DNA of 64,000 nt from an uncultured bacterium (lineage in GTDB: Bacteria; Babelota; Babeliae; Babelales; Babelaceae). Positions within the stretch are counted from its first letter, which is position 1, and each line of letters begins with the position of its first letter. Under the pieces are notes generated by a model, which saw only the letters and a program-made list of their open reading frames with translations, made no database searches and was not told where the DNA came from. A program made the position numbers and the translations under genes. Where the stretch lies: contig CAVRKK010000002.1 of assembly GCA_963722385.1 (NCBI GenBank), positions 864,001 to 928,000 of the forward strand, read 5' to 3'. Below are positions 1-64,000 of this stretch, one piece after another.

Positions 1-274
1 AGGCATAACAGGAAGCCGCGGCGATTATGGGTTTGGATTAACTCGATACCTAGATTAGGGCGTATATTTTATATTTTTTGCAAGAGCCAGATTATGAGCA
101 AGAATTATAATGCTTTTAAAGAAAGTTTTTTTTGTGTTGTGGGAGTATTGCGATGAAAATGTATCGCTATTTTTTTGTTTTTTCTAGCGGGGTTCAGCTG
201 GAACAGGCTTTGCCTTAGCACGATATTTAGATAGCATAGATTAGCTTTGGCATAATGGAGGACGAGAAATATCC

Positions 275-3200
275 TCACGTAGGCAGGCTGAGCGTTTTCT
301 TACCTTGAGATTCAAGAAGAAGGTTAACGTTATCGACGTATGATATTTCTAAATCTTTAACTCTACTATTGAACTGATCTCTAAATGCGTCAATTAAAGT
401 ATTTCCTTTACCGAAGGGATCAGCTTTGCCAATGTCCCCCGCCTCCTTCTCAATCATTGATTCAAGAGCTATGAGATCAGCCACTTGACGACGATACACA
501 TCGATAGTGTCGCGCGCCGTTTGGATCAATTTGTCAGCGGTTGGTTTCTCTTGTGTTCCCTCTTTAGCACCCCAAATTAAATTCCAGATGCCATCGAGGA
601 TGCCGGTATTTTCCCGTGCTACATCAGCCATAATTTTGGTAGCTATGTCAACAAGAACACTGTTGTATTCTATTTGGGCGCGGCGTGCTTCGATATGGCA
701 TTTAAGCATACGGCGATAGTCTCGCGTTAAGTTCTTTTTGGTAAGCCACCGATTTAAGAAAAGCCGACCTTTGAGCGCTTCTTCTTTTTGCTTAAAGCCA
801 GCTTCTACAGCAGTCGCTCGCGCATTGGGTTCAATGCCAAGCTGCGCATAAAGCTCTTCTTGTGCTTTAGTAGCCCACGCTATTTTTTGATCAACGCCCT
901 CTTTTACTTTTTCTGCGTTCCTGACCATATTGGTGACCTCAGAAGAAAACAAGCTTTTCATTTTCTCAACGGCTTTATTCCAAAGTCCAGGATCTTTTTG
1001 AATATATTCAGGCACATAGCCTGCTTTAAAAAGAAGCTCGTTTAATTTTTCATAATCTTGTTCGGTTGGCTTCAGGGTCGCATAAAGAAGGTACAAGCTC
1101 GCTCCTGCACCGGCGCCAGCAAAGAGAGCAGCAATATCGCCTGTCACACCGCCCACCATGCTTCCAATAGTTGCCCCAGCAACGGTTCCTACGGGTCCAA
1201 TGGCGCTTCCCAGGGTTCCGCCGATTATCGGTGCTCCCGCCTGCACCGTTATTTTAGTGGCAAAGAAAGCAACAACAGCGGCGGGAATTGCGCTGTACCA
1301 TGCTACTTTACTGGCAGTCTCTTTACCAGCAATCATCGCTTGCTTCCAGCGAGCAGCAAGATCAGCTAAGCTGGCATTAACGGCACTTTTCAACTTGGTA
1401 TAGATATCTTTGACCTCTTCAGTAATAGTTGCCTCATCAGCGGTAAAAACTGCCTCAGGATCAGAGAGGCCAATAATTCGCATAATCCAGGTTGTTAAGC
1501 CAGCTGCCTTGCGTGTTTCCGCCTGCTCTTTTTGAGGTAACGACTCAATATAAGCTTCACTTTCAACAAGTGACTCAAAATAGGGATTGACTGATTCCTT
1601 TCTTAACTCGGCACGTGCTACGGAGAGCAAATCACTTATATCATTGAGCAATTCTGTTTTATCAATTTTGGCCAGTGGCGGCGGGTTATTGATAGCAGTA
1701 GTATTAACAACACCAGAAACTGCTTCTTCAACTTTGTTTTCGAGAATGTTTCTACGATAGAGATACTGAAGAACATCAACCTGATCATCAAGAATAAGCA
1801 ACTGCAGTCTATAAGCCTCTGCAATTTCGATAGGTCGCCCCGTAGGGCTGAGTCTCTGAAGGCTTGGCTCTATACCAGAAGCATGCTGCTTTTGATATTC
1901 ATCAAGCTGCTTTGCGCGGCGCTCAATGTCGCTTAGAGTATCAACAATGCTTACTAAATATAGCCCACGATCACTTGGCCTATAATATGTTTGACCTTCT
2001 CGTACATCACGAATCAAAAAGCCACTTTTTTCTAAATCATCAAGCTGCTGTGCTGAGAGTTTCTCAAAATGATAAGCAAGCCTTTTAATAAAGTCCGCCA
2101 CCTGCAGCAAATCGTACTCTTTGCCATCAATCGTTGCTTTTGGCTCACGCACGAGACTCGTAAGCTTATCCAATGCTTCTTGTTGCTTCTTCATAGCCTC
2201 AAGACGATCGGTAAATATTTTTTCTTGATCATAATCGAGGGAAACAGGAATGCCAGCAAAAGCTTTGGTTACGGTTACATACACTTGGCCAATAGTTGCT
2301 TTTTCTTGCTCGCTTAATTGAGCAGACGCCTTGGTTAATGCGTTATAGGCGTCAGCTGCATCGATAATATCCGTCCATGCCTCTACCTGCCCATAGGTAC
2401 GTTGAAACTCTGGTACCATCCCTTCGGGTACTGCATGTTCTGTTATTGCTTCAAGCTCCTGCTTCTGCTGTCCAAGTTCTTTGCCATGGGCTGTGATATT
2501 GGCGAGATCAGATTTTGTAAGCTCTGGCAATATTTCGTTGAACCGGTCTCTTATCGCTACGAGACGCTTAACATTCGTTTGAAGTACTTCTTTTCGAGGC
2601 CCAAGGGCTTTTTCGATTTGTTCGGTGAGACTATTTAAGTTTGTAAGATCAGCTGATTCGCTCAGTAAATCTTTTAAGCTATAACTTTTATCTTTCTCCT
2701 CGATGAGTGGCTGGGTAAGGTTTACGTAGATAGCCTCTAAGTTATCATAAAGCTCTTTAAGCCTTTTTGGATCAGTCGTTTTGCTCATTTGCTCAAGTGT
2801 GCTCGTAGCTTCTTGATTCATCCCAGCGAGCATATCTTCAGGAAGCGCAGACAGCCGATTGAAAAGCTTGCTTTGTTCCTCTTCTTTTGACTCAAATTCT
2901 ATATCATGCTCGAGAACACCCATGATGCCGCCTTCATCGACCAGCGTGTCGAGCACCTTAAAAATAGCCTTATTGAGCTTGTTAAAAAGTTGCTTATTGG
3001 CTTGTGTTTCTGGCAAATCCTTTTGTTCATTCATAAAATCGTTAACGCGAGAAAGCCTTCGTGCCGCTGCTTGAAATTCTGGGTCTGTTTTGCTGGCGCC
3101 ATTCTTCTTGGTAAAAATTAAATATTTATTGAGCAAGTCCACTTCTTTAACATAAGCATTCAGGTATAATGCTTCTTTCTGCTCTTCTGTTTGGCCAGGT

Positions 3201-4333
3201 TGCGTAAGCGGTGAAATATCGCGTGTTAAACTATGATTGCTTAATTCGTTCGACAAAAGTCGATTCGCGGTAATAACGAATATATGAGAAAGCTTGGGCA
3301 TTTGCTTGGATAAAGTTTCGGCTTTCTCACTTTCCGCTATATCCTTGAGCGTACTTAGTCCCTGTTCAAATGATAAAGCGTCAACCGGTTTAGTTATTTT
3401 TTCAATAATTTCTGCTAAAGCATTTTGAATGGCGTGATGGTGAATTTCAGATAACATAAGGCCCTTAGAGATGCCTAAATAATCGCTTATTACGTCAGTA
3501 AAATTTTGCGAAATATTTGAAGAGCCTTCTTTAAGTCCAGCAGTCTGTAAGTAATCAATGATTTTCCGAGTAATCATGATTTCTATTGAATTTTTAAATT
3601 GAGGGCCTACCTTAATTTTTTTGAGAATTGTTATAATCAATTCATTCACTTGTTCAGGCTCCTGATTTTTAAATTGGCTGTTTTCGATAACTTGATCTAA
3701 CTTTTTAGCGAGGGCTTTGATGATTTGGCCATAATCGTGATCAGCTTCATCAGGCGTAAAATAATTTTTATTTTTCATGTCAAGAGCTTGCTGAGCTATA
3801 AGCGAGAGTGCATCTATGCTTTGATTAGCACCAAAGCTTGCAGGCAATTTCTCCACAATTTCAATTATATGCTGTGCTCGTTCTTCGGGAGGGGTAGCGA
3901 CAAACAAAGCGCCTCCTTTGCCCCAAATCCTGCCAGGTTGTTCCGCAAATGTTTCCCAAGCTTTTTGCCAACTTGTTATATCTGATGCTTGGAGAACTTC
4001 TTGTTCACTGCCAGCTTTTGCGACTACAATTGGCACCTGATTAGACGGTGTTGATGGGGGAAAAGCAGGAACTGCTTTTGATTCTTCTTCAGAGACCTCT
4101 TTAAGCTGCTGAGCAATTTGCTTTTGCTGGCCTTCGATTTTTGAAACTTCTTCTGGTTTGTTTTCTCGTTGAGCTAAAAGTAATCTTTGCTCAAGTTGTC
4201 CTTGTTCCTTTTCTAAATGAGCTTTCCTGGCCGATAGCTCTTCTGGAGTCTCAGCATCTTGGGCTTGTGTTAGCGGAACAAGTAAACTAAAACATAAGAA
4301 AGCTGAAATGAAAATTAGGCTGAGCTGCTTCAT
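275..4333 (-). CDS. Large exported coiled-coil protein with glycine-zipper hydrophobic segment (hypothetical, effector/pore-former-like)
   Basis: 1352-aa ORF; Sec signal peptide (MKQLSLIFISAFLCFSLLVPLTQA); E/K/Q/L-rich helical body; GxxxG-rich hydrophobic stretch GAPIIGGTLGSAIGPVGTVAGATIGSMVGG near the C-terminus; AGGAG RBS upstream. Confidence 0.8.
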   Translation of the reverse strand: MKQLSLIFISAFLCFSLLVPLTQAQDAETPEELSARKAHLEKEQGQLEQRLLLAQRENKPEEVSKIEGQQKQIAQQLKEVSEEESKAVPAFPPSTPSNQVPIVVAKAGSEQEVLQASDITSWQKAWETFAEQPGRIWGKGGALFVATPPEERAQHIIEIVEKLPASFGANQSIDALSLIAQQALDMKNKNYFTPDEADHDYGQIIKALAKKLDQVIENSQFKNQEPEQVNELIITILKKIKVGPQFKNSIEIMITRKIIDYLQTAGLKEGSSNISQNFTDVISDYLGISKGLMLSEIHHHAIQNALAEIIEKITKPVDALSFEQGLSTLKDIAESEKAETLSKQMPKLSHIFVITANRLLSNELSNHSLTRDISPLTQPGQTEEQKEALYLNAYVKEVDLLNKYLIFTKKNGASKTDPEFQAAARRLSRVNDFMNEQKDLPETQANKQLFNKLNKAIFKVLDTLVDEGGIMGVLEHDIEFESKEEEQSKLFNRLSALPEDMLAGMNQEATSTLEQMSKTTDPKRLKELYDNLEAIYVNLTQPLIEEKDKSYSLKDLLSESADLTNLNSLTEQIEKALGPRKEVLQTNVKRLVAIRDRFNEILPELTKSDLANITAHGKELGQQKQELEAITEHAVPEGMVPEFQRTYGQVEAWTDIIDAADAYNALTKASAQLSEQEKATIGQVYVTVTKAFAGIPVSLDYDQEKIFTDRLEAMKKQQEALDKLTSLVREPKATIDGKEYDLLQVADFIKRLAYHFEKLSAQQLDDLEKSGFLIRDVREGQTYYRPSDRGLYLVSIVDTLSDIERRAKQLDEYQKQHASGIEPSLQRLSPTGRPIEIAEAYRLQLLILDDQVDVLQYLYRRNILENKVEEAVSGVVNTTAINNPPPLAKIDKTELLNDISDLLSVARAELRKESVNPYFESLVESEAYIESLPQKEQAETRKAAGLTTWIMRIIGLSDPEAVFTADEATITEEVKDIYTKLKSAVNASLADLAARWKQAMIAGKETASKVAWYSAIPAAVVAFFATKITVQAGAPIIGGTLGSAIGPVGTVAGATIGSMVGGVTGDIAALFAGAGAGASLYLLYATLKPTEQDYEKLNELLFKAGYVPEYIQKDPGLWNKAVEKMKSLFSSEVTNMVRNAEKVKEGVDQKIAWATKAQEELYAQLGIEPNARATAVEAGFKQKEEALKGRLFLNRWLTKKNLTRDYRRMLKCHIEARRAQIEYNSVLVDIATKIMADVARENTGILDGIWNLIWGAKEGTQEKPTADKLIQTARDTIDVYRRQVADLIALESMIEKEAGDIGKADPFGKGNTLIDAFRDQFNSRVKDLEISYVDNVNLLLESQGKKTLSLPT

Positions 4334-4402
4334 TACGCACTCCTGATTTTAATTTGCTATTTACAAATAATCATAACTAATATTTAGCATGAATTGCAAT
4401 AT

Positions 4403-4432
4403 AAAAAAGGCCAGCACATAAAGTGCTGGCTT
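4403..4432 (-). terminator. Rho-independent terminator after ankyrin gene
   Basis: GCCAGCAC-ataaa-GTGCTGGC stem-loop with an A6 run on + strand (U-tract on minus). Confidence 0.7.
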
Positions 4433-4458
4433 AAAGATCAACTAAGACTTGAAGTAAA

Positions 4459-5262
4459 TTACAAACCAACAAGGCTTCTAAGGCCGCTCAACCATCCTTT
4501 ACCGTAGCTTTGTTGGGCTGTCAAGATGGCCCTAGCCATGCTTGGCCCTCTTCTTCCTGCCGTATCGGGATTAATAACCATATCAGCTGTACGATTTCCG
4601 TCGCTATCAAAGCTCCGGATATTGGGGTTCGCACCCTTTTCAATCAAAAAATTTACGGCTAAGCTCTCTCCTTGGGCTACCGCATAATGCAGTGCTGTCC
4701 AGCCTCTGTCATCTTGCGCATCGATATCAGCCCACAAACTTAAAAGAACCCTTTTTTCGGGTAAATCATGTTCAACAGCGTATTGTAATGCTGTTTGACC
4801 ATTAGGACCACGGCCTTCAAGAGCTTTTATATTATAAGAAATCAGCAGCCTTAAAAGCTCTTCACGATCAGTAAATTTCTGAAGTATAATGAAAATTGGC
4901 GGAAATCCTTGAGCGTTTTTAATCAAAGGATCTGCGCCTTTTTGAAGGAGATCCTTGATTATTTGGCGATTAGAGCCTCCTACTGCTTCTAAGAGTGGTG
5001 TATTGCCCGTTTCTGGGTCTCGGTAGTTAATGATATCAGATGTCGCCTTAGTTAAGGCATAAATGAGATCCGTATCTTCGTCACTAACCGCTTGGATAAG
5101 CTTTCTGCCCTGTTCCGCTTCCTCAGGGGAGTATTCTTTTGCACTCGTTTCCTCATCGCTGCTTGATTCATGACCAGGGGCTTCCATCCCGGTCGCTTGC
5201 CAGCTACCCAGAGCGAGCACTACAGATAGACCTATGATTCCGAGAATTTTTCTCATGTCCAT
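4459..5262 (-). CDS. Exported ankyrin-repeat protein
   Basis: Ankyrin motifs GNTPLLEAV, GQTALQYAV, GWTALHYAV...GANPN; signal peptide followed by G-M-E. Confidence 0.9.
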   Translation of the reverse strand: MDMRKILGIIGLSVVLALGSWQATGMEAPGHESSSDEETSAKEYSPEEAEQGRKLIQAVSDEDTDLIYALTKATSDIINYRDPETGNTPLLEAVGGSNRQIIKDLLQKGADPLIKNAQGFPPIFIILQKFTDREELLRLLISYNIKALEGRGPNGQTALQYAVEHDLPEKRVLLSLWADIDAQDDRGWTALHYAVAQGESLAVNFLIEKGANPNIRSFDSDGNRTADMVINPDTAGRRGPSMARAILTAQQSYGKGWLSGLRSLVGL

Positions 5263-5470
5263 AACAATCCTTTCAGTTTATATAATAAAAGATAAATATA
5301 TCCATCAAACTAGCACGTTTATTAGTATTTGACAATTTTTTAAATAATCTAGTGATATTATTTCTGATAATAACAAATTTTATTGTCAGATGCCAACAAA
5401 ATGAAGCGTGCCGCCATATTTGAGCCCACCAGCCAAATTGAGAGCACTATCTTGTTAAAGAAGGATAATA

Positions 5471-6244
5471 TTAAAGCTTTAAAACCTCTCTGTAAAGGAG
5501 CACGTTTGAACAAAGGCTCTTCAATTCTTCCAATTTTCGTGCATAGTTTAAAATAAGGGGAATTTTTACAAGAGGGTAAGGGCTAGCAAAAGAAACACGC
5601 CAAGCAGATTTAGTCAAATATTCCTTTTGTAGAACTAGCTGATCAGCCTTATCTATTTCTTCATCAGCAAGAATACGATCTGCTAGCTTCACTATATATT
5701 CACCTACACTTATAATGTCAGCAATGATATTTTTATATTCCGAAGGAAATTCTTCTTTCTTGATTTTTATTTGTAAAAAATTTTTATAAGCGGCTTCTAG
5801 TTTAATAATTAATTCTGGTGCGATTCCTGCTACGATTTCTCCTTCATGAAAAAACTCTATGGCATATCTTTTGCTAGGTGAAAATATCCAAACATTATCT
5901 CCCTGATAATCAAGGGTATTTTGTAGAAAGGTAATAGCATCTTTCGCTTCTGTTTTTACAGCTGGTAAAGAACCGTTATCCCAAATTATATATACGCAAT
6001 TGTCTGCTTCCGCAATGTTGATACCGTGCTGATCTAGAAATTGATATATTTGTTCTAGAAGGGGTTTTTCAAGATCAATCAATGTTTTCTCATTCACTTT
6101 TTCCCAATTTACCCTTCCCCATAAAACAAAAGGGAACATTTTGGTTAAAACTTCATCAACTTCATTTGTGCTTGATTGCGAAAGTATCGTTCTTTTTCTC
6201 GGATCAATTTCATTCATATAATCCTCAAACAAAGTGGACATCAT
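5471..6244 (-). CDS. Putative CdiI-type immunity protein with extra C-terminal helical domain (paralog 2)
   Basis: N-terminal TLFE..FP..VNWEK..IWDNGSLP..WIF..EFFHEG pattern resembling a CDI immunity family (recalled); directly downstream of an orphan toxin tip; paralog of 6842..7585. Confidence 0.7.
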   Translation of the reverse strand: MMSTLFEDYMNEIDPRKRTILSQSSTNEVDEVLTKMFPFVLWGRVNWEKVNEKTLIDLEKPLLEQIYQFLDQHGINIAEADNCVYIIWDNGSLPAVKTEAKDAITFLQNTLDYQGDNVWIFSPSKRYAIEFFHEGEIVAGIAPELIIKLEAAYKNFLQIKIKKEEFPSEYKNIIADIISVGEYIVKLADRILADEEIDKADQLVLQKEYLTKSAWRVSFASPYPLVKIPLILNYARKLEELKSLCSNVLLYREVLKL

Positions 6245-6271
6245 CAGCTCCTTATATAACTAATTTTTTAA

Positions 6272-6445
6272 TTATTTATTAAGATGCGTTAATAAGTTGA
6301 GAACAGTGTTTAAGTCTCCTTCGAATGGAATAGCAATGTTTACACCGCCATTTCCTTTTTTACCAAGCCGAAAATCAACCACATTAATATGAGGCCCTTT
6401 CGTAGGATCCCAATCAAGCCTAAAATGAGCTTTGCAACCTACCAT
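6272..6445 (-). CDS. Orphan polymorphic toxin C-terminal fragment (57 aa, not in ORF track)
   Basis: Hand translation MVGCKAHFRLDWDPTKGPHINVVDFRLGKKGNGGVNIAIPFEGDLNTVLNLLTHLNK*; shares RLDWDPTKGPH..DF..GK...FEG with the C-terminus of ORF 7999..9720. Confidence 0.8.
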   Translation of the reverse strand: MVGCKAHFRLDWDPTKGPHINVVDFRLGKKGNGGVNIAIPFEGDLNTVLNLLTHLNK

Positions 6446-6807
6446 TTCCATTCCAACAATCTTTCGTTGTTGCTTTTTAAAGCTGCAATATACTGATCAA
6501 TTTTCTTATCATCGAGCACGTGATTTGGCTCGTCGAGCTCCTCAAGTTCATTCATTACGCTCGCAATAGAATCACATTCATTATCTGCATAGTCGAATAG
6601 TTCTGAAAACCATACTACGTTAACCCAATTAAGCAAAAATTCCTTGTTGATTTTTCCTAATTTATATTTGCTCAGCAAATTAATAACATGCTTACTTGCG
6701 ATTATTACGGATGCAGCTTTTTCTCTATCGCGAGGAAGTAGTTGAAAAAGCTCTTCTTTTGAAAGTTCTAAGTCTCTAAATTTTTCTAATGCGCTACTTA
6801 TCTGCAT
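6439..6807 (-). CDS. Putative orphan immunity protein
   Basis: 122-aa AT-rich ORF in the array downstream of the toxin; acidic/helical; no housekeeping similarity recognised. Confidence 0.6.
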   Translation of the reverse strand: MQISSALEKFRDLELSKEELFQLLPRDREKAASVIIASKHVINLLSKYKLGKINKEFLLNWVNVVWFSELFDYADNECDSIASVMNELEELDEPNHVLDDKKIDQYIAALKSNNERLLEWKW

Positions 6808-6841
6808 TAATACCTTGTTTATTGGTAAAAGAAGGGTAATG

Positions 6842-7585
6842 CTACAATTTTAAAACCTCTCTGTAAAGGAGCACGTTTGAACAAACGTTCTTCAATTCTT
6901 CCATTTTTCGCGCATAGTCTAAGACAGGAGGAATTTTTACAAGGGGACAAGGGTTAGCAAGAGGAACGCGCCAAGCAGATTTAGTCAAGTACTCCTTTCG
7001 TAGAACAAGCTGATCAGCATTATCTATTTCTTCATGAGCAAGAATACGTGCTGCTAGCACTGCTATATGTTCCCCCGCGCTTATAATGTCGGTAATAATA
7101 TTTCTATACTCAAGAGGGAATTCTTCTTTTTTTATTTTGGTTTGCAAAAAAGTTTTGTAAGCCGCTTCCAGTTTAATATTTAAATCTGGTGCAACTCCAA
7201 TAGTAATACCTCCTATATTGTAATATTCAATCGCATACCTAGATATAGGGCAAAAAATCCATGTACGTGAACCAAGTATAGTAATAGTATCGATCTCCCA
7301 GAGAAACTTCGTTAACTTTGCTTTACAAGGAAATGTTTCAGCATTATCCCATAGGGCAATAGTTTCCATATTTGCATTAGGTACCAACATATTAACTGTG
7401 GTAATTACTTCTTCGATCGTATCAACCTCTACCTTTTTGTCTATTTTTTCCCAGTCGATTGCAGAGAACAGAAAAGGGAAAAGTACCTCAAAAATAGTGA
7501 AAATTTTTTCGTCTTCTTCTCCTCGAATAACTTGAACATCGTTCCCTATTTCTTCAATAACTTCGTCAAATAAAGTGTTTTCCAT
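6842..7585 (-). CDS. Putative CdiI-type immunity protein with extra C-terminal helical domain (paralog 1)
   Basis: TLFDE..FPF..IDWEKI..LWDNAETFP..TWIF pattern; C-terminal 116 aa are 91/116 identical (hand count) to ORF 5471..6244. Confidence 0.7.
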   Translation of the reverse strand: MENTLFDEVIEEIGNDVQVIRGEEDEKIFTIFEVLFPFLFSAIDWEKIDKKVEVDTIEEVITTVNMLVPNANMETIALWDNAETFPCKAKLTKFLWEIDTITILGSRTWIFCPISRYAIEYYNIGGITIGVAPDLNIKLEAAYKTFLQTKIKKEEFPLEYRNIITDIISAGEHIAVLAARILAHEEIDNADQLVLRKEYLTKSAWRVPLANPCPLVKIPPVLDYARKMEELKNVCSNVLLYREVLKL

Positions 7586-7659
7586 ATAATGCCCTCAGGT
7601 AGCTTCTTAAATGTGAAAATTGTTCATTCTTGATTTTTAATATAAAGCAATTTGCGAGT

Positions 7660-7990
7660 TAGTTCTGCCCCTCATGATAAATACAATTTCCTATCTTTCA
7701 CTCGAAGAAATATCATTATATCAAAGGCTGCTGCAGTAAACATAACTAATATTGCCAAAGCTATGTTTAAATTGTTAGTTAACAGCAGGAATATATTATT
7801 CCATAAGATAAATATCCTTGGCCTTTCTTATCCAAGCTATCAGTTATCCATAGATATCTTGGTTCATTTCTGTTACACTACTATTTCAATTGACCAACCT
7901 CATCAACAACCCAGCGCATTAAAAAGCTCACAAGCTTGCCTTTTGTCTAATATTGTAATATTTTGTTTGCCCAAGGCGCCTCGAGTGCAT
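7660..7990 (-). pseudogene. Decayed immunity gene of the same family, in the cognate position after the toxin
   Basis: Collinear fragments in shifting frames: GALGKQNITILDKRQACELFNAL, IFILWNN/IPAV, TAAAFDIMIF, YHEG, matching IIWDN..LPAV, WIF and FHEG of the intact paralogs. Confidence 0.55.
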
Positions 7991-7998
7991 TTATTTCC

Positions 7999-9720
7999 TT
8001 AACTATTTATTGAAACATCTGTAAATATTTTTTCGAAGTGTCTGTAAATATCATCAACATCCTCTTTTGTTCCTTCAAAGAGTATTACTAAGTTACTTCC
8101 TTTAGCGCTTTTGCCCATTGTAAAGTCTTCCACATGCACATGAGGGCCCTTAGTGGGATCCCAATCCAATCTCCATCTGCCTTTTTTCGGAAATTCTCGT
8201 CCGACAATTTTACCCTTACCTATACCTATCCTGCCGAAATGAGGTTGAGAATTAAGTTTCAAAAGACCCAAATGATCCAAGATTTCAAAAGCCTTATCTC
8301 TAGCTTGCTCAAAGGTTTTAACTTTGTCTAAGATTATCTCTCTGCCAGCACCAGCAGCTGCCCTTGCATTTTTGAGAAGCTTTGCTGGAGTAGTTACGAA
8401 ACGAGTGGTAGATGCCTTGCTTATTAATTCCCCAGCTGCTGTACGGGCTCTGAGTTCCGGCAAAGCATAATTTGCTAATGAGGGACCGATGGCAGAAGCC
8501 TTATCTTTCAAATTTTTTAGTTTCTTGCCGGTCTTATTTGCCAAGAATTTTACTGGCCAAAGTATTGTTCTAACGAATTTTAGATTTTTTACATAGGGGA
8601 ATATAATGGCAGCGGCGTGCAATGCCCGTTCGCCGTATCCAATGTCTTGTCCACCTACATAATCCCGGCCAAGGCCAAACTCAGCGGTAGATTTAACGTT
8701 CCCTACAATCGGTACGAAGTCGAGCATGGTTGATACGAGCGGTCGAACGAATGAAGCTAACTCATCATTGAGCATTTCTTGGTTCGCCTGCGCTTGAAAA
8801 GTATCTTCGAGCTTTTGATAAATTTGTTCAGCAACGTCTAAGATATCCGCCGATTGCTGCTCATTAAACAAGTCGAGAAGGTTATCAAAACTCGGTGAAT
8901 CCTCTGGAGCAACATCGGGTGCTGTTTTGGTGGCATCACCCTGTTGCTTGATCAACTCGTAGCTTCCATATAGCTTTTCTACGAAATCTGCTGTTTCTTC
9001 TGACGAAGCTGATTCAACAGGCCACCCCTGACTATATTCACCTGCTTGGTCATCAAGATTAATCTCTTCGAAGTCCTCATTCTCTTCCTGCGCAGCGTAT
9101 CCCTCGGTGCCAGGATATTTTTGATCAAAATCTTCCCTGAGCAGGTCCTTAAGTTCTTCAGTTTTTTCTGCAGGCTGCCCTGATGCCATGTTTTCGGCGA
9201 ACTCTGCTTCATGTGACGTAAACGGCTCTCCCTGCTTCTTTTTCTGCTCAAGGAACTCGTTAAGAAGCTTCTCCTCAGCATCCCGCGCTTGCTGCTTAAT
9301 CTCTTCTCGTTGTTCCGCTGCAGCCTCTTTCATTGTTTGATTGATGGCGTCGAGGTTATTGCCGTCTTCAGCAAATAACTCTTTAATGCGCTGCATCTTC
9401 TGGGCAAACTTTGACGGGTTGATGATTGGTATCACCAAGCGCATAACTGTTTCATCTTCAACATATGTCTCTTGCATCATGCGCATATTGCGATTTAACT
9501 CGGCAATCGCGGCACCCAAAATATCAAGGTCTATGTTTTCGGAAATGGTTGCCCGTGTAATACCGTCTTTCGACTTAGAAGTATAGCGCCCATCAATCAT
9601 GCCATAGAGGCCAAGGTCATCGCCATTGGGTATAAAGCTGGCACCAACACTAAAGCCACGCGTTTCTTTGCCTTCATGAATATCTTCAGAAGCGAGGTGG
9701 CGAGCTTTCGACGGTGGCAT
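7999..9720 (-). CDS. C-terminal part of CdiA-like polymorphic toxin: last hemagglutinin repeat, acidic linker, pre-toxin TG-like domain, RNase-like toxin tip
   Basis: LDFVPIVGNVKSTAEFGLGRDYVGGQDIGYGERALHAAAII resembles PT-TG; tip FEQARDKA..GRIG.GKGKIVGR..WRLDWDPTKGPHVHVEDF..FEG; joins the upstream ORF if one base at ~9706-9709 is removed. Confidence 0.8.
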   Translation of the reverse strand: MPPSKARHLASEDIHEGKETRGFSVGASFIPNGDDLGLYGMIDGRYTSKSKDGITRATISENIDLDILGAAIAELNRNMRMMQETYVEDETVMRLVIPIINPSKFAQKMQRIKELFAEDGNNLDAINQTMKEAAAEQREEIKQQARDAEEKLLNEFLEQKKKQGEPFTSHEAEFAENMASGQPAEKTEELKDLLREDFDQKYPGTEGYAAQEENEDFEEINLDDQAGEYSQGWPVESASSEETADFVEKLYGSYELIKQQGDATKTAPDVAPEDSPSFDNLLDLFNEQQSADILDVAEQIYQKLEDTFQAQANQEMLNDELASFVRPLVSTMLDFVPIVGNVKSTAEFGLGRDYVGGQDIGYGERALHAAAIIFPYVKNLKFVRTILWPVKFLANKTGKKLKNLKDKASAIGPSLANYALPELRARTAAGELISKASTTRFVTTPAKLLKNARAAAGAGREIILDKVKTFEQARDKAFEILDHLGLLKLNSQPHFGRIGIGKGKIVGREFPKKGRWRLDWDPTKGPHVHVEDFTMGKSAKGSNLVILFEGTKEDVDDIYRHFEKIFTDVSINS

Positions 9721-12700
9721 TGGTTGAGTTACTGCTTATATAAGCACCCGTGAGATCTATCGTATCGCCAACATGCACCTCAAGATGCTCGGTGCCCTCA
9801 ATACCTGAAGCTTGGCTAACTTTATGTTCATAGGTCTCTTTTTGAGCATAATATGCGCCACCAGCCGCTGAACCAACATAGGCACTAGCACCGCTCGAAA
9901 AGCTATAGTGCGTATCCTCAACTGATTCCACCATCAGGTTATGCTCAACATTAATGGTTGTAGAGATGCCCTGTACCCGGGCTCCTTTGAGCTCTGCATT
10001 CTTGACATCAATGACAATGGTATCGGCGTTTATCTGCGCATTATCATGCGTCACCGTATATGAAGTGCTTGTCTGCTTTGATGCGTCAACGGTACCACTA
10101 AGCGTTACACCAACACTTTGTGATTGTTGATTAACGGTGACCGTATGTTGTGCTGCAGTTGCTTGGAAGTTCTGTCCCTTAATGGTTGCTTTCTCGGCTT
10201 CTAGGGTTGTTCCGTCAAGCTGAACATCATCGCCACTCTCGATATGGACTTCTTGACCAGAAATATGGCTCGGCACCGTAATGGTTTGCTCGCGGCGTAT
10301 GGTATCATGTGCAATATTGAAATATAAATCAGGCGCGAAGGAGCCTTGTGCATCGGCAATACCCAACCGCACGGCCAAGAACTTGCCGGTGCTTCCTTCT
10401 TTCTGCTTGTACTGATTAAACAAGCGCAAAGCCTCAATACCCATCATCGTTGTGCTTGCAAGGGTGTCAGCAGTGCTTGCCGAACTGGCAAGTCGGTGAA
10501 TAGAGGCAATCAGTGGGTCCTCATCATTGAGCGCCCACAAAGCTCTGCGATATTCTTCGTCGGCAAGCAAACCGAGAGCATCTGAGCCAAAAAAGGTCAC
10601 ACCGAATGACCAGCTATCAGTCATTGATGATGAATGCTGTTTGGCTCCTTTGATAACATTATTGCGCTTGGCAATCAAGTGAATAGGCTGACCTGCATAA
10701 ACAGCCACTGCCTCAAGCACATTGTCCTCGCCCGACTCAAAGGTCACCTTGCCACCAACATTAATCTCAGTTTTGATTATATGGTCCTGCAGATGCTTTT
10801 TGCTGGTAGCATAGAGCCCAAACAAATCAAGCCCCAGCTGCTTCTGCTCGCCTTTAAGCGTTGTGGTCACTACGGCAAGATCATTACTCTTTTTTGCCTT
10901 AAACAAGGCATCACGGATGGCAGTAAAAGAAGCACCATAGCTTTTGATTGAACCATTGGTAGACTCTACCGTAAGATTCTTTCCAGCACCTATCTCTGAG
11001 CGCTCCATAGTCATCGCCTCTTTGACCACTTGCTTAACCGAAAAGCCCTGCAGCGATGTACCGCTATATGATGTATGCTTGTTGGTAAGTGTTTTAAAGA
11101 CGGCATCACCGTATGCTTTCAACTGGACATTCTGAGCGCCAATAATTTTCGATCCCTCATTAAACAGCTTGCCCGTCTCGCTTATAAGCTCAATATTGCC
11201 CTCAGAAGTAATGTTTCCTGGATAAAAATCTACTATTTCCGAAGAGCTTTGATGGCCAAAGAGCCTGCCAAAAAAGCCAGGGTCCCACGTTACGGTATGG
11301 CTTCCCAAAAGAACCGTGTTGGTGATGTCTCCCTGCTTGGCATAGAGCGATACTTTCTGCTTGCCCACAATAGAGCCACCAATGTTCTTAATACCCGCTT
11401 TACCAACGGCATCTTGGGGAACTTCAAGCTCGATATCAAAGCCAATAATATCACCGCCTTCTAACGGCGTGCGCACGGAGTATTTTTTTACCTTATTGGC
11501 TTTGTTAATAATCGTATCTGCTTGTATCTTTACACGATTAATGGCACGAATCATGCCCTTGTTGACGACTCGATGCATCTTATCAATAGTAACATCATGA
11601 GCAAGAAAAGAGCCCATACGCTTATTGGCATCACGGTCTGCTGCACACACATGAAGGACAGGGACTAAACAATCAACACCATCGAATTTTTGAACCTGGT
11701 AATAGATAAATGAAAATGGCAACTCATGTATAAGCTCTTGCGTGAGTATTCCAAGATTTTGGCCTTCTTGTACGTCCGTCATTTTGCTTTTGAGCCATGA
11801 AGGATAACCATTAATTTTATGGCTGTAGCGCTTGAGAAGTCTGGCGAGCTCTTGCTTTTCTTCCTCAGCCAATTCGACCTTGGTTTCTTGCGGCTGATCT
11901 TTCAACGACTTTCGCGGTTTATTGTGTCCCCGTGGTAGCGGCTCCCTTTTCTTCATGTTTCCTATTTTCCTACCATTGACAAGGGCTACGAGATAGCCAG
12001 CACGTTGGAGCTCCCGGAGTTGGGTAGCAAAGTCACCTTCGCCCCCAAGTGCGGGAAGGCCGAGCTCAAATAAAAGCCGAGAGAGTATCTCTACCTGAGA
12101 ACTAAAAGAGAGAAGCATAGCTGGTTTGTTCAAAGTTGTGCCATGAAAAAATGCAAGCTCATTGCCAGGCTGCCATTCTTCTGTGCTCTCTTTTTGTGAA
12201 GGATGGGTAAAGATAAAGCGCGGGTCATTACAGAGAATGGTAGTGGTGGGATCGATAAACTGAGCAAATGAGAGAGAAATTGGGCCATAAGATCTCAGAT
12301 CATCTACGTCGGACTTATGATTATGCATAACCCCTTGCTTGTTTGATGATGAGACATGAGCCTCTTGCCCAATAACAATCTGGCCTGTGCTTTCAAATGC
12401 CGGATAGTGCTTGATATCATGTATCTTCACCGGCTGGCCCTGAAGCATGAGCTTGAAATCTTTGCCCGCTTGCAGGATTGCTACATCGTCGCAGCTTTCA
12501 AAGTAATCAGCCACTGCTCGGGTAACCATGTTTTTGAAGATCCAGCCAGTATCTTCTTTATAGGTCTCACAACGCTTATGATCATTACACTGCGTTAGAA
12601 GCTCAAACTTTTGATCAATATCAGCAATAATATTTTCTTTTGCATGCAGAATGCCGCCATAAATACCAACATGATTGGCAGCAAGAGAGATATTCCCTTG

Positions 12701-13441
12701 CGACCTCACCAATGAGCGCCTTGGCGAGACCATATCGTACTCAACACATGTCCAGGGATACCCGTTATCATTGATAGCACGGTATCGGTTACCCTCAATT
12801 CTTTGCGCTCCGCCATAGAACTGCTTATAGCTGTTTGCTTTGATACGTAGATCTCCCGTTGACGCAAAGCTACCCCTAATTGCCACCGTTCCTTCGTCAA
12901 ATAACAAATCAGCTTTGCCGCCAACATGCCAGTCAGCCTTGGCACCACTCCAGAAAACACCTCGAGGCATAGTAAGCACCAAGTCTTTCTTAAGCAAGAT
13001 CGGCGTCTGGGAGGCAATTCTGCCACTGCCAGACACCTCAAGCGAAAATGAGTCAGCCATCTCAAGCTCGTGAATCGCGATATTGCCTTCGGGATCCATG
13101 GTGAGACAAAAGCAGTTATCGCCTTCTTGAACACGTATTTGTAAATTGCGAGTATCTATGAACGAAAAAGGCTGCGCTAATTCTGATGGCTTGAATGTAT
13201 CACGTACCGCATGTATAACAGCAGCACGTGCAATCTGCTTACCATTCTTGATGATCTTGCAGTGTGTTGCTTTTTCTGGGCTCTCTTGGCCGCGCAGCTT
13301 AGGTATGTGGCGGGATGCTGGTTCGTCACGTGTAATAATTACGTGATAGCCCTCTCGGGGCTCCGTGCTTGCTTGACAATATATTGCTAGTAGAGAAAAA
13401 ATAGAGACAAGAGCATAACGTGTGAAAGCCTTAATAAACAT
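9686..13441 (-). CDS. N-terminal part of filamentous hemagglutinin/CdiA-like exoprotein (frameshifted)
   Basis: Signal peptide; beta-helix hemagglutinin-type repeats (EGSKIIGAQNVQLKA, SEIGAGKNLTVES, AELKGARV); CdiA-like NDPRF and LTQELIHELPFSFIYYQVQKFDGVDCLVPVLH motifs. Confidence 0.8.
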   Translation of the reverse strand: MFIKAFTRYALVSIFSLLAIYCQASTEPREGYHVIITRDEPASRHIPKLRGQESPEKATHCKIIKNGKQIARAAVIHAVRDTFKPSELAQPFSFIDTRNLQIRVQEGDNCFCLTMDPEGNIAIHELEMADSFSLEVSGSGRIASQTPILLKKDLVLTMPRGVFWSGAKADWHVGGKADLLFDEGTVAIRGSFASTGDLRIKANSYKQFYGGAQRIEGNRYRAINDNGYPWTCVEYDMVSPRRSLVRSQGNISLAANHVGIYGGILHAKENIIADIDQKFELLTQCNDHKRCETYKEDTGWIFKNMVTRAVADYFESCDDVAILQAGKDFKLMLQGQPVKIHDIKHYPAFESTGQIVIGQEAHVSSSNKQGVMHNHKSDVDDLRSYGPISLSFAQFIDPTTTILCNDPRFIFTHPSQKESTEEWQPGNELAFFHGTTLNKPAMLLSFSSQVEILSRLLFELGLPALGGEGDFATQLRELQRAGYLVALVNGRKIGNMKKREPLPRGHNKPRKSLKDQPQETKVELAEEEKQELARLLKRYSHKINGYPSWLKSKMTDVQEGQNLGILTQELIHELPFSFIYYQVQKFDGVDCLVPVLHVCAADRDANKRMGSFLAHDVTIDKMHRVVNKGMIRAINRVKIQADTIINKANKVKKYSVRTPLEGGDIIGFDIELEVPQDAVGKAGIKNIGGSIVGKQKVSLYAKQGDITNTVLLGSHTVTWDPGFFGRLFGHQSSSEIVDFYPGNITSEGNIELISETGKLFNEGSKIIGAQNVQLKAYGDAVFKTLTNKHTSYSGTSLQGFSVKQVVKEAMTMERSEIGAGKNLTVESTNGSIKSYGASFTAIRDALFKAKKSNDLAVVTTTLKGEQKQLGLDLFGLYATSKKHLQDHIIKTEINVGGKVTFESGEDNVLEAVAVYAGQPIHLIAKRNNVIKGAKQHSSSMTDSWSFGVTFFGSDALGLLADEEYRRALWALNDEDPLIASIHRLASSASTADTLASTTMMGIEALRLFNQYKQKEGSTGKFLAVRLGIADAQGSFAPDLYFNIAHDTIRREQTITVPSHISGQEVHIESGDDVQLDGTTLEAEKATIKGQNFQATAAQHTVTVNQQSQSVGVTLSGTVDASKQTSTSYTVTHDNAQINADTIVIDVKNAELKGARVQGISTTINVEHNLMVESVEDTHYSFSSGASAYVGSAAGGAYYAQKETYEHKVSQASGIEGTEHLEVHVGDTIDLTGAYISSNSTNATVESSPPRF

Positions 13442-13677
13442 AAAGCCAGTCCTCGGAATAAAAGGTTGCGTACACCCTTCATTACTACCGAGTCCTTGCT
13501 TCTTGTCTATCTCGCTTTAATTTATTGAATATTACCTGATATTTATTAATTAAGCAAATCGGCTTTTTACCAGCGATAATTTTCAATTTTTGATTGTGCC
13601 AAACAGCTCTTTGGTATTAAAATAATCTATTGCTTATAGGGTTTAAGATTTTGCCAGGTTTGTTCGCAAATTTGGGT

Positions 13678-13718
13678 AACGAAAGCCTCTTGCCTTATCA
13701 AGGAAGGAGGCTTTCGTT
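13678..13718 (-). terminator. Stem-loop terminator downstream of 13728..14084
   Basis: AACGAAAGCCTC...GAGGCTTTCGTT inverted repeat. Confidence 0.65.
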
Positions 13719-13727
13719 AATTCTGAT

Positions 13728-14084
13728 CTAATCAATTATAGTTGATTGGTTTCCTGATCCCCAAGAAAGCACCTCAGGAGGATGAGCAAAGACGTAGACA
13801 ACGTGTCCATTTGCATCACACGCAGTTTTGCCAATATAGAATGGGTCCTGCTCGTATCCCTGGACATTAACATAGGAAGCCACCTCAGGAAAAATCCTGT
13901 CAGTACAGCGAACAGCTTTGGTTACTTCATTCCCTTGTTTTTCTTCATGATAGATGCATACACCTTTGAGGCCAAACTTGTTGCCCGATATATCAAGTTT
14001 TCTTGCGATAGCAAAGCTCGAGATACTCCACAGCGACATGCAAAGTAAACTCGCGGTAGCCAATAATTTCATTGTTTTCCTCAA
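13728..14084 (-). CDS. Small exported hypothetical protein
   Basis: 118-aa ORF; signal peptide MKLLATASLLCMSLWSISSFA (probable start 14072); three Cys in the mature part. Confidence 0.65.
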   Translation of the reverse strand: MRKTMKLLATASLLCMSLWSISSFAIARKLDISGNKFGLKGVCIYHEEKQGNEVTKAVRCTDRIFPEVASYVNVQGYEQDPFYIGKTACDANGHVVYVFAHPPEVLSWGSGNQSTIID

Positions 14085-14301
14085 GATTTGTAGTTTTGTT
14101 TACTGATTGGCAAATTATATCATATTTTGTGATTAAAATTCAATGGCGAATCTACGAGTCTGCGGATCAACTTTATGAGTGAGAAACGTTGGCGCTTAAG
14201 CGTACACACAAACTGCTAGATAGGGGAACAAGCAAGCGGTATGGGGTGACTTTTTTAGCTCGGGATTTTAGAATTATGTTATACATACCATCATTTTTCG
14301 A

Positions 14302-14332
14302 CGAAATTTGATTGTTGTATCATCAAATTTCG
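14302..14332. promoter_or_regulatory. Perfect 11-bp inverted repeat between divergent genes (possible operator)
   Basis: CGAAATTTGAT-N9-ATCAAATTTCG; TTGACA/TTGACC and TAAAAT promoter-like hexamers at ~14374-14408. Confidence 0.45.
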
Positions 14333-14415
14333 CCAAAATTTATGAGCTAAATCAAAATTGCTTACATAGACCCTTGACATTGTTGACCATTGATTAATAA
14401 GCTAAAATTAAATAA

Positions 14416-15045
14416 ATGTTTTTTGACTATTTTAAAAAAGAGATGGCTATGTCTATGAAAAAAATAAACCTGGTACTTCTTTTTCTGCTTCTAGGGAACA
14501 GCGTTGCCTGGTCGGCAGAGGAGAGCACTTGGGATAATGCGGCTTTGACCGCTTTGCTAACCAAGGTACCTAATGTAGAAAGCGCGCTTAATACTATAGC
14601 ACAAAGCTTAAATTACCTGGATACGACGTATATTCTTACCCACGTCGATGATGAAGGAAATCCTTATGCTACTGATGATCTGAAGCAAGATGTAAATCTG
14701 CGCTTAATAAACTTTGAGATACGTTTGGCAGCTATGGAAGAGACAGCTGGCTCATTTTGCTTAAGTGAGCAAGAATGTGCTGCGAATTGTCCCAAGGCAA
14801 ATACGCTGACGGCTTATACATGTGGGCCAGACTGTAAAAAGGCGCACCGACTAGCACTGATAAGTACCCTCGAACCAGCCAGTCGTATCAAAGATCTTGC
14901 CAATCGCTTGCTGGCTGTTGCACCATTACTCAATACCACAACACCACCCGCTAGCCTTTCGAATTGCTCAGGTGGTGCCACGCCTAGCACGACACCAACC
15001 GAGCCTAAAAAAGGCGAGACAACGGGACTTTTTAACGGTGGTTAA
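14416..15045 (+). CDS. Exported Cys-containing hypothetical protein
   Basis: Signal peptide MKKINLVLLFLLLGNSVAWS (true start likely a downstream Met); six Cys; Thr/Pro-rich tail. Confidence 0.7.
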   Translation: MFFDYFKKEMAMSMKKINLVLLFLLLGNSVAWSAEESTWDNAALTALLTKVPNVESALNTIAQSLNYLDTTYILTHVDDEGNPYATDDLKQDVNLRLINFEIRLAAMEETAGSFCLSEQECAANCPKANTLTAYTCGPDCKKAHRLALISTLEPASRIKDLANRLLAVAPLLNTTTPPASLSNCSGGATPSTTPTEPKKGETTGLFNGG

Positions 15046-16073
15046 TGATTCTCGTCCCAATCTAATGATCCAGCAGATTGGTATTCGACCACCCTGGTTT
15101 CAAAGAAATTCTTTTCTTTGGTAAGATCAGTTGCTTGTGACATCCACAAGAAAGGATTCTCCGTATAATACACTTTGGGTAATCCAAGTCTTTCCAGGCG
15201 GCGATCGGCAACATATTCAACATAGTGGCCAAACTGTTGCGCATTCATCCCTAGGGTGCCCTGAGGACAGGCGTCAGCGGCATACCGCTTTTCGAGTGTT
15301 ACCGCATGCTTAATGAGGCCAACAATCTCTTCTTGGAAATCTGCTGTCCAAATCTCAGGATTCTCAACGATCACGGTATTGATGAGATCGCAACCATAGG
15401 CAAGATGAATACTTTCATCGCGCATAATATATTCAAATTGTTGGCCAATGCCCACCATCTTGTTTTGACGCTTAAGAGCGAGCATCATAGCAAAACCGGC
15501 GTAAAAGAAAATTCCTTCCATAATGACATAGTATCCGACGAGGTCATGCACGAATTTTCTCATATTTGCAGTACCTTCAGGCACAAAGTTGCTATCAAAG
15601 ATAGAAGCAGTCAACTGAACAACAAATTCATCTTTTTCTTTAATAGAGGGTATTGTCAAATACATGGTATAAATTTCTTCGGGGTCGAGGCCGAGTGAAT
15701 CACAGCAATAAATAAACGTATCAGTATGCACCGCTTCTTCAAATGCTTGGCGTAGCATGTATTGACGGCATTCAGGATTGGTCACGTGCTTATAAACTGC
15801 TAAAACAATATTATTGGCAGTCAAAGACTCTGCTGTTGCAAAGAAGCCAAGGTTCCACAAAATAAGCCGACGCTCTTGGGGTGTAAGAAAGGTTGACGAT
15901 TTCCACTGTTCAATATCCAACTGCATTGAAATCTCTTCAGGGGTCCAATTATTAGCAATGCCGTGCTTATAATGCTCTCGCGCCCATGGGTAACGCAATG
16001 GCAATATCTTATTAGGGTCAACGGCAGCGTTATTAATAATGCCTGCCTTTTTTTCAGACGAAAATGTCGCCAT
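15042..16073 (-). CDS. nrdB: Ribonucleotide-diphosphate reductase beta subunit, class Ic (Mn/Fe, R2c) type
   Basis: NWTPEEI, FFATAESL, EEAVHTDTF, EGIFFYAGF, RDESIH, NFFETRVVEY; start set at ATG 16073 after AAGGA. Confidence 0.95.
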   Translation of the reverse strand: MATFSSEKKAGIINNAAVDPNKILPLRYPWAREHYKHGIANNWTPEEISMQLDIEQWKSSTFLTPQERRLILWNLGFFATAESLTANNIVLAVYKHVTNPECRQYMLRQAFEEAVHTDTFIYCCDSLGLDPEEIYTMYLTIPSIKEKDEFVVQLTASIFDSNFVPEGTANMRKFVHDLVGYYVIMEGIFFYAGFAMMLALKRQNKMVGIGQQFEYIMRDESIHLAYGCDLINTVIVENPEIWTADFQEEIVGLIKHAVTLEKRYAADACPQGTLGMNAQQFGHYVEYVADRRLERLGLPKVYYTENPFLWMSQATDLTKEKNFFETRVVEYQSAGSLDWDENH

Positions 16074-16105
16074 AACGGTCATCCTTAACGTTAATAATTT
16101 GTTAG

Positions 16106-18574
16106 CTATTGGCAAGATTCGCAATCACTATTGGCGAGATTACAAGAGCTTGTCGGTGCTTGATATTCTCGCTTTTGCGTAAAACCAAAGGTTTTTGCAT
16201 CGAGCGTTGATTTTTCCACTTGGGTAGCAGCAAGCGTACGTAGGTAATACATTGTTTTAAGCCCGCATCGCCAGGCGGTCATGTAAATGCTTTCTATTTT
16301 TTTGCCTGAAGCTCCTTTGAGAAATACGTTGTGTGATTGCGATTGGTCAATCCATTTACTGCGTGCTGCGGTCAGTCGAATGAGCCATTCAGGATCGAGC
16401 TCAAAAGCGGTTTTGTATTTTTCCTTAAGAAATGCCGGGATACGTTGAATATTTTGGAGATCACCATCATGGTACTTAATTTGATCAAGCAGGTTCTGAT
16501 CCCAAAGGCCTAATTTTTTTAAGTCATTGATCAAGAAGGTATTAACCACGGTAAATTCACCGCTCACATTGGCTTTAACGTAGATGTTTTTGAAAATAGG
16601 CTCGATGCTTGGGTAGCAGCCAGCTATCGTCGAAATAGTTGCGGTAGGGGCAATAGCCATTACGTTAGAATTACGCATCCCATACTGTGCAACCATCTTC
16701 TTAAGCGCTGACCAATCAAGCGTTGCTGTTCGTGAAACGTCAAGAGGGACCCCGCGCTCAGCCTCCAAGAGCTCAAGTGTATCAAAAGGGAAAATGCCGC
16801 GGTCCCATTTTGAGCCTTTATAGGAAGCGTACGTTCCTCGTTCTTTTGCCAGTGAAGCCGATGTTTGAATAGCATAATATGATATATGCTCCATAACCTC
16901 ATCGGCGCATTGCAAAGCTTCTGCAGAAGAAAACGGAATATCAAGCTCAAAGAGGGCATCTTGGAATCCCATGAGCCCCAAACCAAGTGGGCGGTTTTTC
17001 AAATTCGAAGCGTGGGCTTCTTTGGTTGGATAAAAATTTAAGTCGATTATGTTGTCGAGCATGTGAATTGCCGTCGCGACCGTCTCTTGCATAAGCGCGT
17101 AATCAAAAGTCCCCTGCTTAATATGCGCTTTAAGGTTAACGGAGCCGAGGTTGCAAACCGCTGTCTCTTGTGGTGACGTATTGAGCACAATTTCTGTACA
17201 GAGATTTGAGCAATGTACGACACCAACGTGATCTTGGGGTGACCTAATGTTGCATGGGTCTTTAAAGGTGATCCATGGATGGCCCGTTTCAAAGAGCCGC
17301 GTTAACATCTTTCGCCATAACTGTTGGGCAGGAACTGTTCTGGAGAGAGTAATATGCTCGGTGCTGACGAGCTGTTCATAGTGCTCGTAGGCAGTCTCAA
17401 AGGCTTTGCCATAAATATGGTGTAGGTCGGGTGTTTCGTGAGGTGAAAAGAGCGTCCAGTTACCGTTTGACATGACGCGCTTCATAAATAGATCAGGAAT
17501 CCAAACAGCCGTGTTCATGTCATGAGTACGTCGCCGTTCGTCGCCCGTATTACGCCTCAGATCCAGAAATTCCTCGATATCCAAATGCCAGGTTTCAAGG
17601 TAAGCGCATGACCCGCCGCGCCGAATGCCGGTACGCGTTATAGCAACAACAACATCATTAGCGATCTTAAGATAGGGTATGACTCCTTGGCTGCTTGCTT
17701 TAATACTTTTGATGAGAGCGCCTGATCCACGGATATTGGTCCAGTCAGTTCCCAGGCCGCCTGCCCATTTTGCAAGTTGGGCATTGTCACCAAGGCACTT
17801 AAAAATGTCGCTCAAGTCGTCTCCCACCGTGTTTAAATAACAAGAGCTCAACTGAGCATGCGTAAAACCAGAATGAAAGAGCGTGGGCGTTGAGGGAACA
17901 TAGCGTAGCGTCGAGATAATCGTATAAAAGTCGATAGCGCGAGCATTTTTATCGGACTCATTCAGAGAAAGGCCCATCGCTATACGCATCCAAAATGCTT
18001 GCGGTGTTTCGTGATGGATGCTTTTATTTTTCAAAAAATAGCGCTCATAGAGCGTATGCATGCCCATATAGTCAATAAGGTCATCACGCTCTAAGCATAA
18101 TTGTGTGGCCAAATAGGGTAGGTCGAACTCAGCAAGGCGCTTATCTAAGTTATCATGAGCGATGCCTCGCGCGATACCATCAATAAAGGCCTGACGATAG
18201 GCAGCTTCGCTCTGCTGCTCATTATCATATGATGTACCTATCACTTCGCGTAGGCACTTGGTGCGTAACAAGCGTGATGCCAGCTTGCTATAAGCAGGGT
18301 CACGTTCGATAAAAGTTGTCGCTGCCAGAATTAAGCCTTTTTCAATCTCAGCTGTTGTAATGCCATCAAAGATCGTGCGATAAAGCTCGCTCACCATCAA
18401 GGAGATATCAATTGCGGAGTCCAGCCCCTTGCATGCATTCTTAAGCACATTTACCACAACCAATTCATCGAATGCTTCACGCTGTCCATCTCGTTTAGTT
18501 ACCAGGTAACTCACTGCTGGCTGCCCCATTACACCATCAGCATAACTGATACCCGATATGCTGCTTTTATTCAT
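16106..18574 (-). CDS. nrdA: Ribonucleotide-diphosphate reductase alpha subunit with ATP cone
   Basis: VTKRDG ATP cone, PSTPTLFHSG, LSSCYL, SNLCTEI, CNLGSVNL, APTATIS, C-terminal CESCQ; start at GGAGG-N7-ATG 18574. Confidence 0.96.
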   Translation of the reverse strand: MNKSSISGISYADGVMGQPAVSYLVTKRDGQREAFDELVVVNVLKNACKGLDSAIDISLMVSELYRTIFDGITTAEIEKGLILAATTFIERDPAYSKLASRLLRTKCLREVIGTSYDNEQQSEAAYRQAFIDGIARGIAHDNLDKRLAEFDLPYLATQLCLERDDLIDYMGMHTLYERYFLKNKSIHHETPQAFWMRIAMGLSLNESDKNARAIDFYTIISTLRYVPSTPTLFHSGFTHAQLSSCYLNTVGDDLSDIFKCLGDNAQLAKWAGGLGTDWTNIRGSGALIKSIKASSQGVIPYLKIANDVVVAITRTGIRRGGSCAYLETWHLDIEEFLDLRRNTGDERRRTHDMNTAVWIPDLFMKRVMSNGNWTLFSPHETPDLHHIYGKAFETAYEHYEQLVSTEHITLSRTVPAQQLWRKMLTRLFETGHPWITFKDPCNIRSPQDHVGVVHCSNLCTEIVLNTSPQETAVCNLGSVNLKAHIKQGTFDYALMQETVATAIHMLDNIIDLNFYPTKEAHASNLKNRPLGLGLMGFQDALFELDIPFSSAEALQCADEVMEHISYYAIQTSASLAKERGTYASYKGSKWDRGIFPFDTLELLEAERGVPLDVSRTATLDWSALKKMVAQYGMRNSNVMAIAPTATISTIAGCYPSIEPIFKNIYVKANVSGEFTVVNTFLINDLKKLGLWDQNLLDQIKYHDGDLQNIQRIPAFLKEKYKTAFELDPEWLIRLTAARSKWIDQSQSHNVFLKGASGKKIESIYMTAWRCGLKTMYYLRTLAATQVEKSTLDAKTFGFTQKREYQAPTSSCNLANSDCESCQ

Positions 18575-18931
18575 GTTTTTCCTCCATAATTTTTTTGACA
18601 AAAAAGGGGGCTTGCGCGATTTTTTGCGCGCCCATTTATTTTCTAAATGAAATAACAGCATTCCGCCTTGTTGAATTAAATGTACCAGCTAAAGCCTAAA
18701 TGTTCAACAAAATTAAGAAACCAATTTTGCAAAAAATATTCTTAATTTTTTAGGCTCTTTGAATGCTGTATAATGCGTTTTGAAACTATTTTTTCTGATC
18801 GGCGACAGTGTGACATGCTCTTGTTTTTATTACCTCATAGAGCGGATACTATCCTAAAGCTTGCATGAGCTTTAAGGCTCGTGTTAATCTCCCATAATGA
18901 CAAGTAAACCTACCACCAAAAGGGGTGATCC

Positions 18932-19960
18932 ATGAAATCGCTACGCATGCTTTATCGTGCGCTTCCGCTTACGCTGCTCTTAAGTTCTTCCGTGCGCCTA
19001 CTCTCTCAGAGTGCTCTTGATATAAAACAGAAGCTACCTGCTGATGAAGGTGTTCAACATCGCAAAATACCCGAAGAAAAAGTGGAGGTTGAGAAGCATT
19101 TTCTCGAAGCAAAGCCTGCTAAAGAAACGCCAAAAATGCCGGAGCTAAAGCCGCCTGCTGCTCCAAAAGAGCCAACCAAAATGGCAGGCGAGCAAAAACC
19201 TGCGGGCGTTGTTACTGAACTTAAAACGAAAGAAGATCTCAAACAGGCCCATACCGGCGAGCCAAAAGCAACAGCGTTAAAAATTGGCGCTGATTGGTGT
19301 GGCGCATGCACGATGTCTAAGGAGCCATTTAAAAAAGCTGTTCAGGCACAGGGCGGCGCGCTTAAAGGGTATGACATTAATGCCGATAATCCTAATTTCA
19401 AAGATGTTATAGATGTTTTAAATGTACAAGGCTTGCCGACGACGGTGTATACTAAAGTAGAACATGTTACGCCACCTGCAGGAGGAAAAGCCGAAGGCAA
19501 ACCAATCGAGCCGGCGCGGCGTATTACTACGAAAAAAGGGCTTAAGGAAGCTATTAGCAAAGAAGCGGCCAAGCCGCCGCAAGGAAGCTATCACGTCATT
19601 TTTGTTGTAGGAACTGCTGACTGTGCGACGTGTCCAGAGGCAGAGAAAGTCGCCAATCGTGGCTTCGGACCACGAGTTGGGGTATATGCTATTGACCTTG
19701 ATAAAGCGGAACCGTTTGTTCAAAACTTCCTCAATTTATTTGGCGTTTCTTCAGCAAATGTGCCAGCGAAAGTGCATATTAGGTCTGAAATCGGTTCGCG
19801 TAGTGCGGGGGAATTCAGCGAAACGATGGGCGAGTTTACCGGCAAGCCTGCTGCCATGGCGCCGGAGCACGAAGAGAGGGCAATGGGCCGACGTTCACGA
19901 AGCAATGAACGCCAAGAAGAAAGAGCGCCTCGAAGAGAACGGCGGTTTCTCTGGGGTTAA
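18932..19960 (+). CDS. Exported protein with two thioredoxin-like domains
   Basis: Signal peptide; ADWCGAC...VQGLPT and ADCATC...NVPA motifs; Pro/Lys-rich linker. Confidence 0.8.
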   Translation: MKSLRMLYRALPLTLLLSSSVRLLSQSALDIKQKLPADEGVQHRKIPEEKVEVEKHFLEAKPAKETPKMPELKPPAAPKEPTKMAGEQKPAGVVTELKTKEDLKQAHTGEPKATALKIGADWCGACTMSKEPFKKAVQAQGGALKGYDINADNPNFKDVIDVLNVQGLPTTVYTKVEHVTPPAGGKAEGKPIEPARRITTKKGLKEAISKEAAKPPQGSYHVIFVVGTADCATCPEAEKVANRGFGPRVGVYAIDLDKAEPFVQNFLNLFGVSSANVPAKVHIRSEIGSRSAGEFSETMGEFTGKPAAMAPEHEERAMGRRSRSNERQEERAPRRERRFLWG

Positions 19961-19972
19961 GAAGAATAAGGG

Positions 19973-20018
19973 ATGCAATAAAAAAGACCCGGCACATGCC
20001 GGGTCTTTTTTATTGCAT
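19973..20018. terminator. Bidirectional Rho-independent terminator
   Basis: Perfect 22-bp inverted repeat ATGCAATAAAAAAGACCCGGCA-ca-TGCCGGGTCTTTTTTATTGCAT between convergent genes. Confidence 0.9.
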
Positions 20019-20025
20019 GAGATGT

Positions 20026-21999
20026 TTAGAGCGAAGCTAATAATAAAGCGACCATCGACATGAGCTTAATCAATATATTGAGCGCAGGTCCTGAGGTATC
20101 TTTAAAAGGATCCCCAACCGTATCGCCAACAATTGCTGCTTTATGAGTATCTGAACCCTTGCCGCCAAAATGACCAGCTTCTATATACTTTTTCGCATTA
20201 TCCCAAGCGCCGCCGCCAGTTGCCATCATAAGCGCTAAGAGCACGCCAACAACCGTAGCACCGACTAACAGGCCGCCCAAAGCAAGCGGTCCAAGCAGAT
20301 ACCGAACGGTAACAGGTACAGCAACCGTAAGAAGACCAGGCAAGAGCATCTCGCGCAGCGAAGCCTTCGTGCTTATGGCTATACAGCGTGCGTAGTCAGG
20401 CAACGTTGTGCCCTCCATGATACCGGGGATCTCTTTAAACTGGCGGCGCACTTCCATGACCATGAGTAACGCGGCCTTGCCCACCGACCTCATGGTAAGT
20501 GCTGATATCCAGAATGGCATTGTACCGCCAATAAAAATACCAACAAGAACAATGGGGTTTAGTAAATTGAGCGTATCGATACCAGCCTTTAAACCATAAG
20601 CGGCAAATATACCAAGGGCAGCAAGCAATGCTGATCCGATGGCAAAACCTTTGCCGAGCGCTGCCGTTGTATTGCCCAAAGCATCGAGCTTGTCAGTAAT
20701 CTCGCGAACATTTTTTCCAAGACCTGCCATCTCCGCTATACCACCTGCGTTATCGGCAATGGGGCCATACCCATCAACGGTCATTAGAATGCCGACGGTT
20801 CCCAACATCGCAACCGCAGCAAGCGAAACGCCAAAGAGTTGCCCGCCATAGATATACGAAATGAGCACACCAAGAGCTAAGAGGATGACAGGAAGCACCG
20901 TTGATTCCATGCCAACCGACAAGCCGTAGATAATATTGGTTGCCGCCCCCGAGCGAGCGCTTTCAGCAACACGTATCATGGGTGTACTGCTGGTATAGTA
21001 TTCGGTAATAAAGCCAACAATAATGCCCGCGATACAGCCAACAATAATCGATATAAAGAGGCTAATATCGATGCCGGCATAGAAAAAGTAACCGTAGCTT
21101 AAGGCAAGTAATACGCCGAGCGCGCTTACGGTAGCGATGCGCAGCGACATTGCTGAGCTTGCCTTTGAGACGACGCCAAGTATGAGACCAATAAATGAAC
21201 CTATAAGCCCAAAGAGTGATATCATTAAAGGCAGTGTCATATAGGCTAAGCTACCCGGGCGATAAGCGAGGGCGAGAATGATAGTTGAGACCATGGCCCC
21301 AACATATGACTCATAAATATCTGCGCCCATGCCGGCGGTATCACCGACACAATCGCCAACATTATCAGCGATAACGGCAGGATTGCGAGGGTCATCTTCG
21401 GGAATACCTGCTTCTATTTTACCAACGAGATCGGCACCGACGTCGGCTGACTTTGTATAGATGCCGCCACCAACACGAGCAAAAAAGGCTACCAGGGAAG
21501 CGCCAAGAGCAAAGCTTGTAATAAGCAATTCGAAATCAGGCCGGCTGCTTGATATCATGACCAACAACGTAAGGCCGAGCAGGCCAATGCTGGCCACGGC
21601 AAATCCCATAGCACCGCCACCCAAGAGTGCCGTATAAAAAGCATGACGCTCGCCATGCTTTTGCGCTTCAAGGGTTGTGCGCACATTAGCATCCGTTGCA
21701 GCACACATACCAATATAGCCGGTTGTAAGCGACAAAATAGAGCCTATGGCAAAACAAGCGGCAGCCCATATATTAGCAAAAATTGAGAGCAGAATAACGC
21801 CTGCTATTACGACGAGCCCAATAACGCGATACTCTTCACGTAAAAAAGTCATGGCGCCTAAGCGTATAGCCTGCGCTATTGCTTCAGCTTTTTTGTTATC
21901 GACAGGTAACGATCTTACCCGCTTTATAAAGTACCATACCAACACCAATCCTATGACTGACGAAAGTATAATAGCAGTGTATATAGGGGTGATGAGCAT
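20026..21999 (-). CDS. hppA: Membrane-bound cation-translocating pyrophosphatase, K+-dependent type
   Basis: GGGIYTKSADVGADLVGKIEAGIPEDDPRNPAVIADNVGD, GNTTAA, GGAWDNAKK, GDTVGDPFKD. Confidence 0.96.
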   Translation of the reverse strand: MLITPIYTAIILSSVIGLVLVWYFIKRVRSLPVDNKKAEAIAQAIRLGAMTFLREEYRVIGLVVIAGVILLSIFANIWAAACFAIGSILSLTTGYIGMCAATDANVRTTLEAQKHGERHAFYTALLGGGAMGFAVASIGLLGLTLLVMISSSRPDFELLITSFALGASLVAFFARVGGGIYTKSADVGADLVGKIEAGIPEDDPRNPAVIADNVGDCVGDTAGMGADIYESYVGAMVSTIILALAYRPGSLAYMTLPLMISLFGLIGSFIGLILGVVSKASSAMSLRIATVSALGVLLALSYGYFFYAGIDISLFISIIVGCIAGIIVGFITEYYTSSTPMIRVAESARSGAATNIIYGLSVGMESTVLPVILLALGVLISYIYGGQLFGVSLAAVAMLGTVGILMTVDGYGPIADNAGGIAEMAGLGKNVREITDKLDALGNTTAALGKGFAIGSALLAALGIFAAYGLKAGIDTLNLLNPIVLVGIFIGGTMPFWISALTMRSVGKAALLMVMEVRRQFKEIPGIMEGTTLPDYARCIAISTKASLREMLLPGLLTVAVPVTVRYLLGPLALGGLLVGATVVGVLLALMMATGGGAWDNAKKYIEAGHFGGKGSDTHKAAIVGDTVGDPFKDTSGPALNILIKLMSMVALLLASL

Positions 22000-22198
22000 G
22001 CAGCCTCCACGTTAAAAAACAATAGCATTCTGAAAACTCTTTTAGGGTACAGTGATTCAGCATCTTTGTAAAGAACGTTAAGTGGAGGCAGCGATCACCG
22101 GAATGACCTTTAGAAATACTTTACTAAAAATATTGAATTTTATATTAACAATAGTATAAAATTGTAATAGTTATTCTTAATTAAAAAGGAGCTTTGTT

Positions 22199-22441
22199 AT
22201 GGTAAAATTCTCTGTCTTGGGACCCTTAGCGGGATTACTCGTCGTGCTGGGTAGTCAGGGATTTATGCTCACCAACAAAGTGCCAAAAGCCTTCGAGCTC
22301 ACCATGCACTATAGCTACCCTAAGGATAACCCAAACTATCTGAATGCGCCGGGTGTTAAAATCGCTGCGCTGTTTCCAGGTTCGACAGCAGAAATAGACG
22401 TTAACTACCTTGATGAGGCGGTGCTTGAAGAAGCGCGCTAG
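22199..22441 (+). CDS. Small exported hypothetical protein (possibly truncated)
   Basis: AAGGAG RBS; signal-peptide-like N-terminus; 80 aa. Confidence 0.5.
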   Translation: MVKFSVLGPLAGLLVVLGSQGFMLTNKVPKAFELTMHYSYPKDNPNYLNAPGVKIAALFPGSTAEIDVNYLDEAVLEEAR

Positions 22442-22616
22442 AGTTGTTTTGAGCAATTAAGTAAAATAATCTTTATCACTGTTGTAGGCCATAAGCAGCA
22501 TATCAAACTCCCTTCGAAAAGCATTGACTAAGCCATGCAAGATGCTACAGTAAGAATGCTTTTTTCTTGTGCGAAGTTTAAATGCTCTCTGGAGTAGTCA
22601 TGGGGGGATAAGAGGT

Positions 22617-22913
22617 ATGAATAACACAAATCCTGAATATAAGAGAGCAATAATAAGAGCAATTGAGTACCACTTTCCTACAGCAAAAGTGATACTTTTT
22701 GGCTTACGAGCTCGTGGCACGAATCGCCCTGGTGCCGATGTTGATATTGCTATAGATAATGGCGCTGCCGTAAAATTAAGAGAAATAAATAGAGCTCGAA
22801 CAACATTGGACAACCTGCCTATACCATTAGAAGTAGATTTTGTTGATCTAAATGCTAGCCCCGCTGAGCTTAAAAAAATAATTCTAAGTGAGGGGATAGT
22901 ATGGAAAGATTAA
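22617..22913 (+). CDS. Minimal nucleotidyltransferase (MNT) antitoxin with degenerate motif
   Basis: VILFGLRARG...ADVDIAID...EVDFVDL; GAGG RBS; TTGACT-17-TACAGT promoter at 22525..22553. Confidence 0.8.
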   Translation: MNNTNPEYKRAIIRAIEYHFPTAKVILFGLRARGTNRPGADVDIAIDNGAAVKLREINRARTTLDNLPIPLEVDFVDLNASPAELKKIILSEGIVWKD

Positions 22914-22972
22914 AGATTCCAGAAGCTCAAGAAATAGGCGATCCTGCATTAGCTGCTGAAGAGAAGTTTTAG
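22901..22972 (+). pseudogene. Possible truncated start of HEPN/HI0074-type partner gene
   Basis: Overlapping start MERLK with GAGGGG RBS, typical of MNT-HEPN pairs, but the ORF stops after 23 codons. Confidence 0.4.
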
Positions 22973-23048
22973 TTCGCCTGGGTTCTTGACATATTTTGTT
23001 TTCTGAGCTAAGTCAAGTGTCGGATTTATATACAAAGGACCCTTAATT

Positions 23049-24089
23049 ATGAAACTAAAAAATCTCCATAAACTCACCCTGTTAGCGCTTATAAGTGGCT
23101 CGCTATTTTGTTCGCAAACGTCGACAAAATCACTGCTTGATAACGTAGCAAAGCCCTCCGCCAAGCCCGATCTGGCATTATCAGTTCTAAAAACCAATGG
23201 GTTTGTTCTAAAAAATGACTTTTTGAGGGAAATTAAAAATTTATTTAAGGCAACGACGTTTATTGAAACGGGAACGTATATTGGCCAAACGACGCTGGCA
23301 GCGAGCGCTGTCTTTGATGAGGTCTATACGGTTGAGTTATCAACGGCGCTCTATGACAGTTGTTCCCAGCTTTTTGAAGAGCATAAAAATATCCACCTCT
23401 ATCCAGGAACTTCACCAGAATTCTTGCAAACGATTCTCCCGCAGGTGAATGGGCAAGTAATTTTTTGGTTAGATGCTCACGATAGCTTAGGCATAACAGC
23501 TCGTGGTGACAAAGAGACACCTATTGTTGAAGAATTACGCGCTATCCAGGAATCACCGGTGAAAGATGGTATCATTTTGATTGATGACGTACGCCAATTT
23601 TATAAGACAGGATCTGACTATCCAACCTTTAGCGCTCTTTGCCAGCTGATAATTGATATTAATCCGAATTATAAATTGGCGGTGCTGGGCGACGTCTTGA
23701 TAGCGTTTCCTGAATCATGTAATATTACGGTATCACCGCTGGTGTGGGCGCTTACCTTGAGCCGACTCTATGATGAAAATAGCAATTTGGCTATCAATAT
23801 TGTGGCCGTTGATCGTATTATAGCGCATGCTCAGGGGCACGAGCTTGCAGGCCTTGAATGGATTGTGGCCTTGCCCGAAGAAGGACTTGGGCATGGTTCA
23901 TATCGCTGGTGGTACGGATTGTCTCGATTATATAAGGGAGATACCGCTCAAGGAATTGCTGCCTTACAAACTGCCTGGCTTGCGGAATCCAAAAAGCAAC
24001 GATTAGCGCTGTTAGTAGCTGATTGCCTCAAAGGGCTTAATAATGTTATTGGAACATCTTGTCTTCAACGAGAGGCCCTCTTAATTTAG
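23049..24089 (+). CDS. Signal-peptide-bearing SAM-dependent methyltransferase-like protein with helical C-terminus
   Basis: FIETGTYIGQT, VYTVELS, IFWLDAH, IILIDDVR motifs. Confidence 0.7.
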   Translation: MKLKNLHKLTLLALISGSLFCSQTSTKSLLDNVAKPSAKPDLALSVLKTNGFVLKNDFLREIKNLFKATTFIETGTYIGQTTLAASAVFDEVYTVELSTALYDSCSQLFEEHKNIHLYPGTSPEFLQTILPQVNGQVIFWLDAHDSLGITARGDKETPIVEELRAIQESPVKDGIILIDDVRQFYKTGSDYPTFSALCQLIIDINPNYKLAVLGDVLIAFPESCNITVSPLVWALTLSRLYDENSNLAINIVAVDRIIAHAQGHELAGLEWIVALPEEGLGHGSYRWWYGLSRLYKGDTAQGIAALQTAWLAESKKQRLALLVADCLKGLNNVIGTSCLQREALLI

Positions 24090-24118
24090 TAATTATAAAA
24101 AATAACAGGGAATTCAGC

Positions 24119-24772
24119 ATGAAAAGTACGATAAGGTTGCTTGTGTTTATAGGCTGCCTCTTTGCCAATGATGTCCTGGGCATGGAAAAGCAAAATTTGC
24201 GTACTATACGTGAATGTAAAACCTGTCTCGAGGATGCAAATCAAAAATACAATGCAAAGAAATTAAACAAAATGATTGCTATGCTTAAGACGCATATGCA
24301 AGAAAAGCTTTCTCCAAAAACGCTGAATAAGCTGCTTATTTTTCTTGCTCAGCAAATAAACACGTTAAGAACAGATGACGCAGTCGAAGATGCAGCGGAG
24401 CCGGTTGGCGATCCGTTCGATGATGATAAGAGCGATACGTCCTCGGATGATGATGGCGCCGCTTGGGGTGATTCTACGGGTGAGGGGAAAGCTTTTGTAT
24501 GTCTTTTTTTGATTACTTGCCTTGTCGTCTACTGGGTAGTTCAAGCAATTATGAGCAGCATGCATAACAATAGCGAGAAATCATTGGCTTTGCGTAGGCA
24601 AGAATACATTCCTCAGGCGGTAGATCATATGAGTGATTTGATGGGTGACATTATGGATAATATTCGCAACCAAGACTATCAGGTAGATGCTAACGCTCGA
24701 TCGGTCTTGAGATCGCTCGCTGAAACTAATCAAGTTATACGGTCTTTTGTTGGCGTGCAGAGCTTTATGTGA
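24119..24772 (+). CDS. Exported/membrane hypothetical protein
   Basis: Signal peptide followed by G-M-E-K; Asp-rich patch; one internal TM helix. Confidence 0.65.
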   Translation: MKSTIRLLVFIGCLFANDVLGMEKQNLRTIRECKTCLEDANQKYNAKKLNKMIAMLKTHMQEKLSPKTLNKLLIFLAQQINTLRTDDAVEDAAEPVGDPFDDDKSDTSSDDDGAAWGDSTGEGKAFVCLFLITCLVVYWVVQAIMSSMHNNSEKSLALRRQEYIPQAVDHMSDLMGDIMDNIRNQDYQVDANARSVLRSLAETNQVIRSFVGVQSFM

Positions 24773-24867
24773 TGTTGGCTCCAGCTAAAGGGGTACTTTC
24801 TGACGCGTGTAATTTTACGCGGTTATGCTATAGTTAAGCTATAAAGATGTAATAGCAAAGGACCAGC

Positions 24868-27129
24868 ATGAAACTCAGTATTGCACCCGAGATCCTGAGG
24901 GACTTCCCCGGGCTTACCATTGGTATCGTGGTTGCACATGGAAGCGACAATAGTCAGCAACACGAGGCGATTGAGCATTTGTTGCGTAGCCAAGAAGAAC
25001 TTATAACCAAAGCACTCACCAAAGAAAAGCTTGGTCAGCATCCGGCAATTCTGGTATGGCGTGCAGCCTATAAAAATTTTGGTGCACGGCCGAAAGACCA
25101 CCTCTCATCCGTTGAGAAGCTGGCCCAGCGTGTGCTAACTGGCCATCAGTTGCCCGCTATTAATTCTTTCGTTGATATCTATAATTATGTTTCGTTGAAA
25201 TACCTTCTGCCTGTTGGTGGGGAAGACCTTGATACCATCGAAGGTGATATCTCACTTGCCTATGCGGGCCCCCATGAGCCACCGGTACGCTTGCTGGGTG
25301 AATCAGAAGCTCGCCAACCAACACCAGGTGAAATTATATATAAGGACGCTAAGAGTGCGCTCTGCCGCCGCTGGAACTGGAAAGAGGCCGACCGGACCAA
25401 AATAATACCAACGACCAAGCACGCTATCTTTGTCGTTGAATTACTACCACCTGTCGATGCGCGTATCGTCAAAAGTGCGACGTATGAGCTGGCGGCTCTC
25501 ATTAAGCGCTTCTGCCAAGGGACAGTAAGCGTGGCTTTCTTAGATGAGCAACATCCCGAGGTTGTCCTCAAGCAGGATAATCACTATACCGAACTTCAGC
25601 ACCCATCAAAAGACTTTGCACTCGAGATCTCAGCTTATGCATTGCCTGAGGAAATGCATGAAGAGGAAGATATCTCTTCTGAACATGCCATACGTGCCGA
25701 AAAAGTACGCTTACTGCGCAAGGAAGGATATGAACCCTGGCCGGCAGGCAAGCCGGTAAGCGCTACCTGTGCAGAGATTGTTGCCGCTTTTGAGGCTGAT
25801 AATCAGAGTAAAGCTTATCAAGTAGCAGGGCGCGTTATGTCGCTGCGCATACATGGCAAAGCGGCATTTGCCGATATCCAAGATCGCTCGGGCAAGATCC
25901 AGGTACATATTAAGCAGGATGCCGTAGGCCATGAGCAGTTTTTGTTTTTTACAACGTTTATTGACGTTGGGGATATTCTGTGGTGCTCGGGCTCCACGTT
26001 CAGAACAAAAACGGGTCAGGTAACGCTTGAGGTTGAAAGCTTTAGCTTGCTCAGCAAGAGTCTCTATCCCTTGCCAGAAAAATTTCATGGGCTTACCCAT
26101 ATCGAGACCAAGTATCGCCAGCGGTACCTTGATTTGATCATTAATCCTACAACGCGAGCACGCTTTAGAAAGCGTACTGCCGTTATAAAATATATTCGTT
26201 GTTATTTAGATAAGCACGACTTTATTGAAGTGGAGACACCTATGCTGCATCCCATTGCTGGTGGTGCGGCAGCACGGCCCTTTATTACTCACCATAATGC
26301 TTTAAATACTGATTTTTACTTGCGTATCGCACCCGAATTGTACCTCAAGCGTTTGGTGATTGGCGGTATCGAACGCGTGTATGAGATTAATCGCAATTTC
26401 CGTAATGAGGGTGTCTCAACACGGCATAATCCCGAATTTACCATGCTTGAATTTTATATGGCATATCAGGATTATCATTTTATTATGGACTTTGTTGAAA
26501 ACCTGCTGCGGTCTTTGATACGAGCAGTATGCGGATCACTCCAGATACCGTACGAGCAGTATACACTCGACTTTGAGCAGCCCTTTTTGCGTATGCCAAT
26601 GCGCCAAGCTCTGATAACGTATGCTGGATTGAGCGAGCAGGAACTCACTCCTCGCATGCTTGATGCAACCCTTGCTGCGCATAAGCTTAAAGTTGACCAG
26701 CATGCTTCTGAGGGTGAAAAAATATATGCTCTTTTTGAGGAGCTTGCTGAGTCAAAGCTGATCCAGCCCATCTTTATTACTGATTTTCCTATTGAGGTCT
26801 CACCGCTGTCGAAACGAGATGTGCAAAATCCTATGCTTGCAGCGCGTTTTGAGCTCTTTATTGCTGGTATGGAGCTCAGTAATGGCTTCAATGAGCTTAA
26901 TGATCCCTACGACCAGGCTGAGCGATTTAAAGAGCAAGTAGCTGCTCATGCTCGAGGAAATAAGGAGGCGCACCAGTATGACAGCGACTATGTCCATGCG
27001 CTTGAGTATGCTCTTCCTCCTACGGTGGGCGTTGGTATCGGTATCGATCGGCTGGTTATGCTGTTGACCAATACCCCCTCTATTAAAGAAGTCATTCTGT
27101 TTCCAACGCTTAAGCGCAAAGAAGGCTAA
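24868..27129 (+). CDS. lysS: Lysine--tRNA ligase (class II) fused to an N-terminal B3/4 domain
   Basis: C-terminal ~490 aa: YRQRYLDL, EVETPML, LRIAPELYLKRL, FRNEG, HNPEFTMLE, GIGIDRL; N-terminal ~230 aa: WRAAYKNFG, SSVEKL, INSFVDIYNYVSL, PVGGEDLD, CRRWNWKE. Confidence 0.95.
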   Translation: MKLSIAPEILRDFPGLTIGIVVAHGSDNSQQHEAIEHLLRSQEELITKALTKEKLGQHPAILVWRAAYKNFGARPKDHLSSVEKLAQRVLTGHQLPAINSFVDIYNYVSLKYLLPVGGEDLDTIEGDISLAYAGPHEPPVRLLGESEARQPTPGEIIYKDAKSALCRRWNWKEADRTKIIPTTKHAIFVVELLPPVDARIVKSATYELAALIKRFCQGTVSVAFLDEQHPEVVLKQDNHYTELQHPSKDFALEISAYALPEEMHEEEDISSEHAIRAEKVRLLRKEGYEPWPAGKPVSATCAEIVAAFEADNQSKAYQVAGRVMSLRIHGKAAFADIQDRSGKIQVHIKQDAVGHEQFLFFTTFIDVGDILWCSGSTFRTKTGQVTLEVESFSLLSKSLYPLPEKFHGLTHIETKYRQRYLDLIINPTTRARFRKRTAVIKYIRCYLDKHDFIEVETPMLHPIAGGAAARPFITHHNALNTDFYLRIAPELYLKRLVIGGIERVYEINRNFRNEGVSTRHNPEFTMLEFYMAYQDYHFIMDFVENLLRSLIRAVCGSLQIPYEQYTLDFEQPFLRMPMRQALITYAGLSEQELTPRMLDATLAAHKLKVDQHASEGEKIYALFEELAESKLIQPIFITDFPIEVSPLSKRDVQNPMLAARFELFIAGMELSNGFNELNDPYDQAERFKEQVAAHARGNKEAHQYDSDYVHALEYALPPTVGVGIGIDRLVMLLTNTPSIKEVILFPTLKRKEG

Positions 27130-27130
27130 G

Positions 27131-28855
27131 ATGCTTCAGGGAGAAAAATACCGTTGGCTTCTAGCGCAACCCGATGAACAGCTTATACGTGCGCTTGCTT
27201 TACGCTTTAACCTATCTATACCTGTTATACAGACGCTTATTAATCGCCGCTTAACGACGGTGGAAGTTATCGAGCGATTCCTCTTTAGCAGCAAAGAAAA
27301 AGATGTCGGCCATGCGGGCAGGCTTAAGGACGCCGAAAAGGCGGTTGATCGTATTATGTATGCGATTAAGTATAAAGAAAAAATGTTGATTTGTGGCGAT
27401 TATGATGTTGATGGTATCACTTCATCGGCGCTCATTTTGAGCTGCCTTTTGCCCTTAGATGCCTCGGTGAACTTTTTCTTGCCCAACCGAGTACGCGATG
27501 GCTACGGTTTATCGACAACAACAGTTGAGCGTGCTGCGCGCAATGGTTATCGCGTAATCATTACCGTTGACAATGGTATCACCGCATTTGAGCCTGCTCT
27601 CGTTGCTAAGCAGCATGGTATAGACCTTATTATTACCGATCATCATCGGCCACATGAGCATGTTCCTGATGCATTTGCCATTGTTAATCCCCATCAGGAA
27701 GACTGCCCCTACCCATTTAAGGGCTTTGCAGGGGTTGGCGTTAGCTTTAAGCTCATGTCGCTTCTCTACGAGCGGCTGAACCTTCCACTACCAGCTCAAG
27801 TCTATGAGCTTTTGCTGTTGGGTACCGTAGCTGATGTTGTACCTTTGGTTGAGGAAAATCGATTTTGGGTTCGCTATGGCCTCCAGCACATCAGAAAGCA
27901 GGAGAGTACGGCATTACAGGTGCTTAAGAAAAATGCGCGCGTTACCAGGCCGGTGATAACTTCGCAGGATATTGGATTTTTTATTACGCCACAGATTAAT
28001 GCGCTCGGCAGACTTGACGATCCTCGGGATGGCGTTAAATTTCTTATGAGTATTGATGCTGCTGAAGTTGAGCGAATTGGTGCCGTCTTGAGCAGTTTCA
28101 ACGAAGCGCGGAAGGCAGTTGAGCGCTCTATCCTTGACGATATCGAGCGTGAGCTCGCTGACATAGACTTTTCGAAAGAGCGCGTTATTGTGGCTTTCAG
28201 TAAACGATGGCCTACGGGGGTTATAGGCCTAGCCGCCTCTCGCTTGGTGAGTGCCTATCATCGGCCTGCTTTCTTGTTTCATATTACGGCGGAAGGAATT
28301 GCTAAAGGCTCGTGTCGGTCAATCCCAGCATTTAATATTTTTAACGCGCTGACTACTCTACGTGATATGTTAATTACCTTTGGCGGCCATGCGGTGGCCG
28401 CAGGTCTTTCTTTACCAGCGGTACGCTTGCCAGAGTTTAAAGCACGGCTCGAAGAGCTCGTTGATAAAGCATTAACTCCCGATGACCTGTTGCCGACCTT
28501 GCATATTGATGCAGAACTGCCATTACGTGAAGCTAACAGCAAGCTTATGGCGGACTTAGCGTATTTAGAGCCGTTTGGTTGTGAAAATAGTGTACCTCTC
28601 TTTTACGTACGCCAGGTGACGTTATTGGGTCAGCCACAGCTTCTTAAAGAAGCCCATGTAAAATGCACCGTGTTTTCTGATGGTATTGCCAAGCCGGTTA
28701 TTTTTTTCAACAGGCCAGAGCTGTATAAAAAATTACAGGAGGCAGAAGCGATGAGTTGTAGCTTGGTTGTGCACGCACTTGAAAATCATTGGAACAATGA
28801 GACTCGCATTGAATTACAGGGCATTGATATTGTGCTCGGTGAGGAAGCATTATGA
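27131..28855 (+). CDS. recJ: Single-stranded-DNA exonuclease RecJ
   Basis: GDYDVDG, TVDNG, TDHH, GTVADV, INALGRL, GGHAVAAG. Confidence 0.95.
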   Translation: MLQGEKYRWLLAQPDEQLIRALALRFNLSIPVIQTLINRRLTTVEVIERFLFSSKEKDVGHAGRLKDAEKAVDRIMYAIKYKEKMLICGDYDVDGITSSALILSCLLPLDASVNFFLPNRVRDGYGLSTTTVERAARNGYRVIITVDNGITAFEPALVAKQHGIDLIITDHHRPHEHVPDAFAIVNPHQEDCPYPFKGFAGVGVSFKLMSLLYERLNLPLPAQVYELLLLGTVADVVPLVEENRFWVRYGLQHIRKQESTALQVLKKNARVTRPVITSQDIGFFITPQINALGRLDDPRDGVKFLMSIDAAEVERIGAVLSSFNEARKAVERSILDDIERELADIDFSKERVIVAFSKRWPTGVIGLAASRLVSAYHRPAFLFHITAEGIAKGSCRSIPAFNIFNALTTLRDMLITFGGHAVAAGLSLPAVRLPEFKARLEELVDKALTPDDLLPTLHIDAELPLREANSKLMADLAYLEPFGCENSVPLFYVRQVTLLGQPQLLKEAHVKCTVFSDGIAKPVIFFNRPELYKKLQEAEAMSCSLVVHALENHWNNETRIELQGIDIVLGEEAL

Positions 28856-29541
28856 TTATCACCATTGATGGCCCTGCGGCGAGCGGCAAGTCTTCGGCGG
28901 CACGCTTATTGGCAAAAGATTTGGGCTATAAGTATCTTGGTACCGGGTTACTCTATCGTGCACTTGCGTATCTTTTAGTAAAGCATTACGGGTACACGGT
29001 TAAAACTATTGTACACCCAACGTCGATCGATATTACGCACGTTTTGGATGGGCATGTTTTCCAGTATTGCCATGTTGGTGATGTGTCAAGCATTGAATAT
29101 AAGGGTGTTGATATTACGGCGCACCTCAAGGCACCTGATGTTGATGAATGGTCGTCGCTCATTAGCCAAAATACTCAGGTACGTATCATGATCGTGAGCT
29201 TGGCAAGAAAATGCGCAGAAGGTAAGAACATGATTGCTGAGGGACGTGACTGCGGCTCGGTGATTTTTCCGCAAGCTGCATACAAATTCTTTCTCACCGC
29301 GTCGCTCGACGTTCGTGCCGAACGGTGGCAAGAGAGCCAGCGGCATCATGGAATTGTTGTGCCATTTGATCAAGCGCGTGCTTTTATCGTAGAGCGAGAT
29401 GAGCGTGATATGACACGTAAAGTCGATCCGCTCGTTATTCCCCCGGGGGCTAAAGTAATCGATAACTCAACGTTAAGCCTTGAGCAGACGGTAGAGCTGC
29501 TTAAGAGCTTTATTGTGCAAAAGCATAATCATAACCACTAG
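28852..29541 (+). CDS. cmk: Cytidylate kinase
   Basis: IDGPAASGKSS, EGRDCGSVIFP, ERDERD. Confidence 0.93.
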   Translation: MIITIDGPAASGKSSAARLLAKDLGYKYLGTGLLYRALAYLLVKHYGYTVKTIVHPTSIDITHVLDGHVFQYCHVGDVSSIEYKGVDITAHLKAPDVDEWSSLISQNTQVRIMIVSLARKCAEGKNMIAEGRDCGSVIFPQAAYKFFLTASLDVRAERWQESQRHHGIVVPFDQARAFIVERDERDMTRKVDPLVIPPGAKVIDNSTLSLEQTVELLKSFIVQKHNHNH

Positions 29542-29823
29542 GTTAAAGCCTATTCGTGACTTGGTGCTCGAGGAAGGGAGCTGCTTCTTCCTCTTCTTCC
29601 CCGCGGGGAACTATTATAGGTTCCTGATGGCGCTCTTCTGTTTCCTCTTCCCCATTTTTGAGCACGGCGGAAAAAGAGCAGTATTGCGCTCGCCTAAGTT
29701 GCTATTGTAGCAGGTATTGGATCAATACATAAAGAAGCGTAATGGCTATCTTAGTGAAGGCGAGCGGTGGTGCTTTGTTGCTTTCCATGGGTCTCTGGTA
29801 GCCTAACTCTCCCCATGGCGCTC

Positions 29824-29852
29824 TTGACAAATCATGCATTGCAATGTAGGAT
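29824..29852 (+). promoter_or_regulatory. Sigma70-like promoter for AAA ATPase gene
   Basis: TTGACA-N17-TAGGAT. Confidence 0.6.
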
Positions 29853-29873
29853 TTGTCAAAAACAGAAAAGGTC

Positions 29874-31052
29874 ATGATGTTTAAAAGAGAGCTAGCGCAT
29901 ATAATCAAACAAAGGGCGGAAAAGATACCAGTCATTGGGATTCTAGGTCCTCGTCAATCAGGTAAGACTACTCTTGCTCAAAAGGTATTTGATAAGCATA
30001 CGTATATATCTTTAGAAAGCTATGATGAACGAGAATTCGCATCAAAGGACCCCCATCGATTTATAGAAACATATAAGAGTTCTTCTGGGATCATACTTGA
30101 TGAAATTCAGCATGTTCCTACCTTATTATCGTATATACAGACCTACGTAGACAAAGAACATAAGCCAGGCTCTGTGGTGCTAACGGGATCACAGAATATT
30201 TTAGTCAACCAAGCGATATCTCAAACGCTAGCGGGCAGGATTGGGCTTTTTACTCTTCTGCCCTTGTCTATTGCCGAACTATCGACCAATTCTCTTCTTC
30301 CAAGGACGGTAGAAGAACTTGCCTTTAAAGGGAGCTATCCGCGTATTTATGCATATGATCTTGAGCCTAATCCTTGGTATCTAGACTATATAGAGACCTA
30401 TGTTGAGCGGGATGTGCGTCAGGTTGGGAATATAATCAATTTGAGGCTCTTCAGAAAATTTCTGAAAATATGTGCTGGTCGTATAGGTCAGCTTCTTAAT
30501 TATACGTCTCTCGCTAACGATTGTGGCATTGATCAACGAACAGCCCAAGCATGGATTTTTATCTTGGAAGCAAGCTATATAATTTTTCTTTTGCCTCCCC
30601 ATCATAATAATCTTAATAAGCGTTTGATTAGATCACCAAAACTTTATTTTTACGATACTGGTCTCGCGTGTGCTTTGCTTGAAATTCTGTCGGTTAGCCA
30701 ACTGAATACTCATTATTTGAGGGGAAGCCTTATAGAATCGTTAATAATAGCGGATATCTATAAATATTATTATAACTGCGGACGGAGGCCTGTTGTTGAT
30801 TTTTGGCGTGACCAGACGGGCAATGAAATCGATTGCCTCATTACCCGCGACAATCAGCTGGTGCCTATTGAAATTAAGGCCGGCAAAACGATAGCGAGCG
30901 ATTTTTTTAAAGGGCTGCTCTATTGGGCTCGTCTTACCGAGCAGGAACCTCCAATCGGGTATGTTATTTATGGTGGCTTGCAAAATCAACAAAGAGCTCA
31001 GGCAACAGTGCTCAGCTGGCAGCAGGTTGGTGCTCTTTTTGGTTCTACCTGA
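29874..31052 (+). CDS. AAA+ ATPase with DUF4143 and C-terminal PD-(D/E)xK-like motif
   Basis: GPRQSGKTT, LDEIQ, TGSQ, PKLYFYDTG, EIDCL...PIEIK. Confidence 0.9.
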   Translation: MMFKRELAHIIKQRAEKIPVIGILGPRQSGKTTLAQKVFDKHTYISLESYDEREFASKDPHRFIETYKSSSGIILDEIQHVPTLLSYIQTYVDKEHKPGSVVLTGSQNILVNQAISQTLAGRIGLFTLLPLSIAELSTNSLLPRTVEELAFKGSYPRIYAYDLEPNPWYLDYIETYVERDVRQVGNIINLRLFRKFLKICAGRIGQLLNYTSLANDCGIDQRTAQAWIFILEASYIIFLLPPHHNNLNKRLIRSPKLYFYDTGLACALLEILSVSQLNTHYLRGSLIESLIIADIYKYYYNCGRRPVVDFWRDQTGNEIDCLITRDNQLVPIEIKAGKTIASDFFKGLLYWARLTEQEPPIGYVIYGGLQNQQRAQATVLSWQQVGALFGST

Positions 31053-31234
31053 TTCTTCAAGCAGAATATCTTGCTTTTCCAACTCAGCTTCAATTTCTTC
31101 AATCGTTCGAACACCATTGCAATAGAACTAAAGGGAGAGAAGGAAGAAAGCTCATGATAGACTATGAGGGTTGATTATTATATTATTGATAATATATATT
31201 AAATATGATAGTATTAAATTTGAAAGGATAAGCT

Positions 31235-31456
31235 ATGAAAACAAAAAATGTAACATTTAGCCTTCCAGAAAATGTAATTGATATGATGCATTCCCTTATT
31301 GGAAAACAAAAAATGAGCAGCTTTGCAGCCCAGGCTCTTGAGCAAGCTCTTGAACAAAAGAAAGAATCTTTAAGAAAACAGTATACCGAGGCAGCCCAGG
31401 ATGCAGATAGACTAAAAACAATTGAAGAATGGTCTGTAACAGATGTAGAAGGTTGA
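31235..31456 (+). CDS. Ribbon-helix-helix antitoxin of MazEF/PemIK-type pair
   Basis: 73 aa, KNVTFSLP..KMSSF; immediately upstream of PemK toxin. Confidence 0.75.
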   Translation: MKTKNVTFSLPENVIDMMHSLIGKQKMSSFAAQALEQALEQKKESLRKQYTEAAQDADRLKTIEEWSVTDVEG

Positions 31457-31458
31457 GA

Positions 31459-31797
31459 ATGAGTTATACTTTTCCTCTCCGAGGCGAGGTTTACTGGGTG
31501 AATTTAGATCCTACAATAGGAACCGAAATTAAAAAAACGAGGCCTGGAGTAATCATTTCAAATGACATAGGAAACGAACTTTTGCCACGCGTTATTATAG
31601 CGCCGGTGACATCCTCTGTCGCTAAAATTTTTGATTTTGAAGTTAAGGTTCAAATTAATAACCTAAGTGGAAAGATATTGCTAGATCAAATTAGGGCAAT
31701 CGATAAAAAAAGATTGGGCAAAAAAATAACAAAATTGGATAGGGACACATTATATCAAGTTGATGAAGCACTCAAAATTGCGCTTGATTTATTATAA
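31459..31797 (+). CDS. mazF: PemK/MazF family endoribonuclease toxin
   Basis: RGEVYWVNLDPTIGTEIKKTRPGVIISND, DQIRAIDKKRL. Confidence 0.92.
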   Translation: MSYTFPLRGEVYWVNLDPTIGTEIKKTRPGVIISNDIGNELLPRVIIAPVTSSVAKIFDFEVKVQINNLSGKILLDQIRAIDKKRLGKKITKLDRDTLYQVDEALKIALDLL

Positions 31798-31949
31798 GTT
31801 ATAGCATGGCGCCTCTTTAGGGCATGGAACATGTCTTGAAAGTCAAGCATGAATTAAACGACATTTAAGATATTGGCAATCTACTTTCTGCTTGAGGTTC
31901 ACATTCGCAAGCCTCGCGAAACGCATCTTAAAGTAGGTTAAGAAGCCAA

Positions 31950-32372
31950 TTACCAAATGCGAACAATACTTTCATTAGATGGGTTTGCTGCCTTACGTAG
32001 TCTTTCATAATTATCAAGAGAAAACCTTGTTCTCCCTCGCTCATATTGCGCATAGGCATTTGGGGTTGTTCCAAGACGATGAGCAGATTCACGTACCGTA
32101 GATCCGCTTTTCTCTCGTTGGCGCTTTAAAGACAAAGCCAAAAGAGGGCTACTATCGGTTGCTGTTACGCCAATATTATTTTTTCTGTGTTCTTTAACGG
32201 TAATATCAAAGTTTTTGTTTAAGTCAAAATAATGTCTCAAGAGATTCAAAATCGCATCTTTAATCATTTCTATTGTGTCTTCTCTTGAGGTTCCTTGTGT
32301 CATAAGATCGAGGCTTGGTACTTCCACCAACCAGTCCTTTTTACTTTTCCAGACTCTTCCTTGTAATTCCAT
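31950..32372 (-). CDS. hicB: HicB-like antitoxin with C-terminal HTH
   Basis: WLVEVPSLDLMTQGTSREDTIEMIKDAI plus Xre-type HTH (STVRESAHRLG..YAQYERG). Confidence 0.8.
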   Translation of the reverse strand: MELQGRVWKSKKDWLVEVPSLDLMTQGTSREDTIEMIKDAILNLLRHYFDLNKNFDITVKEHRKNNIGVTATDSSPLLALSLKRQREKSGSTVRESAHRLGTTPNAYAQYERGRTRFSLDNYERLRKAANPSNESIVRIW

Positions 32373-32376
32373 GTTA

Positions 32377-32567
32377 TTATCCTTCTTTCTTAGGAGGATT
32401 ACTCCGTGCTTTTCTTAAAATCTTGCGTGCGAGACGTTCATTTATTTTGTTATGCCTTGGAACTTGCTCGATCATATTTCCATTGGTCCAAATATCATGA
32501 TCTCCTCCATGGCGTCGAAACACCAGCCGCAGTTTACTAACGCTCTTTCAAGATCTCTTTTTTTCAT
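32377..32567 (-). pseudogene. hicA: HicA toxin, frameshifted (1-nt deletion near 32518-32521)
   Basis: MKKRDLERALVNCGWC(fs)RRHGGDHDIWTNGNMIEQVPRHNKINERLARKILRKA; span is 191 nt. Confidence 0.85.
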
Positions 32568-33395
32568 ATTCTCACTTCTAATCATGTATAAATCTATGTG
32601 CAAAGTCAATAAAATATACATAAATTTATATACAAGATCAAGCAATTTGCTTGTAAAATATCGATCATCACGTTGTTTATCTCCTTAACGTACTTTATCC
32701 TCCAAAGCAGTGCCGTGTACAATTATGAGGTGGCCACTACGCATCCCCCAGTAGAAAAAGTCTCTCGTTTTAATTTCGACACTCTCTTTTGCTCGATATT
32801 GCGGAATGCCGAACAAGTGCCAAAATCATACCAAAAATGCCCCAAGTTAAACGAAAATATGGCGGCCAATGGATCGCAACAAGAAATTCATTCCAAGGCC
32901 CAAATTTGTTCGTATTTCAAGAAGCAGTCTAATAGCAATTCACTCTGTAAAAAAGTAGCTTCAGCGCAAATATTTTCCTGATTGGCTGCTTGCTTTTTTG
33001 TCTTTGCTTGCTTCTGTATGTCGTTTATTTACACCAGAGGAGTCATTGAACGTTCGACTAGGTTGTGAGTGTCTTATTAAAAAGTCTTCTTATGACGCTT
33101 TTAAGCAACGATGAGCTCTTTGATCAATCATTATATTTGATTTCAGCAGCTTCATGTATGTTGATTTGAATATCATATTTGACTTTCGATTCCTCCATGT
33201 GCGCTGGATACCACTTGATCTTGTCAACACAAGCATTGGCAAAAATTGACTGCAAACCTATTTTTCAACTAAATCTTTAACGATATACTGATTGTCCTCG
33301 CTAGATTGATGAGATATAGTTATTGGTGTGATTGACAAATCGACTATTAGTATTACTATTAATAATAATAAAATCAACGCTTTAGCAGGTTTTTA

Positions 33396-34790
33396 ATGAA
33401 AAAATTACTAATAATTTTACTTGGAATAATAGCAAACAGCATTTTCGTAGGTTTAATAGGGATGGAAAAACAAAACGATTCTCCTCAAATACCTCAAAAT
33501 GTAGAAAATGCTAATAAGATGCTGTTAGATGCCGCAAAGCGAATCGACATAAAGCTTGTACAACAAGCTCTTCTTGCCGGAGCCGATGTGAATATGCTCG
33601 GTGATGGTAAATATACACCATTACACGAAGCTATTGCTTGTGATTTTTTGGCAATGCAGAGTGAGCGCTTGAACGTGGTAAGATTACTCATTGAGCACGG
33701 CGCCAACGTAGATGCTCAAAGTAAGTCATTAAGTACGCCATTACATGTAGCTGTTGTGCGGAGAAATGTTGACATAGTAAAACTGCTTATTGAGAAGGGA
33801 GCAAACATCGATGCTCAATCTGACGATGGAGACACCCCGCTTCATGATGCCGTTTGGCAGGGATGTTTCGACCTAGCAGAAGTGCTTATAAGTAATGGTG
33901 CTAATGTCAATCTTCGAAATATGTTCGGACGTACACCTCTCCACCACAGTCAAAGCCTTTTGGATATCGTGGTACTCCTTGCTGAACACGGAGCTAACAT
34001 CAATGCGGGAGATGAAAATCTAATTACGCCACTCTATGTCGCTGCTATTAACCGACACATAAACGTAGTGGAATGGCTAATTGGGCACGGCGGGAAGAGT
34101 ATCAGAAAAATAAGGAGTAATGTGCTCTGTCTAGGAGAAAACTATGGGCTTTCAGAGTATCTGATTAAAGAAATGCTTGCGCAAAGACCAAATAGAGAAA
34201 AATTTATTTTGGCTGATAGAAGGGTTGCAGAAGATGATTTAAATCGCGCATTGCCGCTTGCGGTAGCTCTTGGTCAAGATGAACTATTAGACACCATGTT
34301 ATCCTCTCAATTTAACGCTTATTTAAAACCAGAAGCTCTGGGGCGCGCGTTAACTGCAGCAGCAGCTACAGGGCAGCTTCTACTCTTTATGAGCCTTTAC
34401 GAAAGCATCAGGAAAAATTCTGGTGATGCACGGTTTGTTGCTGCATTAGAAGATGCCTTGTTCTGGGCGGCTCTAAATCGACATGAAGATGTGGTAAATT
34501 CCATTCTTGAGCATGCTTTCGCTCTTGGTCAAGCAGGCAATCTCAACGTACAGAGAGTTGGTCAACATGTTGCCTCTATTCTAAGAAGGCAAACTGATAT
34601 TCCTGAGCCTGAACGAGAAGTACTTACTCGTATTTTGCAAAGACTTGGTACGGCTCGTTGTATAACAACGACATGCCGCCAAGCAACTGCTCTTGATGTT
34701 CTTGCTCAGCTTATTCCTCAACTTCCCTCTGAACTTCTGGTGCTTTTAATGGGATTTTGCCTTACACCCTACCTCAAGAAACAAATTTAA
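33396..34790 (+). CDS. Exported ankyrin-repeat protein with C-terminal F-box-like motif
   Basis: Signal peptide + GMEK; five ankyrin repeats (TPLH x4, TPLY); C-terminal LPSELLVLLMGF; TTGACA promoter at 33332. Confidence 0.9.
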   Translation: MKKLLIILLGIIANSIFVGLIGMEKQNDSPQIPQNVENANKMLLDAAKRIDIKLVQQALLAGADVNMLGDGKYTPLHEAIACDFLAMQSERLNVVRLLIEHGANVDAQSKSLSTPLHVAVVRRNVDIVKLLIEKGANIDAQSDDGDTPLHDAVWQGCFDLAEVLISNGANVNLRNMFGRTPLHHSQSLLDIVVLLAEHGANINAGDENLITPLYVAAINRHINVVEWLIGHGGKSIRKIRSNVLCLGENYGLSEYLIKEMLAQRPNREKFILADRRVAEDDLNRALPLAVALGQDELLDTMLSSQFNAYLKPEALGRALTAAAATGQLLLFMSLYESIRKNSGDARFVAALEDALFWAALNRHEDVVNSILEHAFALGQAGNLNVQRVGQHVASILRRQTDIPEPEREVLTRILQRLGTARCITTTCRQATALDVLAQLIPQLPSELLVLLMGFCLTPYLKKQI

Positions 34791-35012
34791 AGCGGTTTAT
34801 AGCCAACCAGCAAGGATTTCAAAGCAGGCCCGGAAACAGAACTTCCGCAATGAGCTTAAAGATCTGATCCGGGAAACTCAGTAAAAGCTTACAAATTTCA
34901 CATATTTAACCACAACTGGCAGGCGATAGTGCGGCGATCTTAAAAGATTTTTTTCTATTATAATTGCGAAACATCAATTGTCAATTAAACAAACGATAGA
35001 GGGTAATTGTAA

Positions 35013-35915
35013 TTATATAGTGCACTTATTGAACGCTTTTCTGGCGCCATCATAAAAATAAACACCTAAGCCGCTTATAACGAGCACGAAGGCGACCACA
35101 ATATTTGACGAGATTTGTTCATTGAGTAAGAGTCGGCTATAAAAGGCGGCGAACAAAGGCGATAAAAAGCTGGCAAAAGACAAAAAAGTTGGGCTATGCT
35201 TTTTCAGCAACCATGCTTGCAAATTTGCGCATAAAAAGTTGCTGAGGAGAATATTTAAAGCGAGCAAACAGAAAAAAATGGTAAAATTACCTTTAATCCA
35301 GATAGGCTCGGCAACGATAGCAGCATTAAAGGCTAGGAAGCCGCCGAGAAACATGCTTAAGCCATTGGCGATAACGGGCGAGCACTTACGATGCTTGACG
35401 AGCTTTTGCATAACGAGCAAAGCGTAGCTCAATGAAGCTACCGCAATGAGCATGATAACCTCAGCAATCGAAAATTGAGGCATGATCGTCAATGCTGCGG
35501 AGATGCCTTGCGGCATAAAGAGCGGTATTAGCCCGGCAAATCCAATAAGGAGCCCGGTCATTTGAATAAGAGTTAGCCGCTCTCTTAACAGTAAATAGCC
35601 AAAAATTGCTGAAAAGAAGGGGGCAAGATTAAATATCAATGCGGCTTTTACCGTCGTTAAGTATTGTAATGCCCATGCGCGTGCAACATGCGGGATCATG
35701 ACACCAAATACCGTAAATTGCAAAATAAGAAACCAGTCCTGCGGCTCAATCCAACGTCGAAGTTCCTTCTTGCTATAGGCATAGCCAGAGAGGCAAATTC
35801 CCGCAACGAGCATTCGCGTCCCAACTAAAAAAATTGGCGAAGCATATGACAGCAAGAGCTTGGCCAGGGTAATAGTAAATCCAAGTACAGCGTACAGTAA
35901 AACAACAAGTATCAT
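35013..35915 (-). CDS. DMT/EamA family transporter
   Basis: About 10 TM helices in two repeats; ALQYLTTVKAALIFNLAPFF..LLRERL. Confidence 0.9.
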   Translation of the reverse strand: MILVVLLYAVLGFTITLAKLLLSYASPIFLVGTRMLVAGICLSGYAYSKKELRRWIEPQDWFLILQFTVFGVMIPHVARAWALQYLTTVKAALIFNLAPFFSAIFGYLLLRERLTLIQMTGLLIGFAGLIPLFMPQGISAALTIMPQFSIAEVIMLIAVASLSYALLVMQKLVKHRKCSPVIANGLSMFLGGFLAFNAAIVAEPIWIKGNFTIFFCLLALNILLSNFLCANLQAWLLKKHSPTFLSFASFLSPLFAAFYSRLLLNEQISSNIVVAFVLVISGLGVYFYDGARKAFNKCTI

Positions 35916-36030
35916 AATGTTAAAATAATAAATCCAGTAGGCAGATAATATCTATTAGTGTACTATATTTTTCAGTTTTATCAAAATTGGATTTCAGTTA
36001 AGAAATAAAAGATTGATTTACAGAAACAAC

Positions 36031-36171
36031 TTAACGGCAGCTCGTACAGGGGCTTTCGCTTGATTTTTCTGAACTATGATGAGTTGGATGCGATTTTTTA
36101 CTGCAGCCACAATCAGCACACCCGGATAAGCCTGTTAACGCTATCATTATCAAATAAAGTATTTTTTGCAT
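36031..36171 (-). CDS. Small Cys/His-rich lipoprotein (46 aa, not in ORF track)
   Basis: MQKILYLIMIALTGLSGCADCGCSKKSHPTHHSSEKSSESPCTSCR*; LSG-C lipobox; AAGGGA RBS. Confidence 0.7.
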   Translation of the reverse strand: MQKILYLIMIALTGLSGCADCGCSKKSHPTHHSSEKSSESPCTSCR

Positions 36172-36310
36172 TAAAGTTCCCTTTTGGCAAGCACATGACC
36201 AAGATTTTTTTCCCTATCTTAATGTAGAAAAACCCTGCATGGCTTGCAAGCTTTTTATGGGATCTGAACCCCAAAAAGAGCAACTCGCCCTACGTGTACA
36301 TGCTGATCAA

Positions 36311-38764
36311 TTAATGGTGCGCGTTATTTTTTTTCACCGATTTGCGTTGTACGCTGCCATTCTTAGCCTTCGCGGACTTGGCCGGCTTTGAGTTTTTTTC
36401 AGGGAGCGGTTCCTTGGGAAAGGGATCCTTGCTTAATGCGTAGCGAAGTACCTCGTCCATGGTGCTTACGTATTTACAGTCAATGCCGGGACCAATCTCT
36501 TTTTTAATTTCTTCGACGTCATCTTTATTTTCAGATGGCAAGAGAACGGTTGCAATGCCATGCTGCCTTGCGGCAAGGATCTTTTCTTTAAGCCCCCCTA
36601 CGCCAAGTACACGTCCTCGCAACGTTATTTCACCGGTCATAGCTACCGAAGGCAAGGTCGGATTTTTGGTGAGCGCCGAAACCAAGGCAACGCACATGGT
36701 GATACCCGCTGAAGGTCCATCTTTGGGTATCGCGCCTTCAGGAATATGAATGTGAATATCTGTTGATGCATAGAAATTATCTTTCAGCCCAAGCTCGCCT
36801 GCGCGTGACCGTATATAGCTCAAGGCGGCATGTGCCGATTCTTGCATGACCTCCCCAAGCTGACCGGTCAGTGTTAGCCCGCCTTTACCCGGCAAAATGG
36901 TCACTTCTATTTCAAGAATATCGCCACCAAACTCGGTCCAAGCAAGCCCCGTTGCAAGTCCTATACGCATTTCATGAGCTGCCGGAAGCGAAGCCTTTTT
37001 AAATTTGGGGGTACCCAGCCAGTCTTTGACGAGGTCGTCATCGATGGTTAATGTTTTAATGCTTGGATCTTTTAACAGGCTTTGAATTGCTTTGCGCATA
37101 AGCTTGGCAATCACTCGATCAAGTTGGCGGACGCCTGCCTCTTTTGTGTATGAGGTAATGATTTTTTGGAGAACTTCCGGTGATAGCTTAAATTGAGTTT
37201 TTTTCAAGCTATATTCTTTGAGGTTTTTGGGAATGAGAAATTGTTGGGCTATATCCATCTTTTCCGCTTCGGTATACCCTGACAAGACGATAACCTCCAT
37301 GCGGTCATACAGCGGATAAGGGATACCATCAACGTGGTTTGCCGTCGCAATAAACATAACTTTCGATAAATCATATTCTACTTCCAAGAAATGATCGACA
37401 AAGTGCTTGTTTTGCTCAGGGTCGAGCACCTCTAAAAGTGCGGCAGCTGGATCGCCATGAATATCGCTTGACATTTTGTCAATCTCATCGAGCAAAATAA
37501 CCGGATTGACCGTTTCAGCCTTGCGCATGACCTGAATAATTTTTCCAGGAAGCGCACCGATATAGGTCCGCCGGTGTCCCCTGATTTCTGCTTCATCACG
37601 AATACCACCTAAAGAAATACGCACAAAGTCGCGGCCTAAGCTTTCAGCAATAGAACGCCCAAGCGATGTTTTGCCAACACCAGGCGGCCCAACCAGGCAC
37701 AAGATCGGTGCGCGCTCCAGCTTTGACGAAAACTTCTTGGCCGCTAAAAATTCTATAATACGTTCCTTGATTTTTTTAAGGCCAGCATGATTTTTATCAA
37801 GGATACGCTCCGCGTCCTCGAGACTAATAGTATCCATGCTTGATTTATGCCATGGCAATGCGAGAATCCAGTCAATATAGTGCCTGCTAATGACAGCTTC
37901 AGAGGAAAGCGGCGGCATTTGCTCAAGCCGGCGAAGCTCCCGCTCAACTTTTTCTAAAGCTTCAGGAGAAAGCGCCATCCCTTTTATTTTTTGTTTAAGC
38001 TGGTTAATCTCATGTGTCTGGTCATCACGCCCGAGCTCTTTTTGAATCGCTTTCATTTGTTCGTTCAGGTAATATTCTCGCTGACCTTTTTCTACCTGGC
38101 TTTGCACATGTCCACGAATACGCTCTTCGGTCTCGAGTATTTCGATTTCTTTCTGCAAATACGCGCATAATTTGAGCAGACGATCTTTTAAATCGGCTGC
38201 CTCAAGCAGCGATTGCCGCTCATCAAATGATAGATTGACATGGACGGACAGCGTGTCAGCGATATAATCCATATCTTCGCCCGTCTTGGCTTCTCCCAAG
38301 AGGTCAGCGGGTGCCTTTGCATTGAGTTGGGTATATGTTGTATAGAGAGATTGAAGATGGCGCCATACGGCAAACAGTTCGGTAGAAGGCTGACTCCCAT
38401 GGGTCGGCACGTCACGGGCTTGCACGAGCATAAAATCAGCGCTCGGACCAGCTTGAACAACCTGGGCGCGGCTCAGCCCTTCGACGAGAATCTTTAATGC
38501 GCCCTTAGGCATGCGCATAATCTGTAAAATCGTTGCGCGAGTACCAAAACTAAAAACGTCGTCAAGAGTAGGCGTTTCGACTTCAGGGTGCTTCTGGGCA
38601 GTAATGAAGATCGACTTGTCGCCTTTAAGGGCAAATTCAACCGCGCTTATGGAAGAAGGCCTGCCTACGATGACCGGTATAATACTTCGAGGCAACAGGA
38701 CAACATTTTTCAGGGGCAAAAGCGGTAAAAATGTCGATTGGTCAAGATATTCGTTTTCGATCAT
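36311..38764 (-). CDS. lon: ATP-dependent Lon protease
   Basis: [35 protein letters not shown]. Confidence 0.97.
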
Positions 38765-39030
38765 TAATAAGTTCCTATAGGTAGGAGTAGCCTCACGATT
38801 TGTTTTCTATTAAATTTTAGTGTACCATACTCAAGTTTATGAGTAAATGGTACTCCTTTCCCTCCTTTTGTAAAATAATTTTTCACAAATGCCTAATCTT
38901 GTGGTATGGTGATTATGGAGCTAACAAAAATAATACTAAATTAATGAGGTATACTTTTTAACTGAGCGGGCTCGAGGTGAGGGTATTTGGTGGGGCTAGT
39001 TGGTGGAATTAACTTCAAAAAGGAATCTGT

Positions 39031-40446
39031 ATGGCGATAATCCCCTTTTTACAAACGGTCCTACAAACGATTTGTAGGCCTATATTTGGCAGCTTTGAGC
39101 GAGAAGAGTTTAAAAAATTTCTGAGGATGGGACTTATTTTCGCGTTCATCCTTGGCTCTTATTGGACCTTGCGAGTACTAAAAGATTCTGTTTTGATAAA
39201 CCTTGTAGATAAGGCAGCGCAGCCATGGGCCAAGGGTTTGTCGCTTTTGTGCTTAGTTCCTATTCTTATGATTTATACGCGCTTATTTGATAAATATTCG
39301 CGTGAAAAAATGTTTTATCTGCTTGCTTCAGTATACACGGTAATAACCCTGCTTTTTGGCGTCCTGCTTCTTTTGCCCGGCGTTGGCCAAGCTGCTTCTG
39401 AAGTTATCGCTGCTCGGACCGGCCTTGCCTATTATGGTACTAAAATTATTGGTTATGCATGGTATGTTTTTGTAGAAAGCTATGGCTCGCTTGTCGTTGC
39501 ACTGTTTTGGGGATTGGCAACGGATATCACGATGCCCGACTCTGCCAAGCGCGGTTTCCCCTTAGTCGTAGCGATTGGGCAAATTGGTGGTATTTTGGGG
39601 CCGCTCCTTATTACCGGATTACCGCATCGACTTGGTTTGTCAACAAGTTCCCTTTCTATTTTTATAGCTGGCGGGGTTGTTTTTTCTATTATAGCGCTTC
39701 TTAAATATTTCTTCCGGGCAACGCCAAAAGATCTCTTGGTATCGTTTCATGGAAAAAACGAAGCTGTGGCCGAAGCGGAACAAGAGCCTGGCTTCCTGGA
39801 AGGACTGAAGCTTTTACTACAACATAAATATTTGCTCGGCATTTTTGCCGTTATTTCTTTTTACGAGATTATAGTTACGATCTTCGACTTCCATTTTAAA
39901 TATTTGGCCGGATCAGTCTATAGCGGTATAGCGCTGGATCGTTACTTTGGCTGGTATGGTTCGTCGGTTAACCTGGTTGCGCTTATATGCCTTTTACTGG
40001 GTGTCAGCAATATCACCCGGCTTCTCGGCGTTGGCGTAGCGCTCGCTTTAATGCCTATTATTGTAGGCGGCGCGCTTACAGGTTTTATTTCGGTGAATAG
40101 CTTGAATTTTCTCTTTTGGTTAATGGTCGGTTCTAAAGCTATTAACTATGCGTTAAATGGACCGGCTATGAAGCAATTATATATTCCGACAACCCCCGAC
40201 GTGCGCTTCAAGTCGCAGGCTTGGATAGAAACATTTGGCTCTCGTGGCTCAAAGGGGCTGGGATCTGTGTTTAATCTGACCCTCAAGCCGCTTACCAGGA
40301 CCCTTGGTGACATTGCAGGTCGTGCCCGGCACATTTGGTTAAGCGCATGGTTGGGCTTCACGCTGGTAGGTTTATGGTTTGTGATTGCGCTCTACCTAGG
40401 AAGAACCTATAAGCGTGCCATTGATCAGAAAAAGGTGGTTTGCTAG
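39031..40446 (+). CDS. Npt1/Npt2 (TLC/AAA family) nucleotide transporter
   Basis: About 12 TM; YWTLRVLKDS, LFWG..D, KAINYALN..KQLYIP, SRGSKGLGS. Confidence 0.85.
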   Translation: MAIIPFLQTVLQTICRPIFGSFEREEFKKFLRMGLIFAFILGSYWTLRVLKDSVLINLVDKAAQPWAKGLSLLCLVPILMIYTRLFDKYSREKMFYLLASVYTVITLLFGVLLLLPGVGQAASEVIAARTGLAYYGTKIIGYAWYVFVESYGSLVVALFWGLATDITMPDSAKRGFPLVVAIGQIGGILGPLLITGLPHRLGLSTSSLSIFIAGGVVFSIIALLKYFFRATPKDLLVSFHGKNEAVAEAEQEPGFLEGLKLLLQHKYLLGIFAVISFYEIIVTIFDFHFKYLAGSVYSGIALDRYFGWYGSSVNLVALICLLLGVSNITRLLGVGVALALMPIIVGGALTGFISVNSLNFLFWLMVGSKAINYALNGPAMKQLYIPTTPDVRFKSQAWIETFGSRGSKGLGSVFNLTLKPLTRTLGDIAGRARHIWLSAWLGFTLVGLWFVIALYLGRTYKRAIDQKKVVC

Positions 40447-40486
40447 ATGCCTGTCTGGCGCATCAAATATTACGCACATATTATGC

Positions 40487-40524
40487 ACAAGCCTTCTTTT
40501 GTCTTAGGATAGAAGAGGGCTTGT
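40487..40524 (+). terminator. Intercistronic stem-loop between first and second nucleotide transporter
   Basis: ACAAGCC(T)TCTT...AAGAGGGCTTGT. Confidence 0.55.
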
Positions 40525-41925
40525 TTGCTCACGGTGGATGTCATGAGCCTAATTGAACGATTTTTTGGTATTGAGCCTGCAGAGCGCTTAAAAGTAGCGC
40601 TGTTAACCTGTGCCTTTTTTCTTATTATCGGTTCTTATACGCTGGTACATCAGCTTAAGGATACGCTTTTTGTGCACATAGTAGGCAAAGAGTATATTCC
40701 AGTGGCCAAAATCTTATCACTTGTCCTTTTGGTTCTGCCGATCTTACTCTATGCCAAGCTTGTTGACAGTATGCGCAAGCATCATTTATTGTACGTATAT
40801 ACGATATTTTATGGTTTGCTCGGTTTGTATATTGCCTATTTCTTAGCGCACCCTACGATAGGACTGGCCAATACGGTTACGAGCAAATATCGGATCTTTG
40901 GCTGGTTGATTTATATTTTTATGGAAGGTTATTCGCCTTTTGTTGCAAGCTTGTTTTGGTCTTTCGTCAATTCGGTAACCCAACCAGAATCGTCAAAAAA
41001 CAGCTATCCTATTCTTATTGCCGGTTCTAAAATTGGTGGGATTGTGGCAGCTGGGTTTGCGATTTGGCTCTTAAGGCCTGATCCAATCACGCACACCTTA
41101 TGGTTTTCCGACATTGCTAACCACCAAATTCTTATGAGCATTGCGGCATGTTCATTGCTTTTAGTACCGGGTATTATTTATATCCTGGTTACCAAAGTGC
41201 CACACCGCTATTTGCATAGCTACGAATCGATACACCGTCCTGATCATGAGCTTCCACCAGAAGAGAAGCAAAATTGGCTTGCGCGTCTTTTTTCCGGTTT
41301 AACGTTGCTCTTTCGGTATCCTTATATCTTGGGCATTTTTGGTGTCGTGTTTTTTTGGGAGGTTCTTAACACGGTCTTTGCGTATGAGCGCTTAGGTGTG
41401 GGCAAAACTATTGCGGTCACTATTTCTGATTATACGCGATTTTTATTTGATGGTATTATTTTTGTTCATCTCATTGGCCTGGTGATCGTACTCTTTGGTA
41501 CGCGTATGGTGATCAATTGGCTTGGCGAGCGGCGCAGCCTTGTGCTCGTCCCGGTTTTGACAGGCATTTTATCGTTATATTATCTGACACAGCGGTCGGC
41601 CACGGCGATTTTGGTTGTTTTTGTATGTCTCAGAGCACTTAACTACGCGTTTGCACAAGCATTACGTGAGCGCTTGTATATTCCGACAACGCGTGACATG
41701 CGCTTTAAGTCTCGATCATGGATTGACGCTTTCGGGTCAAAGTTTGCGAAATCTTCAGGCTCGCTCTACAACCTTTTTATACAAACGGTTGCCCCGACGG
41801 CAGTTGGCAGCGCCAATGCAGCCTTTTTTGCCGTTATTATTGGTGCATGGATTGCAACGGCTTATTTGCTTGGCCGGCGCTTTGAGCGTGCCGTACAGCG
41901 AAATGAAGTAATCGGTTTGCAATAA
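40525..41925 (+). CDS. Npt/TLC family nucleotide transporter paralog 2
   Basis: SYTLVHQLKD, RALNYAF..RERLYIPTTRDMRFKSRSWID; true start may be ATG 40543. Confidence 0.85.
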   Translation: MLTVDVMSLIERFFGIEPAERLKVALLTCAFFLIIGSYTLVHQLKDTLFVHIVGKEYIPVAKILSLVLLVLPILLYAKLVDSMRKHHLLYVYTIFYGLLGLYIAYFLAHPTIGLANTVTSKYRIFGWLIYIFMEGYSPFVASLFWSFVNSVTQPESSKNSYPILIAGSKIGGIVAAGFAIWLLRPDPITHTLWFSDIANHQILMSIAACSLLLVPGIIYILVTKVPHRYLHSYESIHRPDHELPPEEKQNWLARLFSGLTLLFRYPYILGIFGVVFFWEVLNTVFAYERLGVGKTIAVTISDYTRFLFDGIIFVHLIGLVIVLFGTRMVINWLGERRSLVLVPVLTGILSLYYLTQRSATAILVVFVCLRALNYAFAQALRERLYIPTTRDMRFKSRSWIDAFGSKFAKSSGSLYNLFIQTVAPTAVGSANAAFFAVIIGAWIATAYLLGRRFERAVQRNEVIGLQ

Positions 41926-41930
41926 CAGTC

Positions 41931-43283
41931 ATGCTAAAAAAAATCGTCAAGCCGCTCAGTCAGGTTCCTTTTTTCGAAAAGGTCAAGATTGCCCTTCTGA
42001 CAGCCTCGTTTTTTTGTATCATAGCCTGTTACACGGTGTTGCGTGAGCTGCGCGATGTTATTTTTATCGATACGGTTGGGTGTTCGCATCTGCAGCACGT
42101 GCAAATTGCTTCGCTCTTTGCCTTAGTGCCGGCTCTTTTTTTATACGCGCTCTGCGTTGATCGCCTTAAAAAGCACCAACTCTTATACGTATATACGTTG
42201 TTATATGGCATAGGTGGCTTATTTATTGCATTTTATTTGGGGCGTCCCGCCGGATTTGTTGAGTGGGGAACGCGATCTTACGTGTTTGGCTGGTTGCAAT
42301 ATATTTTTATCGAAGGGTATGTTCCCTTTGTCATAAGCCCCTTCCTTGCGTTTGTCAGTTCGGTTATTACGCCTACTCGAGCGGCACAAAGCTATGCCGT
42401 GATTATAGGCGGATCCAAGCTAGGTGGTATGTTGACAGCGGCCCTTGCGTGGTGGTTTTTGCGCTTCTTATCGTGGCCTGGCGATACCACGTTGCGCTTC
42501 TTGCTCATACTTGCATCGCTCTTTATTTTTCTTGTACCAGTGCTGATTTTCTGGCTTAATAAAAGTGTTCCAGAAAGCTTTATGCGTGGGTATGAAGCAC
42601 ATTCTGTTCTTGATAAGAAAAATAAGCGGGATGGGGCTCCCTGGTATCAGGATTTGTTTTCTGGGCTGAGACATATGGCCAAATATCCCTATATTTTGGG
42701 TATTTTCGGTTTGGTATTCTCATGGGAAATAATCAGCGTGGTTCTCAGTTATCATCGGCTTGGCATGTGCGTCATGGTGCATAAAACTGTTGCCGGATTG
42801 AGTAGTGAGCTCTTTTTACAGATATTTTGGACGCATGTTCTGAGCTTTTTTATTACCTGTATTGGTGCGACATCGCTGTGTGCTGGAGCGGGCCAACGAT
42901 TAACCATGATGGCAGTTCCCATTCTTACCGGGTTCCTTGCGGTAGGATTTTTTACCAGTAAAGTATCGACTGTTATAATTGGCTGTTATATTCTCATGAG
43001 AGCACTTAATTATTCGTTAGCTCTTTCGGTGCGTGAAGTACTTTATATCCCAACAACGACGGAAATGCGCTTTAAATCAAAATCATGGATCGATGTCTTT
43101 GGCGCTAAATTTGCTCGAGGCTCCGGCTCGCTTTATGGCATTTTCGCCCAATCTTCGGGAGCCTGCACGGGTAGCTCGTACTTGTGCTTTTGTTTGACAA
43201 TTATTGGTTGCTGGATGATGACCGCGCATTTTTTGGGCAAGCGATTTGAAGCAGCTATTAAGCACCAGGAGGTTATTGGTTAA
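41931..43283 (+). CDS. Npt/TLC family nucleotide transporter paralog 3
   Basis: YTVLRELRD, RALNYSL..REVLYIPTTTEMRFKSKSWID. Confidence 0.85.
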   Translation: MLKKIVKPLSQVPFFEKVKIALLTASFFCIIACYTVLRELRDVIFIDTVGCSHLQHVQIASLFALVPALFLYALCVDRLKKHQLLYVYTLLYGIGGLFIAFYLGRPAGFVEWGTRSYVFGWLQYIFIEGYVPFVISPFLAFVSSVITPTRAAQSYAVIIGGSKLGGMLTAALAWWFLRFLSWPGDTTLRFLLILASLFIFLVPVLIFWLNKSVPESFMRGYEAHSVLDKKNKRDGAPWYQDLFSGLRHMAKYPYILGIFGLVFSWEIISVVLSYHRLGMCVMVHKTVAGLSSELFLQIFWTHVLSFFITCIGATSLCAGAGQRLTMMAVPILTGFLAVGFFTSKVSTVIIGCYILMRALNYSLALSVREVLYIPTTTEMRFKSKSWIDVFGAKFARGSGSLYGIFAQSSGACTGSSYLCFCLTIIGCWMMTAHFLGKRFEAAIKHQEVIG

Positions 43284-43398
43284 TGCAAAATTCTATGTTG
43301 CTTATTAATGTGAGATACGTCGCGCCCCTCGCCTATAGTTATGAGAATATGTGGCAAGAATTCTGCAGTAGCTTTGGGAAGAGGCGCTTAACAAACTT

Positions 43399-43950
43399 CT
43401 ATTGACTCGATGTTTCGCTTAACGCAAGAGCTTGTGTTATCACCATGGACTGATTATGCCATTGCCGAGCTAATTCATGCAAGGCATTTACTACTTTTTC
43501 ATTGCTTGTTTGCTTTGCGAGCGCTTTGAATTGTTTTGCTGCCAATGCTGCTTCCTCGGCTTTAATAGCAAACCAGTCTTTTAAGAATTTGCCATGACCT
43601 AGAGAAGTCGTTTGTTTTGCCATAGGCAAACTATAGAGCATTCCGCTGAGTTTAAGGGCATTGCGAGCGATCTCGTTTAAAGCTGGCGAGGTGTCTTTTT
43701 GGTCTTGTTCAATTTCTGCTGCCATGAGGCGCAACATTGCCGCCCTAATGTGCAACCACCACTCGCTCAGTTTGGTCGGGTCAGTGACCATCTTATTCTG
43801 AAACTCTCTTAATACATAAGCTAATTGTTCGGACTCTTCTAGAGTTTTCATGCGGTTAAGCGCATCTGCATGGACATTATTTGCAAGCGCTACGCTCGCT
43901 TGAAGAGCTAAGATGCTTGCTGCAATGTTGAGAAATAATTTTTTTCCCAT
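43399..43950 (-). CDS. Exported all-helical hypothetical protein
   Basis: Signal peptide ending ALA; AAGGAG RBS. Confidence 0.7.
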   Translation of the reverse strand: MGKKLFLNIAASILALQASVALANNVHADALNRMKTLEESEQLAYVLREFQNKMVTDPTKLSEWWLHIRAAMLRLMAAEIEQDQKDTSPALNEIARNALKLSGMLYSLPMAKQTTSLGHGKFLKDWFAIKAEEAALAAKQFKALAKQTSNEKVVNALHELARQWHNQSMVITQALALSETSSQ

Positions 43951-44639
43951 ACCAATCTCCTTGTTTTATAGTTAATTTCTGAATGGAATCACAAAAAATA
44001 AATACAAATAGATTATTTCATAATTTAATTATATAAAAGCCATATTACAGAAGTCAACAATCCTTGAGGAATCCCCTACGGCTATCGCAACTGAACTGGC
44101 ATGAAAACTATCTTTTTTATCAAAGGTGCGCTCCGTCGAATTAGAAAGCATCATGGGAACGCTATTTTCAATATGGCTCCTTAATAATTAAAAACATTCT
44201 TTATTATTTAATAGTAGAATTTTATAATGGGAAAAATCAAATGTTTGCGTAGAAAGCCCATTGTCTCTGAGTTTTTATTAAAGTACTGCGAGGCCAAATT
44301 ATGGCAACTAGAGTAGAAAATATTGACTTTGTCAATAATAAAATTTTAAAATAAATAAAACAAGCAGACAAGACAGTTAAATCTATAGGAGAGCGATGAA
44401 AATCAAAAACCAATCAATAGTACTTATTCTTTGCTTATTTTAACTTGGGGGACGAAAAGCCAAGATGCTGGGGAATATAGTAAATGGAAGCAGCTTAAGC
44501 AGGAGACATGGGAACAAGAAACCGAAAAGTTGTCGATTCCTGAGCAAGCATAGTAAGTTTTTTTAATAAGCCAACTGTACTTTAAGGCGTATTTATATTA
44601 ATATAATTATAATAGTAAAAATATGGACAAGGATAAATT

Positions 44640-46505
44640 ATGAAAATAATGAAGCGCTCTTTATTTGCTTTGCTCATTCTGTTGCTTGGAGGGCTAGCTC
44701 CTTATTTATCAGCGATGGAGCATGATAACGAAGAAGAGGAAGAAGAGGTAGTTCCTGAAGAAAAACATCAGGCTGGTCGAGGAAAGAAGCGTCCTGCTTC
44801 AATTGAGCAAGGGAGTGTGAAAGAGGAGCCAATAAAGAAACAGCAAAAGCGGATTGAAGCACAAGAAGCATTAATTCAAGCGCATCGAAAAATTAAAAAA
44901 GACGCTGAGCGCGCATTATTAGTAGCAATTGCTCGCTATAATCTTGCAGCAGTTAAAATAAATCTCGCTTTTGGCGCGAATGTAAATGCCGCTATACTTG
45001 ATCCTGAAAGCGGAATTACTGATCCTGCAACCGGAGTCGTTGACCCTTTCAAATACTCAGCGCTTTATATACTTTTGCTACCTAGAGATAATGTGACGCA
45101 GCAACAGTTTCCTATTAATGGGTTACTATCTCTTGCTCCGAATCAGCCTTTACCCGCTTCTTATATGCCAAATGTCTTTAAGGTGACCGATATCCTTAAG
45201 CTTCTTCTATCTCGAGGAGCAGATGTTAATCAATTATCAGGGAGAGTGAGAGTAACCCCCCTTGTTCAAACAATTCACGCTTTCCCTGATTTGGTACCTC
45301 TTTTGATTGAAAATGGTGCTGATGTTCTGCAACGAGAGCTTAAAGGGAGGCATTTGCCAATATATTATGCAGCCCGTACGGGAGAAACATTAACAGCCCG
45401 TACGGGAGAAACATTAGTAGACACTTTGCTAACATGGGGCGCTCGTATTAATGATCCAACAAATGCTAATCAAGGCCCTCTTGCGGTTTCGCTTAAGAAG
45501 AACACGATGTCGCTGACTTTATGGCTTGTGCAACATGGCGCTATTGTTGATCAAAACGGTGAGCTACAAACGATGCTTCTTAACCAATTTTCTTCGCCGA
45601 TTATTAAAGCGCTCTTAGCAGGTGATCACGAAGAAGTCCTCCGTATGTTGAGTGACCTTGATACAGCAGATCAGGAAGAATTAGCCTTTATGATGCCCAT
45701 AACTTTCAGCATCGCGAGTGGTCGGGGTTATAAACCTGTTGCTGAATATATTTTGCAGCATTTTAAGAGTGTGCTTAATCAAAAAGATCGTGCACAAGCT
45801 TTTTATGCTGCCGTAATTAATAATCATATTGATCTTGCCACGTCGATTTATCAGTCGCTCAATTCTGAAAGCACCGAGACTGTGCGCAAAGCTTTTATCA
45901 CCGCTGCGGCGCACGGCTATAATGAGATTCTTTCATTTATGCTTGCTCAACCCTATAACATGATTGACGATAGTACTTTAAGAGAGGCTTTTGTGCGTTG
46001 TGCCTATGCCGATAATCTTGAGGGTGCTCGAATGCTTTTTGATAGGCTGCCCCGAAGTCAGGAAGGTTATTACCAAATTGATCAGCCATGGAAAGAGGCT
46101 CTGGATCGGGCTCTTTGGCTAGCGGCATTACGTGGCCATGTCAAAATGGTAGCATTTTTACTTGAAAGAAATTTTAACCTCAACTTAAATCTTAATTTAC
46201 GTGCAGTCTATCATCGCGTCCGTCTTCTTTTAACAAATGAGTATATGGATAGCGACCGAAGAGAGATATATGAAAAGATTCGAGACCTTCTGAGAAGCAA
46301 TGGGCGTGCGCTTGTTATCCGTGAGCTTGTGCTTGCGCCACATGGCCAACTGCCAGAACCAGCAAGCCCTGAAAGAGAGCCCAGCCTGCCGGAGCTATCA
46401 GAACGGATGGGAGCGCTTGGAACACCCAGGTTTGTCCCCTCGATGGTAGGTATAATACCTGAAACTCGATATGAAATCGCACGCGCTATGACGTGGCTTC
46501 CCTAA
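44640..46505 (+). CDS. Exported ankyrin-repeat protein with NLS-like segment
   Basis: Signal peptide + AMEH; poly-Glu; KKRP..KKQQKR; degenerate ankyrins (LLSRGADVN, LIENGADV). Confidence 0.85.
   Translation: MKIMKRSLFALLILLLGGLAPYLSAMEHDNEEEEEEVVPEEKHQAGRGKKRPASIEQGSVKEEPIKKQQKRIEAQEALIQAHRKIKKDAERALLVAIARYNLAAVKINLAFGANVNAAILDPESGITDPATGVVDPFKYSALYILLLPRDNVTQQQFPINGLLSLAPNQPLPASYMPNVFKVTDILKLLLSRGADVNQLSGRVRVTPLVQTIHAFPDLVPLLIENGADVLQRELKGRHLPIYYAARTGETLTARTGETLVDTLLTWGARINDPTNANQGPLAVSLKKNTMSLTLWLVQHGAIVDQNGELQTMLLNQFSSPIIKALLAGDHEEVLRMLSDLDTADQEELAFMMPITFSIASGRGYKPVAEYILQHFKSVLNQKDRAQAFYAAVINNHIDLATSIYQSLNSESTETVRKAFITAAAHGYNEILSFMLAQPYNMIDDSTLREAFVRCAYADNLEGARMLFDRLPRSQEGYYQIDQPWKEALDRALWLAALRGHVKMVAFLLERNFNLNLNLNLRAVYHRVRLLLTNEYMDSDRREIYEKIRDLLRSNGRALVIRELVLAPHGQLPEPASPEREPSLPELSERMGALGTPRFVPSMVGIIPETRYEIARAMTWLP
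45370..45416 (+). repeat. In-frame tandem duplication, period 24 bp
   Basis: CAGCCCGTACGGGAGAAACATTA twice (ARTGETL-T-ARTGETL). Confidence 0.9.
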
Positions 46506-46579
46506 GGCGAATAGCAGAAGCTAATTTATTAAAGCGCCTCCTCAAGGCTCTTAATCTTGCTAAAAAGCGCGGCTGAATG

Positions 46580-46745
46580 CCTAATCGCTCCGCCTTGTAG
46601 GTTAGCATATGTCTTATTTGCCCGTGATTCATTTGATGTATTTTTTGGTTTGCTTTACTTCCTAGATCAGTGTTTTGCCTTATATTACGTATATTGCCAA
46701 TATGCAATTACGATTCAAACGACATTACGCTGTTTAAGGTAAATT
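46580..46745 (-). mobile_element. tnpB: IS200/IS605-family TnpB remnant
   Basis: IGNIRNIRQNTDLGSKANQKIHQMNHGQIRHMLTYKAERLGI resembles the TnpB RuvC-II/LxYKA region; stop and frameshift upstream. Confidence 0.7.
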
Positions 46746-46995
46746 CTGAGACTTTGGAAGCAGGCGTTTCTTGCCCATTGCCCTGCGATTCGAACCACCC
46801 CCTCGAGAGCAGCATAAGTGCCTCTATCAGGTGTTGGCTTATGGCATTGCAATTTTGAGCTAATAACGTATACTAAAAAAGTAAGTTTCTTGTCATGATG
46901 ACAGGCAAAACCTTGTTTTTTAGTCAGGGTGGTTACTGGTAGCTTGTAAAGCGGCCATACCTAAAAAACAAGTTGATTAACCCTTGGAGGATTAC

Positions 46996-47919
46996 ATGAT
47001 TGATTTGAAAAAACTCATCGAGGCGGGTGTTCATTTTGGCCACCAGACGTGGCGTTGGAACCCGAGAATGAAGCCCTATATTTGGGGTGAAAAAAACTCT
47101 ATTCATCTGATTGATGTTTCCAAAACAGCACGCCAGATGGAAAAAGCAGCACAATTTCTTGAGCAGGTGGCCAAAGAAGGCAAGCCCATTTTATGGGTAG
47201 GCACCAAAAAACCCGCCCAGCAAGCGATATTAGATGTTGCTCAAAAGTTGAAAAATCCCTATGTTACTCACCGATGGATTGGTGGAACACTTACCAATTT
47301 CCCTCAGGTCAAGAAGTCGGTTACCAAGCTTTTGCACTATGAAGATGTCCTTGCCAAGGCTAATGAGCATTTTTATACAAAGAAGGAGCTTGGCCTGCTT
47401 CACAAAATGGCCGAGCGTCACCGCAAAAATGTCGGTGGTATTACGAAGCTCGTGTGGCCGATTGGGGCTCTGTTTGTCGTTGATGTTAAAAAAGAGCATA
47501 CTGCCGTGAAAGAGGCTGCTGCTGCCGGCGTTCCTATCGTTGCTATTGTGGATACCAATAGTGACCCATCGCTCATTGATTACGTGATACCAGCCAATGA
47601 TGATATCGTCCGTTCAATCAGTACCATTTTGACGTATGTTTCGGATGCTGTTGATCGAGGCTATGCGCAGGCAGAAAAACACCCAGGCGAGATCAGCACG
47701 GAAAGCTATGCTGAGCGTCTTGCTCTTGATTTAGCTGGCGAAGAAGAAGAGGAAAAGGCAGCGCGACCACGCCGTGGGCGCAATGCTCGAGGCCGTCGTT
47801 CTTCTGGGGGTGGCCGTGGACCAGTTCGTCGTGCCCCTGGCGCGCGTGAGGCAGGAAGCCCTCCACAAGCGGCGGCACCAGCTGCAGAAGAAAGTGCTCC
47901 TGCAACGCCGGTTGAATAA
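46996..47919 (+). CDS. rpsB: 30S ribosomal protein S2 with long low-complexity C-tail
   Basis: LIEAGVHFGHQT..WNPRM, RWIGGTLTN, VDTNSDP..PANDD; GGAGG RBS. Confidence 0.97.
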   Translation: MIDLKKLIEAGVHFGHQTWRWNPRMKPYIWGEKNSIHLIDVSKTARQMEKAAQFLEQVAKEGKPILWVGTKKPAQQAILDVAQKLKNPYVTHRWIGGTLTNFPQVKKSVTKLLHYEDVLAKANEHFYTKKELGLLHKMAERHRKNVGGITKLVWPIGALFVVDVKKEHTAVKEAAAAGVPIVAIVDTNSDPSLIDYVIPANDDIVRSISTILTYVSDAVDRGYAQAEKHPGEISTESYAERLALDLAGEEEEEKAARPRRGRNARGRRSSGGGRGPVRRAPGAREAGSPPQAAAPAAEESAPATPVE

Positions 47920-47924
47920 ATTAC

Positions 47925-48016
47925 GGAGAGGTGTCTGAGTGGTCGAAAGAGCACGATTGGAAATCGTGTATGCCCGTAACAGGGCATCGAGGGTTCGAAT
48001 CCCTCTCTCTCCACCA
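47925..48016 (+). tRNA. tRNA-Ser (anticodon GGA)
   Basis: Cloverleaf with CACGA-tt-GGA-aa-TCGTG anticodon arm, long variable arm, GGTTCGAATCC, encoded CCA. Confidence 0.95.
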
Positions 48017-48028
48017 GGTCATAAACTT

Positions 48029-48112
48029 AGGAAGCCTGTAAAGGGCAGTTGTTTAATCTGTCAGGTTCGAGAGAAAGCAGCAGGAGCAACCAAGCCTTTG
48101 TACAGGCTTCCT
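48029..48112 (+). ncRNA. ffs: Signal recognition particle RNA (4.5S)
   Basis: Long hairpin AGGAAGCCTGTA...TACAGGCTTCCT enclosing GTCAGG-TTC-GAGA-GAA-AGCAGC domain IV motif; upstream of dnaX. Confidence 0.88.
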
Positions 48113-48182
48113 TTTTGGTTAATTGCGACAGTTTTTCTGTTATACTGATAACGTAGAAGAAAAACGTAATTGGGATGGTTGT

Positions 48183-49859
48183 ATGGATAACGCAGCGCTT
48201 AACCTGGCACGCGCATGGCGCTCTAAGACCTTTGATGAGATCATTGGGCAAGACCTTGCTGTCAGGCTCGTTAAAAACAGCCTCTTTAAGCAGCAGCTAT
48301 TCCCTGTTTATTTGCTTGCTGGTCAGCGGGGCTGTGGCAAAACGACGCTGGGAAGAGTTTTTGCAGCGGCAATTAATTGCGCTTTGCGTGACTCTTTCTC
48401 ACAACGCCCCCATGAGGTTGCCTTGCCCTGCTTAGCATGCCCATCATGTACGGCGATGCGCAACGGTGCACATCCTGACTTTTACGAGATTGATGCAGCA
48501 TCGCATACAGGTGTTGATAATGTGCGCGGGCTCATTGAGGCTGCGTCGTTTTTACCTGTGCTCGGCGCTAAAAAAATATATCTTATTGATGAAGCACATA
48601 TGCTGAGCAAAGCAGCATTTAATGCATTTCTCAAGATTCTTGAAGAACCACCTGCTCGGGTTGTCTTTATGTTGGCAACCACTGACCCCCACAAAATCTT
48701 GGATACGGTGCGTTCGCGCTGTTTTCAGCTTTTTCTTAATCCCATTGAGGTTGCCATTTTGCAGCAACACTTGAGCGTTATTTGCCAAAAAGAAGGACTA
48801 CCCTATGAGGATGAAGCTTTGCTTGCCATAGCTCTTGAGGCAGAAGGGTCGGTGCGTGATGCGCTCAACCTTCTTGAACGGTTGCGGCTTGGTTACGACG
48901 TGATAACATCTCAAGCGGTACTTAGTATACAAGGCGATATTGGTTATGAGGCAATTTTCGACCTCTTTGAGGCGGCATTTACGGCGCCGCCTGCCGTGCT
49001 GCTCGCCAATCTTGAAAAAGCAAGCATTAAGCAGCATGCAGGGGCACATCTTTGGAAAAAGATGGCTGAAGCCTTACGCGCCTTGATCGGTGCTTGTGTT
49101 GGTACGTTGCCCGCCGCCTTTATGCTTTATCACAACCGAGTGAGCGCTCTTGCGCGCAAGCTTTCTCTGGAGCAGTTGGTGGGAGCACTTGAGCTTTGGT
49201 ACCACCTGGAACCATTGTTTCTTAAGACGCAGCTCGCTGATGTGTTTGTTGAGATGGCATTGCTTCAGGTTAATCAAAAATTTTTACGAGCAAAGACCAA
49301 TGCCCAGCCCGAAAGTCCGCCAATTATCGAAAGCAGGCAGGCTCAAACAGCCCAGCCGAAGGATCAAGCAATAGCACATACACTGGAAACAGCACCCTGG
49401 CAACAATTCATTGAGCGCTTAAAAAAAGAGGATGACCCTCTGGTCCTTTCCATCTTTCGGCAAGCCGCTTTTATTGGCTATCAGGTGCCGAGCGTTAAAG
49501 TTCGTTTTGGTCAAAATCTGGTGTTTTTTAAAGAACTTCTGGTACAAACGACGACTGTCTGGCAGCCACTCTTAGCAGCGATTTTTGGCAATGAAGCGCT
49601 GCTTGATCCTGAGTTTACGGATAGCGCGTCTATTCCTCCACAAAAAATAAACTCTGAGGTGCCGCGCCCTAGGCTCGGAGAACAACAAAAAGAAGCTCAT
49701 CAGGTAACGGATGTCACCGGTACATTATCTGCTCCCGCACAAAAAGCAGCGTCATCACGATTGATTGGACAGGACTTGAAAAATAGTGAGCGATGGAAAA
49801 AAGTGCATACGGTTTTACGTATCTTTCCAGGCATCGTAACGGAAGAAAGAGGATCGTGA
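48183..49859 (+). CDS. dnaX: DNA polymerase III subunit gamma/tau
   Basis: WRSKTFDEIIGQ, GQRGCGKTT, EIDAAS, DEAHMLS..AFNAFLKILEEPP, SRC. Confidence 0.95.
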   Translation: MDNAALNLARAWRSKTFDEIIGQDLAVRLVKNSLFKQQLFPVYLLAGQRGCGKTTLGRVFAAAINCALRDSFSQRPHEVALPCLACPSCTAMRNGAHPDFYEIDAASHTGVDNVRGLIEAASFLPVLGAKKIYLIDEAHMLSKAAFNAFLKILEEPPARVVFMLATTDPHKILDTVRSRCFQLFLNPIEVAILQQHLSVICQKEGLPYEDEALLAIALEAEGSVRDALNLLERLRLGYDVITSQAVLSIQGDIGYEAIFDLFEAAFTAPPAVLLANLEKASIKQHAGAHLWKKMAEALRALIGACVGTLPAAFMLYHNRVSALARKLSLEQLVGALELWYHLEPLFLKTQLADVFVEMALLQVNQKFLRAKTNAQPESPPIIESRQAQTAQPKDQAIAHTLETAPWQQFIERLKKEDDPLVLSIFRQAAFIGYQVPSVKVRFGQNLVFFKELLVQTTTVWQPLLAAIFGNEALLDPEFTDSASIPPQKINSEVPRPRLGEQQKEAHQVTDVTGTLSAPAQKAASSRLIGQDLKNSERWKKVHTVLRIFPGIVTEERGS

Positions 49860-49862
49860 CCC

Positions 49863-51182
49863 ATGGCTAAGCAAGCAACGGTTGCCATTGTTGGGCGCAT
49901 GAATGTTGGTAAATCGACACTTTTTAATAGGCTCTCAAGCGCGGTTAAAACGCTCACCCTTGATTACGCGGGAGTAACGCGTGACATCATAAAGGACCAT
50001 GTTGAGTGGCGGGGCAAAAGCTTTGAGCTGATTGATACGGGTGGTATAAGCTTGCGTAAAAGTACGGATGAAATTGTTGAGAAGGTCCGCCAGTACGTCA
50101 TAGATTTAATACAAGAAGCGACTATTATTTTATTTGTTATCGATGGAACGGTTGGAGTTACCCTCGAAGAACGCGAGATTGCAGGCTTACTCCATGAGGC
50201 GGCAAAAAACGTTATTGTTGTTGTCAACAAGGCTGATCGTGCTCAAGCACATGAATTCAGCCATGAGGCACATGCGCTCGGCTATAAAGATGTGGTGGCT
50301 ATTTCGGCATCGCATGGTACAGGGATTGATGAACTTCTTGAAACTATCGTCGAAAAGCTGCCAGAAATCACGAAACTGGAGCATGAAAAAGCAGCCTATC
50401 GTGTAATGTTGCTCGGCAGGCCAAATGTAGGCAAATCGTCACTTATGAATGCTTTGCTCAGCTATGAGCGCTCTATCGTCTCAGCTCAGCCGGGTACAAC
50501 GCGCGAGCCCGTTACTGAGTCAATTTCTTTTTATAAAGAGCATATAGCTCTTACGGATACTCCTGGCATACGACGTAAACGTGCTATCAATACAGAGCTC
50601 GAGACGATGATGATCAAGAGTGCTTTTGGAGAGCTTCGGGATACTGATATTGTTGTATTGCTTATTGACGCCACCCAGGGTGAAATTGTTGACCAGGACC
50701 TTAAACTTGCCTTTTATGCCTTCACGCAGCAATACAAATCGCTCATTATCCTGGTTAATAAATCTGATATTGTTACGCCTGACGAGCAAGCGGAGCTCGA
50801 AGACAGCCTGGAATCTTACCGCTATATCATGAAAAAAGTCCCACGGCTCAGTATTTCATGTAAAACGGGAAAAAACGTTGGTCGTGTATTGCCGCTCATT
50901 CACGAAGTGTGGCAGCGCGCTCATAAGGCATTAACACAAGCCGAGCTTACGGCGCTTTTTGTGAGCGCATTGAGTCGTAAGCCTTTGATGCGTGCGCAGC
51001 AAGCGTTGACACTTCATAAGGCATATCAGGTCAAGCAGGCACCTTTGACCGTGGTTCTTGAGGTTAACAAGCCACCATTATTTGGGCCATCGCAGATTGC
51101 ATTTTTTGAAAACATATTACGGCAGGCCTATAACTTGATAGGGGTTCCTATCCGCTTCGTTGTTCGCAAGCCGCAGGCATAG
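49863..51182 (+). CDS. der: Ribosome biogenesis GTPase Der
   Basis: Two GTPase domains (GRMNVGKS/DTGG/NKAD; GRPNVGKS/DTPG/NKSD) plus KH-like C-terminus. Confidence 0.95.
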   Translation: MAKQATVAIVGRMNVGKSTLFNRLSSAVKTLTLDYAGVTRDIIKDHVEWRGKSFELIDTGGISLRKSTDEIVEKVRQYVIDLIQEATIILFVIDGTVGVTLEEREIAGLLHEAAKNVIVVVNKADRAQAHEFSHEAHALGYKDVVAISASHGTGIDELLETIVEKLPEITKLEHEKAAYRVMLLGRPNVGKSSLMNALLSYERSIVSAQPGTTREPVTESISFYKEHIALTDTPGIRRKRAINTELETMMIKSAFGELRDTDIVVLLIDATQGEIVDQDLKLAFYAFTQQYKSLIILVNKSDIVTPDEQAELEDSLESYRYIMKKVPRLSISCKTGKNVGRVLPLIHEVWQRAHKALTQAELTALFVSALSRKPLMRAQQALTLHKAYQVKQAPLTVVLEVNKPPLFGPSQIAFFENILRQAYNLIGVPIRFVVRKPQA

Positions 51183-51260
51183 CAGCATGATGGCTTGTTT
51201 TTTGTTCTTGTTTGGGGGTATACTGCATAGGTGTCCCCATCGAAACTAAGGGAGCTGTGC

Positions 51261-51605
51261 ATGGATAATAAGGCAAAGGTGACGATAACATTTCGCCACA
51301 TGGATCACTCAAGTGCGCTTGAGGAACATACGCTCAATCAGCTAGCAAAACTTGATAAATTTATTGATCAAGAAAGAACTCCTATTTTTGTTGAGTGCGT
51401 GCTTGAAGCGCAACGCACCCATCATCACCACCGCGTAGAGCTACGAGTAAAGACCCCCCATTATACGCTTAACGCGCATAAAGAAGGGCCCGAGATTTAT
51501 CAAGTTGTTATAGAAGCTACTGATGCTATGTGTCATGAGCTGGGCAGAGCGAAACAGGAATTTGTCGAAAAGACTAAACAAGGGCGACCGCCACGACCGG
51601 GATAA
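51261..51605 (+). CDS. hpf: Ribosome hibernation factor HPF/RaiA
   Basis: ITFRHMDHSSALEEH..KLDKF; GGGAG RBS. Confidence 0.88.
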   Translation: MDNKAKVTITFRHMDHSSALEEHTLNQLAKLDKFIDQERTPIFVECVLEAQRTHHHHRVELRVKTPHYTLNAHKEGPEIYQVVIEATDAMCHELGRAKQEFVEKTKQGRPPRPG

Positions 51606-51609
51606 ACGG

Positions 51610-53031
51610 TTACGCCGCAAGAAGATGTATTTTTACTGCTTGGCCGATTGCAAATGTGCCAATGGCGATGAGCGCCACTGCCATAATGTACTGGTAATAC
51701 CGTAAACGGGTGCTATCGGAGGCACTGACAATCCTGGTATAGTAAATGCCGAGCATGAATACTATAGATCCGGCCAGCAAAAGCACCGCGTCAAAAGGCA
51801 TTAGCAAAGTTAGGTAATAACTAGCAAGCAGAAATGCCATAAGGCCGAACAAACGCTTCAGCTCGAGCTGCCAAGGACTTGCAATGGTATCGATACCGAG
51901 CTCAGTTGCGCGGCTCCGGGCGCGTATCATAAGCGCGATACCTATCCCGAGGCCAAAAAGCCCTCTCGTGAGTTCATGGTAAAATGCTGTACCTCTCTCG
52001 GGTGTTGCTATAATAAAAAGAAGGGCAAGGCCCGAAGCAGCATAAGGCACCGCTAGTATTCCCGCCGTTACGCCTGCAAACAGACAAGCAACAGATCGCT
52101 GAGCTATCTTAGCGAGCGCCTTGGTTGCTAAGTTAGTGAAGGGCAGTTGAAAGAGCCCTACCAACGAAAGCGCCGAAAAGCCAAGAATAATGACAAGAAA
52201 AATAGTAAACCAGAGATTGCCGAGGCCATATAATAAGCCTACAAGAGCTCTATCATAGACTATGGCAAGGCACAGGCAAAAGCCAACTATGCATATGGCA
52301 CGTTCAATGTGTGATGAGCGGCTTACATGAGCAACGCGTGCCAAGGGGACAAGCGGGTAGCCGTAAGGAGTGAAACCAAGCAGAAGCCCCAAAAGAAAAG
52401 CGATAATAAGAATTAAGCCAGTAGCGTAGGTTTTCGTATATGTAGCATACAGGCTGCTGATGGCTAAAAATTTTTTGTGCATAATTTCTAAGCAAGCCCT
52501 AAAATGTTGGTATGTTGATGGCTTGGCTGGGGCCTCCATAAGGGCATTTTTGGTTATAGGTAGTTGCTCTTGCCTGGGAAGGAAGGGAGCAAAGGAAGGC
52601 GGTGGCTTGACCGCTTGAGCTATGGGCTCTAAAGGCAGTGTTGTGTGGGGGCTAAGAGCAAAGATGACGTGCTCAGGCTTATTGTCTGGCAAACGCAGAT
52701 ATGAAAGGTGAAGATTGGTTCCTGATGGCAATTCAGGAGCTTGGCTTTGTAAAAAAACGGTAAAAATTTCTTTATTTTCAGCATGGGGTCGCTTATTACT
52801 TTGCCACGATGTTACGGTAACGCCGGGCTGATCAACCGAAAAGGTCACTGAATCCTCAACGGGTTCCTGGGTACCCTCAAGTGGTAAGGAAATAGTTGCT
52901 TTAAAATCGGTTGGCGAGACCTTTTCGAGATCTACCAATGCAGCATCGCACAAGATGCTCGGTAAAATGAGCGCAGCAAAAGCGAGTGAGTGGCGTGAAA
53001 AAAAAATTGTTTGCAATTTTCCCTGCATCAT
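51610..53031 (-). CDS. DsbD/CcdA-like membrane protein lacking catalytic cysteines
   Basis: FLLGLLLGFTPYGYPLVP, GILAVPYAASG, FGLGIGI, PWQLELKRLFG follow the DsbD-beta pattern; exported N-terminal domain; no thioredoxin domain. Confidence 0.7.
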   Translation of the reverse strand: MMQGKLQTIFFSRHSLAFAALILPSILCDAALVDLEKVSPTDFKATISLPLEGTQEPVEDSVTFSVDQPGVTVTSWQSNKRPHAENKEIFTVFLQSQAPELPSGTNLHLSYLRLPDNKPEHVIFALSPHTTLPLEPIAQAVKPPPSFAPFLPRQEQLPITKNALMEAPAKPSTYQHFRACLEIMHKKFLAISSLYATYTKTYATGLILIIAFLLGLLLGFTPYGYPLVPLARVAHVSRSSHIERAICIVGFCLCLAIVYDRALVGLLYGLGNLWFTIFLVIILGFSALSLVGLFQLPFTNLATKALAKIAQRSVACLFAGVTAGILAVPYAASGLALLFIIATPERGTAFYHELTRGLFGLGIGIALMIRARSRATELGIDTIASPWQLELKRLFGLMAFLLASYYLTLLMPFDAVLLLAGSIVFMLGIYYTRIVSASDSTRLRYYQYIMAVALIAIGTFAIGQAVKIHLLAA

Positions 53032-53074
53032 TTACAATAAAAATAGAGCATCTTCTTGCTCGTATTTGTTTAAA

Positions 53075-53150
53075 GGGGTTGTAGCTCAGTTGGTAGAGCG
53101 CATGGATGGCATTCATGAGGTCACCGGTTCGATCCCGGTCAACTCCACCA
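53075..53150 (+). tRNA. tRNA-Ala (anticodon GGC)
   Basis: 76-nt cloverleaf, G3:U70 pair, GGC anticodon, GGTTCGATCCC, CCA. Confidence 0.96.
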
Positions 53151-53364
53151 TCTTATTGCCCATTTTCTCTAAAAAACAGCATTAGTATAGATCTTTTGGT
53201 CAGAAGTTGCAATTGCGGCATATTTGTACATTAAGCTGGCAAGATGATTGCGTAGCTTTCAAGAATCTGATTTTTACTAAAATATTAACTAAATTACTAT
53301 AGACATTTCATAGTTAATCTATTATGATAAATATTTGTTTTTTTATTAAAGGAGCGGTATTAAC

Positions 53365-53838
53365 ATGTTTAATAAATTTATCTTGAGAGCACTTTTAGTG
53401 AGCTTAGCGGCCATTAATGTTGCAGCAGCTGAGAAAAAGGAGTTGGTTATTGCTGAAAAGCCTGAAAGTCTGGCGGTGACAGATTTCGGCTCTGAACCAC
53501 TTCCGTCTCGGCAAGCCGTTGATAAACTTGTGCATTTTGCTGATGCTGAGGTCCAGGAAATGATATCTGTGTCGAAGGAAACGGGGTGGAAGCCCACAGA
53601 AACAGCTGATTCGATTGTTATCAGTAAGGCGACCTTCGATGCTCTCATAAAAGAATTCAAAGAGACGTCCTATTTTGGTTTACCCGGTTTAGCAAGCAGG
53701 GTAATTGAATATCAAGGCGAAGAATTCGTTCTAATGCCTAAGGACGCAATGCTAACTTTTGGCTTAGCGTTAACTGTTGGTAGCCTTATCCCAGTGCTTA
53801 TTTTTATCGGATACTTAGGCTATGCGACGCATAAATGA
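53365..53838 (+). CDS. Exported protein with C-terminal TM anchor
   Basis: AAGGAG RBS; signal peptide; C-terminal hydrophobic helix. Confidence 0.7.
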   Translation: MFNKFILRALLVSLAAINVAAAEKKELVIAEKPESLAVTDFGSEPLPSRQAVDKLVHFADAEVQEMISVSKETGWKPTETADSIVISKATFDALIKEFKETSYFGLPGLASRVIEYQGEEFVLMPKDAMLTFGLALTVGSLIPVLIFIGYLGYATHK

Positions 53839-53926
53839 CTTCACTGGAAAGGAAGATTGCAGGCCAGGTTAGAGGAAGAGCAGGTGGTTATTAGCCTCTG
53901 GTTGCCAACAAGCAGGGCTGGAGGGA

Positions 53927-54790
53927 CTACCGGCCGGTTATGGTGATATCGCCTTTGGTTACGTCGATGGTGATTGGTGGCCCTGAGGAGCCAAGTGTTC
54001 CCCGCGCTTCGCGTCGCATCCGCCCCCACGATTCTTTGGTGAGCACGGTGGTTCGAGCGGCCAGGGTGATAGGTATGGTGCACGTTAAGGTGCCTCTGAA
54101 AGTGCGCGCATTGAGGTCTGCATTGATTTTCTTAGGCAAAGCAAGCTTTATGTCCCCTTTTTCGATTGTTTCTATAAAGAGCGATCCCTTAGGGTCGAGC
54201 TTCTTTTGCGTAATAAAAATGGTGCCTCTTCCGGTCTTGGCCGTCAGGCTTTGTGCTGCTTCATGAATAGTTATCGTACCTCGCGATGTAGCGACATCAA
54301 GAGGGCAGTTGGTACCCTCTTCGACGGTGACCGGCCCGAGCTGACTTGTAACCATAATGCGTCCGATATCTTTAGGAACTGCAATAGTATAATCGACGGT
54401 AACAGAGCTTGATGGATCAGTTGTCATGGTCTTAACCGTAATTGTTGAGCGGCAGCTTTTTTCATCGTCCTCGATCAAGGGAACTACTGCTTTTTTATCG
54501 GGGACATCTGATACCACGAGCTCCGTCGAGGGCAGCTCTTCAGCAATGCCACGCTTTACCGCGGTGACCGTAAGCATGCCACGACTTGGACTCGGCTTAA
54601 TCGTGACCGAGCCATTCAAGGCGTGAACTGCCAAACAGGCTCCCGGTAAAAGCTTAGTATTTTTGGTTACTGTTTCTTCTTCTTTAAAAAAAGGAAGCGG
54701 CTTTTTCCACCAGGTCGCCTCAAGGCACCAGGAGCTTGCCAGCAATATAACCAATGTTCTTTTTTTGCCAATACGAGGAATCTGTATCAT
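53927..54790 (-). CDS. DUF4097/adhesin-like beta-strand repeat protein
   Basis: Repeated T(S)xGxI/V motifs (ALNGSVT, SQLGPVT, TSRGTIT, TGRGTIF, VTKGDIT); signal peptide. Confidence 0.75.
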   Translation of the reverse strand: MIQIPRIGKKRTLVILLASSWCLEATWWKKPLPFFKEEETVTKNTKLLPGACLAVHALNGSVTIKPSPSRGMLTVTAVKRGIAEELPSTELVVSDVPDKKAVVPLIEDDEKSCRSTITVKTMTTDPSSSVTVDYTIAVPKDIGRIMVTSQLGPVTVEEGTNCPLDVATSRGTITIHEAAQSLTAKTGRGTIFITQKKLDPKGSLFIETIEKGDIKLALPKKINADLNARTFRGTLTCTIPITLAARTTVLTKESWGRMRREARGTLGSSGPPITIDVTKGDITITGR

Positions 54791-54997
54791 ATTTCACTAT
54801 CCCCTGCGGCCTCGGCCGTCATAAAAGCCAAAGATCTCGATCTTTCTATTACCTACCATATTACAGAATAAAAATAAATGGTATATTAAATAAATGAAAG
54901 ATCAGATTTATTGGGCGTCGGCTTGACGCAATAAACTGTACTTGTCATAAAATTCAAGACGATTTAGTTCAAGCAACTTTTAATTACGGACGATCAA

Positions 54998-56077
54998 ATG
55001 AAACAGCTATTTTTAAGTATATGGTTAAGCGTGGCGGTGGCATGCTGTGCCGCTTCTGCTCCCCTAACAGAATCCTTAGGGCATTATGCCCTCCCTAATG
55101 GGACACTCGTTGATCAGGTCATGAGAAATTGTTCTATAACGCATGATGTAGAAGTGGTAGAAGGCTCTTTTAACCGGAGCTGGTATACGCCATCTTTGCT
55201 TGAAAAAACGATTTTTGCGTGCGACTTATGTGGTAGCCTGGCGCATTTTTTTGTACCCATGTTAAAGAATTATGCCGGCGGCACGTTTATGCTTGAGGTT
55301 AAAGGTGAAGCTGCTCATCAGTCTCATCTCGAGCGCTTATTGCACCTTGCTTCCCTCTATCATGAGATGGGCCACATCGCGCACCAAAACGGTAGGCTCG
55401 ACGAAAAGGTTAATGGGCGCTTATTTTTTAATAGAGAAGTGCAAGAGCATCAAGAAAAATTGCGTCATATACAAAAATTTGTTAAATCGCTGGGCTTTGG
55501 TCATGTATTTAAGCATGTTGCCGGAAGCGCTTTAGAAGATCAAGTATACACGGCACTTCTTAATCGCTCTGACTTTAAAGCCGACCTTGAGAGGATTGAT
55601 GAATTTCGAAGAGTCGGTAGCAATTTTCTTATGAACGTGAGCTCTCAGCTGGCGCTTGCGCAGATACTTTTACCTGACCTTAACGCTGTATTATGGGATG
55701 AGCCTGACTGTCAGATGTGCCGCAACAAAATGATTTATAAGCGCGGCAAAGAAAAAAGAGCTGACTTATTTGCTATCGATAAATTATGGCACAATGATCG
55801 CCTTGATGTTATTATAGCTAACATCTATCTGCATGGGTATTTAGGGTATAAAGCAGCTCGAAGCGATATTCACCCATCAGGCGCGGAGCGAGCCCTTTTT
55901 ATGATAGGATTTTTAGTGGCTCACGGTGTTGATGTTCTTGCGTATATGCATCAGTTTGAGCAGAGCTATCTTGATGAAATTAAAGAAAAAGGTGCGATCT
56001 ACCTTTTCAAGCAAGTCGTAAGTGAGCTCGTAAATGAGCACAGCGAACATGAAAATGTGGGTTCGTCGTTACTCTAA
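54998..56077 (+). CDS. Exported zincin metalloprotease-like protein (M48-like)
   Basis: HEMGH, EKRAD, HPS..ER motifs; signal peptide. Confidence 0.7.
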   Translation: MKQLFLSIWLSVAVACCAASAPLTESLGHYALPNGTLVDQVMRNCSITHDVEVVEGSFNRSWYTPSLLEKTIFACDLCGSLAHFFVPMLKNYAGGTFMLEVKGEAAHQSHLERLLHLASLYHEMGHIAHQNGRLDEKVNGRLFFNREVQEHQEKLRHIQKFVKSLGFGHVFKHVAGSALEDQVYTALLNRSDFKADLERIDEFRRVGSNFLMNVSSQLALAQILLPDLNAVLWDEPDCQMCRNKMIYKRGKEKRADLFAIDKLWHNDRLDVIIANIYLHGYLGYKAARSDIHPSGAERALFMIGFLVAHGVDVLAYMHQFEQSYLDEIKEKGAIYLFKQVVSELVNEHSEHENVGSSLL

Positions 56078-56095
56078 AATTGGTGGAAGGCAGGT

Positions 56096-57484
56096 ATGAT
56101 CGTTATTGAGAAGCTATTTTCTCAACCAGAGCTTAACCGCGTGCGGCAAGCTCTGCAAGCGATTGAAGTTGCTGGTGGTAAAGCGTATCTTGTCGGTGGC
56201 GCTGTTCGTGATCTGCTTCTTGATAGAGTTGCCAAGGATAGCGATATAGAAGTTCACTATCTTTCGCTCGAAGAGCTAGAGAAAGTGCTGCAAGCATATG
56301 GCGTTGTAAATCAGGTGGGCAAATTTTTTGGCGTGCTTAAGTGGGAGCATAGCGCGATTGATTGGTCAATCCCGCGGCGTGATTTTGCGGGCAGAAGACC
56401 TGATGTTGAGCTTAACCCCGCAATGGGTATTAAGCAAGCGCTCAGGCGCCGCGACCTTACGATTAATGCTATGGCTCTTGATTTGGCAACGGGGGACCTG
56501 ATTGATCCTTTTAATGGGCAAAGTGACCTGAGTAACCGTGTTGCACGCAGCCCTGACATCAAATTTTTTGCCGAAGATCCGTTGCGGTTCTATCGTGTTA
56601 TGCAATTTATTGCGCGCTTTGAGCTTGTCCCTGATGCTGAGCTTAATGAGCTATGCCGTACCATGGAGATTGCATCTGTTTCTGTAGAGCGCATTGAAGC
56701 TGAGTTCGACAAGCTGTTCTTGCTCGCTCGTTCCCCTTCCCGTGGGATTCGCTGGGTGGCTGTGCTTGGTCGGCTTTCTGAGGTCTTGCCTGAGTTGGCG
56801 GCTACGGTGGGTATTTTGCAGCGATATGACTGGCATCCCGAGGGGGATGTATTTGAGCATACGATGCAAGCGATTGATGCAGCAGCCCAGCTTGAGTATG
56901 ACAGTCAGTACGATAAGCTTTTAATTGTATCTGCTGCGCTTTGCCATGACCTGGGTAAAGCTATTTCAACGTTTATACGTGATGGCCGTATTAGGAGTAC
57001 CGGGCACGATATTGAGGGTGTACCTCTTGCTAAAAGTCTTATGTCCCGGCTTACGCATCATAAAAAGCGTAGAGCGTCCGTCGCCAAGCTCGTATGGCAT
57101 CACATGGCGCCTGGGCTTTTTGTGCGGAACAACGCTTCTGATGCGGCTTATCGGCGCTTAGCTGTCAAGCTGGCTCCTGATGTAAATTGCTATTTATTAT
57201 CATTGCTGGCGGAGGCTGACATGCGTGGCCGAAATCCGGTGCGGGGCAGCCCGTTGCCGGGTCCGATTCCTGCCGTCGTTCAATTTCGCGAGCATGCTGA
57301 GCGAGTTGGTGTTCTCTATGGGCCAGTACCGTTTTTGCTTGTTGGGGCTGATCTTTTAGATGTTCTAAGCCCGGGGCCGGAGCTCGGAAAGGTGCTCAAG
57401 CGCGCCTATGATCTGCAAATTAATGAAAATATTACGGATAAGAGCTTGCTTAAAAAGCGAGCATTAGCCGTGCTCAAGCGCTAA
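56096..57484 (+). CDS. cca: CCA tRNA nucleotidyltransferase with HD domain
   Basis: LVGGAVRD, DSDIE, RRDLTINAMA, EDPLR, HPEGDVFEHT, CHDLGK. Confidence 0.93.
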   Translation: MIVIEKLFSQPELNRVRQALQAIEVAGGKAYLVGGAVRDLLLDRVAKDSDIEVHYLSLEELEKVLQAYGVVNQVGKFFGVLKWEHSAIDWSIPRRDFAGRRPDVELNPAMGIKQALRRRDLTINAMALDLATGDLIDPFNGQSDLSNRVARSPDIKFFAEDPLRFYRVMQFIARFELVPDAELNELCRTMEIASVSVERIEAEFDKLFLLARSPSRGIRWVAVLGRLSEVLPELAATVGILQRYDWHPEGDVFEHTMQAIDAAAQLEYDSQYDKLLIVSAALCHDLGKAISTFIRDGRIRSTGHDIEGVPLAKSLMSRLTHHKKRRASVAKLVWHHMAPGLFVRNNASDAAYRRLAVKLAPDVNCYLLSLLAEADMRGRNPVRGSPLPGPIPAVVQFREHAERVGVLYGPVPFLLVGADLLDVLSPGPELGKVLKRAYDLQINENITDKSLLKKRALAVLKR

Positions 57485-57496
57485 GAATCGAATCGC

Positions 57497-57928
57497 TGCT
57501 TGGCCAGCGGAGCTTAGGCGAAGCCGGGCGCGGCTGGCCAAGCACATTGAATCACCTTAAATTGAATTGAAAAATTGAATTGAACTGAATCGCCTGCGCG
57601 GCTGGCGGCTAAGGGACATCGTCCCTTAGCAATCCCGATGCAATAGTAGAGATGAGTAACGCATGCGTGTGAGTAGTTATCGTACGCCGAAGCGTACGAT
57701 AACTTACGCTATTATCATGTACGCTGCGCTCCATGATAAAAAATTAATATCGCTTTCTATTTTCCGTCAGGAAAATTGCGTTTGCCGTAATCATGCGCTC
57801 CGCATGGTTACGGCGTCACAGAAGTAAACAATAAGCATGTGGGGGAATAAAACGAATCGACAGGTGCAGGAGCACGCTCCTGCTGCCCGCCGCATAGGCG
57901 CGCCCGCTGCGCAGGCGATATTTATTCC
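57497..57928. repeat. Cluster of about six GC-rich inverted repeats between cca and pheS
   Basis: Stems at 57497-57544, 57608-57630, 57675-57704, 57712-57739, 57784-57814, 57866-57883. Confidence 0.8.
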
Positions 57929-57934
57929 AGCCAA

Positions 57935-59026
57935 TTGTCAAATAATAAGTTGGCTGCTATGATTAAGCATATAACGTCAATACGAGCAATAGACATGCTA
58001 GACCTGCAAACAGCGATAGAAAATTTCGCGCACAACTTCTTTCAGGCCGTAGAGGCAACGCATAACGAAAGCGAGCTTGAGTCAGTACGCCTCACATACC
58101 TGAGCCGTCACGGCCAGCTGGCAGGGCTTATGGCTATGCTTAAAGATCTTTCGCCCGACCAAAAACGCCTCTGGGGCCCACGATTGAACGAGCTCAAAGA
58201 AAAAGCACATGCTGCTTTTGAACACAAAGAGAAGCTTTTCGAACAACAACAAACAAACCGCGCACTGGCGCAAAAGCAGCACTTTGATGTGACCATCGCC
58301 AAGCCCCAGTTGCAGGGCAGCCTACACCCCTACACCGCTGTCATTGAAAGCATTGAGGACATTTGTATGTCCATGGGCTTTGCTATCGTGGATGGTCCCG
58401 AAGTCGAAACACCATTCTACAATTTTGAAGCGCTTAATATTCCCGTTGACCATCCGGCCCGGGACACCCATGACACGTTCTGGCTCAATCTTCCAGGGTA
58501 CCTTTTGCGTACGCATACCTCATCAGTACAGGTGCATACCATGAAAAATAACAAGCCTCCGTTGGCGCTGTGCGCACCGGGGCGCGTTTACCGCCATGAA
58601 GCAACTGATGCTACCCATGATTTTGTTTTTAGCCAATTTGAAGTGCTCGTCATCGATAAGAATCTCGCCCTCACTCACCTGCTTGGCACCTTAAAAGTTT
58701 TTATGCAGGCGCTCTTTAAAAATCGTGACATCGATATCCGCGTCAGGCCAAGCTACTTCCCTTTTGTCGAGCCAGGCCTTGACGTCGGCGTCACCTGCCC
58801 GTTTTGTAAAACAGGCTGCTCTATTTGCAAATATAAGAGATGGATAGAGCTTGCTGGCGCCGGCATGGTACATCCCCACGTGCTTACAGCTTGCGGTATC
58901 GACCCACGCCAATGGAGCGGCTTCGCCTGGGGTATGGGAATTGAGCGTCTCGCCATGCTGATCTATCAGATCTATGATATCCGTCTCTTTAAAAGTGAGA
59001 AAGTAGAATTTCTTAAACAATTTTAA
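57935..59026 (+). CDS. pheS: Phenylalanine--tRNA ligase alpha subunit
   Basis: GSLHP, HPARDTHDTF, LRTHTS, FPFVEP, GFAWGMGIERL; CPFC..CSIC; true start probably a downstream ATG (57959 or 57995). Confidence 0.96.
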   Translation: MSNNKLAAMIKHITSIRAIDMLDLQTAIENFAHNFFQAVEATHNESELESVRLTYLSRHGQLAGLMAMLKDLSPDQKRLWGPRLNELKEKAHAAFEHKEKLFEQQQTNRALAQKQHFDVTIAKPQLQGSLHPYTAVIESIEDICMSMGFAIVDGPEVETPFYNFEALNIPVDHPARDTHDTFWLNLPGYLLRTHTSSVQVHTMKNNKPPLALCAPGRVYRHEATDATHDFVFSQFEVLVIDKNLALTHLLGTLKVFMQALFKNRDIDIRVRPSYFPFVEPGLDVGVTCPFCKTGCSICKYKRWIELAGAGMVHPHVLTACGIDPRQWSGFAWGMGIERLAMLIYQIYDIRLFKSEKVEFLKQF

Positions 59027-59105
59027 TTAATCATGAGATTAATCAGATCGATCAATGCAGCATTAATCGGATAGAAGTCAACAAAGACAGCAGGCCGGCT
59101 AAAAA

Positions 59106-59134
59106 TTGACGCCCTTTCGTTTTGTTAGTATATT
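59106..59134 (+). promoter_or_regulatory. Sigma70-like promoter
   Basis: TTGACG-N17-TATATT upstream of ATG 59167. Confidence 0.6.
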
Positions 59135-59166
59135 CTGTTAATAACTATAATAATCGGAACAAAAAA

Positions 59167-61449
59167 ATGAAAATTTATAATATTTTTTTGGTGATTGCTT
59201 TTTTATCATTCATGGGTAACCTCGATGCTATGGAGAATCCCGGTGAATCGCAAGAAGAAATTTCTAGCAAGCAGCAAGAATTAGACCGAGCGCTGATTAA
59301 TGCAATTTACGCCAATGATGTCAATAAAGCAAAAAAAGCTCTCGAACAAGGGGCCAACCCGTGTGCTTGTGGGACGTCTGGGGAAATTCCTGCAATCATT
59401 TTAGCTGCCATTATGCCGAACGCTTTAGAGCTCATACAGCTTTTGGTAGAGCACGGGGCTGACATTAACGTCCAGTGTCCAACAGCCTGGTTTAGCGGGA
59501 GTGCGCCTATCGCGCAAGGGACACCGGCTCTTTTTGTCTTTATTGATCATAATTTGGCAAAAAATTACGAAATTACCGAGGCAGAGCTTGTTCAGTTTAT
59601 GCTTCTTGGTGCCGAGCGGTGTCTGCCACAGGGGATTTCCAGCATGCATTATCCGCTAGCTCTTAGCACTTTACTTTTTGTATATGGTTTTATACGTGCA
59701 CTCAAATTTAACTTCGTTACCCAAGAATATGTGACCAATTTTGCAATAAATATTTCTGGCATTCAAGCAATATTAGCAAAAAATGAAAAGGACAAGCTTA
59801 CCTCTCAAGACATTCAGGTACTTCGCGATTCTTTCCCGATTGCTATAGCAATGGACAATGGTATGTTTGAATTGAGCCCCCTCTTAAGTGGCCTCCTTAG
59901 ATGGTTTTCTGACTCCCTTAATCTGCTCGACGGTTTTGTCCATGCTGCGCTGATAGGCAGCAATAAAGCTTTGGAAGCAATTTATGAGGCTGATAAAGGT
60001 TTGCTATGGCCCGCAACGTTTGAAAAAGCGCTTTCTTATGCCCTTGCTCAACTTAACTATGAGAGTATATTTCAGATATTGGATATCGCGTCTGTAAATA
60101 AAATAACTATTAATTTAACTGGTTTCGAGCTTGCGGTTGTTCATCGCTTAAGTATCAAAACCATCAATAAGAAAGACCAAAGAGAATTAGAATATTTACT
60201 TTGTTGTATACGTGCTTTAGGTCTTAGTGCCGACATAGTAGTGCTTAATGAGTCGCTTATCAACGCTATTCAAGCAGATGACGTAGAGGCAGCCAAAAGT
60301 GCGCTTGCCAATGGAGCTCATGCAGATGCTCTTAATGATGGAATGCCGGCCATTATCTTAGCCGCTACCAAAAAGCATGCTTGGGACTTCATCAAGCTTT
60401 TGGTTGCTTGCGGTGCTGATATTAACACACCAAATCCGCGAGACTTCTATAGGGTAGACGAGGAGGTTGAGGAGATTGTTGTCGATGCAACACCATTTTT
60501 TATTTTCATGGCGTATCACCCTGGCATTATTACTCATGAGATGCTGACTGAATTTATGATGCTGGGAGTCCAGATTAAGCGTTATGAGTTTGTTGAAGCT
60601 TTTCGGTATGTTACAGCCGATTTAAATTCAATCTTTGAGTTGCTCTTTAAGTATGGCTTAAGGATTCCTGAGAAACCACGGCCATGTGTTTGTTATTTAC
60701 AAGGTCAACCATTACTTGATTATATACTTCTACCAGCATTTAAAGAATACATGTTTCCGCATTTAGCTGAATACGAAGAAGAATTGACGGCACAGTATCA
60801 GGAATTACAGGAAAAAGCCCTGTCTCAACTTGACCAATTACAGAAAAAAGCAGAAAGCAATGAGCTTACCATCAGTGATACCCAGTTGATTCAGCAAGCA
60901 TTTCTTTTTGCTATTGCGCAACATAATGATACCATATTACACATGATTCTCGAGCATTTTCTCCTCCATGTTGATTTTGTGAAAGGCTTTGACCACGCTG
61001 CCCTCATGGGCAATACGAATGCTTTGCAAGCAATTTTTAATGCCGCTTCCAATTTACCTCCAGAAACTAATTTATTATTGCCGGTAGATAGGTTATATAC
61101 AGCACTTGCCAACGCGTTAGCCCAGCGACATGTAGATGCTGTCCGTTGGATTTTGCACCTTGCCTTTCAGCGCAATATTGCTCTCGACCTTGATCGGTTC
61201 CAGCAAACACTTGTCAAAAGACTGGCGCTGCCAAGGCTTGCTAAGCGAGAACAAAAGAAGCTTAAAGATCTCGTTCAAGCTATGAACAATGCGCAAGCAG
61301 GGCGTATATTGAGTCCCTATGCACAGGGTCTTTGTTTCAGTGTTAACCAGATTACCTCACAAATCCAGCGGCTGCCACCTGAACTCTTCTCAGCGGTCAT
61401 AGCAATGCTCCTCGGCCCGCTGTATGAATCACGACATAAAAGCATATAG
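59167..61449 (+). CDS. Exported ankyrin-like protein with internal duplication and C-terminal F-box-like motif
   Basis: Signal peptide + AMEN; two modules each starting LINAI..D...AK.AL..GA..PAIILAA..LLV..GADIN; C-terminal LPPELFSAVIAML. Confidence 0.85.
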   Translation: MKIYNIFLVIAFLSFMGNLDAMENPGESQEEISSKQQELDRALINAIYANDVNKAKKALEQGANPCACGTSGEIPAIILAAIMPNALELIQLLVEHGADINVQCPTAWFSGSAPIAQGTPALFVFIDHNLAKNYEITEAELVQFMLLGAERCLPQGISSMHYPLALSTLLFVYGFIRALKFNFVTQEYVTNFAINISGIQAILAKNEKDKLTSQDIQVLRDSFPIAIAMDNGMFELSPLLSGLLRWFSDSLNLLDGFVHAALIGSNKALEAIYEADKGLLWPATFEKALSYALAQLNYESIFQILDIASVNKITINLTGFELAVVHRLSIKTINKKDQRELEYLLCCIRALGLSADIVVLNESLINAIQADDVEAAKSALANGAHADALNDGMPAIILAATKKHAWDFIKLLVACGADINTPNPRDFYRVDEEVEEIVVDATPFFIFMAYHPGIITHEMLTEFMMLGVQIKRYEFVEAFRYVTADLNSIFELLFKYGLRIPEKPRPCVCYLQGQPLLDYILLPAFKEYMFPHLAEYEEELTAQYQELQEKALSQLDQLQKKAESNELTISDTQLIQQAFLFAIAQHNDTILHMILEHFLLHVDFVKGFDHAALMGNTNALQAIFNAASNLPPETNLLLPVDRLYTALANALAQRHVDAVRWILHLAFQRNIALDLDRFQQTLVKRLALPRLAKREQKKLKDLVQAMNNAQAGRILSPYAQGLCFSVNQITSQIQRLPPELFSAVIAMLLGPLYESRHKSI

Positions 61450-61781
61450 TTTTGGGAGAAGGCATACTTTGCCAAGAACCGTGCTGCTCTTCAGATAAAC
61501 CAATGTTTGCAATAGCATCCTTTTTGAATTCAAAAGAAGTTCGTATAGATTCTGGTTGGGTAGTGCACCCCCGGCATAGAGGGTACAAGAGCAATACGGC
61601 AAGACGACTATCCTTCAAGTAGCAATGCATAGAAAAAAATTGCAATTCGCTACTATCTTACTATTGGTTATCCTTGGGATGACACCAGCAATTGCCAATG
61701 GGGCAAGAAGCCATGGTTCTTTAACTGGAGTTCTATAATTTCTTATAAGTTTGACAGGACGACAACATACTAATATTATCC

Positions 61782-61832
61782 AAAAATGCCCCCTTTTTTC
61801 TTTGTCAGTCCTTAAAAAAAGGGGGCATTTTT
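61782..61832. promoter_or_regulatory. 18-bp inverted repeat abutting a -35 box upstream of ATPase gene
   Basis: AAAAATGCCCCCTTTTTT...AAAAAAGGGGGCATTTTT followed by TTGACC at 61834. Confidence 0.55.
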
Positions 61833-61890
61833 CTTGACCTCCTATGTATAAGTGCGGTAAACTCACTTATACATATGGAGATGTTGGAGA

Positions 61891-63258
61891 ATGATTATGC
61901 AAAGAACAGCTATGCAGTTTCTCAAAGATTGGCTTCTAGATTCAAGACGAAAGCCCCTTATTATAAGAGGAGCACGTCAAGTTGGTAAAACATGGCTGGT
62001 ACGTCAATTGGCTCATGAAAATGGACTGCAACTTATTGAGCTCAATTTTGAAAAGCTTTCCCGCATAGAATCTATTTTTGAATCTAATGATCCGCGAGAT
62101 ATCTTGTTGAGGATAAGCTCTTTTTTAGATATTGAAGCAATTAATCCTCATAAAAGCCTCCTTTTTTTTGATGAAATCCAAACCTTCCCTGCGGTTCTTG
62201 CAAAGTTGCGTTGGTTTGCAGAGGATATGCCTGAACTCCCCGTCATATCAGCAGGATCTCTCTTAGAATTTGTTTTAGAAAAAACAGAATTCAGTATGCC
62301 TGTTGGGCGGATCAGTTATATGTATCTTGAGCCATTATCTTTTGAAGAGTTTTTGCTTGCACACAAGAGTACCGGACTTCTTGAGTTCATAAAATCTTAT
62401 AACTGGGGCACTCCTGTTCCGCGAGCCATTCATGAAAAGATAATGGGCCTGTTTAAAGAATATATTATTGTTGGCGGAATGCCCGTTGCAGTTTTGAGCT
62501 GGACTGAAAAACGGAGTTTACAAGCTGTTCAATTCATTCACAGTGATCTTATTACAAGTTATAGAGACGATTTTGCGCGTTATGGAACGCGCATTGATAA
62601 AAATATCCTCGATGATGTTATGCAAGAAGTCCCTAAAAAACTTGGTCAAAAATTTATGTATAGCAAAGTTAATCCTAGTGCATCAGGAACGACTATAAAA
62701 AAGGCACTCGATTTGCTTTGTATGGCACGAATATGCGCAAAAGTTGAGGGAACTGATGCTAATGGTGTTCCTTTAGGTGCTGAGGTGCAGGACCGCCAGC
62801 TCAAGGTAATTTTTTTAGATGTTGGCTTATGTTCATCGGCACTCCGATTGTCACTCGATCACATTATATCAATTAACGAAATATATCTTATTAATTCCGG
62901 TGGTATTGCCGAGCAAGTTGCTGGACAGTTATTACGAACTATTGAACCATTTTACAGAGATCCTGCTTTATATTATTGGCACCGAGAATCCGGCTCTAGC
63001 GCTGAAATAGACTATGTTATACAGCACCATAACGCGGTAGTACCCCTCGAAATAAAGGCAGGAACAACCGGAAAATTGAGATCATTGCATGTGTTTATGG
63101 GTCTAAAAAAACTTTCTCTTGCTGTAAGAGTAAATTCTGATGTTCCACAGAAATCGCTGGTCAAAACTCATGATCTTTTAGGAAAACCTGTTGAATATGA
63201 TCTTTTATCATTACCCTTCTATCTGCTGGGTGAACTACATCGGCTCTTAGCACCGTAA
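61891..63258 (+). CDS. AAA+ ATPase with DUF4143
   Basis: GARQVGKT, FDEIQ, AGSLL, GGMP, FLDVG, AEIDYVI..PLEIK. Confidence 0.9.
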   Translation: MIMQRTAMQFLKDWLLDSRRKPLIIRGARQVGKTWLVRQLAHENGLQLIELNFEKLSRIESIFESNDPRDILLRISSFLDIEAINPHKSLLFFDEIQTFPAVLAKLRWFAEDMPELPVISAGSLLEFVLEKTEFSMPVGRISYMYLEPLSFEEFLLAHKSTGLLEFIKSYNWGTPVPRAIHEKIMGLFKEYIIVGGMPVAVLSWTEKRSLQAVQFIHSDLITSYRDDFARYGTRIDKNILDDVMQEVPKKLGQKFMYSKVNPSASGTTIKKALDLLCMARICAKVEGTDANGVPLGAEVQDRQLKVIFLDVGLCSSALRLSLDHIISINEIYLINSGGIAEQVAGQLLRTIEPFYRDPALYYWHRESGSSAEIDYVIQHHNAVVPLEIKAGTTGKLRSLHVFMGLKKLSLAVRVNSDVPQKSLVKTHDLLGKPVEYDLLSLPFYLLGELHRLLAP

Positions 63259-63608
63259 TGCATAAGGAATAAAATTAATAGATATTATTTCATTATTTTT
63301 TTTGCTATAGTCTCTTTTATTGGCTCTGGTCTAGCAAAGCATCTGGTACGCAAAATGCCTTTGGTGTTGTCGCTTTGTAGCTTACCTTTTTTCTCAAGTT
63401 CACGTGAAAATCCTAATTTTCAATGTTGTACACAGGGACCTTAGTTCGTACTCAATCTATTGGCAAGTTTTTTATAAGTTTTCAGAAACGCCCTTACTTA
63501 AAAAATTTCTTCTATATCATAAAACGGTATGGGCAGTTTTCGACAAAGCTTCGGCTATGTGTGACAAACCGTTGCTCTATGTTTCCTTATGGTCATAAAT
63601 ATATATCC

Positions 63609-64000
63609 CAGGGCCGGCTCACTTAAAAATTAAAAAACTAAGATATAATGGTTCTCAAAAAACCTGGAGAACCAAGATGGAAGACAGAAATATTAGTTTT
63701 TTGGATTATACAGGTGAATTAGAAGATCCAAGAATTGAAAGAGGAAAACTGCATTCAATGGGCAGATATTCTTTTTTTAACTCTGGTAGGGGTTATAAGT
63801 GGGTGCGAGGGCTGGAAAGATATCGAATACTATGGAAAAGCTCGATTAGACGTACTTAAAAAGTATCTACCATTTGAAAATTGGGTACCAAGCGATGATA
63901 CGTTAAGGAGATTTTTTAGAGCACTTGATCCTAATGAGTTTTCTAAAATATTTGTAAAATGGGTAAGCGATTTAGTAGCATCAGTAAGGGATAACAGAGA
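63609..64000 (+). mobile_element. ISAs1-family element, left end and frameshifted transposase (runs off window)
   Basis: CAGGGC left-end motif at 63609; ATG 63677 LEDPRIERGKLHSM(fs ~63760)ADILFLTLVGVISGCEGWKDIEYYGK..VPSDDTLRRFFRALDP. Confidence 0.85.

Follow-up and report, generated by a model that had tools for sequence, protein, structure and literature searches.

A CtdA-type B3/4 domain fused in frame to class II lysyl-tRNA synthetase in an uncultured member of the Babelota

Why would a lysyl-tRNA synthetase (LysRS) carry a domain from a family of editing proteins? Reviews divide the aminoacyl-tRNA synthetases by the possession of an editing domain and place LysRS in the group without one, though it is known to mischarge tRNA-Lys; in PMC11415595 and PMC7373986, LysRS is listed with pre-transfer editing only and not among the editing-domain synthetases. 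The question is raised by a 64,000-nucleotide stretch of contig CAVRKK010000002.1 (positions 864,001 to 928,000 of the forward strand; hereafter the window), in which a single stop-free reading frame encodes a protein (P0001) consisting of a CtdA-type B3/4 domain followed by a class II LysRS (Table 1).

The fusion gene and its setting

A sequence-only reading of the window had described one uninterrupted 753-aa frame with standalone-type B3/4 motifs, an acidic linker and a complete class II LysRS. The frame contains no stop codon, Pfam B3_4 matches aa 64-216 (E 2.9e-25), and all of the motifs quoted in that reading are present: INSFVDIYNYVSL at aa 98-110, PVGGEDLD at aa 115-122 and CRRWNWKE at aa 166-173. 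The LysRS is likewise complete, with an OB fold and a tRNA-synt_2 domain, and the protein scores 603 bits against NCBIfam lysS_bact (cut-off 427.6). It resembles other class II LysRS (TIGR00499) in passing the curated cut-off, in its OB and catalytic domains, in its lysine pocket and in its lysS-recJ-cmk locus, and differs from them by the extra N-terminal 270 aa. The ten motif positions of the lysine/ATP pocket, whose labels we take to follow E. coli LysRS numbering, show no difference between 22 fused and 59 unfused relatives; the idea that the fused enzymes have a relaxed lysine pocket was rejected, since this comparison revealed none.

Table 1. Features of the fusion gene and its surroundings (window coordinates)
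Feature	Position	Strand	Basis
Likely promoter and ribosome-binding site	24826..24862	+	read by eye
lysS, CtdA-LysRS fusion, 753 aa	24868..27129	+	ORF; lysS_bact cut-off passed; tblastn
CtdA-1-type B3/4 domain, aa 1-235, full standalone length	24868..25572	+	Pfam, PDB sequence matches, AlphaFold, Foldseek
Catalytic segment Y105-N106...S109...G117-G118-E119	25180..25224	+	alignment to 9mkl, 9f7e; published mutants
Pocket segment C166-R-R-W-N-W-K-E173...V189-V-E191	25363..25440	+	alignment to CtdA C166, Q173, I189, E191
Linker, aa 236-270: short hairpin, then poorly conserved acidic stretch, predicted flexible	25573..25677	+	pLDDT, identity between relatives
Anticodon-binding OB fold, aa 318-395	25819..26052	+	Pfam PF01336
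Class II catalytic domain, aa 413-748, canonical lysine pocket	26104..27111	+	Pfam PF00152
recJ and cmk, closely coupled downstream of lysS	27131..29541	+	Pfam, synteny table

The linker is about 30-36 aa long. Between pairs of relatives it is 18-63% identical with dN/dS of 0.2-1.4, pLDDT falls below 50 at aa 260-269, and the full-length monomer model (pTM 0.47) shows no fixed domain arrangement and a low-confidence linker. It has 10 Asp/Glu in 36 aa. Unfused LysRS of relatives also begin with acidic, His-rich N-termini, which makes it look more like an inherited LysRS N-terminus than like a special linker.

The fusion is not an artifact: its junction is crossed by a short-read contig, and it is found in 22 of 261 genomes of the phylum. 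The contig, from run X1, matches 24700-25919 without a single difference or gap, a span that reaches from the domain through the linker into the beginning of LysRS; X1, possibly the source sample of the assembly, was the best of three runs compared, all soil metagenomes of one study. The same architecture was found in 30 further protein clusters (44-51% identity), and the 22 genomes with this junction belong to five families. An assembly chimera, or a lost stop codon joining two neighboring genes, is refuted by these observations, to which can be added that none of 71 standalone loci has lysS, argS or metS nearby (up to 3.5 kb on each side); its remaining probability is negligible.

The genome (1.6 Mb, 93% complete) contains one class II LysRS and one CtdA-like domain by tblastn, both in the lysS fusion; no class I LysRS was found in it above the cut-off, and the fusion is the only LysRS found. 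The ArgRS of the same genome (G000) is a separate, unfused frame of 550 aa, and the second B3/4 domain of the genome lies within a 775-aa frame of PheT length. Fused proteins appear in databases under the plain name 'lysyl-tRNA synthetase'.

Upstream of the gene, an extended -10-like TGnTATAGT (24826-24834) and an AAAGGA (24857-24862) were read by eye as a likely promoter and ribosome-binding site; TATA(C/G)T boxes of similar kind precede many lysS genes, fused and unfused. The downstream genes recJ and cmk are the usual lysS neighbors in the group irrespective of fusion. Ahead of lysS, in the place that a superoxide dismutase gene takes in many relatives, lie two ORFs of 346 and 237 aa without a Pfam match (23049-24772, plus strand), the first of which is methyltransferase-like by eye. 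A membrane-bound pyrophosphatase (20026-21999) and a ribonucleotide reductase large subunit (16106-18661), both on the minus strand and recognized by eye, are ordinary for the group.

Relationship of the N-terminal domain to CtdA

CtdA is a deacylase that hydrolyzes canavanyl-tRNA-Arg and spares arginyl-tRNA-Arg. When the N-terminal 241 aa were compared with PDB sequences, the only matches were the CtdA structures 9mkl (E 1.9e-26) and 9f7e (E 1e-25). The AlphaFold model of the domain (pLDDT 96, pTM 0.92) contains the CtdA-specific helical insert and was matched to CtdA by Foldseek with TM 0.81-0.85 and 25-29% identity (TM 0.84-0.85 to 9mkl), compared to TM 0.61 or less and 9-16% identity for PheRS-beta. 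Both the sequence matches and the TM scores thus uphold the proposed relationship to CtdA. The domain shares with the B3/B4 region of PheRS-beta the fold family (Pfam PF03483) and a conserved Asn, but the structural match is far weaker and the domain is not part of a B1-B8 subunit.

The likeness to CtdA, specifically CtdA-1 (9mkl, 9f7e), comprises the fold, the helical insert, the length and the catalytic and pocket residues Y104, N105, S108, G116, E118, C166, Q/E173 and E191. In the alignment, key CtdA positions are occupied in P0001 by Y105, N106, S109, G117, E119, C166, E173, V189 and E191, the catalytic segment corresponding to Y104, N105, S108, G116, G117 and E118 of CtdA. Mutants have shown that N105, G116 and Q173 are required for CtdA (PMC12449066), as are Y104, N105, E118 and E191 (bioRxiv 2024.11.30.626143). 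All of the catalytic residues are kept in P0001, with Q173 present as a tolerated Glu; the active C. perfringens CtdA also has Glu at 173 (PMC12449066). C166, which discriminates the CtdA-1 clade from CtdA-2 and tunes specificity (PMC12449066), is present, and the PheRS pocket positions equivalent to His265 and Gly318 are G117 and E173, as in CtdA. Six of the nine positions of the basic ring, mapped from the PDB sequence alignment, are basic in P0001. The domain differs from CtdA in having Val for I189, Tyr for W158 and Ile for W187, and non-basic residues at 3/9 ring positions. In addition, described CtdA proteins are standalone, often with guanidine riboswitches or beside canavanine genes, whereas P0001 is fused in frame to LysRS behind a lysS promoter.

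The full set of seven key positions survives in 28 of the 40 fused clusters, in 15 of the 22 genome fusions and in 26 of 27 standalone kin (named proteins picked from 71 loci); among the 40 fused clusters, Y105 is retained in 39, N106 in 38 and E191 in 39. The E119/E173/E191 triad is E-E-E in P0001, in 27/27 standalone kin and in 11/15 ArgRS-fused copies, so nothing about the P0001 domain is LysRS-specific. A change of E119 to Asp was rejected as a LysRS signature, since Asp also occurs in 4 standalone copies. The domain is under purifying selection in relatives: in 6/9 pairs, which are not independent, its dN/dS is 0.057-0.124, compared to 0.05-0.13 for the core, and 3/9 pairs, including G000-G001, are saturated. 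In the nearest relative (G001, locus L040) the domain carries E119Q and E173D on a branch three times longer than that of P0001, and it may be undergoing either decay or retuning.

Distribution of CtdA-type domains on synthetases

A profile search found the domain in 28 of the 261 genomes of the phylum; the other 233 were without a copy. Twenty-two of the 28 copies stand in frame before LysRS (that of G185 with a frameshift later in the core), five are standalone (the copy of G015 being short), and one, in G219, is probably a fusion cut by the contig end. None of the 28 genomes contains both a fused and a standalone copy, a number too small to test, and within the phylum no copy was found on a synthetase other than LysRS. 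Two weak long matches of the first profile search, one of them PheT, were lost at a stricter search. The same fusion is found in a Candidatus Babeliales sequence (L120) with 57% domain identity. Among proteins without a fusion, the closest kin (48-54% identity) are standalone ones from Anaerolineales, Acidobacteriota, CPR and DPANN.

Several comparisons bear on how the fusion came to be so unevenly spread. Many genomes of both kinds, fused and unfused, keep lysS in its customary position close to sod, recJ and cmk. A tree was built from 81 cores, comprising 22 fused ones and 59 unfused ones selected out of 251 matches; its close clades agree with genus codes, but the fused label is scattered, with 17 changes compared to a shuffled mean of 19.4. 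Between fused G105 and unfused G033 the locus shares 79-88% DNA identity, yet some 800 bp, spanning the domain and promoter, differ. The domains of G125 and G048 are sisters (support 100/100, 74% identity), and sister cores are rejected for this pair, which was picked after the domain tree had been seen (p-AU 1e-42); at least one transfer of the domain without its partner has thus taken place. The correlation between domain and core distances is only moderate (Mantel r 0.55), the domains of G150 and G217 belong to lineages other than the main clade, and P0032 has a C-terminal domain copy on a core that falls inside the phylum group. To judge from these sequence comparisons, the domain is an accessory module whose presence at the 5' end of lysS appears to have changed through gain, loss and swapping. 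Upstream sequence was uninformative as a guide to gain versus loss. A single origin of the main fused clade is supported in the domain tree (98/94) and, for 9 rows, in a quick tree (93), but is without support in a 24-row tree. In a separate pair, G107 and G108 (L045 and L049), the domain dS is 0.09 and the core dS 0.49, and a recent exchange of the 5' part of lysS is likely from these values.

Beyond the phylum, the domain family is found on the synthetases of CPR and DPANN. Fifty-six long proteins, found among 7,999 scored candidates, comprised 42 class II LysRS, 3 class I LysRS, 8 ArgRS, 1 MetRS, 1 ankyrin and 1 EamA protein; such partner surveys favor synthetases because the profile was seeded with synthetase fusions. 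Matches were found in 20/401 CPR genomes, with 17 of 22 matches in long frames (6 ArgRS, 4 class II LysRS, 4 class I LysRS, 1 MetRS, 1 TyrRS and 1 ProRS). In the Iainarchaeum phylum, 49/201 genomes had matches; the 30 strong ones included 16 class I LysRS and 1 class II LysRS among 17 checked long frames, together with 3 other long and 10 short matches, and all 20 weaker long matches that were fetched were MetRS-like by BLAST, 12 of them confirmed by NCBIfam. The domain is N-terminal in P0001 and C-terminal in other LysRS.

In a quick 91-row tree, domain clades track the partner, with 11/11 MetRS rows in one clade (support 98). Two clades span both LysRS classes: a CPR clade on 4 class I and 4 class II enzymes (support 84) and an archaeal clade with 13 class I and 2 class II rows (support 93). 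None of the domain trees contains a characterized CtdA sequence. Kin share both domain and partner, so the partner clustering is not independent proof of co-evolution. At 119/173/191, MetRS-fused copies have the triad H/Y-Q-Q, the CPR lysine clade has F/Y-D-D/E, and G217, P0061 and P0062 have Y-D-D.

Several architectures stand apart from these. A distinct B3/4 subfamily, in which H/Y119 and Q191 replace both acidic pocket residues, lies C-terminal on MetRS of archaea and CPR (L247-L266, L281, P0038) and is a candidate MetRS editing domain. In a 1044-aa frame (L284:2009-5140, minus strand), an archaeal class I LysRS is followed by two editors, the first a CtdA-type domain and the second AlaXM-like. 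CPR genomes have B3/4 N-terminal on TyrRS (L273:2111-4117, plus strand) and on ProRS (L283:2226-4364, plus strand). Three CPR class II LysRS reach about 950 aa (L279:1098-3941, minus; L269:941-3793, plus; L271:609-3467, plus); one has an HD domain between the core and B3/4, and two continue for some 200 residues beyond B3/4, a part that gave no Pfam match in the single protein scanned. A CtdA-like domain also occurs on ankyrin repeats (P0060, in the same domain clade as G217, P0061 and P0062) and, in part, on an EamA transporter (P0063).

Possible roles of the fused domain

There are several potential explanations for a CtdA-type domain on LysRS. Judged from its sequence and predicted structure, the domain is likely an active aminoacyl-tRNA deacylase, and the explanation we prefer, to which we give an even balance of belief and doubt, is that it serves as a tethered editor of mischarged tRNA-Lys, Arg-type errors being its most likely targets. 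LysRS would occasionally charge tRNA-Lys with a near-cognate basic amino acid; Arg is the documented mischarging case for E. coli LysRS, and canavanine or another imported analogue is possible. The domain, on a flexible tether without a fixed dock, would use its ring of basic residues to capture the charged CCA end; the side chain would enter the acidic pocket (E119, E173, E191; C166), and Y105 and N106 would position the water that cuts the ester. Lys-tRNA would be spared through poor fit or EF-Tu shielding. CtdA hydrolyzes Arg-tRNA-Arg above 1 uM, and ArgRS and EF-Tu shield Arg-tRNA-Arg (PMC12449066); tethering would raise the local concentration and could make this weak Arg-ester activity useful, so a tethered CtdA would be well placed to remove Arg-type errors from tRNA-Lys. 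A precedent for such action in cis is ProXp-ala on the ProRS of protists (PMC11295145), where a freestanding deacylase is N-terminal on the synthetase whose errors it corrects; it differs in its INS-superfamily fold, its amino acid, its eukaryotic hosts and its demonstrated activity. Several findings count against a tethered editor: the pocket triad shared with standalone and ArgRS-fused copies, the lack of a fixed domain arrangement in the full-length model, the attachment of the domain to either end of LysRS, the additional AlaX-type editor on L284, the 233 genomes of the phylum that have no copy and the altered key positions in part of the fusions.

The sequence-only reading had proposed editing against Lys analogues. 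This is not specifically supported, because the triad is common to the standalone kin and most ArgRS-fused copies, and it fits Arg- or canavanine-like side chains. The same reading had linked the fusion to the import of host amino acids. Import is plausible, for a search of the 93%-complete genome gave no LysA-type decarboxylase, and TM6 genomes are described as lacking complete amino-acid pathways and thought to be host-associated (PMC4776705). The bacterium itself is likely protist-dwelling. As a cause, however, import is weak, given that the fusion occurs in at most 23/261 genomes of the phylum.

It is also conceivable, though rather unlikely in our judgment, that the domain is an ordinary CtdA cleaving canavanyl-tRNA-Arg, or a similar ArgRS product, in trans, with lysS as a safe, constantly expressed carrier in a small genome. 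Its weight comes from a pocket that has not changed, from the loose tether and from the ability of LysRS to bear editors unrelated to it: the AlaX-type editor of L284 indicates that a LysRS may simply be the vehicle for an editor that serves a different tRNA. The domain also has its full standalone length and its closest kin outside the fusions stand alone; in five genomes of the phylum a standalone copy takes the place of the fusion (with none of 28 having both), and G000 has an unfused ArgRS. CtdA itself needs no synthetase (PMC10018355), and the three runs that cover much of the gene all come from soil metagenomes of a single study. A mere carrier, however, leaves unexplained the repeated choice of lysS over other housekeeping genes in one order, which was made by three domain lineages within the phylum (the main clade, G150 and G217), with P0032 adding a C-terminal fusion; nor does it fit the two domain clades that keep LysRS across class I/class II replacement. 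These same observations are the main reasons for our standing on the tethered editor. A guanidine riboswitch, which many CtdA genes have (PMC10018355), was near 0/19 standalone kin examined, and canavanine exposure inside protists is not established. The genes around standalone kin gave no informative conserved cluster, most of the frames there being spurious high-GC ones.

That the domain edits non-protein basic amino acids broadly, on both tRNA-Lys and tRNA-Arg, with the fusion merely biasing it to tRNA-Lys, we regard as improbable. Copies on LysRS and ArgRS have the same pocket, the tRNA-recognition mode of CtdA is not established in the literature, the basic ring has been proposed to bind the universal CCA end (bioRxiv 2024.11.30.626143), and other freestanding editors have a wide tRNA range (PMC11295145). 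Against this, homoarginyl-tRNA-Arg is not edited by CtdA (PMC10018355) and meta-Tyr toxicity is not rescued by it (PMC12449066), which indicates a narrow side-chain range. A non-catalytic domain, either a tRNA-binding aid or a slowly decaying passenger, would suit the partly kept basic ring (6/9), the many losses among close relatives and the pocket changes in 7/22 genome fusions; it is very improbable in view of the buried catalytic residues kept in P0001 and most relatives, and of a domain dN/dS close to that of the essential core.

No description of a CtdA-LysRS fusion was found in the open literature searched, subscription papers being outside its scope, and the words 'fused' and 'fusion' are absent from the main text of three CtdA papers (PMC10018355, PMC12449066, bioRxiv 2024.11.30.626143). 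The supplement of PMC12449066 has an Alteribacillus 'Lysyl-tRNA synthetase, class 2' row among its CtdA hits, uncommented in the text, which is either a fusion or a mislabel. Mukai 2017 was rejected as a prior description, its accessible part covering B2-domain fusions only. A freestanding editor fused to a synthetase is of an already known kind (ProXp-ala on ProRS); new here are the N-terminal form on class II LysRS and the evidence for an exchangeable cassette on an essential gene. The fusion makes post-transfer correction of LysRS errors testable in one soluble protein, with the near-identical lysS pair of G105 (fused) and G033 (unfused) as a natural control, and it bears on the role of the CtdA family in organisms without clear canavanine exposure, a question raised in PMC12449066.

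More tentatively, and with rather more doubt than belief, the CtdA fold may serve symbionts with small genomes as an add-on proofreading cassette that is joined by recombination to the ends of essential synthetase genes, spreads sideways between lineages without its partner and is then retuned to the partner's amino acid. If so, P0001 would represent an early stage with its pocket unchanged, and the F/Y-D-D lineages fused to LysRS a retuned late stage. Post-transfer editing would then extend to ArgRS, MetRS, TyrRS and the two LysRS classes, enzymes not described so far with an editing domain.
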